The notes below the pieces were generated by a model. That model was not told the origin of the DNA. It did not search any database and saw only the letters and a list, made by a program, of their open reading frames with translations. The position numbers and the translations under genes are program-made. From positions 1-50,197 of the forward strand of contig CAZOYD010000021.1 in NCBI GenBank assembly GCA_964583985.1: DNA of 50,197 nt, written 5' to 3'. Below are positions 1 through 50,197 of this stretch, in pieces. Numbering within the stretch: position 1 is the first letter of the stretch; each line of letters starts with the position of its first letter. The DNA comes from an uncultured archaeon (GTDB lineage: Archaea > Asgardarchaeota > Lokiarchaeia > Sigyniarchaeales > SOKP01).

Positions 1-509
1 ATGATAGGTCCATGTAAATCTTGTCCGAATAGAACTTTTATATTAGGCTCTGTTAGTTTTAATAATATAGCTATTGAACCAGGAGTATGCCCAGGAATGT
101 GTATGCATTCAAAATTAAGTGCACCAAATTTTAATACATTAAGCTCTCCTTTAAGTCGACGTTCCAATTTGATGGGAGTGTATTTTACGCCATACCAATT
201 TGCTGCAGTCTCTCTATCATGCCCTGGTTCTTCAATAGCGTTAGCATCTAATTCATGAGCATAAAATTTTATCTTGTTATTGAATTGTTTAAGGTCAGCG
301 CACGCAGCGATATGATCGATATGAAAATGAGTAATAATACAATGTTGTATTTTCATTGGATTAAGGTCTTGCTTGTTAATATCTTTTATCATATCAAGGG
401 ACATTCCACAATCAATTAGAACCAATCCATATTCACTTTGAGTGTCAACTAAAAACACCGAGCAACCAGAATCCCCTACATGATATACATTTTTAACTAT
501 TTCTTTCAT
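1..509 (-). CDS. MBL-fold metallo-hydrolase (glyoxalase II-like), 3' end truncated by the window edge
   Basis: Manual minus-strand translation from ATG at 509: MKEIVKNVYHVGDSGCSVFLVD...LIDCG...THFHIDH...HIPGHTPGS. It has the HxHxDH and PGHTPG motifs. Absent from the ORF track because no stop occurs inside the window. Confidence 0.9.
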   Translation of the reverse strand, partial: MKEIVKNVYHVGDSGCSVFLVDTQSEYGLVLIDCGMSLDMIKDINKQDLNPMKIQHCIITHFHIDHIAACADLKQFNNKIKFYAHELDANAIEEPGHDRETAANWYGVKYTPIKLERRLKGELNVLKFGALNFECIHIPGHTPGSIAILLKLTEPNIKVLFGQDLHGPI

Positions 510-693
510 TTTTTATCACACACGCGGAGAAATAAATATATAACTGTTTTTATCAAAAAAGTAATTTCCGAAATTTCCCATATTAAAAGTCAAAACATGA
601 ACATAACTGTAAATTATAGTTTTGTTTTGCCTAGAATTTTTAAATAAATTCTATCATAATCTAATAAAAATGTAATTTTAGGATAATTTTATC

Positions 694-1410
694 ATGATAC
701 TACAATTTGATCTTTCAAGAATATTTTTGATTTTTATTATTAATTTGATGATGGCCATCTTCTTTTTGGGTTTCGGATGGTCGATTCTTAAGCGACGAAG
801 AAATCGATTAAATGCAACTTTTAGTGGTTTTTATATTTCAATTGCTTTGGGTCTAATAATCAACGCAACTTACGTAATAATTAATGAAATAGTTAAGAGT
901 GAATCATTAGCGCTATTATTAAATTATATCTCCGCTTTCTTGATCTTTTATGGCCCAGTTTTTATGCTCGCTACCAATAAAATATTAATTCAATCAGAAA
1001 GTGTGTATAGTTTAAAATCCGAAATTAAATTGCTACTGCTTTATGCTTTTGCATTAGGTTTAATGGTTATTTTTTATTTCTTTGATGGAATTGTATTCAA
1101 TGAAAGCACAGGTTGGCGTCCGGTTTGGTCATTACCTTATCTTATTTATATTATTATAATCGTATCTTCAATTACTATTATCCCATCAATAATCACATCA
1201 TTCAAGATCCTTTCTGTAATGGAGAATAAAATGATGAAAAAAAGATGGATCCGGTTAATGTGTGGGCTAATCGGATTATATACATATTTATATTTAGCAT
1301 TTGTGATGAATTATGTAAATAATGACTCTCTTAGAATGATTGGTTCCTTCTATGCACTTACAGTACTTATTTGGGTCTGGTTGATATATAAAGGGGTAAA
1401 AAAAGAATAA
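694..1410 (+). CDS. Stand-alone ~7-TM membrane protein (HisKA_7TM-like sensor/receptor-type fold)
   Basis: About seven hydrophobic segments, a basic cluster (KRRRNR) after TM1 and KMMKKRW before TM6. No cytoplasmic output domain. Similar layout to 9086-9853. Confidence 0.65.
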   Translation: MILQFDLSRIFLIFIINLMMAIFFLGFGWSILKRRRNRLNATFSGFYISIALGLIINATYVIINEIVKSESLALLLNYISAFLIFYGPVFMLATNKILIQSESVYSLKSEIKLLLLYAFALGLMVIFYFFDGIVFNESTGWRPVWSLPYLIYIIIIVSSITIIPSIITSFKILSVMENKMMKKRWIRLMCGLIGLYTYLYLAFVMNYVNNDSLRMIGSFYALTVLIWVWLIYKGVKKE

Positions 1411-1414
1411 ATTT

Positions 1415-2494
1415 TTAAAGAGAATCTAAGACCTTATCGACAATTGGTCTAACTTTTTTTAATATATCGAGATGTTCATTCGGGTTTAATTTAACCTTTC
1501 TAGGAAAGTAAGCAAGAAAGACTGAATCATGCAATGTTCCATCTCGAGCTAAATAAGAACCGATATCATAACCTATAACTTTAAAATCATTTTCAATTGC
1601 CATTTTCATTGATCGTACCCCTTCCTCTGTAGCAGGAATTCGCCAATCAATATATCTCCACTTTTTAAACTTTTTAAGAAACATTTTGATAAAGATGTTA
1701 TGCATACATCCTTTAATATGAACAGTACCAAGATTAAAATTTTGTTTAATTTCAATATCATGTGATTTGTAATTAGAATCCTCCATAGTTATAAGGAGAT
1801 CTCTTTTTTTCATGTTTCGGTTATTATTAAGTTGATAATCATAAAAAAACAGGATATCTTCATCGTTCAATAAGTATACTACATTATTCCTTCTTTCCCA
1901 AAAATTGTTCAATGTTCTTGAGTAAAATATGAGAGGAATGGTCTCTCCTTTTACATATGGTTTTTCTTCTTTCTTATTTAAATATAAACGATTCCCTAAA
2001 TTAGCATAGATAGGGTTAAACCCATATGGTTTGGATCCTTGATTTCTCATTGTCATTTGAGTAGATTTAAGACTAGCACGAGCTTCTGCATTTAATCGGA
2101 TAACTTTCTCGAATTGTGGAAATTTTAAAATCTTGAAAATACCCTTGATACCCATTTCGGAAGCCAATCCTTTTCGCTGAAATTTAGTCCTTATAACGAC
2201 TTTAGACATTTGTGCTATATATGGACTGATGATATCTATAACACCTCCCCCACAGAACTCAGGGTTTTCATTATCTAATAACTCACCTATGAACCAGAAA
2301 CTATTTTTCTGTGCAATGGCTTCACTTAATTTACCAACATCATAAACCTTCGCGTCTATATAGCCAAAACCAAAATGTTCAATAAAAGTTTTACTGATTA
2401 ATTCAGCATCACTGGGAATACCTAGTCTTAAGCCATACAGAGAACCATCTCTACCTTTAAATTTAACCAAATATTCCTGCTGTAATAGTTCCAT
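1415..2494 (-). CDS. GNAT-family N-acetyltransferase-like protein
   Basis: Acetyl-CoA-binding motif A (VIRTKFQRKGLA). A possible degenerate second GNAT-like half lies at the C-terminus. Confidence 0.65.
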   Translation of the reverse strand: MELLQQEYLVKFKGRDGSLYGLRLGIPSDAELISKTFIEHFGFGYIDAKVYDVGKLSEAIAQKNSFWFIGELLDNENPEFCGGGVIDIISPYIAQMSKVVIRTKFQRKGLASEMGIKGIFKILKFPQFEKVIRLNAEARASLKSTQMTMRNQGSKPYGFNPIYANLGNRLYLNKKEEKPYVKGETIPLIFYSRTLNNFWERRNNVVYLLNDEDILFFYDYQLNNNRNMKKRDLLITMEDSNYKSHDIEIKQNFNLGTVHIKGCMHNIFIKMFLKKFKKWRYIDWRIPATEEGVRSMKMAIENDFKVIGYDIGSYLARDGTLHDSVFLAYFPRKVKLNPNEHLDILKKVRPIVDKVLDSL

Positions 2495-2681
2495 AAAAAA
2501 ACCTAATGGGTATTTATTAACTAATGTAACAACACTCTTATAAAACTTCTTTTTTTTCCTATGAATAAAACGAAATTCTTAACAATCATGTAAAATGCGA
2601 AAATTTAATTTACATTATTATTCTAGAGGCAAAAATAAAAAAGCATTTTTAGTAAACCTATAAAGAAGAATTATTGATAAT

Positions 2682-2713
2682 AAAAAAGGGGTAAGAATGA
2701 CCCAGATACCCCT
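2682..2713 (-). terminator. Hairpin plus U-tract terminator downstream of the PAP2 gene
   Basis: Minus strand reads AGGGGTA-13 nt-TACCCCT followed by TTTTT, about 10 nt after the stop at 2724. Confidence 0.55.
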
Positions 2714-2723
2714 ATACTGTAAA

Positions 2724-3512
2724 TTATTTGTAAATTATTTTATAAAATAGAATCGAGATAATCGCAGCAAAACCTGATGAAAATAAGACGTCAGATGCAT
2801 AATGCGCACCTATAACTACTCTCGATAAGGCAACAAATAAACCCCATGAAAGAATGAGTATAGGAATAAGAATTTTCGTTAGCACATTGATTTTTCTTCC
2901 TTTTAGTGAAAATATTATGGGAAGAAATATCCATCCCATAGCGGTATGACCTGAAGGGAAACTATCATTACCGGTTATCCCTTGCGGTAAGAACCAAGGC
3001 GTAAAATCAACATATCCTGGGAGTAAATCCCTAAACCTAACCCGACCCCAGAACAGTTTTATGAGCTGAACCAACAATAATGGATTAAGAAGTGCTAAAA
3101 TCGAGATTAATCCGCTTAATTTTCTAAAATCTTTCCAATTTTTCTTCCACGTGATTGCAGTGTATATTGCTAAGCTCAGAACGAGCGTGCTTCCAAGGGT
3201 AATATTCCCTGCATTTAAATGATCTAACACTCCAACTATAATATAGATGATACCTACACCAATTCCAATATAGCTCAGGATTTTTTGCTTTTTTATATTT
3301 TTAATATACCCTCCAAGATAAGTTGCAAAAGCAACTGCTATTAGGCCGTATCCTGGAATTTCGCCATATGCCGCTCCAAATTCGCCCCAAACTGATGTTT
3401 CATCAACAAAAGCAATAGATATTTGCAAATCATAGATTCCAAATAAAAACGCTAATAGGATCCAAACTAAAATTACATATATAAGTAAAAGATTTATTTT
3501 TGAGATTTTCAT
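2724..3512 (-). CDS. PAP2-family membrane phosphatase
   Basis: PAP2 motifs KLFWGRVRF (KxxxxRxRP variant), SFPSGH and SRVVIGAHYASD, with multiple TM helices. Confidence 0.92.
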   Translation of the reverse strand: MKISKINLLLIYVILVWILLAFLFGIYDLQISIAFVDETSVWGEFGAAYGEIPGYGLIAVAFATYLGGYIKNIKKQKILSYIGIGVGIIYIIVGVLDHLNAGNITLGSTLVLSLAIYTAITWKKNWKDFRKLSGLISILALLNPLLLVQLIKLFWGRVRFRDLLPGYVDFTPWFLPQGITGNDSFPSGHTAMGWIFLPIIFSLKGRKINVLTKILIPILILSWGLFVALSRVVIGAHYASDVLFSSGFAAIISILFYKIIYK

Positions 3513-3599
3513 AATTCCAACATTTCAGTTAAAAATTTAAATAATAATATTATCAGTATTTCAGAATAAAAATATAATTGTTCAATATTATTAACAAAA

Positions 3600-4352
3600 T
3601 TAATGGGTAGATTCTTCAAGCTCGGTTCTAATTGATGTTGCAAAATCGGGGTAATCCGTGTATATGGCAGAAATGGTTTTATCTCTAATTCGCATTTGCA
3701 TGATTTTCTTTAGCCGAGATTTAGTATTAAGATCCCACACGTAGCATTCAAGACCATGCTTTAAAATTTCATTTAAATTTTTCATATTTGCTCTAAACGA
3801 TTTGAGATTAATTGCTTTGACATTTACTCCATGTAATTTTTCAAAATTTAGATTGCCTTCATTAACTTTTGATATATCTTCGGGAAGCGTGTAAATCAAT
3901 TTAACTTTATCGTCAAACTTTCTCAATTGTGAAAGAGTAATCATGCTTCTATCAGAGATTTCAATCTTATCCAATAATCCATATTGCTTGGCTGTGTCAA
4001 TAAGGACTTTACCTGCCTTTTTTCCCCGAATATCAAAACTCATGCGGATATTACTTTCATTTAATACTATCTTAAATAACTCATGAGTGGTTGGGATTTT
4101 TCTATCATCAGGAAATTTCAACTGTTGCATCTCATCATAGGTTAAATTAGCAACATCGTATCTCTTGGAATTTAATTTAAAAACATAATCATGAAAACAG
4201 ATTAACACTCCATCTTTCGTGAGTTGCACATCAGTTTCAATTCCAACCTTATAAATTAATGCATTTAGAAAGCAAGGAATAGTATTTTCGATGCATAACC
4301 CCATACCACCTCTATGAGCAAAAATATATGGGGTTTCTCCATGATAATTCAT
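3600..4352 (-). CDS. Glycerophosphodiester phosphodiesterase (GDPD family)
   Basis: AHRGG, ENT, IETDVQLTKDG, HD and terminal TDYP motifs. Confidence 0.93.
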   Translation of the reverse strand: MNYHGETPYIFAHRGGMGLCIENTIPCFLNALIYKVGIETDVQLTKDGVLICFHDYVFKLNSKRYDVANLTYDEMQQLKFPDDRKIPTTHELFKIVLNESNIRMSFDIRGKKAGKVLIDTAKQYGLLDKIEISDRSMITLSQLRKFDDKVKLIYTLPEDISKVNEGNLNFEKLHGVNVKAINLKSFRANMKNLNEILKHGLECYVWDLNTKSRLKKIMQMRIRDKTISAIYTDYPDFATSIRTELEESTH

Positions 4353-4452
4353 GATTCTTGAAATTTATGAGTAGCAAAAATTGAAAAATATAATTTTTAA
4401 AGAAATTTAAATTAACAATATTACATTTAAGAAAAATTGAGATTAGAAAAAC

Positions 4453-5280
4453 ATGAGTGATAATGCAACCGATTCAAATAAAAAAGAATCAAGCAAATTT
4501 AAGGTGTATATAAGAAATCTTTTAGACTTCTCTCATTATGATAAGAAAACAATTTTATATATTATCGTCTTTATCATACTAGTTTTACTTTCGCTTTTCT
4601 TACTTTATTATATCTATTTCGTGGACGGTACAATCCTTTATCGATTTGTGGTTGATTGGTTTGTAAATCCTATCTATTACTTAGGTTTTGTGGGTATTTT
4701 AATTTTTATAATTGTAATGGCTATCCAAGGATTAATAGTTCCAATCCCCTCTGAAATCGTTCTACTTGCAACCGGAATAATATGGGGGGTATTTATTGGG
4801 GGTGTAATGGGAATCATCGGATCCATGGCTGCAGCTTTACTATGTTTCTATATCAGTAAAAAAGGAGGTCGTCCAATCGTTAAAAAGTTTGTAGGAGATA
4901 AAGCAATAGATTTAGCTGATAATTTTATCCATAAATATGGTATGGGAGCAATTATCGTCGCTAGGTTTTTACCCTTTATAGCTTTTGATCCTATAAGCTA
5001 TGCCTCTGGATTGGTTGATATGGACGTTAAAAAATATAGTATTGGTACTCTAATTGGTTCAATCCCTCGAGCCTTTTTTTATTCTTGGTTAGGTTCAATA
5101 TTGGGAATCACTCCTCCTGTTGATTGGGCAACTCTACCTTTAGGCGTCATTGAAGCGCAATCTACTTTATTTAATAATATCTTATTGATAATATTAGTAA
5201 TACTAGTAATCATGTTTGCAGCCTATTATCTGACGAGTAGGTATTATAGTAAAAAAACAAAGATTGAAAAATCTACTTAA
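4453..5280 (+). CDS. TVP38/TMEM64 (VTT/DedA) family membrane protein
   Basis: VPIPSE...G, ARFLPFIAFDPISYASGL and GSIPR motifs are typical of VTT-domain proteins. Confidence 0.9.
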   Translation: MSDNATDSNKKESSKFKVYIRNLLDFSHYDKKTILYIIVFIILVLLSLFLLYYIYFVDGTILYRFVVDWFVNPIYYLGFVGILIFIIVMAIQGLIVPIPSEIVLLATGIIWGVFIGGVMGIIGSMAAALLCFYISKKGGRPIVKKFVGDKAIDLADNFIHKYGMGAIIVARFLPFIAFDPISYASGLVDMDVKKYSIGTLIGSIPRAFFYSWLGSILGITPPVDWATLPLGVIEAQSTLFNNILLIILVILVIMFAAYYLTSRYYSKKTKIEKST

Positions 5281-5400
5281 TCTAGTTAAGAATTTTTTAT
5301 AATATTTTATTATTCAAGTTATTCCATTTTTTACATTTATTAAGATTAATATCATATATGTAAGTATCAATAAATTGAAAATAAATTAAGGGAAAGTACT

Positions 5401-5847
5401 TTGAATTTGATGAAACCACAGATAATTTTAAAGAAAATAAGCAATCTATCGATATTTTTAAATGTAATTACAGCTGCTTTAGGCATTCTCTACTTCATCA
5501 TGCCATCACCTTCTGTATTATATGATATTTTTGGAGTATTCCTGATATGTTCTTGGTCATTTAATCTGTATCTGCTATTTATAATTGATAAATATTTGAA
5601 TAAATCATCAAAAATAGGAAAAAAAATCAATCGCCATTCATATTACTTCATTATTAGCTTTATTCTTAGCATTTTAATGATTGTATTTGGCATTATCTTT
5701 ACTACATTCATCTTAAGTGGCTTTCTTGCAATCTTGGGCTCATTGATGATAATCTCGGGATTTTTCATAATCGTTATCTACGGAATATATTTTTCCTTGT
5801 TAATCTTTTCGAGCAATGAAATTAGGGAGGGATGGAATTTTGACTAA
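5401..5847 (+). CDS. Hypothetical 4-TM membrane protein
   Basis: Four hydrophobic segments. Its stop overlaps the probable TTG start of the downstream hydrolase. Confidence 0.7.
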   Translation: MNLMKPQIILKKISNLSIFLNVITAALGILYFIMPSPSVLYDIFGVFLICSWSFNLYLLFIIDKYLNKSSKIGKKINRHSYYFIISFILSILMIVFGIIFTTFILSGFLAILGSLMIISGFFIIVIYGIYFSLLIFSSNEIREGWNFD

Positions 5848-7141
5848 ATTTAAAAAGATGAATATACTGAGGATAATCTTGATAAATCTCTGTTTCTTGA
5901 CATTTATTGTGGGTATATATTTTACGGCAATCGTGCTTTTTAAAATTCCAACGAGTTTAGCTATAACATTATCGTATTTTCTCAGCCAAATCTCAGGATT
6001 TTTAACCATTCTATATATACTCACCACCATTTTGCTTGTTAAATTGCTATCCACAAGATTAAAAAAAAAACCGTGGATTTCCAGAATTATCTTAATATTT
6101 GGTATTTCTCTTGCGTTTCTTAACTCGCTACCATTATTATCCACGCCCTATTCAATTCAAAATGCCGAAAATGAATTCAACATAGCTTATGGGTCTGATT
6201 GGCGTTCAACAATCCCTAATCAAATAGAATCATACATGTCACCTACTCAATTCAATTTCTATGATTACTTTTTAGGTTTTCCTATCAAAAATTGTAATGT
6301 GGATGTGGATACCTTATACTATGATAATGATGGAATTAGGTTGTATTTCGACACCTATTATCCCATAACGGATGGTTCAAAATTACCGGGGAATAATAGT
6401 GTAATCATCAAGATACATGGCGGAAGTTGGCAATTCGGTGATAAAAGCTTAGGAAATGTATTAGTTCTTAATAAGTATCTCGCAGCTCAAGGATATATTG
6501 TATTTGATATCCAATATGGTCTATTAGATGCAGGAGGATCTTCTTTTATACCTACTCCAGAATACGTGAGAGGAAATGTAACTCTATCAGATATGGTATA
6601 TCAAATTGGAAATTTCACTAAAAGACTTGAAGCAGAATACGCTTCAATTTATAATGCGAACTTGAATTCTGTCTATTTTATGGGAGGAAGTGCTGGAGGA
6701 TATTTAACAGCTTTATGTGGCTTAGGATACAATGATCCTTATTTTGCTGGTAATTTTAGTCACGCATTAACTCTTAAAGGTATTATTCCTATTTACCCTC
6801 CAAATTTTGCCAGTCGTTATTTTGATAATGAACCACTTTCACGTCTCATATCCGGAAATCCGACCTCAAATCCAACTGCTTTTGCTAAATTTACGCCAAG
6901 TAATTTGGTGGATGCCGGTGACCCTCCTGCTTTAATATATCAAGGATTGAGAGACGATTTAGTTTCATTGGATAATGCAGAAGCGATAAAGGCTGCATTA
7001 ATTAGTAATGGCATTGATTGCATGCTCCTCACCTTTCCATTTGCAGCGCACGCAAGCGATCTTATAGTAGGTAATAGCTACTCTCAAGTTTGGGTCTATT
7101 ATTTAGAGCGTTTTCTATATATGTCCCAATTTTCATCTTAA
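5840..7141 (+). CDS. Membrane-anchored alpha/beta hydrolase (HSL-like esterase/lipase)
   Basis: Three N-terminal TM helices, oxyanion motif HGGSW, nucleophile GGSAGG, Asp (DDLV) and His (AHASD). Start probably TTG at 5840, after GGGAGGG; the ORF track gives 5816. Confidence 0.88.
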   Translation: MTKFKKMNILRIILINLCFLTFIVGIYFTAIVLFKIPTSLAITLSYFLSQISGFLTILYILTTILLVKLLSTRLKKKPWISRIILIFGISLAFLNSLPLLSTPYSIQNAENEFNIAYGSDWRSTIPNQIESYMSPTQFNFYDYFLGFPIKNCNVDVDTLYYDNDGIRLYFDTYYPITDGSKLPGNNSVIIKIHGGSWQFGDKSLGNVLVLNKYLAAQGYIVFDIQYGLLDAGGSSFIPTPEYVRGNVTLSDMVYQIGNFTKRLEAEYASIYNANLNSVYFMGGSAGGYLTALCGLGYNDPYFAGNFSHALTLKGIIPIYPPNFASRYFDNEPLSRLISGNPTSNPTAFAKFTPSNLVDAGDPPALIYQGLRDDLVSLDNAEAIKAALISNGIDCMLLTFPFAAHASDLIVGNSYSQVWVYYLERFLYMSQFSS

Positions 7142-7224
7142 TTTTTTTTATTTTATCTCATTTTTCAACTCGTATTACCACGATGATATCATGTTATATT
7201 ATTTATTATAAAAAACAAGATAGT

Positions 7225-7398
7225 ATGGATTTTGACTCTAAAAAGATTCATGGATATGTTAGTTTCAAGGACGAAAAGGATAAATTATCGCTTTTATATG
7301 AGGATCTATCAGATGCTATAATCGAAAACAATATAAAATCAATATGGGAACTTTCAAAAGTAATTACACGATATCACTTTTCTGATGAAAAAGAATAA
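7225..7398 (+). CDS. Small hypothetical protein (57 aa)
   Basis: The 3' part of the 7090-7398 ORF, from ATG 7225 (MDFDSKK...), is charged and helical-looking. The 5' part overlaps the hydrolase stop and a T-tract. Confidence 0.4.
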   Translation: MDFDSKKIHGYVSFKDEKDKLSLLYEDLSDAIIENNIKSIWELSKVITRYHFSDEKE

Positions 7399-7582
7399 AC
7401 TTTAATCCATGAATAGATACGATAATCATTGGATAATAAGCTTTTCAGTTTGAAATAATTGAAAAACTTTTAAATCAACTTAACCTTTAATTCAATTTTA
7501 ATTGATTATGTGGAATTTAAATTTTTTTGCTAAAATATATATTGATGCATCCTACTAGATTGGTAATAAGAATTCTTTTTAG

Positions 7583-7846
7583 GTGAAAACGATCATAAAA
7601 GTTATGGGAGATTTCGAGAATCTTATTGAAGCCGACGTAACTCATGAGTTAGAGTGGTTACGCGAGGAATTTGATTTTTTATTTCAATTTAAAAAAAACC
7701 GCTTATCACAAGCAGATATTGAAATTGCTAACCAAATTATAGATAGTGTTATTAAAAAATATAGTGGTACACTCGACGATAAAATAGTTGATTTATTAAG
7801 CAAAACACTCGAAGGAATAGGAGAACGTTACCCTGGATTAATCTGA
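7583..7846 (+). CDS. Small helical hypothetical protein
   Basis: 87-aa acidic amphipathic ORF immediately upstream of the longin-like gene on the same strand. Confidence 0.7.
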   Translation: MKTIIKVMGDFENLIEADVTHELEWLREEFDFLFQFKKNRLSQADIEIANQIIDSVIKKYSGTLDDKIVDLLSKTLEGIGERYPGLI

Positions 7847-7917
7847 AAGCATTAAAAATTACCTTTACTTTTTTTATTATATTAAATATTCAAATTAATG
7901 GGATAAAATGAATCTCT

Positions 7918-8985
7918 ATGAAGAGTCTACTCTTGAGTCATTGGAATAAATCAACGGGACCAGAATCTATTATCCAATATCCACCGGATAAAAATCCCAT
8001 TACAAAAGACTTATTATTAAAAATATGGGCTCAACATGAGTTAGATAAAGATAATATCATGATTGAACTTCAAGTTTCAGATGAACGCGTAGCATTCAGA
8101 AAATATGTTTCAATTCTTCAAGATTATGAAAATGAAATTTACTTTTTAATTTTAAATTATGAAGAGAAAGAAGAAGTCGTGATATCTCCAGATATATTAG
8201 CGATAATCGGGCGAAATTTATTAGAATTAATGAATACAAATAAAATAACACGAGCTATATCAGAAGCATTCAATACCATCAATAATTATTCAAAACATGA
8301 AAGCGAGAATTTAATTAATTTTTTTCAAGATAAAATTAAATTTACTATATTAGAAATTCTCGAAGAAGGCGTAATCTCAAAGTTAAATTTGACTAATAAA
8401 TTAAGGGAAGAGTATGGATTTTCAACTGTTAATATTGATCTTCTCCTCATTTCATTTCTACAGGAAAATTTAATTGTCAAGAAAATTGTACCTGGCTTAA
8501 AAGAATGCTATTTCTTAATTAAAGATCTTACCTATGCAAGAATTCCTCCTGAATATCTTCCCGAACTTATTCAAGATGAGCAAATTTTAAAAAAATTTCA
8601 ACAAGAACTAATTCAGTTCTTTTCCAATTATGATTATACTCAAGAAATTCAAAATAAATCGCTTACTGGTATCTTAATTGATAAAGAGATTTATAATCTT
8701 ATAAAGGAATTACGACATAGAGTAATCACTGTAAATGAATGCCTAAATTTTTTAAATAATAATGAAGATTTGTTCATGGAGTTATTAGAAAAGAAAATTA
8801 TTTTTGAAGCAAAAGGAAGCGTATATTTATTTTCGGATATTCGCTTTATCAAATTCACACCACTCAATGTTATAAATAACTTAAAAAAAAGATATCGTGA
8901 CCAACTAATCTCTCTTGATCAATATCATGCTCACTTAAAACTGCTTTTAAATAATTCTCTTATCAACAGTTTTACGGTAATATAA
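7918..8985 (+). CDS. Longin/uDENN-like domain protein with two C-terminal winged-helix-like regions (NPRL2-like architecture)
   Basis: The N-terminus LLLSHWNKSTGPESIIQYP matches the hydrophobic-F/W-x4-GP-x-I-x2-(Y/V)P start of uDENN/longin domains. Two HTH-plus-beta-hairpin-like segments follow. Confidence 0.6.
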   Translation: MKSLLLSHWNKSTGPESIIQYPPDKNPITKDLLLKIWAQHELDKDNIMIELQVSDERVAFRKYVSILQDYENEIYFLILNYEEKEEVVISPDILAIIGRNLLELMNTNKITRAISEAFNTINNYSKHESENLINFFQDKIKFTILEILEEGVISKLNLTNKLREEYGFSTVNIDLLLISFLQENLIVKKIVPGLKECYFLIKDLTYARIPPEYLPELIQDEQILKKFQQELIQFFSNYDYTQEIQNKSLTGILIDKEIYNLIKELRHRVITVNECLNFLNNNEDLFMELLEKKIIFEAKGSVYLFSDIRFIKFTPLNVINNLKKRYRDQLISLDQYHAHLKLLLNNSLINSFTVI

Positions 8986-9085
8986 TTATCGATTTAACCT
9001 TGTTCTACTTATTAAATACATAAACATTTTTAAAGCTCAAACTCAATAATTATTAACAATCACTTCAAGTGATGTGATATAATAT

Positions 9086-9853
9086 ATGGCATTAGAACTA
9101 GTAGATTTGTTACAAGGAAGCTTTAGTTTGATTTTTGTGTGCATATCTTTAATCATTGGATTTACAATCCTCTCGAAATATGCACAACATAAATCAAGGC
9201 TTTACATCTTAGTCGGAATCTCTTGGATTGGGATAGCAAATCCTTATTTTCCTGATTCGATAAGTTTTATTGAAGAAATTCTCTTTCAACAACCTTTACC
9301 CGTAGAATGGTATCTAATAATAGGAAATGTGTTCATACCAATTGCTTTGCTTTGTTGGCTAATTGCTTATACGGACATGATCAATAAAAAACGGCAATCC
9401 TTAGTAGTGACTTTGACCATAGTATTTAGCATTTTATTTGAATTAGCGTTCTTTTACTTCTTCTTTACTGATATGAGTCAAATAGGCGTTATTGTCCCTT
9501 CTCGACCCTTCACGGTTGAATTTGGATTATTTATAACAATTTATTTGTTGATTGTCATATTAATACTCCTCATAACAGGAATAAAGTTCGCGCAAAAGTC
9601 GATAAGATCAAAAGAAAAAGATGTAAGACTCAAAGGGAAGCTATTAAGGGCTGCTTTTATAACATTCACTATTGCGGCTATTTTGGATTCGTTACTTGGT
9701 ACTATTTTTGATAACCCAACAGATCCTTTACTAGCAATTATGGTGGTTGTAACTCGATTGTTGTTAATCTCAAGTGCTTTGGAATTCTATGGGGGATTTA
9801 TATTACCCAAATGGATGCATGCTATTTTTTCAAGGCATCCTAACCAAGACTAA
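9086..9853 (+). CDS. Stand-alone 7-TM membrane protein
   Basis: About seven hydrophobic segments and a basic loop (KSIRSKEKDVRLKGK) before TM6. No enzymatic domain. Confidence 0.7.
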   Translation: MALELVDLLQGSFSLIFVCISLIIGFTILSKYAQHKSRLYILVGISWIGIANPYFPDSISFIEEILFQQPLPVEWYLIIGNVFIPIALLCWLIAYTDMINKKRQSLVVTLTIVFSILFELAFFYFFFTDMSQIGVIVPSRPFTVEFGLFITIYLLIVILILLITGIKFAQKSIRSKEKDVRLKGKLLRAAFITFTIAAILDSLLGTIFDNPTDPLLAIMVVVTRLLLISSALEFYGGFILPKWMHAIFSRHPNQD

Positions 9854-9923
9854 TACATTATTTTATTTTTTTTTATTTTATTTTTATTTTGATATAAAAA
9901 GAAGCTTCTTCTACACGAGACAA

Positions 9924-10607
9924 TTACATCTTATCAATAGTATCTTTGTCCGAAAAATCTCCTTCTTTTGGAGCTTTACCATTTCCATAAATTTGATATA
10001 AGACAGTTCTACGAGCACATTCATAAAAACTCCGATAAATATTCTTTTCTTGATCATAAAGAGCACAAGTATCATAAATCATGGGATTCCAATTATAAAG
10101 ATCGTTCTTAGAATCAAACCATAATTTTTCTTTCTCCAAGATAAGTTCATAATCCTCTATTCCAATAGTATCTTCAAGATCCTGTTTATTCAGCATGACT
10201 ATAACGGGTATTTCTTTTATTAACCTGTCTTGAGCCACATTTTTCAATTCTAAAAGGGATTCTACATTATCTTCTAAATATTTCGTTTGCGAGTCAACAA
10301 CCACGATTACAGCATCCGTTCCTTGAAAAATCTTGGATCTTAAAGGAGAAAAACTGGATTGTCCTGCTACAGTAAATACACGATAAAAAATCTTCTTTTG
10401 CTTTGTCGATTGAAACAATCCCCTATCGAAATGTAGCGTTGCACCACTTGCCTTTTCTATTTTTTTAAGATCTTCAACGGGTTCAATATCCTTCTTGGAT
10501 TCCTTTGTGATTTTATAAAGAGTTTCTAAAATTGTTGTCTTTCCTGATCCTGCCATTCCCCAATACACGATTTTTATATACACGCTTCCATCTTTAGTTA
10601 AAACCAC
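9924..10607 (-). CDS. MglA/Arf-like small GTPase
   Basis: KIVYWGMAGSGKTT (G1), ATLHFD (G2), TVAGQ (MglA-type G3 without Asp), NKQD (G4), CAL (G5). GTG start preceded by GGTGA. Confidence 0.85.
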   Translation of the reverse strand: MVLTKDGSVYIKIVYWGMAGSGKTTILETLYKITKESKKDIEPVEDLKKIEKASGATLHFDRGLFQSTKQKKIFYRVFTVAGQSSFSPLRSKIFQGTDAVIVVVDSQTKYLEDNVESLLELKNVAQDRLIKEIPVIVMLNKQDLEDTIGIEDYELILEKEKLWFDSKNDLYNWNPMIYDTCALYDQEKNIYRSFYECARRTVLYQIYGNGKAPKEGDFSDKDTIDKM

Positions 10608-10856
10608 GGATATCTCACCTTAACAAGTTGTATCCTTTTTAGTTAATCTAATACAAATAATAAAATATAAATAATAAGTTTTTCTGAAGTCTACATTATT
10701 ATAAATTGCTCTAAATTAATAATTTGTAATTTTAAAATATTAATTTGAGCTTTAATTTAATTTTTCATGTGAACAGAATTATTTTTTTAACATGAATTCT
10801 GATCGAAGATTAGAACTGAAATTTTTAACTAAATAAAAACCACATACACCACCACC

Positions 10857-11381
10857 ATGGATCAATACTCGGATTCTGACTGGAATTGGGATTTTTTTAA
10901 AGAAATGGTAGAGGATATTGAAGATAATAAGAATATTATTGAATGTATCTCTTGTGGTAAATGCGTGGGCGATTGTCCTGCTGCAAAAATCTCAAATTTT
11001 AACGTCCGAAAAATTATAGCAAAAGTATTACGAGGCAATAAAAGCGTATTAAAAGATTCAGATATTTGGTATTGCTATTTATGTGAAAAATGCAGGCGAT
11101 TATGCCCAAGAGATGGAATCAATATCCCATTACTTATCATAGATTTAAGAAATGAATCCTTTAAAAAAGGATTTGGACCGAAATACAATGATTTAAATAA
11201 ATACGTTGAAATGTCAGAACGTTTTCTTACATCTGGAGTTGTGGTAGAAGAACCCTTAGGAGAACCACTCCCACTTGAAAGAATTAAAGAATTAAACATC
11301 ATTTGTGATTTCGCTCGAATCAACTATGTTTTTAAAGCTAGTAAAGCTAATAAGAATAAAATTAAAAATAAAAAGAGATAA
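10857..11381 (+). CDS. hdrC: Heterodisulfide reductase subunit C-like 2x[4Fe-4S] protein
   Basis: CISCGKCVGDCP and IWYCYLCEKCRRLCP, directly upstream of an HdrB-like gene. Confidence 0.82.
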   Translation: MDQYSDSDWNWDFFKEMVEDIEDNKNIIECISCGKCVGDCPAAKISNFNVRKIIAKVLRGNKSVLKDSDIWYCYLCEKCRRLCPRDGINIPLLIIDLRNESFKKGFGPKYNDLNKYVEMSERFLTSGVVVEEPLGEPLPLERIKELNIICDFARINYVFKASKANKNKIKNKKR

Positions 11382-11390
11382 AAGTTCACC

Positions 11391-12407
11391 ATGGAATTTA
11401 ATCCACTTGCCCTGAATTTGGAGGAAATAGAAAAGAAATACCCAGATTCACCTCTTGATTTCTTTAAAGATAAGAGATTATGCGCATTTAAAGCCTGTCT
11501 AGAAAAATATTTTCCTGGTGTGAGATATGGTATTTTAGATCTTGCTAATGAACTTAACTTAAAATTGAGTGTATGTGAAGGACAGTCTTGTTGCAGTGGT
11601 ACATTTTTTCAACGAAATTTAATAACCAGAGCCCAATTTGCAGCTATTAACGAAAGAAATCTATATGAACTTAATTCTCAATCTGATATAGTTCTGTTTT
11701 CCTGTAATGGTTGCTATAATTCTGTCATGAGAGGACGTGATTTCTTAAAAACCCCTGAAGTTTTTCAAAAAACTGAGAAAATATTGAACGATTTAAAAAT
11801 ACAAATGGGGAAAAAAAAAGAAGACGATCAAAAATATAAGATCCTTGAAAATCCAAGTGTGCGCTTTATTCACGATTTGGATTTTGTTTATTTGATTCGA
11901 AATGAAGTTCTTAATGTATTGAAATATAATTTAAAAGACTTGAAAGTAGCTGTTCATTATGGATGCCACTATCTTAATTTATCCCGTGATAAGCATACGG
12001 TGGAAGGATATTTAAAAGATAAGACTAAATTGGATGAACTTGTCCAACTTTTTGGAGGATCTGCCTTGGATTATCAAGAAAAAGATAGTTGTTGTGGATG
12101 GGGTGCTTCCCAGATTTTAATTAACCCTCGAGAAGCCCTAAAAATTACACACGATAAATTACAAAGCGCTGAAAATGTGGGAGCTGACTTTCTTCTCATG
12201 CCTTGCCCCACGTGTTTATATACATTAAGTAAACCAGAATATAGAGAAAAGATGTATAAGTGGTTTGGAGACAAACTTGAAATACCTACGATTCATCTTA
12301 ATGAACTCATCGCAATTCTATTAGGTTGTGAACAAGAAAGATGTATGTCGTTACGACGAACTACTCCTCGTTTAAAAGAAATCTTTGAAATAATTACCAA
12401 TGATTAA
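11391..12407 (+). CDS. hdrB: Heterodisulfide reductase subunit B-like (two CCG domains)
   Basis: QSCCSG, CNGC, AVHYGCH, SCCG and PCPTC motifs. Confidence 0.85.
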   Translation: MEFNPLALNLEEIEKKYPDSPLDFFKDKRLCAFKACLEKYFPGVRYGILDLANELNLKLSVCEGQSCCSGTFFQRNLITRAQFAAINERNLYELNSQSDIVLFSCNGCYNSVMRGRDFLKTPEVFQKTEKILNDLKIQMGKKKEDDQKYKILENPSVRFIHDLDFVYLIRNEVLNVLKYNLKDLKVAVHYGCHYLNLSRDKHTVEGYLKDKTKLDELVQLFGGSALDYQEKDSCCGWGASQILINPREALKITHDKLQSAENVGADFLLMPCPTCLYTLSKPEYREKMYKWFGDKLEIPTIHLNELIAILLGCEQERCMSLRRTTPRLKEIFEIITND

Positions 12408-12413
12408 AAACAG

Positions 12414-12848
12414 CTACATTTCTTCAATAGCTCTTCTTGGACACGAATCTAAGCAAAGTAGACATCCAATACATTTTTCATATGAGAAATTAAGCCTTAA
12501 TGACTCATCAAAATAGAGGGCATCAGTTGGGCATAATGAAAGACAAGCTCCGCAATCTATACATTTATCATCATCTACAATAACCCTTCCTTTTTTGTTT
12601 ACTACTACGCTATTTTGAGTTAATGCGTCAGTTATCATTTTAATCTTATCCTCGGGTACATCTAGTAATAAATTAACTCCATTTGTTCCAGTTGCAAATT
12701 TTAAAATGTTAAACGTGATATCATATTTTAAGATTTCATTTATGATTTTGGAGTAATCATCAATATCCCTAATGATCCCAAAAGGAAGCATGCAATTAAT
12801 TATAGTAATTTTTACATCAACTCCTCCGAAGATATGATCCCAGTGCAT
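12414..12848 (-). CDS. NIL-domain plus 2x[4Fe-4S] ferredoxin, partner of aspartate-semialdehyde sulfurtransferase (MA1822-like); true start probably near 12810
   Basis: CIDCGACLSLCP and CIGCLLCLDSCP after an ACT/NIL-like N-terminus. Sits directly downstream of the DUF39-CBS gene. Confidence 0.85.
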   Translation of the reverse strand: MHWDHIFGGVDVKITIINCMLPFGIIRDIDDYSKIINEILKYDITFNILKFATGTNGVNLLLDVPEDKIKMITDALTQNSVVVNKKGRVIVDDDKCIDCGACLSLCPTDALYFDESLRLNFSYEKCIGCLLCLDSCPRRAIEEM

Positions 12849-14284
12849 TTTTTCTCATCACTAATAATTGGCAGAGCAGATATATTATTCATCTTCATTC
12901 TCCGCACTGCTACCTCAATCGGTTCATTATCAGATGCCGTAATAACTTTTTTGGTTATGATGTCTCTTATGTGTGTCTTATCCCTTGCTATTGCTTTTGT
13001 AACATCAAAACTAGTCACGATCCCAATCAAATGATTCTCCTTATCAATGATTACAATATGATTTGTATTTTCTTCGATTATTTTTTCTGCCACCACTTTA
13101 ATATCACAATCATCAAAACACGTAATTGCAGGTTTTTTCAAGTCTTTAACGAATTTCAATTCTGAGACTTGTTTCATTGGGTTGTATGTAGTGTTGGTTG
13201 GCAAGTTTTCTGCCGGTGGATTCAAGAAAAATAATCCATCCTCAATCCAAGTTTTTAACTCTTTAGCAATTTTTTTAGCATAAAAAAGTGAAGAAAGTGA
13301 AGATACTTTTACTTCCTTACCATTAATATCTATCTTGCCCGATTTTAATTCTTTATAATTAACTTTTATTAATACGGGACGATTTCTTCTTGGTACGCCA
13401 TAATCTACAACATCAGTTTCGATATTTTCATCCTTTACAGCAGTCTTACGTGCAAGATTTTCATTAAGAATGGGAATGGGTAATCCTACACCCACTGACA
13501 TTGAAGAACCATATTTTTCAAAATTGACTCCTCGCAGATATTCTGGTTTCATTTGCTTGAGATCTCCTTTTAAAAATAGAGTTCCGAATCCATTTTTCGG
13601 ATCATGCTGAGTTCCTTCTCCCATAACATAACCTATGCCTCCTCCGAGAAATATTCTCGTACCTATTCCTATTGTCTCATAATCAGGATCATTACATAAG
13701 GGATTTAAGCACCCTGCTCCTGCATAATGGGCATTTCCTAAATTTGGCAATAGTTTACCCATATAAGTATAGAGTGTTTTATCCGTAGTATTTACCGCAC
13801 ACACGTACTTTTGATATGCATTTCGTGGATTGCATAAAATTGCTTGATTCAGATCATCTATGGTGAAATAAGTATCGATTTCCTCTAAGGGATAGCAATC
13901 AGTCGTATATGAAGTGCCTCTTAGTCTAATGGATTTTCTTGATACGAGATCTTCAATGACGTTTCCCCCTCCATAATCATATGGTTTAATATCTACTGAT
14001 CTTGTCACTCCAATATAACAATCTACAGCAGCATTTCCATGATACGCATGAACTTCATTTAACCAAAGATGTTCTAATTTAATGGGAGGATCTGAATGTC
14101 CAAAATTAAGAAAGGCACCACTTGAACACATTGGACCAAAAGTTCCTGTAGTAACTACATCTATTTCTTTAGCCGCCACCTGTACACCACTATCTTCTAC
14201 AATTTTGATCATTTCTTCAGCGGTGACTACTACAACATCTCCATTTCTTATTTTTTGATTTATTTCGTCGTATGTTTTTGGCAT
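12812..14284 (-). CDS. L-aspartate semialdehyde sulfurtransferase / homocysteine biosynthesis protein (DUF39 plus CBS pair, MA1821-like)
   Basis: KTYDEIN.KI..G.VVV.TAEE, DVVTTGTFGPMCSSG, PRNAYQ and GIGTRIFLGG, plus a C-terminal CBS pair. Confidence 0.92.
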   Translation of the reverse strand: MPKTYDEINQKIRNGDVVVVTAEEMIKIVEDSGVQVAAKEIDVVTTGTFGPMCSSGAFLNFGHSDPPIKLEHLWLNEVHAYHGNAAVDCYIGVTRSVDIKPYDYGGGNVIEDLVSRKSIRLRGTSYTTDCYPLEEIDTYFTIDDLNQAILCNPRNAYQKYVCAVNTTDKTLYTYMGKLLPNLGNAHYAGAGCLNPLCNDPDYETIGIGTRIFLGGGIGYVMGEGTQHDPKNGFGTLFLKGDLKQMKPEYLRGVNFEKYGSSMSVGVGLPIPILNENLARKTAVKDENIETDVVDYGVPRRNRPVLIKVNYKELKSGKIDINGKEVKVSSLSSLFYAKKIAKELKTWIEDGLFFLNPPAENLPTNTTYNPMKQVSELKFVKDLKKPAITCFDDCDIKVVAEKIIEENTNHIVIIDKENHLIGIVTSFDVTKAIARDKTHIRDIITKKVITASDNEPIEVAVRRMKMNNISALPIISDEKKCTGIISSEELM

Positions 14285-14509
14285 GATTCCATTCTTTAAT
14301 CGCGTTTTTTGAAGCTCGTATTGATTAATATAGAAATAATTCCTTTATAAATAATAATAGATAAAAAAATGCTGTAAATGAATAATTCGTGCATATAGTG
14401 CATATTATTATGATCAGATGAGCTAATCTGAAATTTATGATAAATTATTAATTTTAAGTGTGCCTTTCTTTTTTAATTGCTATTATACAAATTGTAATCT
14501 AAAACACTG

Positions 14510-15382
14510 ATGGATGACATAATTTCTCCAAAAAAGTTCGGTCTTGCATTAGCCGCATTATTTCTTACAACCGTACTATGGGGAACGTCATTTATAATAA
14601 CTAAAACAATTACAAAGGAAGTCCCAATTTTTGCTTATTTGACTTTAAGGTATAGTATCGCGCTGGTTGGACTTATTCCAATATTATATCGTTTTAAAAG
14701 GATTAATAAAAAAACATTATATGGTGGAATTATTACGGGCATCTTGTATTATATATCCATGGTCTTTCAAACTTACGGACTTCAAACAACTACAGCTGGA
14801 AAAACTGGATTTATTACTGGTTTAGGTACTGTTTTGGTTCCCTTCGTGATGTGGTTTGCTTACAAGAAGAAAGTGAAGCTCAGGATTTGGATTGCTGTGG
14901 TTTTATCAACTCTTGGCATGGGGTTTTTACTTTTAGAGGGTGAATCGGGCGTATTTATTGGAGACATGCTAATTCTAGTCTGTGCGGTTTTTTATGCTTT
15001 CTTCGTAGTCGCAAATGATGATTTCGTAAGAAAGGTTGACATATATCTTTTTTCATTTGTTCAATTAGCTATATTATCATTATTAAGTCTAGGATCATCT
15101 TTCGTGTTAAATGAAAATTGGAGCATGACTCCAATTACCATTGATTTCTGGTTAATCATATTGTACATGGGATTAGGGGTTACCACCCTTACTTTTTTAT
15201 TCCAGAATTACGGGCAACAGTACTTATCTCCTACAAAAACAGCTATCATTTTTACTTTAGAACCTGTTTTTGCGGCGCTCTTTGGCGTTTTATTTGGGAA
15301 AGAGATAATTACCATTTTTGGATTGATAGGCGCTACGATGATTTTTACCGCACTTCTTATTGCGGTGATAAAAAATGAATGA
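14510..15382 (+). CDS. EamA/DMT family transporter
   Basis: LWGTSF, GLQTTTAGKTGFI and FTLEPVFA motifs; about 10 TM helices. Confidence 0.92.
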   Translation: MDDIISPKKFGLALAALFLTTVLWGTSFIITKTITKEVPIFAYLTLRYSIALVGLIPILYRFKRINKKTLYGGIITGILYYISMVFQTYGLQTTTAGKTGFITGLGTVLVPFVMWFAYKKKVKLRIWIAVVLSTLGMGFLLLEGESGVFIGDMLILVCAVFYAFFVVANDDFVRKVDIYLFSFVQLAILSLLSLGSSFVLNENWSMTPITIDFWLIILYMGLGVTTLTFLFQNYGQQYLSPTKTAIIFTLEPVFAALFGVLFGKEIITIFGLIGATMIFTALLIAVIKNE

Positions 15383-17301
15383 TTGCGAGAGATAATTTCA
15401 TGAAAAAAATATATACTATAAAAAATGTGGTTGTACAACCAAAAAAGGTTATTGTGCGAACTTATTGTGATATAACTATTTCATTCATCATAGAATTCGA
15501 TCTTCCCTTAGATTCAAGTATATTATTCCGATTCCGAGGGGGAAGAAATAATAAAAATGACTGGTATTGTCTTCAACCTTTCGATCCAAGCATTAATGGA
15601 TATTTTATTCTAAAAACCAACCCCCAATCAAAATTGATTCCTCTCCTGATTAATGGCAAAGAATTAGGAATTAAATACTTAGTAGTTGAAAAAAAAGGAG
15701 TAACAGCCGGCACATTTTTTACAATTGAAGTCCATGGGACTTTAGTCCAATCACTCGTTGAAAAGTCTAAAAAGATCGAAATATTAGTATCTTATCCAAA
15801 TCAAGAGCCAAAAAATATCCAAAATCCCCCAACTCTCAACGTCATTCACAATAAATTTCATCATTTAACCATTATATGCCCTTCAACGATTTCGATAAAA
15901 CACGAATTCGAAATACTAATTAGAGCAGAGGATGTATATAAAAATTTAATTGAAAATTTTAACTCTGAAATCAAGCTATACATCTCCAATCGATTGAAAC
16001 ACCAACTTTCCCTCTCTAATCATGAATTTAAACAAGATCTCAAGGGAATTTTAAAAGTGAACAGCTTGAAACTTTCAAAAGAGGGAATATATACTGTTAT
16101 TGGAACGTGTGAAAGAAAAGAATATAGTTCAAATCCCATCTTATGCGAAGAAAACATCTCCAATGAAAAATTATATTGGGGTTTTATTCATGCTCATACT
16201 AATAAGAGTGATGGCATGCTGGATATTGATGATTTTTTTCATAATTTATTGAACGCGGGTCTGGATTTTGGTACTACGACAGAACATGATCACGAATGGG
16301 AAACTTTAGACGAGGATTTTACCGAAATTAGGCAAAAAGTAAGAGAAATGCACAGGGACGGAAAGTTTGTTTGCTTTTTTGGGTATGAATGGGGGTATTG
16401 GTACACAGGTCATGGGGACATCTGTATCTATCATTATGACGATACAATTCCCATTTTTAGATCAGATACAAACAAGTATAATTCCACCACGAAATTGATA
16501 AAGAATTTAAAACCGTTTGCTGGTAAGGTTTTAATGGTTGGACATCATACCGCACTTCGATCTGGATATCGTAACTGGGATACTTTCGACAATTCAGTGG
16601 AACGGTTAGTGGAGATTTACTCAACTTGGGGAAATCAAGAATACTCTTCTAACGATGGAAATCCACTGCCTCCACGCTATAAATTTTTTGGATATGGTCC
16701 AAACGCGATAAAGAGGGGTGCCATTTTAGAAAAAAAAGGATCATTTGTACAAGATGCTCTAAAAAAGGGATATAAATTGGGTTTTACGGCGGGTGGAGAT
16801 GATCACTTTGGAGTGTATCCCTCAGGCTCTATTGATCCTGATAATGGGATATACCCATTAGGAATCATGGCAGTATGGGCAAAATCATTGACAAAACGAG
16901 ATGTATGGAATGCACTTTTTAACAGAAATTGTTATGGTACCACTGGTCCAAGGGTTATCATCAAATTTTTTATGGAAGATTACATGATGGGGGATATAAT
17001 TGAATTAGAGAAAAACATCGAATTAATGGAAGAACGCAAGATTAATTTCAGTTTAATAAGTCCTATCGATATAGAAAAAATTGAATTGATTCGGAATAAT
17101 GAATTAATTCTTTCATATGCTCCTAAATCAAAAACTTTCAATGCAACGCATGTTGATAACGAGAATTTTAATGCTATTTCTTTAGATCATTCCCAAAATC
17201 CCGAAAAATTCGTTTTTTATTACTTGCGGATTCATTTGCGAGGAAATGATATGGCTTGGTCGAGTCCAATTTGGGTAATAAGCTCTCAAAAGACTATATG
17301 A
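15379..17301 (+). CDS. PHP-like metallohydrolase (DUF3604 / CehA-McbA family)
   Basis: WGFIHAHT..SDG, TEHD, GYEW, VEIYS, GGDDH, YGTTG and AWSSPIWV. ATGA overlap with the EamA gene. Confidence 0.8.
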   Translation: MIARDNFMKKIYTIKNVVVQPKKVIVRTYCDITISFIIEFDLPLDSSILFRFRGGRNNKNDWYCLQPFDPSINGYFILKTNPQSKLIPLLINGKELGIKYLVVEKKGVTAGTFFTIEVHGTLVQSLVEKSKKIEILVSYPNQEPKNIQNPPTLNVIHNKFHHLTIICPSTISIKHEFEILIRAEDVYKNLIENFNSEIKLYISNRLKHQLSLSNHEFKQDLKGILKVNSLKLSKEGIYTVIGTCERKEYSSNPILCEENISNEKLYWGFIHAHTNKSDGMLDIDDFFHNLLNAGLDFGTTTEHDHEWETLDEDFTEIRQKVREMHRDGKFVCFFGYEWGYWYTGHGDICIYHYDDTIPIFRSDTNKYNSTTKLIKNLKPFAGKVLMVGHHTALRSGYRNWDTFDNSVERLVEIYSTWGNQEYSSNDGNPLPPRYKFFGYGPNAIKRGAILEKKGSFVQDALKKGYKLGFTAGGDDHFGVYPSGSIDPDNGIYPLGIMAVWAKSLTKRDVWNALFNRNCYGTTGPRVIIKFFMEDYMMGDIIELEKNIELMEERKINFSLISPIDIEKIELIRNNELILSYAPKSKTFNATHVDNENFNAISLDHSQNPEKFVFYYLRIHLRGNDMAWSSPIWVISSQKTI

Positions 17302-17421
17302 ATATATTTATTAGCATGTAATTTATTAAAGATTTACCATCGCTATATTAAAAAACTAGTTAGGGTTTGCTAGTAAGAATGTATTAAATTTATATTTAGA
17401 TAATAGGGCTTTATCATCACA

Positions 17422-17577
17422 ATGCAAAAAGTAAAAGCACATGGTCTTAATTTATGTGAAAAATGCGGAAATGTAATGGTTACCCGAGTTATACGAAGGG
17501 ATTCAGACTTTAAAGTAAATAATTTCGAACAAATTCAGCAATGCATTGTATGTAAGTATTGGAAATTAGTTATTTAA
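17422..17577 (+). CDS. Small zinc-ribbon protein (51 aa), not in the ORF track
   Basis: Manual translation MQKVKAHGLNLCEKCGNVMVTRVIRRDSDFKVNNFEQIQQCIVCKYWKLVI has two CxxC pairs. Confidence 0.75.
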   Translation: MQKVKAHGLNLCEKCGNVMVTRVIRRDSDFKVNNFEQIQQCIVCKYWKLVI

Positions 17578-17680
17578 TGGATTAAGTTTTGATTCCTTTT
17601 TCAATATTATATCCATCACGTTTTAATTTTATCAAAATATTATTAATAACAAAATCATTTTAGTATTTGAAGAATGAATC

Positions 17681-18235
17681 ATGTCAATTCTCAATAATTT
17701 ATGGCTTTTTTATGTTATTGGATATGGTATCGCCATGGTTGTTCAAATATGGGCAAATAAAAAGCGAGGAGAACCTTTTGAAGATCCTGAGCTCTTAATG
17801 AGTAAAAAGATTGGCTTTATAATCTCCTTAGTATGGCTGTTTGGAGGATTATTTATCAGCTTTTTCGTGCCTGTCAATTTTGGGATTCTTTTTTATATTG
17901 GATTAATCTTTTGCTTAATCGGGTTAATAATAGTCTTGATAACATTCTATAGCTTTGCACAAAAACCCGGATTAGTTACTTCAAAAATCCATCAATATTC
18001 AAGAAATCCAAATTATGTTGGATGGGTAATTTTTTATTTCGGTTTAGCTTTAATAGGCTGGACCGAATCAATCTGGAGCATTATATTTTTTATATATTTC
18101 TTAATAACGATACCTTACCTTCATATAGTTGTTTTAATTGAAGAAAAATTTCTTTCTCAAAAATATGGTGATACTTATAAAGAATATTTGATGAATACGC
18201 CACGATATTTTGGAAGGAAAAAAAAAAGAAGTTAA
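17681..18235 (+). CDS. Isoprenylcysteine carboxylmethyltransferase / PEMT family membrane methyltransferase
   Basis: LVTSKIHQYSRNPNY, EEKFL and YG..Y.EY...TPRY motifs. Confidence 0.85.
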   Translation: MSILNNLWLFYVIGYGIAMVVQIWANKKRGEPFEDPELLMSKKIGFIISLVWLFGGLFISFFVPVNFGILFYIGLIFCLIGLIIVLITFYSFAQKPGLVTSKIHQYSRNPNYVGWVIFYFGLALIGWTESIWSIIFFIYFLITIPYLHIVVLIEEKFLSQKYGDTYKEYLMNTPRYFGRKKKRS

Positions 18236-18246
18236 TTTAATAATAA

Positions 18247-18834
18247 TTGATAATTATTCGGGAAAAAATCTTGTCGATTTGGAATAATTTATGGCTATAT
18301 TATGGTGTTGCTTATATTATTGCTTACTCCACGCAAGTATGGGCTAATAAAAAAAGAGGGGAACCGTTTGATGATCCTGAATTTTTATTCTCTAAAAAAA
18401 TAATAGTTATTGTGGCGATGATATGGCTCTTTGGAGGATTAGCAATTAGTTTTTTTGTTCCCGTTGATTACGGAATTTTGTTCTATTTTGGATTTCCACT
18501 ATTTATTTTAGGTTTATTGATAGGGGAGCTTACAATGTATTCATTTGCGCGTAATAAGGGACTGACAACTTCCAAGATACATCACTATTCCAGAAACCCG
18601 ATTTATTTAGGAACGACAATCATGTATTTTGGGTTAACCTTGATCGGCTGGTCGGAGTCAATCTGGAGCATCATCTTCTTTATCTATTTCATTATTACTA
18701 TGCCTTACTTTCACTGGACAATATTGCTTGAGGAAGCCTTTTTAAAAAATAAGTATGGGGATGCCTACGACCAATATTTAAAAACCACGCCAAGATATCT
18801 GGGAAGACCAAAAAAAGGAACACCTTCTGAATAA
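18247..18834 (+). CDS. ICMT/PEMT family methyltransferase, tandem paralog (start possibly TTG 18271)
   Basis: Colinear with the upstream copy (QVWANKKRGEPF.DPE, YSRNP.Y, EE.FL, TPRY). Confidence 0.85.
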   Translation: MIIIREKILSIWNNLWLYYGVAYIIAYSTQVWANKKRGEPFDDPEFLFSKKIIVIVAMIWLFGGLAISFFVPVDYGILFYFGFPLFILGLLIGELTMYSFARNKGLTTSKIHHYSRNPIYLGTTIMYFGLTLIGWSESIWSIIFFIYFIITMPYFHWTILLEEAFLKNKYGDAYDQYLKTTPRYLGRPKKGTPSE

Positions 18835-18880
18835 AAAATTAATTAACACATTTTCTTTTTAAACAATTTTATTTTATTAT

Positions 18881-19034
18881 GAAGGGAGAACGAAGGGAGA
18901 GTCAGCAATTTGGGCTTAAAAATTTTTATAAGTTAGAGATTTAAACTCATAGAGTCTAAAAGAGGGCTTAATCAGACATACGAAATGTTAACTGCCTTGA
19001 AATCCAATGTTTAGCTCAAATAAAACCTCCCTTC
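18881..19034. other. Self-complementary non-coding element (candidate structured RNA or MITE-like relic)
   Basis: GAAGGGAG (18881 and 18892) pairs with CTCCCTTC (19027-19034). ATTTGGGCT (18908) pairs with AGCTCAAAT (19013). An internal hairpin lies at 18940-18960. No ORF. Confidence 0.35.
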
Positions 19035-19524
19035 TTAAAATATAATGGGATTAACTTATATTAAAAATAATCTGTTATAAAATATTAGGTGTTGCGATAT
19101 CGCATGCAATATGAAATTTTGCTGATTTTAGATATAATTTTAGGTTATAAGTCGAGAACGAATATTGGCTAATTATAATGAAGAAGAATAAAAATCGCCT
19201 TGGAATTGCATTGGATTAGCGAAAAAAGTGGTTTTTATTAAATTTGTTTTTTTACCATATTCATTTTAAATGTATTGAATTTGAGGCTTTTTTTCATACA
19301 ACTACTGAATATAATGATTTTTTTGGCACAATTGTACACACTAATAAAAAAGAATCATCGGGTATTATATGTTCAATCTTGTACTTTTTTGTTAAATCAA
19401 TGTCAATTTATAAAGAGCTACTGACACCAATGTCAATTCAATATATTTTGTGTTCATGTTGGAAGGAAATTTAAACCAATTTCCTATTATTACTAATCTA
19501 TTTCATCTTTCTTTTTATTCCACG

Positions 19525-19670
19525 AAAAAAGTAACTTTTATATATATAAGCATTCTTACTTATGAATCATTCAAGAAGTCGGAATTAGAGAATTATTTAA
19601 ACGAATTTATTTTCGCCTTCTTGACGCGATTCAACGTCTTACGTTGAATATACAATCTATCTTACAAAAA
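19525..19670 (+). promoter_or_regulatory. BRE/TATA promoter plus structured 5' leader of the metalloprotease gene (copy 1)
   Basis: AAAAAAGTAACTTTTATATAT followed by the stem TCAAGAAG(19571)/CTTCTTGA(19617). Aligns without gaps to 22217-22269. Confidence 0.6.
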
Positions 19671-19707
19671 AGTAAAAAACAATCAATAAATAAAATAAAA
19701 TTAAAAG

Positions 19708-21858
19708 ATGAAAAATATGAAAAAAACAAGAATTTCTCTTTTCTTGGTAATAATTTTAGGATTTACTGCAATTCCCTTTAGCCTATTTGCTATAAACGTA
19801 ACTGGTTCAACAACTCCCCTTCCTGATTATGAGCCTGTTGATTGGCAAAGTGGTCTTGCTGGAGATGTTTACATGCCTGATATGACTATGGAAATGCCAG
19901 CAACCTCATCAGCAACAGGACCTCATGCTTCCGTGTTGGGAACTGAAGTATATGATTGGTACATAGGTGGTTACATGACTCTTCGAGCTGAACGAGAATT
20001 TGTACAGGTGTATGTTGCCAATGATCTATCTTTCCCAGAAGGAGATCCAAGAAATGATGATCCACTAAACTTATTGATAACTGATGAGATGTGTGGGTAT
20101 TTAGCAGATGAATTCAATGACATAATCTACAATACCGATACTAATTACTTTGGTTTTTCCGATGACAGAGATGGAACGGGAACCATATTTGAAGCACTCG
20201 GTTGGCCTGAATACACATATGATTGGATAGCAACGGACAATGGTCAAAAAGTCATTTTAAAAGTAATGAACATTGAAGACGATAATTATTACGATCCTAC
20301 ATATCCATCTTATGTTGTAGGGTTTTTTAGCCCAACTTATACCGCTGACTATTATAATAGAAATATGATTCATATTGATGCTTGGAGATGGTGGCAACGT
20401 TTAGGAGATGAGGGCAGTCAATGGACCCCTGATCCTACAATGGTGGTTACCCGACCTAACTTGTATGAATCGACTGTTGCTCATGAATATCAACATAACA
20501 TTCATGGAGACCAATTACCTGGAGATGCAACATATATGAATGAAGCTAGTTCATTATTTGCAGAACCTCTTTGTGGTTATGAACTTGATGCAGGTCAAAT
20601 TGAATGGTTTTTAGCTACTCCAGATAATTCCCTGACTCAATGGGGAGATCAAGGTGATATCAACATATTAGCCGATTACGGGGCTGCGTTCCTATGGGCG
20701 TTATACCTAACTGATCATTATGGTTTTAACTTTATGGGAGATTATACTCAAGGGGGTATGGTTGGAACCAATGGTATCAATGCTCTACTGGGACCTTTTG
20801 GAAAAGATTTCAATGAAGTATTCCACGATTGGAGAATTGCAAATCTCGTCCAAGCTAGGTATGGAAAGTATGGATATCAACTTGATGAACTCCAAGCCAT
20901 CAATCCTAATGCAGTATTGAATTTTGATGAACTTGAGCCATTAAATGTTCATGAAATCAAAGCAAGACAATTTAATTGGAAATCAGCATCTGCCTTATTT
21001 GGTGAAACAATGGCAGGAACGACGGCTGAAGGTGATACGCAATATCCAACAGGAGTGTATGATGTAGGGGCTTATGGTTCTGATTACATTAAATTCACCA
21101 ACTTGAAAGGATTAGAAACCTTTTATATTGATGGACAAGATGATGTTGCAACTGAAGGATGGACTTATGATGAAACTGGAATGTATTGGTATTCTGGAGC
21201 TGATGATTTATTGAATACTCTCATCGCTACGGAAGTTTATGTTGATCCAACTGATCCTTATTTAACCCTAACAACTTATTGGGATATGGAAGATTACTGG
21301 GATTTTGGTTTTGTTCAAGTATCAACCGATGGGAAATGGGACTCTGATTGGGTCTCGTTATCAAATGCAAATACAACATACTTACATGATTCTTCTGCTA
21401 TTTCAACTGTTGTGGAAAATCTTCCAGGACTTACTAGTTGGAGTCAAGACGTCGTAGATATAACATTTGATATGTCTGCTTATGCAGGTGAAAATGTGTA
21501 TCTTGGATTCAGGTATGTAACTGATTGGGCTACCTTCTATGAAGGGTGGTATCTGTTTAACGTAATTGTTTCTGGACAGGAATACGTTAGCAGTCTTAAT
21601 CATGTTTATCCTGAAGTAGATTTTATGGTAACTGTTATTGAACAATTCCATGGATTCACAACTGTTCGAGACATGTGGTTTATAAACGATGCTACTGAAT
21701 TAGGACTTATATTTATGGCTGCAGGTTGGAAAATGGACATTTATGTCATTGTAAGTCCATTAGTGGACTTAGGATCAGCAGATTACAACTTCAAAGTCAG
21801 TAAATTTCATTTCTTCCAAGGAAGACATCATTTCAATGAACCTTGCTGTTTTTGTTAA
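19708..21858 (+). CDS. Secreted zinc metalloprotease (HExxH...E, M30/immune inhibitor A-like) with a C-terminal InhA/MAM-like beta domain
   Basis: Basic-hydrophobic signal peptide, AHEYQH plus downstream NE, and an InhA-like segment EDYWDFGFVQVSTDG...AYAGENVYLGFRYVTD. Confidence 0.85.
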   Translation: MKNMKKTRISLFLVIILGFTAIPFSLFAINVTGSTTPLPDYEPVDWQSGLAGDVYMPDMTMEMPATSSATGPHASVLGTEVYDWYIGGYMTLRAEREFVQVYVANDLSFPEGDPRNDDPLNLLITDEMCGYLADEFNDIIYNTDTNYFGFSDDRDGTGTIFEALGWPEYTYDWIATDNGQKVILKVMNIEDDNYYDPTYPSYVVGFFSPTYTADYYNRNMIHIDAWRWWQRLGDEGSQWTPDPTMVVTRPNLYESTVAHEYQHNIHGDQLPGDATYMNEASSLFAEPLCGYELDAGQIEWFLATPDNSLTQWGDQGDINILADYGAAFLWALYLTDHYGFNFMGDYTQGGMVGTNGINALLGPFGKDFNEVFHDWRIANLVQARYGKYGYQLDELQAINPNAVLNFDELEPLNVHEIKARQFNWKSASALFGETMAGTTAEGDTQYPTGVYDVGAYGSDYIKFTNLKGLETFYIDGQDDVATEGWTYDETGMYWYSGADDLLNTLIATEVYVDPTDPYLTLTTYWDMEDYWDFGFVQVSTDGKWDSDWVSLSNANTTYLHDSSAISTVVENLPGLTSWSQDVVDITFDMSAYAGENVYLGFRYVTDWATFYEGWYLFNVIVSGQEYVSSLNHVYPEVDFMVTVIEQFHGFTTVRDMWFINDATELGLIFMAAGWKMDIYVIVSPLVDLGSADYNFKVSKFHFFQGRHHFNEPCCFC

Positions 21859-22216
21859 ACTAAAGTAAAATTATAATTTTTTTTTTTTATTATTTATAAA
21901 AAATAGCTATAAAGAGCAATTTTAGTGAGATTTTTAGATACTAACTAATTTAAGAGTAAAACTATATTAGTATTATTGATTCATTACAAGTAAAAAAACA
22001 TTATCAATTCCAAACTCGGTTCTTATAATGAAAGACTTTTTCTGGTTTAGGTTTAATTCGTCTTTATGAAAATCTCTGTCTATAGAGATGAAGAAGGTAT
22101 AAAAAAACTCTCTCAAAGGTGATAATACTAAATTCGGTGAAAATTTTTATTGGAATGTGTTTATCACCATTTTTAAAACTGTTTTCTTTGTGTTCCTTTT
22201 ATTATTTTTTTTCGTC

Positions 22217-22340
22217 AAAAAAGTAAGTTTTATATATGGAACGCATCTTAATTTTTAATTATTCGAGAAATCTAGATAAATTTGTCAAATTATAGGATTT
22301 AATTCTCGAGTGATTTCTAATACAAATTATCTAAAAAAAA
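22217..22340 (+). promoter_or_regulatory. BRE/TATA promoter plus structured 5' leader of the subtilisin gene (copy 2)
   Basis: AAAAAAGTAAGTTTTATATAT followed by a 13-bp stem AATTATTCGAGAA(22257)/TTCTCGAGTGATT(22303-22315). Confidence 0.6.
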
Positions 22341-22353
22341 TCATTAAAATAAG

Positions 22354-25047
22354 GTGAAAAAAATGAAGTTGAATAAAAAAAATAAACTACTATTTTTGTT
22401 CGTTGGAATTACAGTAATAAGCTTGTTATTAGTACCAGCTATGGTCGCACCGAGCAGTAAAATCGATAATGTTTCTTTAACTCGAGAGGATTCAAAAACT
22501 TCAGCCTTTAGTAAATTTGAATTTAGCACGTCAGAATTCTTTGCAGAAGGAGACTCATTAGTTCCAGTAATTGTTGAAACAACCTCTCAAGATTATGCTA
22601 TGTTAGCAACTCAAGTAGAATCCTTAGGGGGATACATAAAAATAGAATATAACAATATCAACGGAGTTTCAATAAATATCCCGACCAGTGCACTTTATGC
22701 TTTAGCAGAAAGTCCACTAGTAGTTCGTGTATTTAAAGATGAATTTAAAGAATTTAATGTCCTCAAGGAGGAAACTGATACGTACATGCTCATGTCAGAT
22801 GCAAACATTGGAGCGAATCCAATAAGTTTAAGTCTATCCGAGGAATATCCCTCAACTTATGCTAATTCATATCTTACAAATGCTGAAGCTATCTGGGAAG
22901 ATACTAATTATGGAGATGGCGTGAAGGTTGCAATTATAGATACTGGGTGCTGGAGTGAACCTTGGGAAGACCCATATGGTAATATGCGCTATCCTTGGTA
23001 TTGGGATGCGGTATATGGTGGCATAGATTTAAGTTATGATGTAGGGAACCCTACTTATGAAGGATATGGTAATCCCATGAATCATTGGCACGGTACTGGC
23101 TGTGCTGCTCTTATTGCGGCTAGTGTACTACTGACTTTCTATCCAAGTCCTGATCCACCTTACTCACCCCATCCATGGGGCACAGCAATTTATACTCATG
23201 ATCCCTATGGTTCTTTTTTCAATTCAACAAACAATCAAACGAGTGTTGTTTGCATGGGAATTGCGCCGGGAGCAGAAATTTATGCTGTTAAAGTCTTTGA
23301 TCACACTGGAGGAGGAGTCCCCTCTTCAATAATCATGGAAGGCATTGATGCAGCAATTGATGAAGGTGTGGATGTAATAAGCATGAGTTTAGGAGGTGGA
23401 GTTGGTGCTCCAGGAGTGGATCCTGAAGATTTACTAGTCGATGCCGCTACAGCAAAGGGAATCACGGTTGTTGCTTCTGCAGGTAATGATGGTCCTGCAC
23501 CTCTCCGTGTAGGTTCTCCAGGAACGTCAACAACTGCCATAACTGTAGGTGCAGCAATGGATCCTATTCATGAGCGAGTTTATGCTGATATAGCCTATTT
23601 CCCAGGATTTGCCCCTTATTATTATCCTAGTGATGATATTTTCATTGCTGACTTCAGTGCTCGAGGTCCAACCTCAGACGGGCGAAATAAACCTGATGTA
23701 GTTGCTACTGGGTCGTGGACTTTCTTTGGAGCGCCACCTTCTGCATGGCCATCCACAATATATTTAGCGGGAGGAACTTCATTTTCATGTCCGCAAGTAG
23801 CTGGTGAAGCCGCTTTATTGATGGCTTATATAAAGAATGAAGGTCTGGAATTTGGTCCTTTAGAAGTAAAAAAAGCAATTGTGGAAGGTGCCGTAACATT
23901 AGAAGGATACCAAGATTTTGAGCAAGGTTCTGGATATATAAATTGTCTTAACTCATTAGATCTTATTAAAGCGATGGTAGAAGAAGTAGTTGAGCAAAAT
24001 TGTCATCATCGATGCAAATCTAATCATCACATCGACTGTCACCAAAATGGAGGGAATAATCATTATGCATCTTTATGGTTCCCACCCCTTGAATTACTTG
24101 ATTTTCATGGTGGTGTGGCTACGGTAGATGATATCACATTAGAACCTGGAAAATATAACTATTTTAATTTCTGGGTCAGTGAAGAAGTCGATTCGATAAG
24201 AATCTCGTTGTCCGGTATTCAATATGCAGATCTTTCAGAGCAAAATCTCTACTTTTTGGATGATGGAGTAATGTATCTTAGCACAGCTGTACGTGAAGGT
24301 ATAGATGACTATCTCGTTTATGGTGAATATTTCTATTATTATGATAGCTTTGTTATCGAAATATCTTCTGATGTTCACTTCCAACCTGGAGTTCAACGAT
24401 TAGTTCTTGCTGGAGACTTTTCTGCGTTTAATAACATTGAAATTGAGAAAATGACCATTGAAGTAGTTAAAACTCAAGCTTATAAATGTGGGAAATGGAT
24501 GTTTATATCTAATTCTGGAGTTGATGTGGATGAAGCTCAAGTTTCTCTTTACAACGGAGAGATCATAACTGATTATGGAAAAGTTAGGGAAGGTGAATAC
24601 GATCTCTATTCATTTACTATTCCAGATTTAGGACATGAACAATTAGCAATCATAGAACTCTCGTGGCTCCGCGATTGGTCCAAATGGGCTACAAGTGATC
24701 TTGACATACTGATTTATCAACTGTTTCCTGATGGCTATTATTATTTGGTAAATGTAGACGGTGCTACGGGTAGGTCTCCTGAGTTTGTTCAATTAACTGA
24801 ACCAGGCACATACTTGATTATGATTGATGGATATCAAGTTTATTTCGATCAAAATGAACGATATACACTTGAAATAATATACTTCTCCAATTTAGTGGAA
24901 ACTTGGCAATCAAAAGTATTTTCACTTGATTCTTGGTTAACCATTGTCAAACTACCTAATCGTAAAAAAGGGATAGCAATACTCTGGCTCCACTCTGTAA
25001 GTGATTATTGGGATTATTGGTACATGGGCGACATTATTAAAGTTTAA
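22354..25047 (+). CDS. Secreted S8 subtilisin-like serine protease with propeptide and C-terminal PPC-like domains
   Basis: Signal peptide; catalytic IIDTG, HGT, oxyanion SAGN and GTSFSCP; C-terminal DLDILIY...PEFV...PGTYLI PPC-type motif. Confidence 0.95.
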   Translation: MKKMKLNKKNKLLFLFVGITVISLLLVPAMVAPSSKIDNVSLTREDSKTSAFSKFEFSTSEFFAEGDSLVPVIVETTSQDYAMLATQVESLGGYIKIEYNNINGVSINIPTSALYALAESPLVVRVFKDEFKEFNVLKEETDTYMLMSDANIGANPISLSLSEEYPSTYANSYLTNAEAIWEDTNYGDGVKVAIIDTGCWSEPWEDPYGNMRYPWYWDAVYGGIDLSYDVGNPTYEGYGNPMNHWHGTGCAALIAASVLLTFYPSPDPPYSPHPWGTAIYTHDPYGSFFNSTNNQTSVVCMGIAPGAEIYAVKVFDHTGGGVPSSIIMEGIDAAIDEGVDVISMSLGGGVGAPGVDPEDLLVDAATAKGITVVASAGNDGPAPLRVGSPGTSTTAITVGAAMDPIHERVYADIAYFPGFAPYYYPSDDIFIADFSARGPTSDGRNKPDVVATGSWTFFGAPPSAWPSTIYLAGGTSFSCPQVAGEAALLMAYIKNEGLEFGPLEVKKAIVEGAVTLEGYQDFEQGSGYINCLNSLDLIKAMVEEVVEQNCHHRCKSNHHIDCHQNGGNNHYASLWFPPLELLDFHGGVATVDDITLEPGKYNYFNFWVSEEVDSIRISLSGIQYADLSEQNLYFLDDGVMYLSTAVREGIDDYLVYGEYFYYYDSFVIEISSDVHFQPGVQRLVLAGDFSAFNNIEIEKMTIEVVKTQAYKCGKWMFISNSGVDVDEAQVSLYNGEIITDYGKVREGEYDLYSFTIPDLGHEQLAIIELSWLRDWSKWATSDLDILIYQLFPDGYYYLVNVDGATGRSPEFVQLTEPGTYLIMIDGYQVYFDQNERYTLEIIYFSNLVETWQSKVFSLDSWLTIVKLPNRKKGIAILWLHSVSDYWDYWYMGDIIKV

Positions 25048-25051
25048 TTAA

Positions 25052-25079
25052 AGGTCAATTTAAATGACCTCTTTTTTTT
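25052..25079 (+). terminator. Hairpin plus U-tract terminator after the subtilisin gene
   Basis: AGGTCA-ATTTAAA-TGACCT followed by CTTTTTTTT, 4 nt after the stop. Confidence 0.6.
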
Positions 25080-25217
25080 ATATATTTGTAACGAATGAGT
25101 AAGTCTGGCAAAATCTAACAATGATTTTTACTACATGTGAAATAAATCTCATAATGGCTCACGTAGTGAATCAAATAATTTTATTGTGAAAATTCTCAAT
25201 TTAAGAAATGCTAATAC

Positions 25218-26030
25218 TTACAATGTGTTAATAAATTCTACAATTTTAATTTTTAATCCATCTTCTGCCGCTATTATCTTATTTATATCAGTCTTCTCTT
25301 TTAATTTATCAATTTGACTTGGTACATAACTTGCGGAGGAAAAAGGGTTATCCATGTAGCTTCCAAAATGAGTGATTAATAGCCCTTTAAGCGCGGGTTT
25401 AATGTTGTTTAAATAAGGTATTACTTCGTCAGTGCATAAATGACGTCGACAAACCACGGAATCGGGTCTGAGCAAGTTTAATACTAAAACATTGACTCCT
25501 GAAAACTGTTCCGAAAATCCTTTAAACACCGTGGTATCGCTAGAAAATCCGATTGAATAATTTTTCAATTTGAAGATTATTCCAAAACCCTCAACTTTGG
25601 AATGGTTAACTCTTGTTCCAATAATTTTGATGCCTTTATAATCTATTGAATCTCCTGGTTTAAACGGAACTATTTTTTCAAGCAGGTTCTGATGATATTC
25701 TGATACAAATTTCAGGGTGTCATTCGTAGTTATGAGGGTACCTTTTTTGTAATAATTGTAGTTTTTATCATGTAGACTTTCCCTAGATGCTTCAATTATT
25801 GCGCAAAGGTCATTAAAATGGTCGATATGCACGTGAGTGACAATGAAAAGTTCAGTTTTTAATGGGTCCTCCTTATATTGGTTCACACGAACAATTGCAC
25901 CCGGTCCTGGATCTATGTGGGCTTGGATTCCACTGAATTTATACAAGATTCCACCTGTTGCTCTATATTGCGTCCGGATGTTATGTCTCCCGCCACCAGA
26001 TCCTAATATGACTAATTCATCATCTTTCAT
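25218..26030 (-). CDS. MBL-fold metallo-hydrolase (PhnP/RNase Z-like)
   Basis: LGSGGG, IDPGPG, THVHIDH, SSDT, HL and THF motifs. Confidence 0.9.
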   Translation of the reverse strand: MKDDELVILGSGGGRHNIRTQYRATGGILYKFSGIQAHIDPGPGAIVRVNQYKEDPLKTELFIVTHVHIDHFNDLCAIIEASRESLHDKNYNYYKKGTLITTNDTLKFVSEYHQNLLEKIVPFKPGDSIDYKGIKIIGTRVNHSKVEGFGIIFKLKNYSIGFSSDTTVFKGFSEQFSGVNVLVLNLLRPDSVVCRRHLCTDEVIPYLNNIKPALKGLLITHFGSYMDNPFSSASYVPSQIDKLKEKTDINKIIAAEDGLKIKIVEFINTL

Positions 26031-26076
26031 TATAATAAAGCCTTCTGCTCCTAAAAATCGTAATTAAACATAAAAA

Positions 26077-26604
26077 CTAAAATTTACTTTTAGCTATTAA
26101 AAATTCAATAATTGATTTAAATGCGACATCAACATTGGCTCCAGATTTCGATGAAGTTTTTACATAGTCAACCATTTGAAAAGTTTGTTTAATGTTAAGT
26201 GCGATTTCGTCATCAACAGCAATTAAATCCTCTAAATCTGATTTAGTTCCAACAAGAATGATTGGTAAATTTATGTCGTGCATCCTTACAAGATTTACCC
26301 AAGCCAATATCTCATTAATTAAGGGCATGCGCGTCATATCAAATAAGAGAAGTGCTGCCCTCGCTCCCATGACAAAATTTTCAAGAAGATGTCTAAATCT
26401 TTCTTGTCCACCCAAATCCCATAGTTGTAATGAGCATTTCGTTTCTAAATCATCATATTCAATTTCTTTGATGAAAAAGTCAACACCCACAGTCTCAATC
26501 GTAGATTCGTTAAAGATTCCATCTACATATCTACGGAGAAATGTTGTTTTTCCTGCACCTCCATTTCCGGCAATTAAAATCTTGAAGACAAATTTTTTCG
26601 TCAA
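26077..26604 (-). CDS. Rab-like small GTPase without a C-terminal prenylation motif
   Basis: FKILIAGNGGAGKTT, TVGVDF, LQLWDLGGQERFR, TKSD and TSSK. It ends AKSKF, with no cysteine. Confidence 0.93.
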   Translation of the reverse strand: MTKKFVFKILIAGNGGAGKTTFLRRYVDGIFNESTIETVGVDFFIKEIEYDDLETKCSLQLWDLGGQERFRHLLENFVMGARAALLLFDMTRMPLINEILAWVNLVRMHDINLPIILVGTKSDLEDLIAVDDEIALNIKQTFQMVDYVKTSSKSGANVDVAFKSIIEFLIAKSKF

Positions 26605-26697
26605 TTTAATTCTCAGTATACCAAGGAGTTATAATGTGAAATCACTTATTATGTAATAATAATATAGCTTAATATAATTTAATGTGATACTTCCGAA

Positions 26698-28962
26698 TTA
26701 TTGAAAAAACCCGACGGTTAATATCTTATCAATTTGATTGAGAGTAGATTCAAGTGTTCTTTTTAATTTTTCTTGAATTTTTGATTTTAAGGATAAGTGG
26801 TTAACCATCTCAAATTCTTGAACGGTCAATTGAGCAATTTCATTACTTTCTCTTCCTAAATCAGCTAATTTAAGATGTAGATTATTAGAGCTGTCAAATT
26901 TAGGAATGGGGGTCTCAAAAGGTTTTTTAAATATGTGACGAGACGATTTTCTGATTCTAATTTGTTTATTGATGAACTGAGAATTAAGAATTGAGGATAA
27001 ATAGTATGCTTCTTCAATATTTTGTGTATCGAAATAGCTGAGATCTCCCGTTACTAAAAAATCTCCTTCTATGACTGCAGAGGATAGAGTAGAACCGGAA
27101 TTATTATAGACCACTTTTATCTTTGATAATTGTCGTGGAGTGATTAACTTGCCCCAATGATTCAAGTTATCAAGAAGTGAAGCGTTATTTGTGGTCTTTT
27201 TCTTAAATTTCAAATATAGATTATTTATAAGATCATAAAAATGTTTAGAATGAGTATCCATCGAAAAGTATTCAAAAGATAAGTCCGATTTATTTAGAGG
27301 TAAAAACACATAATAGTAATCGAATACATTAAAAGATACGAGTTCAGTGCTTTTGACGACATTGAAAATGTATTTTTTATTTACTTTTTGGGATTGAAAT
27401 AACGCTTGGTTCCAAGGGACTTTAGCCTTTTTAAAAATGCGTTGGTCTGGAGAAATGTTAACATAACTTTTATCAATATTTTTCACAGTGACAAATATTA
27501 GATTCCTTGGGTTCAAGTCTGCTCCTTTGTGGAATACGTCCTTATAATAACTTGTTTGAGCATGAACTAATTCTCCAAATTCTTTTTTAGATATGAATTT
27601 ATTAACAAAAATTTTTTTTCCTTTAGTTTCTATAGAATATGGAACTAACTCTTCTTTTTCAATTGCGACTAAATCAATTGAATCAAAATAATCAAAAGGT
27701 GCGATGTTTTTTTTTGTTCCATAGTAGATAACCGGAATATTATAATTTTCTTTATTAACGACTTTAGAAGATTTTTCAGCATACAAGCATATGAAATCAA
27801 TATTAAATATGTTAAGAATCTCATTTTCAAACATCCAAGTTTTTATCTTCTCGAATCCTCTAAAACTCCTAAAAAGAGAGGCATGAGTCCCCGTGAGAAC
27901 GCCTTTAGGGAGTACAAAAAATATTTTTGAGCCATTTTTCATGAATAAATCATGCGCTTTATAAAAAAAAAGTGAGGCAATTTCAATATTCAAAACATTT
28001 TTTGGTGTTGGTTTGATACCTAAAAGATCTGCTAATCCTTTTATTTTATCTTGGTATTTCACAGATTCTATATCTCTTAGCGTATACCAAGGAGGATTAC
28101 CTATTACTAAATCATATTTTGTTTTTTCGTTATTTTTGATATTTTCAAGAAATAATGAATCAACCACCCGTAATTGTTCGTTAGTTATCCTACATTCATA
28201 ATCTAATAAACAAGTAATATTAACAAGTGCTAGATATATCGACATTGGGTTAATATCATACCCATGTACTTTTTTTATTGCTTTGATTTTATCATCTTTA
28301 CTAATGTTTGACTTGAGAATTTTATTTATTATCTCGATCAAAAAATTTCCACTACCACAGCTTGGATCTAAAACGCATTCTCCTAGCTTATAGGATTCAT
28401 TAACCATTTTTTTAACTAGAAAGGGGGGTGTATAAAATTCACCTGATCCATGACGTATATATGAGGAAATTAAATTTTGGATTAAATAATCGAATTGATA
28501 AATAAGGGGAATATTAATTTCCTCTAATTTAATGAAAATATTATTAAGAATTTTAGAATACAAAGTTATCTCATGAATATCAATTCTATCCACGAGAGGT
28601 GAATAATAATAAACTAATGAGATATCTCCCACTTTTTTTGTTAAGAGTATTTTTTCTTCAAAATTTAATTGAAAAATGGTAGTATCAATGACTAGATTAG
28701 AGGTTTTTTCACTTCTCTTTAATAATTTTACCCGCCCAATAAAAAAAAATAATGACAAAATTATATAAAATCTAAGGTTAATAGCTTTTTCGCTATATAT
28801 TTGAATAAAGGTCTCTTTCCACGATTGATATGCTGGAGTATCTTGAATTGATTTTTGACTGAAGCTCTGTTCTAACTCATCCAGTTCACTTTCGAATGCT
28901 GAAATAGAGATTGAATTCCTTCTATTGTTCATATTATTATTCAAATAAGTAAACTCCTTCAA
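26698..28962 (-). CDS. N6-adenine DNA methyltransferase (N-6 DNA methylase, type IIG/Eco57I-like M plus TRD), apparently orphan
   Basis: GEFYTP, LDPSCGSGNF (motif I), NPPW (motif IV) and a C-terminal TRD-like region (YYLSSILNS...PIPKF). Confidence 0.88.
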   Translation of the reverse strand: MKEFTYLNNNMNNRRNSISISAFESELDELEQSFSQKSIQDTPAYQSWKETFIQIYSEKAINLRFYIILSLFFFIGRVKLLKRSEKTSNLVIDTTIFQLNFEEKILLTKKVGDISLVYYYSPLVDRIDIHEITLYSKILNNIFIKLEEINIPLIYQFDYLIQNLISSYIRHGSGEFYTPPFLVKKMVNESYKLGECVLDPSCGSGNFLIEIINKILKSNISKDDKIKAIKKVHGYDINPMSIYLALVNITCLLDYECRITNEQLRVVDSLFLENIKNNEKTKYDLVIGNPPWYTLRDIESVKYQDKIKGLADLLGIKPTPKNVLNIEIASLFFYKAHDLFMKNGSKIFFVLPKGVLTGTHASLFRSFRGFEKIKTWMFENEILNIFNIDFICLYAEKSSKVVNKENYNIPVIYYGTKKNIAPFDYFDSIDLVAIEKEELVPYSIETKGKKIFVNKFISKKEFGELVHAQTSYYKDVFHKGADLNPRNLIFVTVKNIDKSYVNISPDQRIFKKAKVPWNQALFQSQKVNKKYIFNVVKSTELVSFNVFDYYYVFLPLNKSDLSFEYFSMDTHSKHFYDLINNLYLKFKKKTTNNASLLDNLNHWGKLITPRQLSKIKVVYNNSGSTLSSAVIEGDFLVTGDLSYFDTQNIEEAYYLSSILNSQFINKQIRIRKSSRHIFKKPFETPIPKFDSSNNLHLKLADLGRESNEIAQLTVQEFEMVNHLSLKSKIQEKLKRTLESTLNQIDKILTVGFFQ

Positions 28963-29056
28963 TAATATTTTGAAACATCTAATTAATATTTAAATTTATA
29001 TTGAAAATATCCATATTATAAACCATTACTATAATAAAAATCTCTTTAAATAAAAC

Positions 29057-29677
29057 GTGACTACTCCGGAAATAAAACTCTCGAAAACTCTTGAAAAGGG
29101 CATAGAATTCTCCTGTCAAATGTGTGGCGCTTGTTGTAGGGGATTCGATGAAGGGGAAGTATATTTATATTTGGAAGACATACTTCGATTAGTACAACAC
29201 TTGGGTTTAAAAGGAAATTCCGGGTTAAGGAAATTTGCAGTAAAATACTTAAAAGCTATAGATAATTCTTTTTACTGGAAAGAGCCTAAGGTTGAGAGGG
29301 GAAAGACATATAAATTCAAAACTCTCGGTTTCAAATTCACAGGTGATGATGAAAGGTGTTCTTTTTTAGTAGATAACCAGTGCCAAGTGCATTTACATAG
29401 ACCTTTTCAATGCAGGTGCTTTCCATTCTGGCAAATTTTGGTATCAAGTCCTAAGAACTACGTGAATTATTCTAAAAAATGTCCCGGGTTGAGAGAATCT
29501 TTGGATAATAAAGGACAATTTTATTCTGCTGAACAAATATTAGCTTGGGCTAACGAGGAATACTTGATTGAGAAAAACTATTTTCTTGAAATGCGAAAGT
29601 ATGATTTCGACATTTACAAGGTTTACCCTTTTCTACCAAAAAATTTCGTTGAGAAAGAAAAAGAAACTAAATTATAA
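29057..29677 (+). CDS. YkgJ-family cysteine-cluster protein
   Basis: FSCQMCGACC, CSFL...C.V...RPFQCRCFPF and CPG. Confidence 0.9.
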   Translation: MTTPEIKLSKTLEKGIEFSCQMCGACCRGFDEGEVYLYLEDILRLVQHLGLKGNSGLRKFAVKYLKAIDNSFYWKEPKVERGKTYKFKTLGFKFTGDDERCSFLVDNQCQVHLHRPFQCRCFPFWQILVSSPKNYVNYSKKCPGLRESLDNKGQFYSAEQILAWANEEYLIEKNYFLEMRKYDFDIYKVYPFLPKNFVEKEKETKL

Positions 29678-29693
29678 TTTATATAAATTACCG

Positions 29694-31712
29694 GTGGATA
29701 AGATAATAAGACGATTTGGAACTTGTTCAAAAGATTGCTATGGATCTTGCGTTTTTCATGGAGAATGGGATGATAATGCTGATGTATTTAAATTTCAGGG
29801 TGCAATCCCATCAAAGGATCATCCTTTTACACAAGGATTTCTTTGTTCTAAACTGAATAATAGAGAGAAACTAGTATATCATCCTGAAAGAATAATAGAG
29901 CCGTTAAAACACGTGGGTACCAAGGGTAGAAATGAATTCCACCCCATTAGTTTACAAGATGCCCTAAATATTATCGCAGAGAAAATTGATCTCGTAAAGA
30001 ATTCCCATGGTCCAGAATCAATCGTCGCCGCATACAGCTCTGGAAATAATGGACTCTTATCGAGATTAGCACCATTAAGATTTTTTAATAAATTAGGTGC
30101 AACCATTACTACTGGAGGTATTTGCAATGAAGGAGGATGTGACGCTCTTGAAAGGATGTTAGGCACATATTCTACAACTAATCCCTTTCAATTGATGAGT
30201 AAAGCCGCTAAGCTGATTGTCATTTGGGGAAGTAACTTGCCAGAAACCAATATTCATGCTTATAGTCTAATAAAAAAATCGATGAAAAATGGTTCAATAT
30301 TGATCGTAATTGATTCAAGAAATCATAAATTGTCCCAAGAAGCTCACATTTCCATTCAACCTTACCCTGGTACAGAATATCTTGTTGCTAAACTACTATT
30401 AAGTCTAATAATTAAAAAGAATGGTCATGACGCAGAATTTGTGTCTGACTTTATTGATGTCCCCGATGATCTATTATCAAAAATTAGTAAACTTGAGATA
30501 GATAAAGCCATCCAGAAAACGGGAATAGATCCCAATAGCTTGAATGAAGTGGTTGATTTGCTTATTCAATATAAACATGAAACTATCTTTAATGTAGGAT
30601 TTGGGATCCAAAAATATTATAATGGCGGAGATACCATACAACTAATCGCTCTCTTGCAAATAATTTTGGGTAATTTTCGGAATCCAGGAACGGGTTTAAT
30701 TTATTCCCAGAGTGATTTTAATAAATTGTTCATTAACCCTATTATCCAATACATAACTAATAATCCATCGATTCAAGGAAATAATAAGATCATGTTAATA
30801 GATTTAGGATGGGCACTAAATTCCCCAAAATATAAAATGGTTTTCATTTATAATTTTAATCCAGCAAGTTCTCTTCCGAACCAAAATTTAGTAAGAAGAT
30901 CTCTCTCTCGAGATGACATGTTTGTTGTCGTTATTGATATGTTTCTTAATCAAACTTCAAAATATGCCGATATAGTAATTCCTGCTAAATGTGACGTCGA
31001 AAATGACGATTTATATACTCCCTATTATATTCCTGGAGCATCCATTAATGAAGCAGGACCATGTCCTTATCCAAATTGTTTAACAAACTATGAATTTTTT
31101 CAAAAATTAGCCTATAAAACAGGTTGGGAGGATGCTTTGGAATTTCAAGAAAGTCAAAAAACCATCTTGCAAAAAAGCATCAATTTGCTTCCCCAAAAAA
31201 TGAAAAAGGATATTGAAGAAAAAGGATATCACCTTCTATTTGAAATAGATGAAGTTCCTATTGAAGAAGTACCCTTTCTAAATAAACCATTTAATCTAAA
31301 TTTCGATCTAGACCTTTTAACTGAGGATTTTTTAGACTTTGAAACCTTTTCAAAAGATTTCAATCGATTTTATCTCATTTCTCCTTCACACATTCAATTC
31401 ATTCATTCACAGTTTGGACAAATAAACTCAAGTTATCTCAACCAATTCGAAAAGATATATCTGCATCCTTCTGATATTGAACGGCTAAATCTTCAAGTTA
31501 ATAAAGAAGTCACAGTATCAAATAGATATGGTGAATCTAAATATATTTTAAGCGAAAAATCTGAACTGAAACCTGGTGTCGCATTAATATATTCAGGATC
31601 TCCTTTTGGATTCAACAGGAACTTAAATGTAAACCTTTTTACCCCACAAACCCCAGAAAAATCTCATTTTTCAGGATCATTTAATTCTGCGATTATTAAT
31701 ATCTCACAATAA
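29694..31712 (+). CDS. Molybdopterin (bis-MGD) oxidoreductase catalytic subunit
   Basis: CSKDCYGSC...CSK [4Fe-4S] motif, WGSN, NPA, DMF...TS.YADIVIPA and a C-terminal dinucleotide-binding domain. Start likely GTG 29694; the ORF track start 29568 overlaps the ykgJ-like gene. Confidence 0.88.
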   Translation: MDKIIRRFGTCSKDCYGSCVFHGEWDDNADVFKFQGAIPSKDHPFTQGFLCSKLNNREKLVYHPERIIEPLKHVGTKGRNEFHPISLQDALNIIAEKIDLVKNSHGPESIVAAYSSGNNGLLSRLAPLRFFNKLGATITTGGICNEGGCDALERMLGTYSTTNPFQLMSKAAKLIVIWGSNLPETNIHAYSLIKKSMKNGSILIVIDSRNHKLSQEAHISIQPYPGTEYLVAKLLLSLIIKKNGHDAEFVSDFIDVPDDLLSKISKLEIDKAIQKTGIDPNSLNEVVDLLIQYKHETIFNVGFGIQKYYNGGDTIQLIALLQIILGNFRNPGTGLIYSQSDFNKLFINPIIQYITNNPSIQGNNKIMLIDLGWALNSPKYKMVFIYNFNPASSLPNQNLVRRSLSRDDMFVVVIDMFLNQTSKYADIVIPAKCDVENDDLYTPYYIPGASINEAGPCPYPNCLTNYEFFQKLAYKTGWEDALEFQESQKTILQKSINLLPQKMKKDIEEKGYHLLFEIDEVPIEEVPFLNKPFNLNFDLDLLTEDFLDFETFSKDFNRFYLISPSHIQFIHSQFGQINSSYLNQFEKIYLHPSDIERLNLQVNKEVTVSNRYGESKYILSEKSELKPGVALIYSGSPFGFNRNLNVNLFTPQTPEKSHFSGSFNSAIINISQ

Positions 31713-31838
31713 TTAAAAGCCCATATCATCTGTAAGAATTAACATTATCTATGATTGGTTATTAAAAATAAATAATGATTAATAACTTCAAATTACTATA
31801 TTTTTATTAGAGATCTTCAAATTTAGAGGACACCATTT

Positions 31839-34235
31839 ATGAAAGTAGGGTTATTCATCTGTAATTGTGGAAAGAATATTTCTGGCACGATAGACACGAA
31901 AAGAGTTGAAGAACATTTTAAAAAAAATTATCCGGAAATTGAGGTATTGGGGGATCAATATCTATGTTCAGAATTGGGAGTAAACAAGATTAGCGATGAA
32001 ATAAAAGAAAAGGGAATTGACAGGGTGGTTATCGCAGCGTGTTCATTTAAATTACACGGATCTTTATTTCAAAAGACGATTGAAAAGGCAGGTATCAATA
32101 AATTTTTAATATCTTTTGCTAATATAAGAGAACAAAATTCCTGGGTACATCCAAATCAGCCAAAAAATGCCACAATTAAGGCAATTGATCAAATTAAAAT
32201 GGCAATTGAAGAAGTAAAATTACTAGAACCATTAGAAGTTCAATATGCCCCCGTTACTAAGTCCTCCTTAATAATCGGAGGAGGTATAGCAGGAATCAAG
32301 GCAGCAATGGTAATTGCAGATGCGGGATATAAAGTTTATTTACTGGAACGAGATGCAACGATAGGGGGTCACATGGCGTTGTTTGATAAAACTTTTCCGA
32401 CCTTGGATTGTAGCATTTGTATCCTTGGCCCTTTAATGTCAGAAATTAAAGATCATCCTAAAATTGAATTATTAACTTACAGCGAACTTGAATCACTTGA
32501 AGGGTACGTTGGAAACTTTAAAGCCTCCATCAAAAAAAATCCTAGATTTATTATAGAAGAAAATTGCGTGGGATGCGTTGATATTTGTCGAGAAGTTTGC
32601 CCAATAGACATAGATAATACTTTTTTTCCAAGGAAAGCGATAGATATTCCCTATCCTCAGGCTATTCCTTTATTTCCAAATATATTAGAAGAATATTGTA
32701 TAGGGTGTAAAGCTTGTGCATTAGCTTGCGACAGAGATGCCATTGATTTTGAACAAACTTCACAAAATATCAGTATCGAAATTGGGTCAGTTATTGTTGC
32801 AACAGGATTTAAAACATTTGATCCAAGTATTTTAGGAGAATTAAGGTTTCAAAAATATTCTGACGTTATTACCACAATGCAGATGGAGCGATTATTAAAT
32901 AATGATGGTCCAACAAGGGGTAAGGTTGTAGTTCCTTCAACGGGATTGCCTCCTAAAAAAGTTTCTTTCATTCTATGTGTAGGTTCAAGGAACAAGGCGA
33001 TTGGGCGAGAATATTGTAGCCAAGTATGCTGTAATGGAGCAATTAAGCAAGCAATCTTGATTAAAAAGGAGAATCCAGATACAGAAATAAATATTTATTT
33101 CAATGATATAAGAGCTGTAGGTAAAAATTGCGAAGAATTTTATAATCGTGCTCGGGAGACGTTTGGAGTGCGATTTATTAAAAGTAGTATTGCTTCAATA
33201 AAGAAGTGTGACACCTCTAACGATTTAATAGTAAAGGGTGAAGATATAATCGAAGATGCACTTTTCGAAAATAAATCAGATTTAGTCGTACTGGCTGTTG
33301 GCATTGAACCTGCTGAAGGAACTGCTGAGTTAAGCCAGAAATTAAATATTTCATTGGATCAAAACGGATTCCTCCTCGAAAAACACTTGAAGGTCCATCC
33401 TTCCGAAACCTCAGTAAATGGCATTTTTTTAGCAGGAGTTATCCAAGGACCGAAAGATATTCCTAATAGTATTGCACATGCAGAAAGTGCCGCTGCAAAA
33501 GCCATCGCACTATTATCAAGAGGGAAAGTGGAATTAAATCCTCATATCGCTTATTTTGATAAACAGAAATGCACCCTCTGTAGGTTGTGTGAGAATATTT
33601 GCAATTTCAATGCAATAAAAATCAGTAAGGAAAAGCTCACGCTCACGCAAGCCAATTGTACTGGGTGTGGTGCTTGTGCAGCAATGTGTCCGGAGGATGC
33701 ATTATACATTCCAGGGTTTAGGAAAGAACAAATTTCTGCACAAACTAAAGCAATTTTGAGTCAAGGAAAGAGCGAACATCCGATCATAATAGCATTCTTA
33801 TGTAATTGGTGTTCATATATGGGAGCTGATTTAGCAGGAACAAGTAAAATAACATACCCTTCTAATGTGAGATCTATCAGAGTTATGTGTACTGCCATGC
33901 TCAATCCATCAATAGTCTTTGAAACATTACTCCAAGGAGCTGATGGAGTCTTAATTGCGGGTTGTCACGAACAAGATTGCCATTATGATACTGGGTTTAT
34001 ACGAGCCAGAACGAGGTATGAAAGCATGAGAGAGATGCTAATGCAAGCGGGCATTAATGAAAATCGTTTAAAAATAACGAGTATCTCTGCTGGTGAAGGT
34101 GAACGTTATGCTCAAGTAATTGCTGAATTTAAGGAACAACTTGAGGAATTAGGACCGATTAAACCGGGAGAATACAAGAGAAGTGCAATGAAACAAAAAG
34201 CTTTAAAATCATCTGCAAAATTAGATGAAATATAA
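31839..34235 (+). CDS. hdrA: Heterodisulfide reductase subunit A fused to an MvhD (hydrogenase delta) domain
   Basis: GLFICNCG, IGGGIAG, DKTFPTLDCSICIL, CVGSR, YCSQVCC, GPKDI and ferredoxin motifs. C-terminal CNWCSY.GAD, RVMC and GCHEQDCHY mark MvhD. Confidence 0.93.
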   Translation: MKVGLFICNCGKNISGTIDTKRVEEHFKKNYPEIEVLGDQYLCSELGVNKISDEIKEKGIDRVVIAACSFKLHGSLFQKTIEKAGINKFLISFANIREQNSWVHPNQPKNATIKAIDQIKMAIEEVKLLEPLEVQYAPVTKSSLIIGGGIAGIKAAMVIADAGYKVYLLERDATIGGHMALFDKTFPTLDCSICILGPLMSEIKDHPKIELLTYSELESLEGYVGNFKASIKKNPRFIIEENCVGCVDICREVCPIDIDNTFFPRKAIDIPYPQAIPLFPNILEEYCIGCKACALACDRDAIDFEQTSQNISIEIGSVIVATGFKTFDPSILGELRFQKYSDVITTMQMERLLNNDGPTRGKVVVPSTGLPPKKVSFILCVGSRNKAIGREYCSQVCCNGAIKQAILIKKENPDTEINIYFNDIRAVGKNCEEFYNRARETFGVRFIKSSIASIKKCDTSNDLIVKGEDIIEDALFENKSDLVVLAVGIEPAEGTAELSQKLNISLDQNGFLLEKHLKVHPSETSVNGIFLAGVIQGPKDIPNSIAHAESAAAKAIALLSRGKVELNPHIAYFDKQKCTLCRLCENICNFNAIKISKEKLTLTQANCTGCGACAAMCPEDALYIPGFRKEQISAQTKAILSQGKSEHPIIIAFLCNWCSYMGADLAGTSKITYPSNVRSIRVMCTAMLNPSIVFETLLQGADGVLIAGCHEQDCHYDTGFIRARTRYESMREMLMQAGINENRLKITSISAGEGERYAQVIAEFKEQLEELGPIKPGEYKRSAMKQKALKSSAKLDEI

Positions 34236-34246
34236 AAGAACTGCTT

Positions 34247-34269
34247 TAAAGAGAGCCTTTCTCTCTTTA
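34247..34269 (+). other. Perfect 9-bp intergenic hairpin (terminator or mRNA-stabilising stem)
   Basis: TAAAGAGAG-CCTTT-CTCTCTTTA between hdrA and the DUF711 gene. Confidence 0.45.
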
Positions 34270-34291
34270 TTAAGGAAAAATAAACTGAAAA

Positions 34292-35590
34292 ATGATAAAC
34301 ATGAAAATTCGAGCTATTACGATTGGACAGAAAATACCTATATTAAGTCAAAACATCAATCTCGAAAGATTTTTGCGAGAAAAATTACCTGGATTCAGTA
34401 ACTTCAATCGCGAATTAACTGAGCGCTTCAAATCTTTAGGCATCGAAGTTCAAACCAGGAGATTTTGTTCTCAACCTTTAATTTCGTATGAACATCAATT
34501 AATTGAGCAGAATTTAAACCAGACAATTTTATCTTTACATGAACAATTCAGTCTTTTAGAATATTTGATTAGTAACTTTGGTTTTGATTATTTTGCTTGT
34601 TGCTCTGTTTTAGCTGCTGATCAATACATTGAAAAATTTGGAATTTATGAAAAATTGCTATTAGCAGAGGTTCCCAGTTTTATAATTAGAAGGGAGAAAT
34701 TCTTTACCTCATTACCCGCGGCTTCTTCTCAACATGGAATTAATCTTTCAGCATTAAAATCAGGGGCTAAAATTATTAAAAAGCTTTCTAATCCGGATCC
34801 ATTCAAAAACTTGCAATTTTGTGTAAGTTCCAATGTAAAAGAAGATACGCCTTTTTTTCCTGCATCTTATCATTTAAAGGAAAACCCAGCATTTTCAATC
34901 GCATTAGAAATGGCGGATGAAGTGGTTAACGTGTTTGAACAATCAAAGAACATAACTGACGCTCAAATAAATTTGAAAAATCGTTTCAATGAGATTTATG
35001 ACATGATAATGAAAGTTACGGAAGATATTGGGACTAAATATAGACTTGATTTTCATGGCATGGATTTCTCCCCAGCACCATATCCGACTGTTTCCAAGAG
35101 TATTGGAACTGCCTTTGAAAAGTTAAATTACGAATATTTCGGTGCTCCAGGATCCCTTTTGGGAGTTGCCTTGATAAGGAATGCGATACCCAAAAAAGAA
35201 AAAGTTATTGGATTCTCTGGATTCATGCCTTCGGTACTTGAGGATTATACAATTTCCAAAAGTCTTTCAGAAAACAAGTTTAATTTGGATACCTTGTTAT
35301 TGTATTCAACCATGTGTGGGACAGGTTTAGATTGTGTGCCATTACCCGGTGATATCACAGAACAGGAATTATTTTATATTTTATTAGACATGTGTACGAT
35401 TTCGGTAAGACTTAATAAACCGCTAACCGCCAGATTAATGCCCATTCCTGGTAAAAACGCGGGAGATGATGTTAAATTTGACTTTGAATACTTTGCTCCT
35501 TCAAAAGTCATGAATATTCGGCGTTTAACTGGAGAAAATAAGAATGATATATTTCATGGCAAGGAAAAGATATTCAAATTTCTTAAATGA
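34292..35590 (+). CDS. DUF711 (PFL-like) family protein
   Basis: MKIRAIT, TPFFPA, D.SPAP, GFSGFM..VLED, CGTGLDCVPLPGD and KPLTARLMP. Confidence 0.88.
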   Translation: MINMKIRAITIGQKIPILSQNINLERFLREKLPGFSNFNRELTERFKSLGIEVQTRRFCSQPLISYEHQLIEQNLNQTILSLHEQFSLLEYLISNFGFDYFACCSVLAADQYIEKFGIYEKLLLAEVPSFIIRREKFFTSLPAASSQHGINLSALKSGAKIIKKLSNPDPFKNLQFCVSSNVKEDTPFFPASYHLKENPAFSIALEMADEVVNVFEQSKNITDAQINLKNRFNEIYDMIMKVTEDIGTKYRLDFHGMDFSPAPYPTVSKSIGTAFEKLNYEYFGAPGSLLGVALIRNAIPKKEKVIGFSGFMPSVLEDYTISKSLSENKFNLDTLLLYSTMCGTGLDCVPLPGDITEQELFYILLDMCTISVRLNKPLTARLMPIPGKNAGDDVKFDFEYFAPSKVMNIRRLTGENKNDIFHGKEKIFKFLK

Positions 35591-35595
35591 GTTCC

Positions 35596-35937
35596 TTATT
35601 TATTCAAATAATCTATTACCTTACCTTCTTGGGTTATGTAATACAAATTTTCACCAGAATCTTCGTCTCGCTTTAACTGAATACATAATGCTTTAATCAA
35701 GTAATCAATGTTGTATTTAAACGTGTTTTCATCACTGATTAAACCTCTCTCAAGTAACTGATCAATCAAGATTTTTTTTGTAAGCCCATCATTTCTACTT
35801 AGCAGTGTTAAAATCTCACGTCTAACGGGGTGATTGACCGCTTTTAAATACAGATCATGAAAATACTTGCTCCCTTCTACTGTTTTTTCAAATTCTTCGA
35901 TACTCTTAAAATCTTTAAAATCGGATTCATCTGGCAT
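35596..35937 (-). CDS. ArsR-like winged helix-turn-helix protein
   Basis: YLKAVNHPVRREIL and wing Y.ITQEGK; paralog of the adjacent gene. Confidence 0.8.
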   Translation of the reverse strand: MPDESDFKDFKSIEEFEKTVEGSKYFHDLYLKAVNHPVRREILTLLSRNDGLTKKILIDQLLERGLISDENTFKYNIDYLIKALCIQLKRDEDSGENLYYITQEGKVIDYLNK

Positions 35938-35994
35938 GATAGAAGAAAAATGGATTTATAACTAATCTTTTAATTATGAAAAAGAAAAAGAGAA

Positions 35995-36258
35995 TTAATA
36001 TTTTTCAATTACTTTTCCTGCTGGTAAGAGTTCATATTCTATGATATTATTTTCAAGATTAACTTTCTTAACACAATCAGTTTGCAGCAAGAAATTCATG
36101 TTATAATCAAACATATCGTCTTTTGTTATGACTTTATTTTCTTTTAACTTGTTCAAAAGTTCGGTTTTAGAAATTCTTTTCGACTCATCAATGATTTGCA
36201 GCATCGCTTTACGTACGGGATGGTTCACTGCTTTTAGGTAAGTTCCATGATCAACCAT
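35995..36258 (-). CDS. ArsR-like winged helix-turn-helix protein (tandem paralog)
   Basis: YLKAVNHPVRKAML and wing YELLPAGK. Confidence 0.8.
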   Translation of the reverse strand: MVDHGTYLKAVNHPVRKAMLQIIDESKRISKTELLNKLKENKVITKDDMFDYNMNFLLQTDCVKKVNLENNIIEYELLPAGKVIEKY

Positions 36259-36395
36259 TTCATAATCTCCTTTATTTTTCTTTATTTATGGGTGAAATTC
36301 TTATTTTAAATAATTTCTATACATTATATTACGTTTTAAAACCTTCTAAAAGGCTCTAAGAGAGTAAATTCTGATTTTGAAAAAAACTTTTAGAC

Positions 36396-36474
36396 TATAT
36401 TTCATAAAAATATATTTTATATTTCATAAAAATGAATATTAAAAATGAATATATTCATTATATTTCATAAAAAT
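36396..36474. repeat. Three exact 16-bp direct repeats plus a 14-bp palindrome upstream of fbaB (operator-like)
   Basis: TATATTTCATAAAAAT at 36396, 36418 and 36459; palindrome ATGAATATATTCAT at 36445-36458. Confidence 0.7.
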
Positions 36475-36503
36475 TTTTTATTCAAAAGGAGTAATGAAAA
36501 AAA

Positions 36504-37565
36504 TTGGATTTCAAAGAAATAAAAAATCTGCTTGGAGCAGAAGCAGATGATCTGTTAAACCATATTTGTACAGGTATTCCCAAAGAAATGATCCACCTAC
36601 CTGGACCGGATTTCATTGAAAGAATCATTGAGCACAGTGATCGTAACAATTTGATGCTTAATAACATGGAAAGAATATTTAACCAAAGAGGGAGATTAGC
36701 CAAAACTGGTTATATTTCCATACTTCCAGTAGATCAAGGAATTGAACACACTGCTTCCGCCAGTTTTGCTCGCAATCCACGATATTTTGATCCCGAAAAC
36801 ATCATTAAATTAGCCATAGACGGCGGATGCAATGCCGTAGCATCAACATTAGGAGTGCTCGGATCAGTCAGCAGGCGATATGCACGTAAATTGCCATTTA
36901 TCGTCAAGCTAAACCATAATGAAATATTAACAAAACCAGAGATATCAGATCAAACAATGTTTGCTAGTGTAGAACAAGCTTGGGGCATGGGAGCCGTTGG
37001 AGTTGGATCTACAATTTATTTTGGTTCCCAGAATTCTCGACGCCAGATACAAGAAACTTCAGAAGCGTTCAAATTTGCTCATGAACTCGGCATGGTGTGT
37101 GTATTATGGTGCTATCTGAGAAATACAGAAGAATTTATAAAGGACGGGAAGGATTATCACACGGCAAATGACTTAGAGAGTCAAGCTAATCACATTGGCG
37201 TAACGCTCGAAGCCGATATTATAAAGCAAAAAATTTCAACCCTCAGTCGAGGATTTTTAGACCTAAATTTTGGAAAGACCGACAAGTTAGTCTACGAAAA
37301 ATTAGCAACCGATCACCCGTTAGAATGGAACCGCTATCAAGTAACAAATTGTTACATGGGTCGTGCGGGATTAATCAATTCTGGTGGGGAATCTGGGGGT
37401 AATGATCTTCAAGATGCTGTAAAGGCTGCTGTCATAAATAAGCGATCAGGTGGAATGGGATTAATTTTGGGAAGAAAAGCGTTTAAAAAGCCAACTCCAG
37501 AAGGTATTGCCATACTCAATGCTGTTCAGGATGTATATTTGTGCAACGATATAACTATAGCATAA
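36504..37565 (+). CDS. fbaB: Class I fructose-bisphosphate aldolase (FbaB/DhnA type)
   Basis: [28 protein letters not shown] (Schiff-base Lys), GLINSGG and GLILGRKAF. Confidence 0.93.
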
Positions 37566-37694
37566 TTTTTTTTTTTCTCTTTTATATTTCATATTTCAAT
37601 AATACAATAATTCAATAATTGGACTACATAATTTAATTAAATGATTTTGTTATTATGATCATAAGATAAAAAAAAAGCATGAGAGTAAAAAGTA

Positions 37695-38405
37695 ATGGGA
37701 TACAGAGAATATGATAGTAATCCATACAGAATTAAAAACGAGCAAGCTCAACCTCAAGAAAGGAGTTCTCCTCGAGCTCCGTTAGATTTTTCAATTCATA
37801 GATTATGTCCTGCTTGTGGGAAGATAATCAAGATTACTCATTCGTTCTGCAAATTTTGTGGAACAAACATTAGCTCAATTTCACCTATTGGTCGTTCTGA
37901 TGAAGTGACTAAAACATTAGCCGATACAGCAATTTCAGATCCAAATCCAGATGTAAGGAAATCAGCAGTAGCATCGATCGGAGAATTTGGTGAAAACGAT
38001 ATTATAGGGCTACTTTCCTATATTCTATTGAATGATCCGGATGAAGCGGTACGAAAAGAGGCAGCTTCGGAATTAGGTAAATTACATCATCCCTATTCTC
38101 TTGATGTGTTAGCAAAAGCTTTAAAGGATAAAAGTGCTTCAGTTCGAAAAGAAGCGATTGAAGGATTGAAAAATATCAAGATGATGACTAAAAAGAGAGA
38201 GTCAGAAGAAGAATATGATAAAGAAAAGGCAGAATCAAATAAAGGTATTCAAGAAGTACCATCTACAAGCCCGCCTAGTGAAATAAAGGAAGAAAAAAAA
38301 GAAAATCTCAATGAAACAAATAAATCAACCGAAACGAGCGAAAATGAACCTTTAGAAGAATTCGACATAGATGAAACTGAAGAAAAGGACTTTTATGAAT
38401 TATAA
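37695..38405 (+). CDS. Zinc-ribbon plus HEAT/PBS-repeat protein with an acidic tail
   Basis: CPACG...CKFCG, three D...VRK.A repeats, and an E/K-rich disordered C-terminus. Confidence 0.85.
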   Translation: MGYREYDSNPYRIKNEQAQPQERSSPRAPLDFSIHRLCPACGKIIKITHSFCKFCGTNISSISPIGRSDEVTKTLADTAISDPNPDVRKSAVASIGEFGENDIIGLLSYILLNDPDEAVRKEAASELGKLHHPYSLDVLAKALKDKSASVRKEAIEGLKNIKMMTKKRESEEEYDKEKAESNKGIQEVPSTSPPSEIKEEKKENLNETNKSTETSENEPLEEFDIDETEEKDFYEL

Positions 38406-38415
38406 AAAGTAAAGC

Positions 38416-39336
38416 TCATTTAACGCTAGGAATTTTTGGTAACTCCCTTCTTCCCTGTGACTTAGAACCACTATTAGAATTGGTAGGTTTGTCTAAATCA
38501 TCTTGTTTTTGCGTCGAGACTTTTTTCTTTAAAACTTCGACAGCTTCAACAATTCCTTTTTTCTCATTTAGATACACCCTCAATTTATAATCATCTAATT
38601 CAATCATATCTTTAGGTAATTTCTCTACTTTTTCCCACTCGATTTCAACAACTTCCTTTCCAAACACTTCAGAGACTTTAGTTGTTGCACCATATAAAGC
38701 GTGACCAAGAATTAAATTTTGTCTTTCATACTCCCCCGGAACATCCTTTTCAAGAACTTTTTCTTTTATCTTTTCTAGATCTTGGGAAGTCAACAATCCT
38801 TGATTTTTAGCTTGCACGGGTGGTTGTGGTAATTTTCGAGAGAATGAGGACATTACAACCTTATCATCGTTATCATTTAATGCTGGAGAAAAATAAGTTT
38901 CATCGTCTGTATTGGCTGTGGAGTTACTCTTTAATGCTCTCTCAGCTTCTAACATCCTATCTCTCTCAATATTTCGAATATAGCGCATATCTGGTAATCT
39001 TTCCGTGACTTCCATCGATTCTAACCTAAATGCATTTAAGAACTCGTGAAGTTCGTCACCTTGGTCAATAGAAACTATTTTACATCGATGATACCTTGAA
39101 TCATCTATTAGCTCTTTTTGCAATTGTTGGGCAATTCGAGAACTTATGAACCTTTTTCTAACAGCAGATTTTGATCCCTTCCATATGAAAATCCTTCTTA
39201 AATCTTCTCTAACAATAATAAAAACTGCTTCTGGATTTAAAAAATTCTGAAGTTCTTCTTGCTTAATCTCCAATTTATTTCGTTCTCCCGAGTCCTCTAA
39301 TTCATATACCCTGAATTCTTCGTAGGCATCCGTCAT
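38416..39336 (-). CDS. Gelsolin/villin-like domain protein with a C-terminal extension
   Basis: LNPEAVFIIV...IFIWKGSKS.VRKRF...A and IDQGDE..EFL are gelsolin-repeat hallmarks. Confidence 0.8.
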   Translation of the reverse strand: MTDAYEEFRVYELEDSGERNKLEIKQEELQNFLNPEAVFIIVREDLRRIFIWKGSKSAVRKRFISSRIAQQLQKELIDDSRYHRCKIVSIDQGDELHEFLNAFRLESMEVTERLPDMRYIRNIERDRMLEAERALKSNSTANTDDETYFSPALNDNDDKVVMSSFSRKLPQPPVQAKNQGLLTSQDLEKIKEKVLEKDVPGEYERQNLILGHALYGATTKVSEVFGKEVVEIEWEKVEKLPKDMIELDDYKLRVYLNEKKGIVEAVEVLKKKVSTQKQDDLDKPTNSNSGSKSQGRRELPKIPSVK

Positions 39337-39576
39337 TTTTATACTCCTCCACTATTGTATCTGAAAATCTAAGTTTTGAATAAAATAAATAATTATATAA
39401 TAAATTTGGCTTTTAAAAACTTACCAATTCCAAAAGAAATTTTCATTCTTAGGTATAAAAATTATTGAGTTTTATTTATTAGCGAAACACCAAACCCTCC
39501 CAGAGTTAGTCCAAATATTGTAGGAAAAGATGATGGAATTATAATAAAACATTGATTAACTAAATTTTTGTATAGT

Positions 39577-40383
39577 TTACCACGGACGTCGAGCCCCTGG
39601 TCTTCTACCTGCAGGACCCGGAAATCTACCAGGAATTCTTCCTAAGATTGGACCTCTTACTCCTCCAATCATGGGTCCCATGCCTCCTTGATTATCATGC
39701 AAAACATTATCTATTGATAAAACGAAACCTACAAGGATTCTACGATCTGTCTCATTATCAAAAATTCTTAATGCATAACGATCAGCATAATCAAAAATGC
39801 CTCCTAGGAAAATGTCTCGCCATTTATCCGCTTTCTCTATTTCAGCAACAAGTTTATGTGTATTACTTTCAAAAATTCTAAAACTCCACCCAAAAAAATC
39901 GCCTTCAGCTTCATACCAACGAACTTTTGTCTCAGGTTCTTCTAAAAAGAATTTTTGCTGGAAAAAAGTCAGAATTTTTCGCTTAATTCTCGCGATAGGA
40001 ATTCCTTGGGGATCCTTTAGATCTTGAGCGCCTCTGGCACTAACTATTTTGCTATGAATAGTTGCTACCACCGTTCTATCAACTTCTTGTAATTCAACTC
40101 GTCTTCGAATACTAAATAAAATCCGATGCATTAAACCAATAGTTTCTCCTTTTTCATCAAAAATTTCGCCATAACCTAAATCCCAAGCATTTTCTTTAAT
40201 TAAATAATAATTTCTGCTCAAATCAAATAACCCTCCCTTCCCTGATGTGGTAGGAGTTGGCACTTGTGATGAAGGTACCGTTAGATTGATTTTTTTAGTT
40301 TCCTGCAATAATTCTGCTCCGCACGATTCACAATATCTTTGTTCTTCGGCTACTGGCGCACCACATTCTTTACAATTCTTCAT
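39577..40383 (-). CDS. Zinc-ribbon plus LURP-one/scramblase (Tubby-like) domain protein with a G/P/R-rich tail
   Basis: CKECG...YCESCG, repeated beta units (IFDEKGETIG, IARIKRK), EGDFFGWSF.I, D.Y.L.I and ILVGFVLSID. Confidence 0.8.
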   Translation of the reverse strand: MKNCKECGAPVAEEQRYCESCGAELLQETKKINLTVPSSQVPTPTTSGKGGLFDLSRNYYLIKENAWDLGYGEIFDEKGETIGLMHRILFSIRRRVELQEVDRTVVATIHSKIVSARGAQDLKDPQGIPIARIKRKILTFFQQKFFLEEPETKVRWYEAEGDFFGWSFRIFESNTHKLVAEIEKADKWRDIFLGGIFDYADRYALRIFDNETDRRILVGFVLSIDNVLHDNQGGMGPMIGGVRGPILGRIPGRFPGPAGRRPGARRPW

Positions 40384-40544
40384 CGATTATTTCTAATCCT
40401 AATGTATTTATATTTTACTTAATCTAATCTATAATAATTCAATTGTTTTAATAAATTTAAGGTTGAAGGAGTCCATTTATTCATCCAAAGGAAATTTTTT
40501 AAGTGAATCGAGATTTAAAATACTAAATATAAAACGAGATTATT

Positions 40545-41315
40545 ATGTCATCCATACCGAAACTTCTCAAATTGAAAGATTATGCTACATTATTAGGAAC
40601 AACTTTAGGGTTAATAGCATTATTGTTTGCAGGAATAGGAACGCGCTATACAGTCACTTTTGGTTTCTTCTTAATATCATTAACACTAGGTACAGATTTA
40701 TTGGATGGATACATTGCTCGAAAAACGGGAACTGTAAATGATATAGGGCGGGAACTCGATTCTCTGAGTGATGCACTAACATTTGGAATAGTACCTGCGA
40801 TTTTAACTTTTCAAGCTTTTAAAACAGGACAATTTTATGATATTGTGTTAGCGATTAGTTGTATTGTATTCGCTCTCTGTGCAATTTTGCGATTAGCCCG
40901 TTTCAATATATCTACGGAATCAGGTTATATGGGTGTTCCAACACCGATCACTGCCCTCGAAATGATTGTATTCTATTTTTCCAACTACTTTTATGCAGCG
41001 GCGAATGATGGATTAGCTGATCCATTTCCCATAATCGCTTATTATTCAACTCCCGCATTTTTAATCCTCTTTGGATGGCTTAACATCACGACACATTTGA
41101 AATACAGAGAAAAAAGCAAATCCTTTTATTATATAGTGATCATAATTGCTCCAATAGTTCCAATATTTGGTATTGTTGGATTACAGGGCGATTTAGTGCA
41201 TCCAACCGTATATCTTACGTTTTCGATTATTCTATTGTGTATTTTCTTTGGCTCCCTATTATGGCAACTGTTTAATTCCACATCTCAATGGATTAAAAAA
41301 CTCAAGAATAAGTAA
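40545..41315 (+). CDS. pssA: CDP-alcohol phosphatidyltransferase, phosphatidylserine/archaetidylserine synthase-like
   Basis: DLLDGYIAR...GRELDSLSD signature plus LRLARFN and GVPTP. Confidence 0.8.
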   Translation: MSSIPKLLKLKDYATLLGTTLGLIALLFAGIGTRYTVTFGFFLISLTLGTDLLDGYIARKTGTVNDIGRELDSLSDALTFGIVPAILTFQAFKTGQFYDIVLAISCIVFALCAILRLARFNISTESGYMGVPTPITALEMIVFYFSNYFYAAANDGLADPFPIIAYYSTPAFLILFGWLNITTHLKYREKSKSFYYIVIIIAPIVPIFGIVGLQGDLVHPTVYLTFSIILLCIFFGSLLWQLFNSTSQWIKKLKNK

Positions 41316-41322
41316 TTTTCTA

Positions 41323-43254
41323 TCATATTAAGTGAGATTTCCAATCTTCAATACTAGCAATTATTTGCTTCTTATCTAATTCATTAAGATAATCTTCGCT
41401 AAATTTATATTGATTTATGGTACTCCTAATTTTATGGAGTGTAACAGAAAATCCCTTTTTTTCGAGTATTACATTAGCTACAGCCTGTAATTTTTCGCTA
41501 AATTCTTTTCCCTTAAGTGATCCCATTTTTTGAATTAGATCAATGAAATTCTGATTAATGATGATATTTGATTGATCCTCAAGGTCTGGATTTATAGTAG
41601 AACTTTGATCAATTTGAGTAGAATGAGGAGAAACCTCAGGCATTTCTCTTGGAGGTTCTGTTTTTTGTACTATCTTTGATACTTCCGTTTTAACCGGATT
41701 GGGTGATATTAGAGGGTCTTCTTCAAGGATTTTTGGTTTAGAAGTGATTATATTGGCGTTTTTGATCTGCTTACGCACATCTGTACTCACTCCTTCAATA
41801 CCAATAGATTTTGGTACTTGAAATGAATCCTTTACTGCTAATTCTAATAGACTATTTATCATAATATCTAACATCTTAATGAAAGGGGGATAATTACTGG
41901 AGATTCCGATGAAATTTTGCATTGGATCAGAGGAATCTATTTGAATGACACCAAGCAAAACGTGATCATTGTCACCTTTTATTATAATAATAGTGTCATT
42001 CCTTAACATTCGATATTCTACATTTGATATTTCAATGAATTTTTTCGCAGAACTATTTGTATGTGCTTCTGAGGATATAATCTTAATCTTTAGAGAATTC
42101 GATGCTTCTTTTATTTGTTCTGGTAAAATTAAGGGTTCAAGATTAGGAACGACAATGGTTAAATCTTTTTTTGTATTAATAAGGAAATTTGATAGTTCTT
42201 CGTTTACTTTAGTCAAGCTATTAATTTGATAAATTTTATCAATACGAGTAATTTCAGGATCTTTAATGATTTTTAAATAATTATCCATTACTAAATTGAT
42301 AGGATCATTTAATTTCACGACTGAATTTACTGAATTTTGCATTATTTCATTCATTTTCATGGTTATTATTTCCTTAAAACCCTCCATTTGAGGTTTCATT
42401 TGGACATTTTTCTTTTTTATTATATCAAAGATTTCATTGATTTTAACCTCAAAATTAGTCATTATGTTTAAAAGAAGGATTTTAAAATCATTTCTAAATT
42501 GAAATGTGGAGTTAATAATGGTGTTCATTGACTCTTGTGTATAATCGAATTCTTTCTTAATTTTCTCATGCAAATCGAGTGTAAAATCTTCCACCATTTT
42601 ATCAAAATTCTTTTTAAATGATTCACTAATGAATTCTATTAGATTCCCCTTATTTTTTTTTATATCTGAAGATTCTACTTTACCGATTATTTCATTTTCA
42701 ATTGTAGGTAAGATTTTTATCAAGTTGGAAAATTCAGTCTGAGTAACCCCTTTGATATTATTATGTAAACCATCAAACGCATCACTTAAAACCCTTAAAT
42801 TCTCCATACCTGCAACAATATCTTCTATATCTTGCTTTTGAATGATTAAATCTTCATCTATATCTTTTTTTAAATCTTGCGTGGCTTGAAAAACAGAATC
42901 CATCTCGATTAATTGGTTTTCTTGGAAAATTTTCTCCAAACTCTTGCTTAAAATTAACTGGATCTGGTTTTTAATATTCTCAACATTTTTTTTTATATTT
43001 TCATAGTAGACATTTATAGCTCCGAAAGGTGGAATTGCGAGATAATGATTAAGAATCTTCGGATCCTTTGGATAAATTGGATTTATTAAGCCTATATCCA
43101 TAAGGTCGTTCAAGGCACGTGAAACCTCTTCAAGAGACAAATCTGGTACAATTAAATTCATTTCATTCTTTGTCATTGAGTTTTTACCAAAGGATCCTAA
43201 ATAAATCCGAATGGCATTTTTAGAAAGATTTAACATTTCAAAAAAGTTTTCCAT
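41323..43254 (-). CDS. TrmB-like N-terminal wHTH, long helical/coiled-coil region, PLD-like domain and C-terminal helical domain
   Basis: LNLSKNAIRIY...VSRALNDLMDIGLI...YLAIPP (TrmB-type HTH), about 250 aa of heptad-rich sequence, then TKKDLTIVVP...KIKII (PLD-like fold, no HKD). Confidence 0.55.
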   Translation of the reverse strand: MENFFEMLNLSKNAIRIYLGSFGKNSMTKNEMNLIVPDLSLEEVSRALNDLMDIGLINPIYPKDPKILNHYLAIPPFGAINVYYENIKKNVENIKNQIQLILSKSLEKIFQENQLIEMDSVFQATQDLKKDIDEDLIIQKQDIEDIVAGMENLRVLSDAFDGLHNNIKGVTQTEFSNLIKILPTIENEIIGKVESSDIKKNKGNLIEFISESFKKNFDKMVEDFTLDLHEKIKKEFDYTQESMNTIINSTFQFRNDFKILLLNIMTNFEVKINEIFDIIKKKNVQMKPQMEGFKEIITMKMNEIMQNSVNSVVKLNDPINLVMDNYLKIIKDPEITRIDKIYQINSLTKVNEELSNFLINTKKDLTIVVPNLEPLILPEQIKEASNSLKIKIISSEAHTNSSAKKFIEISNVEYRMLRNDTIIIIKGDNDHVLLGVIQIDSSDPMQNFIGISSNYPPFIKMLDIMINSLLELAVKDSFQVPKSIGIEGVSTDVRKQIKNANIITSKPKILEEDPLISPNPVKTEVSKIVQKTEPPREMPEVSPHSTQIDQSSTINPDLEDQSNIIINQNFIDLIQKMGSLKGKEFSEKLQAVANVILEKKGFSVTLHKIRSTINQYKFSEDYLNELDKKQIIASIEDWKSHLI

Positions 43255-43408
43255 CTTTAACTACCCGATATTTGTGATTTCTTGGGCATTCCTTTCTCAT
43301 TTTTAATTCATAGTAAAATAAATATTTAATGTTTTCATTTTGTTAGATAACTAATATTTTGTGAATAAATATCTTAAACTATATATCTATTAGAAGAGAT
43401 TAAACGTT

Positions 43409-44767
43409 ATGGACTCATCTTATGAAGATGTATTCATTTATTTAGATTTATCCAAGGAATTCTTGAAGAAGAAGGACATAATAAAAGCGATCAAATACTA
43501 CATTACTGAAAAAAACAAAGCAAATTTGAAGGGTCATTATGGATTGCTAATATTTCAAGAAGAAGGTAATCCTGTTTTTATTACAAATAAGAAAGATTCA
43601 GATATAATCATAAATGCAATAGAAGAGAATTGGAAATCAAGACCAAAAAACCAATCATACTTCGAGAATGGACTATTTTACGTATTCTCTTATTTGACAG
43701 AAAAGATCCGTAAAAAATCTAAAATTTATCGTATTATCATTATAACAGATACCCCAAGTGACTTATCTGAAGATTATACCGAAGTTTTGTTCAATTTAGT
43801 GTCGAAAATAAAAAATTTTCCTACGTACATTGACATAATCCGAATTTCACTAGGTGAAAATCGCTTTTTTAAGGATGATGTTAAATTGAATGTTTTAGCT
43901 AGTGATACAAAAGGAAGTATTTTCTATATTAATGATAAGAAGGATTTTTTTAAGATAATGGAGAAACTCATCAAAATGAAACAATTAGTAAGCATCTTTG
44001 CTGACCAACCAGAGAAGATTTCTATTAAAAAAGAGGACTACGATTTTTATTCTCGATTAGCAAAAAAATTAATCCCTACTTCTCAAGATAAACCAGGAAT
44101 AAAATGCCAATTTTGTGATGATGAGATATGTCCAGTGTGTACAGATATAAACGACATTCCTCTAATGTGTCAGGATTGTGGAGCCACGTTTCATAAATGT
44201 TGCATTATTAATTACTCTATCGATCATAATATTGGAATTCCTCACATCTTTCGTTGTCCACAATGTGATGTTTTATTGCAAATTGATCAAGATGAAATTG
44301 TACAATCTGAAAATCCAGATATTAAATCCGCAGAAGAATATATAGAAAATGATTATGATGAAGAAAATGATCTGAGTGAGGAAAACCTAATTGATGAGAT
44401 GGACCATGAAGTAAATATAAATGAAGAAATAGAAGTTGATTCATATAATAACGCTCAAGAGCACCTAACATCTGGAACCAATACAGAGGAAAAAATAATT
44501 CAAATTGGAGGATTTTTTGGCAAAATGTATAGAGTAAGAAAAGATGGAAGTTATCTTGTTTATGAACGATTCTCTAATTCAAACCAAACTTCAAGGTCTA
44601 ATGTGGCTTCCTCGATTAAAAAAGATTCAGAGCAGGTTTCAAAAAAAGAAATTTGGAATCCGAAAGAAACTTCTTCTTTTTTAATTTGCCCAAATTGCGG
44701 AAAACAGTTGAATAAAAAGGGTCAAGATGATTATTGTCCATATTGTGGCATAAAATTTCGAATATAG
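43409..44767 (+). CDS. vWA-like domain, Cys/His zinc finger (C4HC3 RING/PHD-like), acidic linker and zinc ribbon
   Basis: FIYLDLS, RIIIITD, IDIIRI and LASDTKG (vWA-like); CQFC-CPVC-CQDC-HKCC-CPQC; terminal CPNCG...CPYCG. Confidence 0.7.
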   Translation: MDSSYEDVFIYLDLSKEFLKKKDIIKAIKYYITEKNKANLKGHYGLLIFQEEGNPVFITNKKDSDIIINAIEENWKSRPKNQSYFENGLFYVFSYLTEKIRKKSKIYRIIIITDTPSDLSEDYTEVLFNLVSKIKNFPTYIDIIRISLGENRFFKDDVKLNVLASDTKGSIFYINDKKDFFKIMEKLIKMKQLVSIFADQPEKISIKKEDYDFYSRLAKKLIPTSQDKPGIKCQFCDDEICPVCTDINDIPLMCQDCGATFHKCCIINYSIDHNIGIPHIFRCPQCDVLLQIDQDEIVQSENPDIKSAEEYIENDYDEENDLSEENLIDEMDHEVNINEEIEVDSYNNAQEHLTSGTNTEEKIIQIGGFFGKMYRVRKDGSYLVYERFSNSNQTSRSNVASSIKKDSEQVSKKEIWNPKETSSFLICPNCGKQLNKKGQDDYCPYCGIKFRI

Positions 44768-44911
44768 TTCCGTTATAATAATACCAACAAAAAATTATAA
44801 TCTGGTTCTTGAAATAAAATTTGATCTATTGGTTTTATTAAAATTTAAAAGCTCTTAATTTCATGTAGTAGTTAAGTTCTGAATTATTTCTTTATATTTT
44901 CTTGATGCTCT

Positions 44912-46234
44912 ATGTTTAAAAATTTGCCTGTGAATTCAGAAGAATTTATCTTTTATCTTGATCTCTCAAAAGATTTCATCAAAAAAAAGAATTTAATGAA
45001 ATCTATCAATGGTTTTGAGAAAGAAAAGGAGAAATTTCATAGTATAAGTACCTATGGCCTAATCATGTTTCAGAAAAAGGAAAACTTAATTACGATATAT
45101 GATCAACCTAATACTGAAATAATTTCTAAGGTGATTAACGATAATTGGGAATCAAGAGAAGACAACAAGAGTTTCTTAGAAAATGGTTTGTTTGAAGTAC
45201 TAGCCTATATTTTTACTAAAAGTAAAGAAAAACGTAAGAACTATCGTGTTATTATATTATCTGATACCCCAAGTGACTTATCAGAAGAATATCGTCATGC
45301 ATTATATGATTTGCTATTAAAAGCGAAATTTTTTGATACTTTTATAGATATTATTCGCGTAGGAGATGAAAAATTTTATAGTGATGATGTTAAGCTTAAA
45401 GTGATGATTTCTGAAACGAAAGGTGGTGTATTCTACTGCAATGACCCTAAATTATTACCGGATATACTTAACTCGCTTCTGCAGAATAAATCAGAATTTT
45501 CTGTCATTCTTCCTGAAGAAAATAGTGAATTTCTTGATGAAGATAAGCTTTTCTATGAAAAATTGGCGGTAGATCTGATTACTTTAGATCCTGAAGACGA
45601 AGAAATATGTACTATTTGCAATCAAGAATTATGCCCTATCTGTGAAGCACATTCTGACGAAATTCATAAATGCTACAATTGTGATGCGAAATATCATTTA
45701 TGTTGTGCAGCAAAATACTCAATTAATAATAACATTGGGTTTAAACACATATTTAGATGCATCAAATGTGATACACTCCTCAAATTGGATGAAGAATTCG
45801 TAAAATTAATCTATGAAGAAGAACATGGGGAAGAATTTGAAGAACCAGAATTTGAAGAACCAGAATTCGAAGATGAAATACTTCAAGAAGAAAGAAATGC
45901 TATAGATTTCGAAGAAGATGATAAACCAATAGGTCAAGTTGATACTGAATATTCAAGGGAACTTGCAGAAACTGTAATTACAAAAAAAGTTAAGATTGGG
46001 GGTTATTTTGGTCAAGAAGTTGAAATTACGACAAAAGCGAATAATCATAATATTCCACAATCATCTAATACAATGATTCACATCCAAGAAGAAGGAGAAA
46101 CAATGTCAAAAGAACCCGTTTCAATAACATCTCTTCGACCGCCAAAGAAAAAAACCATCAAATTATGCAAAATTTGTGGTGAAACGGTAAAAAATATGTC
46201 TATTTGTCCAACTTGTGGAGCTAAAATAGATTGA
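44912..46234 (+). CDS. vWA-like plus zinc-finger protein, tandem paralog
   Basis: Colinear with the upstream gene (YLDLSK, ENGLF, DTPSDLSE, DDVKL, same Cys spacing). Confidence 0.7.
   Translation: MFKNLPVNSEEFIFYLDLSKDFIKKKNLMKSINGFEKEKEKFHSISTYGLIMFQKKENLITIYDQPNTEIISKVINDNWESREDNKSFLENGLFEVLAYIFTKSKEKRKNYRVIILSDTPSDLSEEYRHALYDLLLKAKFFDTFIDIIRVGDEKFYSDDVKLKVMISETKGGVFYCNDPKLLPDILNSLLQNKSEFSVILPEENSEFLDEDKLFYEKLAVDLITLDPEDEEICTICNQELCPICEAHSDEIHKCYNCDAKYHLCCAAKYSINNNIGFKHIFRCIKCDTLLKLDEEFVKLIYEEEHGEEFEEPEFEEPEFEDEILQEERNAIDFEEDDKPIGQVDTEYSRELAETVITKKVKIGGYFGQEVEITTKANNHNIPQSSNTMIHIQEEGETMSKEPVSITSLRPPKKKTIKLCKICGETVKNMSICPTCGAKID
45833..45873 (+). repeat. Coding 15-bp tandem repeat (EFEEP, about 2.7 copies)
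   Basis: GAATTTGAAGAACCA twice, then GAATTCGAAGA. Confidence 0.8.
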
Positions 46235-46426
46235 ATTCTCATATACTAAATAAGTTACTTCAAATTTTCCTTCTTTAAAACCTATAAGTGAGATGCAAAT
46301 TTGCTGAATCCTTTATATAATTATTGTCAATATTAATGTCTATTACAGAAATTTAAAAAGATAATCATAAAATATAAAGGATAATTTAGCATCTTTAAAC
46401 AGTTATCTAAAATCAATTGAGTCACC

Positions 46427-47770
46427 ATGTTTTTAAGAGAAGAGTTAGAACGTTATTACAGTAATAGACCAAAATCGAGAGAAATTTGGGAAAAAGCAGT
46501 AAAAGTATTACCTGGAGGCATATCCCATAATATTCGAACATTTGGGTTGCCAACTATTGGAGCATTTCCATTGTTTATAAAAGCTGGGAATGGTTCTCAT
46601 GTTATTGATGTTGATGATAATGATTATATAGATTGTTGGTTAGGTCATTTTGCAATGATATTAGGGCATAATCATCCGAAAGTTCGAGAAGTTTTGAAAG
46701 AATATAGCTCATTCGGATGGCATTTTGGAACAAATACGGAATACCAAGTAAATTTAGCAGAATTAATTATCAATAATAACCCAGGGATTGAGAAGATGAG
46801 ATTCTGTACAAGTGGTACAGAAGCAACTATGTATGCAATAAGACTCTCAAGAGCATTCACTAAGAGAAAGCTTGTAGCAAAAGCGGTCCTCGGATGGCAT
46901 GGTGCTAATGATACGCTTTATTATGGTGTTGGGAATTATGACACAAGAGCACATCCTCTGGGACTCCCTTCAGCTGAAGATGCAGGCATTAGGACATTTG
47001 AAGTAAATAATGAGCAAACTTTTGAAATGATTAAGCTTAATAGAAGAGATTTAGCAGCTGTTATATTAGAACCAATCTTGGGAGGTGGAGGCGGATTTCG
47101 AGCTACTTTAGAATTTTTAAAGACATTAAAAGAGGAAACTGAGAAAAACGATATTCTTTTGATTTTTGATGAAGTTATTACTGGTTATAGGTTTAGCAAT
47201 TCACTATTCCAAAATGAATTAAATATAATCCCTGATTTGACCACAATGGGTAAAATTATAGGGGGTGGATTACCAATTGGAGCTATAGGAGGAAGAAAAG
47301 ATATTCTTGAACGATCAAGTCCTCAACAAGAAAATCAAATATTGATTGGAGGGGGAACATTCTCAGGATATCCCCTTAGTATGATTGCGGGATTAAAGAC
47401 TTTAGAAATTTTAAAGGATTCACATCAAGAATACGAACGAATAAATCAGATTGGTAATGATCTAATAAAGTTTCTTAATCAACATTTTATTGATAACAAA
47501 TTACCATTTTTAGCAAGAGGGTATAAATCTCTTGTAATGATTCATGCTTTATCACATTTCCTCGAAAGTCCTACAATGAGGGAAATTAGCATGAATAATG
47601 ATAAAATAAGAGAAGCTATATTCCACTTAGCTTTATTTAATAGAAAAATTATGGGGCTTCATGGATTGGGGGCAATTTCTATGGCTCATAGTGATGGAGA
47701 TATTTCCCAGATAGAAACAGTAATAGAAGAGATTGCACGTCCGGTTTCAAATGTCTCTACAAATATATAA
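46427..47770 (+). CDS. Class III PLP aminotransferase (glutamate-1-semialdehyde aminomutase-like)
   Basis: LPGG, ILGH, RFCTSGTEATM.A.R, IFDEVITG, PDLTTMGKIIGGGLP and GGTFSG. Confidence 0.88.
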   Translation: MFLREELERYYSNRPKSREIWEKAVKVLPGGISHNIRTFGLPTIGAFPLFIKAGNGSHVIDVDDNDYIDCWLGHFAMILGHNHPKVREVLKEYSSFGWHFGTNTEYQVNLAELIINNNPGIEKMRFCTSGTEATMYAIRLSRAFTKRKLVAKAVLGWHGANDTLYYGVGNYDTRAHPLGLPSAEDAGIRTFEVNNEQTFEMIKLNRRDLAAVILEPILGGGGGFRATLEFLKTLKEETEKNDILLIFDEVITGYRFSNSLFQNELNIIPDLTTMGKIIGGGLPIGAIGGRKDILERSSPQQENQILIGGGTFSGYPLSMIAGLKTLEILKDSHQEYERINQIGNDLIKFLNQHFIDNKLPFLARGYKSLVMIHALSHFLESPTMREISMNNDKIREAIFHLALFNRKIMGLHGLGAISMAHSDGDISQIETVIEEIARPVSNVSTNI

Positions 47771-47820
47771 TACACCATTTAATTTTTATTATAATGAACA
47801 AATTTGAAAGGTAAAATGTC

Positions 47821-48849
47821 TTGAAAAAGAAGTTTGATGTGGTACAAGTCGGTTTAGGTCCAATGGGACAATTAATAGTAAAATTACTTCTAGAACGTAA
47901 AAATATCAATTTTAAAGGGATAGTGGACATTAATCCTCAATTAAAAGGACAAAAATTAGTGAATATATTAGATTATAAAGATGAATTGGAGCTTGTTATA
48001 GAATCGGACTTGCACAAGGTATTATCTAAAGAAAAGCCGGATGTAGTTATCATAGCTACATCATCTCTACTCAAAAATGTATCTCCTTTAATTGAAATGG
48101 CAATTAAGGAGGGAAGTCATGTAATTTCAATTTGTGAAGAATTATCTTATCCTTTTAAGTCTAATCCTAAAATTTCAAAAGATTTAGATTCTTTAGCTAA
48201 ATTACACAATGTTTCAGTTGTTGGAACAGGAATTAATCCTGGATACCTTATGGATTTATTACCAATCGTAATTACTGCTCCTTGTCAAAAAGTTGAATCA
48301 ATCAAGATTACAAGAATGATGAATTCAGCTAAAAGACGAGAACCTTTCCAACGAAAAATTGGGACTGGACTTTCCCCAAAATTATTTCATGAAAAAATAA
48401 ATAAAAAAGAAATCTCTGGTCATGTTGGATTGACAGAGTCCATTCAAATGATTAGCGCAGCCTTGGGGATTGAATTTGATGAAATAAATGAATTTCCTCC
48501 AACTGAAATTTTAGCAAAAAACGACTTCATGACATCATATGGTGAAAAGGTACTAAAGGATAATGTTTGTGGGTTGCATAGTAAAGCAATTGCCAAAAAA
48601 GGAGGTAAAAATTTTCTCATTCTTGATTTTATCGCATATGCAGGAGATCATGAAGAATATGATAGTGTTGAAGTACAGGGAATACCTAATATTCGTCAAA
48701 AAATTATAGGGGGCGTCCACGGGGATATAGGAACGGCAGCAATGGTTACTAATTTAATTCCAAAAATAATTGAAGCCAGATCTGGGCTATTAACAATGAA
48801 AGATCTTTCTGTTCCTTGTTATACAGAAAATATTTGGAATGAATCATAA
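47821..48849 (+). CDS. 2,4-diaminopentanoate dehydrogenase (Ord)-like / DapB-like NAD(P) oxidoreductase
   Basis: GLGPMG Rossmann motif, CEELSYP, GTGINPG.LMD, GHVGL.ES and GGVHGD.GT. Confidence 0.8.
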   Translation: MKKKFDVVQVGLGPMGQLIVKLLLERKNINFKGIVDINPQLKGQKLVNILDYKDELELVIESDLHKVLSKEKPDVVIIATSSLLKNVSPLIEMAIKEGSHVISICEELSYPFKSNPKISKDLDSLAKLHNVSVVGTGINPGYLMDLLPIVITAPCQKVESIKITRMMNSAKRREPFQRKIGTGLSPKLFHEKINKKEISGHVGLTESIQMISAALGIEFDEINEFPPTEILAKNDFMTSYGEKVLKDNVCGLHSKAIAKKGGKNFLILDFIAYAGDHEEYDSVEVQGIPNIRQKIIGGVHGDIGTAAMVTNLIPKIIEARSGLLTMKDLSVPCYTENIWNES

Positions 48850-48955
48850 TCTTTCAAATATTCTATCATGTTTATTATTTCTATATGATTGACTTAAATC
48901 AATAAATTGAAATTATTTCGCATGTAATCATACTAAATTTACTCACGTTTTTAGC

Positions 48956-49672
48956 ATGTCAAATAAAGAAAAAAAAGAATTTTCAAGAATTAAAGAAGTT
49001 GAAAGTACCAATTTAGCTCGAGACGAAATACGAGATGAAGTAATCGAGACTAAAAAGGCAGTAGAAAAAGAAAATGATCAATTAGCTAGTAGAGTTCATC
49101 AAAATTTTTTAGATAATAATATTAAATCCTTTGATATCGTTGGGGCGATAGGATCTGGAAAAACAGCTTTGTTAGAAAGGATAGCTGAAAAATTATCTCC
49201 AAAATTTCGCATGTTAGTTATTTGTGGAGATATCACAACACGAGTTGATGCGGATCGCATAGAAAAACACAACACTGAGACTATACAGATCAATACAGGT
49301 CGAGAATGTGCATTAAATGCTTATCATATCCACCAAATAATTAAAAACAAGGATTTACAGAATTATGATATCATATTTATCGAAAATGTGGGAAATTTAA
49401 TATGTCCCTCTGAGTTTATTTTAGGAACTGATAAACGGATAACTGTGGTTTCTATAACAGAGGGAGAATGGGTGATTGAAAAGCATCCGATGCTTTTTAA
49501 AATGTCAGATATCGCGGTAATTAATAAGATTGATCTCAAAGAACGCTTGGGAACTAACATTGAAAAAATGATTGCAGATGCGAAAAGATTTAACCCAAAA
49601 ATAGAGGTAATCACTACCAGTGCAAAAACTGGGGAGAATATTGATAATTTACTAAAATTATTAGGATTTTAA
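48956..49672 (+). CDS. hypB: Hydrogenase nickel incorporation GTPase HypB
   Basis: GAIGSGKT, DADRI, QINTG.EC, IENVGNLICP, S.TEG, KHP and NKID. Confidence 0.9.
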   Translation: MSNKEKKEFSRIKEVESTNLARDEIRDEVIETKKAVEKENDQLASRVHQNFLDNNIKSFDIVGAIGSGKTALLERIAEKLSPKFRMLVICGDITTRVDADRIEKHNTETIQINTGRECALNAYHIHQIIKNKDLQNYDIIFIENVGNLICPSEFILGTDKRITVVSITEGEWVIEKHPMLFKMSDIAVINKIDLKERLGTNIEKMIADAKRFNPKIEVITTSAKTGENIDNLLKLLGF

Positions 49673-49701
49673 ACTTTAAAATTATATTGAACTTAAGATG
49701 A

Positions 49702-50127
49702 GTGAATATGAACGAAGAATTGACCAAGATTGAACAAATTATAATTAATCCCAAAGCAATCAAAAAATCAGACGTTCAGGATTTAATGAAGACATTCTTT
49801 GCTAAATTAAAGAATCGAATCGAAAATTATGTTGGAGATTACCCCACGTTTATCGAACCTGTTTATTTAGAAGATAATGTCAAGATTGGAGACGATGTTC
49901 TTTTAGGACCAAATGTTTATGTTGGTATAAATTCAGAAATCCGCGATTACGTTGAAATTTCGAACACTATCATATTTGATAACGTAAAAGTTGGAAAAAA
50001 CTTTAAATTAGAAAATTGCATAGTTGCTAAAAACAGTTCTTTTAATTTTACCGATCTTAACATAAAAAATAACTTGTTAATGGGAGTTGCAAATTTGAAA
50101 ACTGAATTAGAGAATTATGGATTATAA
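49702..50127 (+). CDS. Left-handed beta-helix (hexapeptide-repeat) protein resembling the NDP-sugar pyrophosphorylase C-terminus
   Basis: PVYLEDNVKIGDDVLLGPNVYVG...IIFDNVKVG hexapeptide repeats, with no nucleotidyltransferase domain. Confidence 0.75.
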   Translation: MNMNEELTKIEQIIINPKAIKKSDVQDLMKTFFAKLKNRIENYVGDYPTFIEPVYLEDNVKIGDDVLLGPNVYVGINSEIRDYVEISNTIIFDNVKVGKNFKLENCIVAKNSSFNFTDLNIKNNLLMGVANLKTELENYGL

Positions 50128-50197
50128 ATCTGCAATTAGCAGCCTCCCTTTTAATTTTTAGAATATAAATTGGTGATCTTCGATGAAAGAGAATGAA

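Follow-up and report, generated by a model that had tools for sequence, protein, structure and literature searches.

The 355-residue protein encoded in the window, the 50,197-nucleotide stretch of lokiarchaeal DNA analysed here, combines a longin domain with two winged helices, placed after it, as judged from structure models and fold matches. It is a member of an Asgard-specific family with a W-[N/D]-x3-G-P...YPP longin motif, acidic winged helices and C-terminal helices, and a link of this family to the membrane is well supported by paralogues that are coupled or fused to giant single-pass surface proteins. The longin gene stands between genes for an 87-residue protein, hereafter p87, and a seven-helix membrane protein (7TM), and this run converges on a gene for an MglA-like small GTPase, hereafter type A. 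All four open reading frames (ORFs) listed in an earlier note on this DNA are present (Table 1), and all are genuine conserved Asgard genes; chance ORFs are ruled out. We tentatively read the 355-residue protein as a cytoplasmic membrane-protein adaptor and possibly a GTPase platform, with the GTPase encoded next to it as no more than a candidate partner. A scan for sigma-70 promoters and terminators, with models ill-suited to an archaeal host, stayed at chance level. The 24 sequencing runs listed for bases 7400-10800 are DNA metagenomes throughout.

Table 1 Genes, domains and motifs of the locus, in window coordinates.
Feature	Position	Strand	Basis or detail
87-aa ORF (p87)	7583-7846	+	ORF listing
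355-aa ORF (longin + double winged-helix protein)	7918-8985	+	starts MKSLLLSHWNKSTGPESIIQYP
Longin domain	7918-8292	+	residues 1-125
W9-N10-x3-G14-P15 motif	7942-7962	+	strand 1/strand 2 turn; Y21-P22-P23 after it
Winged helix 1	8305-8544	+	residues 130-209; terminal family-wide D203...R208-P-P motif
Linker helices and winged helix 2	8578-8853	+	residues 221-312; models
Two C-terminal helices	8863-8952	+	residues 316-345; models
255-aa ORF (seven predicted helices)	9086-9853	+	ORF listing, hydropathy
227-aa ORF (MglA-like small GTPase, type A)	9924-10607	-	Pfam, PDB relatives
N140-K-Q-D143	10179-10190	-	3t12_A alignment
T79-V-A-G-Q83	10359-10373	-	3t12_A alignment
Switch I S54-D61	10425-10448	-	A56 at MglA intrinsic arginine position
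P-loop G17-T25 (GMAGSGKTT)	10533-10559	-	3t12_A alignment

A longin domain with two acidic winged helices

In the AlphaFold2 model of the 355-residue protein (pLDDT 73), residues 3-124 run strand-strand-helix-strand-strand-strand-helix-helix, and two helix-helix-helix-wing units come next; modelled separately, residues 126-355 reach a pLDDT of 88 and a pTM of 0.79. The five-stranded sheet has the strand order expected of a longin domain, and fold searches match residues 1-128 to solved longin domains and residues 130-205 to winged-helix regulators. The models and fold matches bear out the proposal, made from the letters of the DNA, of an N-terminal longin domain with two winged helices behind it.

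Winged helix 1 is closest to PadR, MarR and ArsR-type regulators, and the tandem winged helices find their best matches in PF0095 (2quf_A, E 0.01) and Nse1/Nse3. Both units are acidic (pI 5.0-5.4, with 5.0 for the segment of winged helix 2), and their third helices, EDLFMELLE in the second unit, contain neither Lys nor Arg; the sole basic segment of the protein is residues 316-355, with a pI of 9.8. This composition points to protein binding and against DNA binding, and the acidic winged helices of the family are probably protein-binding surfaces. A one-component transcription regulator, in which the alpha/beta domain senses a small molecule and controls DNA binding by the winged helices, would fit the kinship of winged helix 1, the presence of CodY (GAF plus winged helix) and of PAS/GAF domains among Foldseek matches to the N-terminal half, and the asCOG label of the C-terminal part, which the available portion of PMC9834061 (supplementary file 4) gives as 'HTH domain', category K. 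The acidic units with their Lys- and Arg-free third helices speak against such a regulator, as do the paralogues that are linked, by fusion or coupling, to giant membrane proteins on their cytoplasmic side, and we regard it as highly improbable.

The family is large and largely unnamed. The protein has 380 relatives at E ≤ 0.001, at least 120 of which, among the matches listed, are 58-100% identical to it, and it is single copy in its own genome (one match at E ≤ 0.01; genome 100% complete). Pfam and NCBIfam hold no family for it, and 37 longin domains of the family gave no Pfam longin-type match at E ≤ 5. Sequence searches of the PDB returned nothing for the whole protein, nothing at E ≤ 10 for a longin-domain profile and one chance-level ribosomal protein (E 0.23) for the orthologue profile. 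Among 28 distant family members, Pfam finds a TPR in one, sub-threshold HTH models in two and nothing else. Longer fused forms of the 355-residue protein (623-2000 aa) did not turn up in a search that is weak as evidence. The Protein Atlas places it in unnamed Asgard clusters only. Cluster members related to it are named just 'hypothetical protein', and 10 clusters yielded no accession from a cultured strain.

The turn between the first two strands carries the signature of the family. G14 and P15 do not vary among 32 orthologues, and the pair is retained in all 67 judged loci except for one row gapped at the motif. The available part of PMC12290439 describes a GP motif, in the loop ahead of strand 2, that is specific to longins of the GAP type (FLCN, SMCR8, C9orf72 and NPRL2), and G14-P15 is such a motif. 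The residues cited there for C9orf72, W33-D34 and G38-P39, have the same W-[N/D]-x3-G-P spacing as the family, judged by published residue numbers and not by alignment. The likeness has bounds: unlike GAP-type longins, paralogues of the 355-residue protein have G-T or G-A where its orthologues have G-P. As opposed to C9orf72-SMCR8, FLCN-FNIP and the Asgard FLCN/SMCR8-type longins, as far as the accessible accounts of these describe them, the 355-residue protein has winged helices after the longin domain and no DENN domain, and, in contrast to the C9orf72-SMCR8 and FLCN-FNIP GAP complexes, it has no evident arginine finger.

Likeness to NPRL2 in architecture only

The earlier note had likened the protein to NPRL2, and this likeness holds for architecture only. 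NPRL2 and NPRL3 (yeast Npr2/Npr3; GATOR1/SEACIT) consist of a longin domain and then at least two winged helix-turn-helix repeats, in the accessible description by Levine et al. (PMC3747258), and the 355-residue protein has the same layout, as well as the GP motif before strand 2 that PMC12290439, in its available part, reports for such longins. The Foldseek comparison proposed with that claim came out in its favour, in that GATOR1 chains are the only three whole-chain matches at E ≤ 0.001 (E 1.0e-4 to 4.2e-4).

What did not stand is membership by sequence and the longin arginine. Pfam NPR2 (PF06218) does not match the protein at E ≤ 1; among 300 Asgard genomes it exceeds its cut-off in none and reaches E ≤ 0.001 in three, in no case through the 355-residue gene. 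Alignments of the family longin domains contain no arginine conserved throughout; R112, the lone conserved longin arginine within the orthologues, sits at a helical position and does not persist in the sister family. An arginine finger of the NPRL2 type is thus not evident. For the C-terminal half, the matches are to generic winged helices of the ArsR/PadR type, and NPRL2 is absent from the best 50 rows of two fold searches with that half, a result with which a relationship is still possible. Lokiarchaeal longin, Lst4 and FNIP/FLCN domains score equal to or above NPRL2 against the protein. Unlike NPRL2, it has no paralogous longin partner in the manner of NPRL3 in its own complete genome (E ≤ 0.01), and the GTPase next to it is MglA-like, not Rag-like. 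A true NPRL2 counterpart, supplying an arginine finger and acting as GAP for the neighbouring GTPase downstream of a 7TM sensor, would make the locus a primordial GATOR1-like module. The layout, the Foldseek ranking, the GP motif and a GTPase devoid of an intrinsic arginine all agree with this picture, but set against the missing arginine, NPR2 signal and NPRL3, the equal or better scores of other longins, the generic winged-helix pair and the type of GTPase, it is very unlikely indeed.

Such proteins are not new to the literature. For Lokiarchaeia, "NPRL2-like longin + HTH" proteins have been catalogued (PMC9834061, supplementary file 4), and the entries in the part of the catalogue available to us agree with the 355-residue protein in layout, in their Lokiarchaeia hosts and in lacking a Pfam family; they include a TPR-fused variant similar to one member of the present family (P0203). 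In that part of the catalogue, p87, the 7TM gene and the MglA-like neighbour are not described. We found no literature that treats the Asgard winged-helix and longin proteins and a GTPase together. The evidence that the 355-residue protein, the 7TM protein and the GTPase act jointly is weak.

Paralogues coupled to giant membrane proteins

The tie to the membrane comes from paralogues. Among 22 paralogues at 16 distant loci, 14 either adjoin an ORF of 1176 aa or more or are separated from it by one small gene, and their stop and start codons often overlap. Four further ones abut an ORF that is cut by the end of the locus. All 13 giants checked have a single helix, located 79-212 residues before the C-terminus, and in one locus (L140) the longin-winged-helix module itself (E 2.4e-32) lies C-terminal of the transmembrane helix within one giant ORF, in a fused frame that is open over 2678 aa.

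These arrangements suggest that members of the family are cytoplasmic adaptors that dock onto membrane proteins. The partner of the paralogues would be a giant surface protein that crosses the membrane once and has 79-212 residues in its cytoplasmic tail; in one genome, this partner and the adaptor form a single polypeptide. As other longin and roadblock domains suggest by analogy, the longin face is probably a platform for a small GTPase, be it as GAP, GEF or effector, and the adjacent MglA-like GTPase would be the leading candidate client, not an obligatory one.

An MglA-like GTPase without the intrinsic arginine

The 227-residue protein had been called an MglA-like GTPase, and its best solved relatives are indeed MglA (3t12_A, E 9.8e-15, aligned over residues 9-160), with a Pfam Arf match at E 3.9e-15. 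The P-loop, the N-K-x-D motif and the MglA-type T-x-x-G-Q in place of D-x-x-G-Q are all present. Switch I differs: A56 aligns with the arginine in the MglA stretch ERTLFFD, and this position is Ala in 75-95% of 57 sequences (the window copy and 56 orthologues), the set over which motif conservation was computed. The switch I arginine of MglA is catalytic according to the available text of PMC10933270, and a GTPase that has Ala in its place may need a helper.

As with MglA/MglB (3t12 and others), a longin/roadblock-type gene lies close to an MglA-type GTPase gene. Unlike that pair, the GTPase has alanine for the intrinsic arginine, the protein encoded next to it has a longin domain plus winged helices and is not a Roadblock dimer, and the genes are convergent and not co-transcribed. 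Pfam finds no Robl_LC7 (MglB-type) domain in p87, the 355-residue protein or the 255-residue protein. On another contig of the same genome, a Robl_LC7 protein adjoins paralogous MglA-like GTPases, and the type B GTPase, the closest paralogue of type A, is likewise convergent with a run of genes, here headed by one for a Roadblock/LC7 protein. Profile-profile comparison shows no relation between the 355-residue orthologue profile and a 339-residue Roadblock protein, or between p87 and the small ORF adjoining the type B GTPase.

Gene order around the longin gene

The gene order is conserved within one family-level lineage, and the adjacency of longin and GTPase is confined to that lineage. The sister family has orthologues of both, but they are adjacent in 0 of 7 genomes; the 367-residue and 330-residue neighbours in the sister family show no relation to the 355-residue orthologue profile in profile-profile comparison. 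The type A GTPase occurs in 57 of 80 orthologous loci. It is convergent and adjacent in 53 of the 67 judged loci and absent from the other 14, with a median gap to the 7TM gene of 39 bases. In 52 of these 67 loci, a homologous seven-helix gene occupies the slot between longin and GTPase; it is absent from 15. In 45 loci it is co-oriented with the longin gene, whereas in 7 the slot holds a 22%-identical 7TM homologue co-oriented with the GTPase gene, a switch of strand partner more typical of functionally tied genes.

The whole block is collinear across the family, in the order VTT/DedA, small ORF, p87, longin, 7TM, GTPase, Fer4 and CCG, and takes in unrelated metabolic genes. With VTT in 71 and Fer4/CCG in 65 of 80 loci, the GTPase is retained no better than unrelated neighbours, and the GTPase and 7TM genes are missing more often than any other member of the block. 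Co-transcription of the longin and GTPase genes is impossible, since they lie on opposite strands, and the genes are not tightly spaced (median gaps of 150 and 118 bases). In loci without the adjacent GTPase, the motif HW[NS]..GP..YPP is unchanged, and in four of five such genomes searched only the type B paralogue is left; the fifth search found no relative of the GTPase. Of 20 loci around distant relatives of the 355-residue protein, 5 have a GTPase within 4 kb, about what chance would give (an expected fraction of ~0.19, from 81 GTPase matches in 3.8 Mb). The linkage of longin and GTPase genes is real, but it is weak evidence for joint function.

These patterns bear directly on a plausible, if somewhat doubtful, alternative, in which the genes are neighbours by inherited order only and the longin protein and p87 work without the adjacent GTPase. 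The longin protein would then serve another of the ~80 small GTPases or none at all, for example as a pure scaffold, and Roadblock-type proteins encoded elsewhere would regulate the MglA-like GTPase. The metabolic genes in the block, the 14 loci without the GTPase but with the longin motif intact, the sister family and the lack of GTPase enrichment near distant relatives all favour it, as does the Roadblock/LC7 protein beside MglA-like paralogues; small GTPase genes of the cultured lokiarchaeon MK-D1, too, generally lie outside roadblock/longin operons in the accessible account of Tran et al. (PMC10933270). The strand-switching 7TM slot, a GTPase that has lost MglA's own arginine and a longin domain with the GP motif reported for GAP-type longins (PMC12290439, available part) argue for a functional tie instead. 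Complex prediction with the 355-residue protein, p87, GTP and the GTPase scored 0.00 in two runs and carries no weight either way.

The earlier note had joined receptor, GAP and GTPase in one module. The membrane side of that proposal gains from the paralogues, whereas the link to the GTPase is weak, being limited to one lineage and a collinear block, missing in 14 of 67 loci and lacking in the sister family. In its fullest form, a seven-helix sensor would recruit the p87/longin adaptor, the arginine-free W-N...G-P face would set the state of the arginine-less MglA-type GTPase, and the adaptor family would serve giant surface receptors likewise; this whole chain is unlikely. If true, such a membrane-to-GTPase relay would be of a kind so far undescribed and an archaeal precursor of longin GAP complexes that are coupled to receptors.

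The more solid gain is the tie of one 'NPRL2-like' family to membrane proteins via gene coupling and fusion. Asgard genomes encode dozens of small GTPases as well as longin/roadblock proteins, the pairings of which are rarely known according to the available part of PMC10933270, and this locus offers one concrete, testable adaptor-GTPase pairing. Should the adaptor regulate the arginine-less GTPase, prokaryotic MglA-type switches would be linked to eukaryote-type longin regulators; should it not, the protein is an ordinary member of a catalogued Asgard class.

p87 and the seven-helix protein

The gene for p87 is the constant upstream partner of the longin gene, a firmer link than that of the GTPase: among orthologous loci with enough upstream DNA, 74 of 76 carry it. 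The protein is small and acidic (pI 4.7), with a conserved core ELxWLxEEFxxLF and a YPEFF-like C-terminal end, and W25, E29, F30 and F34 are invariant in an alignment of sequences about 35% identical to the window copy. Translation may in fact begin at the ATG at 7604. Pfam and NCBIfam hold no family for it. In the orthologue group, this helical-looking protein would be the constant partner of the adaptor, and the likely membrane partner would be the seven-helix protein encoded just downstream of the longin gene.

That 255-residue protein had been described as a stand-alone 7TM protein, and hydropathy with the positive-inside rule likewise predicts seven helices, one of them (~residues 38-56) under the scan threshold, with the N-terminus out, the C-terminus in and the largest basic cytoplasmic loop at residues 167-185. 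It matches nothing in Pfam at E ≤ 1 except a chance-level Dsc3_C and has no NCBIfam family. Its 358 relatives, at ~70% identity, are all from Asgard archaea. In the Protein Atlas, the nearest cluster bears the automatic name 'Histidine kinase N-terminal 7TM region'; the HisKA_7TM model (PF16927) does not match the protein, and the name, a feature match, serves as a lead only.

Fold and relatives of the longin protein

The four ORFs claimed by the earlier note are present exactly as described, in a window with a G+C content of ~30%.

ORFs of the longin locus
Gene product	Position	Strand	Basis
p87	7583-7846	+	ORF call
355-aa longin protein	7918-8985	+	ORF call
255-aa membrane protein (7TM)	9086-9853	+	ORF call
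227-aa GTPase	9924-10607	-	ORF call

The 355-aa protein has no sequence match in Pfam, NCBIfam or the PDB, and 380 relatives at E ≤ 0.001. The genomes behind these relatives are Asgard metagenome assemblies with titles such as Promethearchaeota and Lokiarchaeota. The 120 listed relatives are 58–100% identical, 257–388 aa long (mostly 350–362) and nearly all named ‘hypothetical protein’ at source; in a search of 1.84 billion proteins, a profile of 32 orthologues reaches 179 representative clusters (E ≤ 0.001). The AlphaFold2 model (pLDDT 73, pTM 0.42) places a longin topology at residues 3–124, with two winged-helix units after it and a pair of helices at the C-terminus. Both winged-helix units are acidic, and Lys and Arg are absent from the third helix of each, so protein binding is more likely than DNA binding; a role as a transcription factor is hardly likely. 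Within the longin domain, W9, N10, T13, G14, P15, Y21, P22 and P23 are invariant among orthologues; across the wider family of longin and winged-helix proteins, conservation is limited to W, G, P22, H40 and several hydrophobic positions, and the alignment contains no conserved arginine in this domain.

The protein had been called NPRL2-like. That likeness holds for the layout of a longin domain and two winged helices, NPRL2 and NPRL3 being described as an N-terminal longin domain with at least two winged HTH repeats (Levine et al., PMC3747258), and weakens beyond it. A whole-chain Foldseek search with the model returned only three matches at E ≤ 0.001, all chains of 363–370 residues in GATOR1 entries; we assign them to NPRL2 by chain length, as only entry titles are given. 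Pfam NPR2 does not match the 355-aa protein and exceeds its cut-off in 0 of 300 sampled Asgard genomes. The genome studied here encodes a single family member and therefore no NPRL3-like paralogue as partner. According to PMC12290439, which also discusses Asgard longins with a GP motif, this motif ahead of strand 2 is specific to GAP-type longins; the paper gives W33-D34 and G38-P39 for C9orf72. By its residue numbers rather than an alignment, the W-[N/D]-x3-G-P spacing is equal in C9orf72 and the 355-aa protein. On the same comparison, both are without an arginine finger, and it is highly unlikely that the 355-aa protein is a true arginine-finger GAP. NPRL2-like longin proteins, some fused to signalling domains, are reported in Asgard archaea by Liu et al. 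(bioRxiv 10.1101/2020.10.19.343400); outside the supplements of that preprint, the literature searched holds no paper that describes the 355-aa protein in company with p87, the 7TM gene or its MglA-like neighbour.

GTPase, 7TM protein and p87

The best solved relatives of the GTPase are MglA proteins (E 9.8e-15), in agreement with its earlier description as MglA-like. TVPGQ of MglA aligns with TVAGQ of the GTPase, and the arginine of ERTLFFD, described as the intrinsic finger of MglA (PMC10933270), aligns with A56; both features are kept across 57 aligned sequences (the window copy and 56 orthologues). For the 255-aa protein, seven helices are predicted, with basic loops on one side, and Pfam gives no match; the Atlas matches it to a cluster whose automatic name refers to the histidine-kinase 7TM region, which is a lead only. 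The acidic p87 evolves fast, with ~35% identity between orthologues whose longin proteins share ~60%.

Most genomes of the family encode two close GTPase paralogues, type A beside the longin gene and type B elsewhere. At L134 (contig C19 of the genome studied here, 1929-5681), and also at L139, type B, the closest paralogue of the window GTPase, converges on a run that begins with a Roadblock/LC7 protein of 339 aa and continues with an unknown of 298 aa and an MglA-like GTPase of 202 aa. A 78–88-aa ORF lies upstream of type B, and the arrangement mirrors the window locus; sequence comparison relates the Roadblock/LC7 protein in no way to the longin protein. On two contigs of the genome studied here, C19:46882-48665 and C45:2325-4110 carry GTPase pairs that are almost identical and score almost alike; they may stem from recent duplication or from two strains sharing a bin (contamination 5.25%).

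Gene order across orthologous loci

Across 80 orthologous loci from different species, compared by tblastn and an iterated profile search on ORFs, the block order is VTT, small ORF, p87, longin, 7TM, GTPase (reverse), Fer4, CCG. The flanking genes are ordinary by Pfam, with a VTT/DedA membrane protein and an esterase upstream and a 4Fe-4S protein and a CCG-domain protein downstream. The small ORF between the esterase/VTT genes and p87 (~57 aa; 7225-7398, the C-terminal part of a 7090-7398 ORF) is without family assignment and is kept at the same position in 71 of 80 loci. Downstream, 10857-14284 begins with the 4Fe-4S and CCG genes as an HdrC/HdrB-like pair, which belongs to the collinear block in 65 of 80 loci. 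Next, on the opposite strand, come genes for a protein with a ferredoxin domain and for an HcyBio+CBS protein of homocysteine biosynthesis.

p87 is found in 74 of the 76 loci with enough upstream DNA. The interval from longin to Fer4 was judged in 67 loci, the DNA of the other 13 ending too soon downstream of the longin gene. It holds the 7TM gene (+ strand) and the GTPase in 35, a 22%-identical 7TM homologue on the GTPase’s strand together with the GTPase in 7, the GTPase only in 11, the 7TM only in 10 (one of them distant) and neither in 4; the GTPase is thus adjacent in 53 of 67 loci. Where it is missing, only type B is left in 4 of 5 genomes searched, and neither type was found in the fifth.

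The longin and GTPase genes may simply be neighbours that do not work together, an alternative we regard as somewhat doubtful, yet one to which several observations point. The entire block is collinear, the HW[NS]..GP..YPP motif is unaltered in loci without the GTPase, and in a sister family of the same order the longin (E 1e-55 to 1e-68) and GTPase (1e-54 to 1e-85) orthologues are unlinked in 7 of 7 genomes. On the other side stand the adjacency kept within one lineage, the strand-switching 7TM gene and the way the two proteins complement each other, the longin motif being of GAP type but lacking an arginine and the GTPase being of MglA type but lacking the MglA arginine.

In two of the seven sister-family genomes, the longin orthologue lies two genes from a 571-aa Roc/Arf-type GTPase, near PIG-L and actin genes. 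The same-strand run (L111 3695-11144; L113 1685-9513) comprises this GTPase, unknowns of 302–330 and 362–367 aa, longin, a 193-aa unknown, a PIG-L deacetylase and an actin homologue.

Membrane proteins beside the wider family

A sample of 20 distant loci contains 26 family members, of which 4 are orthologues from the sister family and 22 are paralogues. Among the paralogues, fourteen adjoin, or stand one small gene from, an ORF of 1176–1601 aa with Laminin_G_3, CarboxypepD_reg, DUF2341 or Big-type domains, frequently with stop/start codon overlap; four others border on an ORF truncated where the locus ends, and the remaining four comprise two ambiguous cases and two with different neighbours. 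All 13 giants checked have a single transmembrane helix 79–212 residues from the C-terminus, and 10 of them carry a hydrophobic segment at the N-terminus as well. At L140 (8590-11001, -), the longin and winged-helix module lies inside a giant ORF, on the C-terminal (cytoplasmic) side of the transmembrane helix (E 2.4e-32; residues 442–792 of the sequenced part, in a frame listed as 2678 aa open). Two further open frames of ~2650–2670 aa carry the module.

Five of the 20 loci have a GTPase within 4 kb. The genome studied here has 81 Arf-model matches in 3.8 Mb, so ~0.19 GTPase is expected per 9-kb span; GTPases are thus found near members of the wider family no more often than by chance, again as expected if the two genes are neighbours only. 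The receptor/GAP/GTPase module proposed earlier is weakly supported, given the collinear block and the unlinked sister family. The genes, the folds and the family’s link to membrane proteins are well supported; our tentative reading is that the 355-aa protein is a membrane-coupled adaptor that may serve the adjacent GTPase.

In small-genome Asgard families (L119, L120 and L124), a paralogue stands in a conserved run. Unknowns of 416 aa (535 aa in L124) and 257 aa and a JAB/MPN protease come before the paralogue, and an unknown of 140 aa and a giant surface protein come after it. Elsewhere in the window, eukaryote-like genes encode a Ras/Rab-like GTPase (26077-26604, -), a HEAT-repeat protein (37695-38405, +) and a gelsolin-repeat protein (38416-39336, -).
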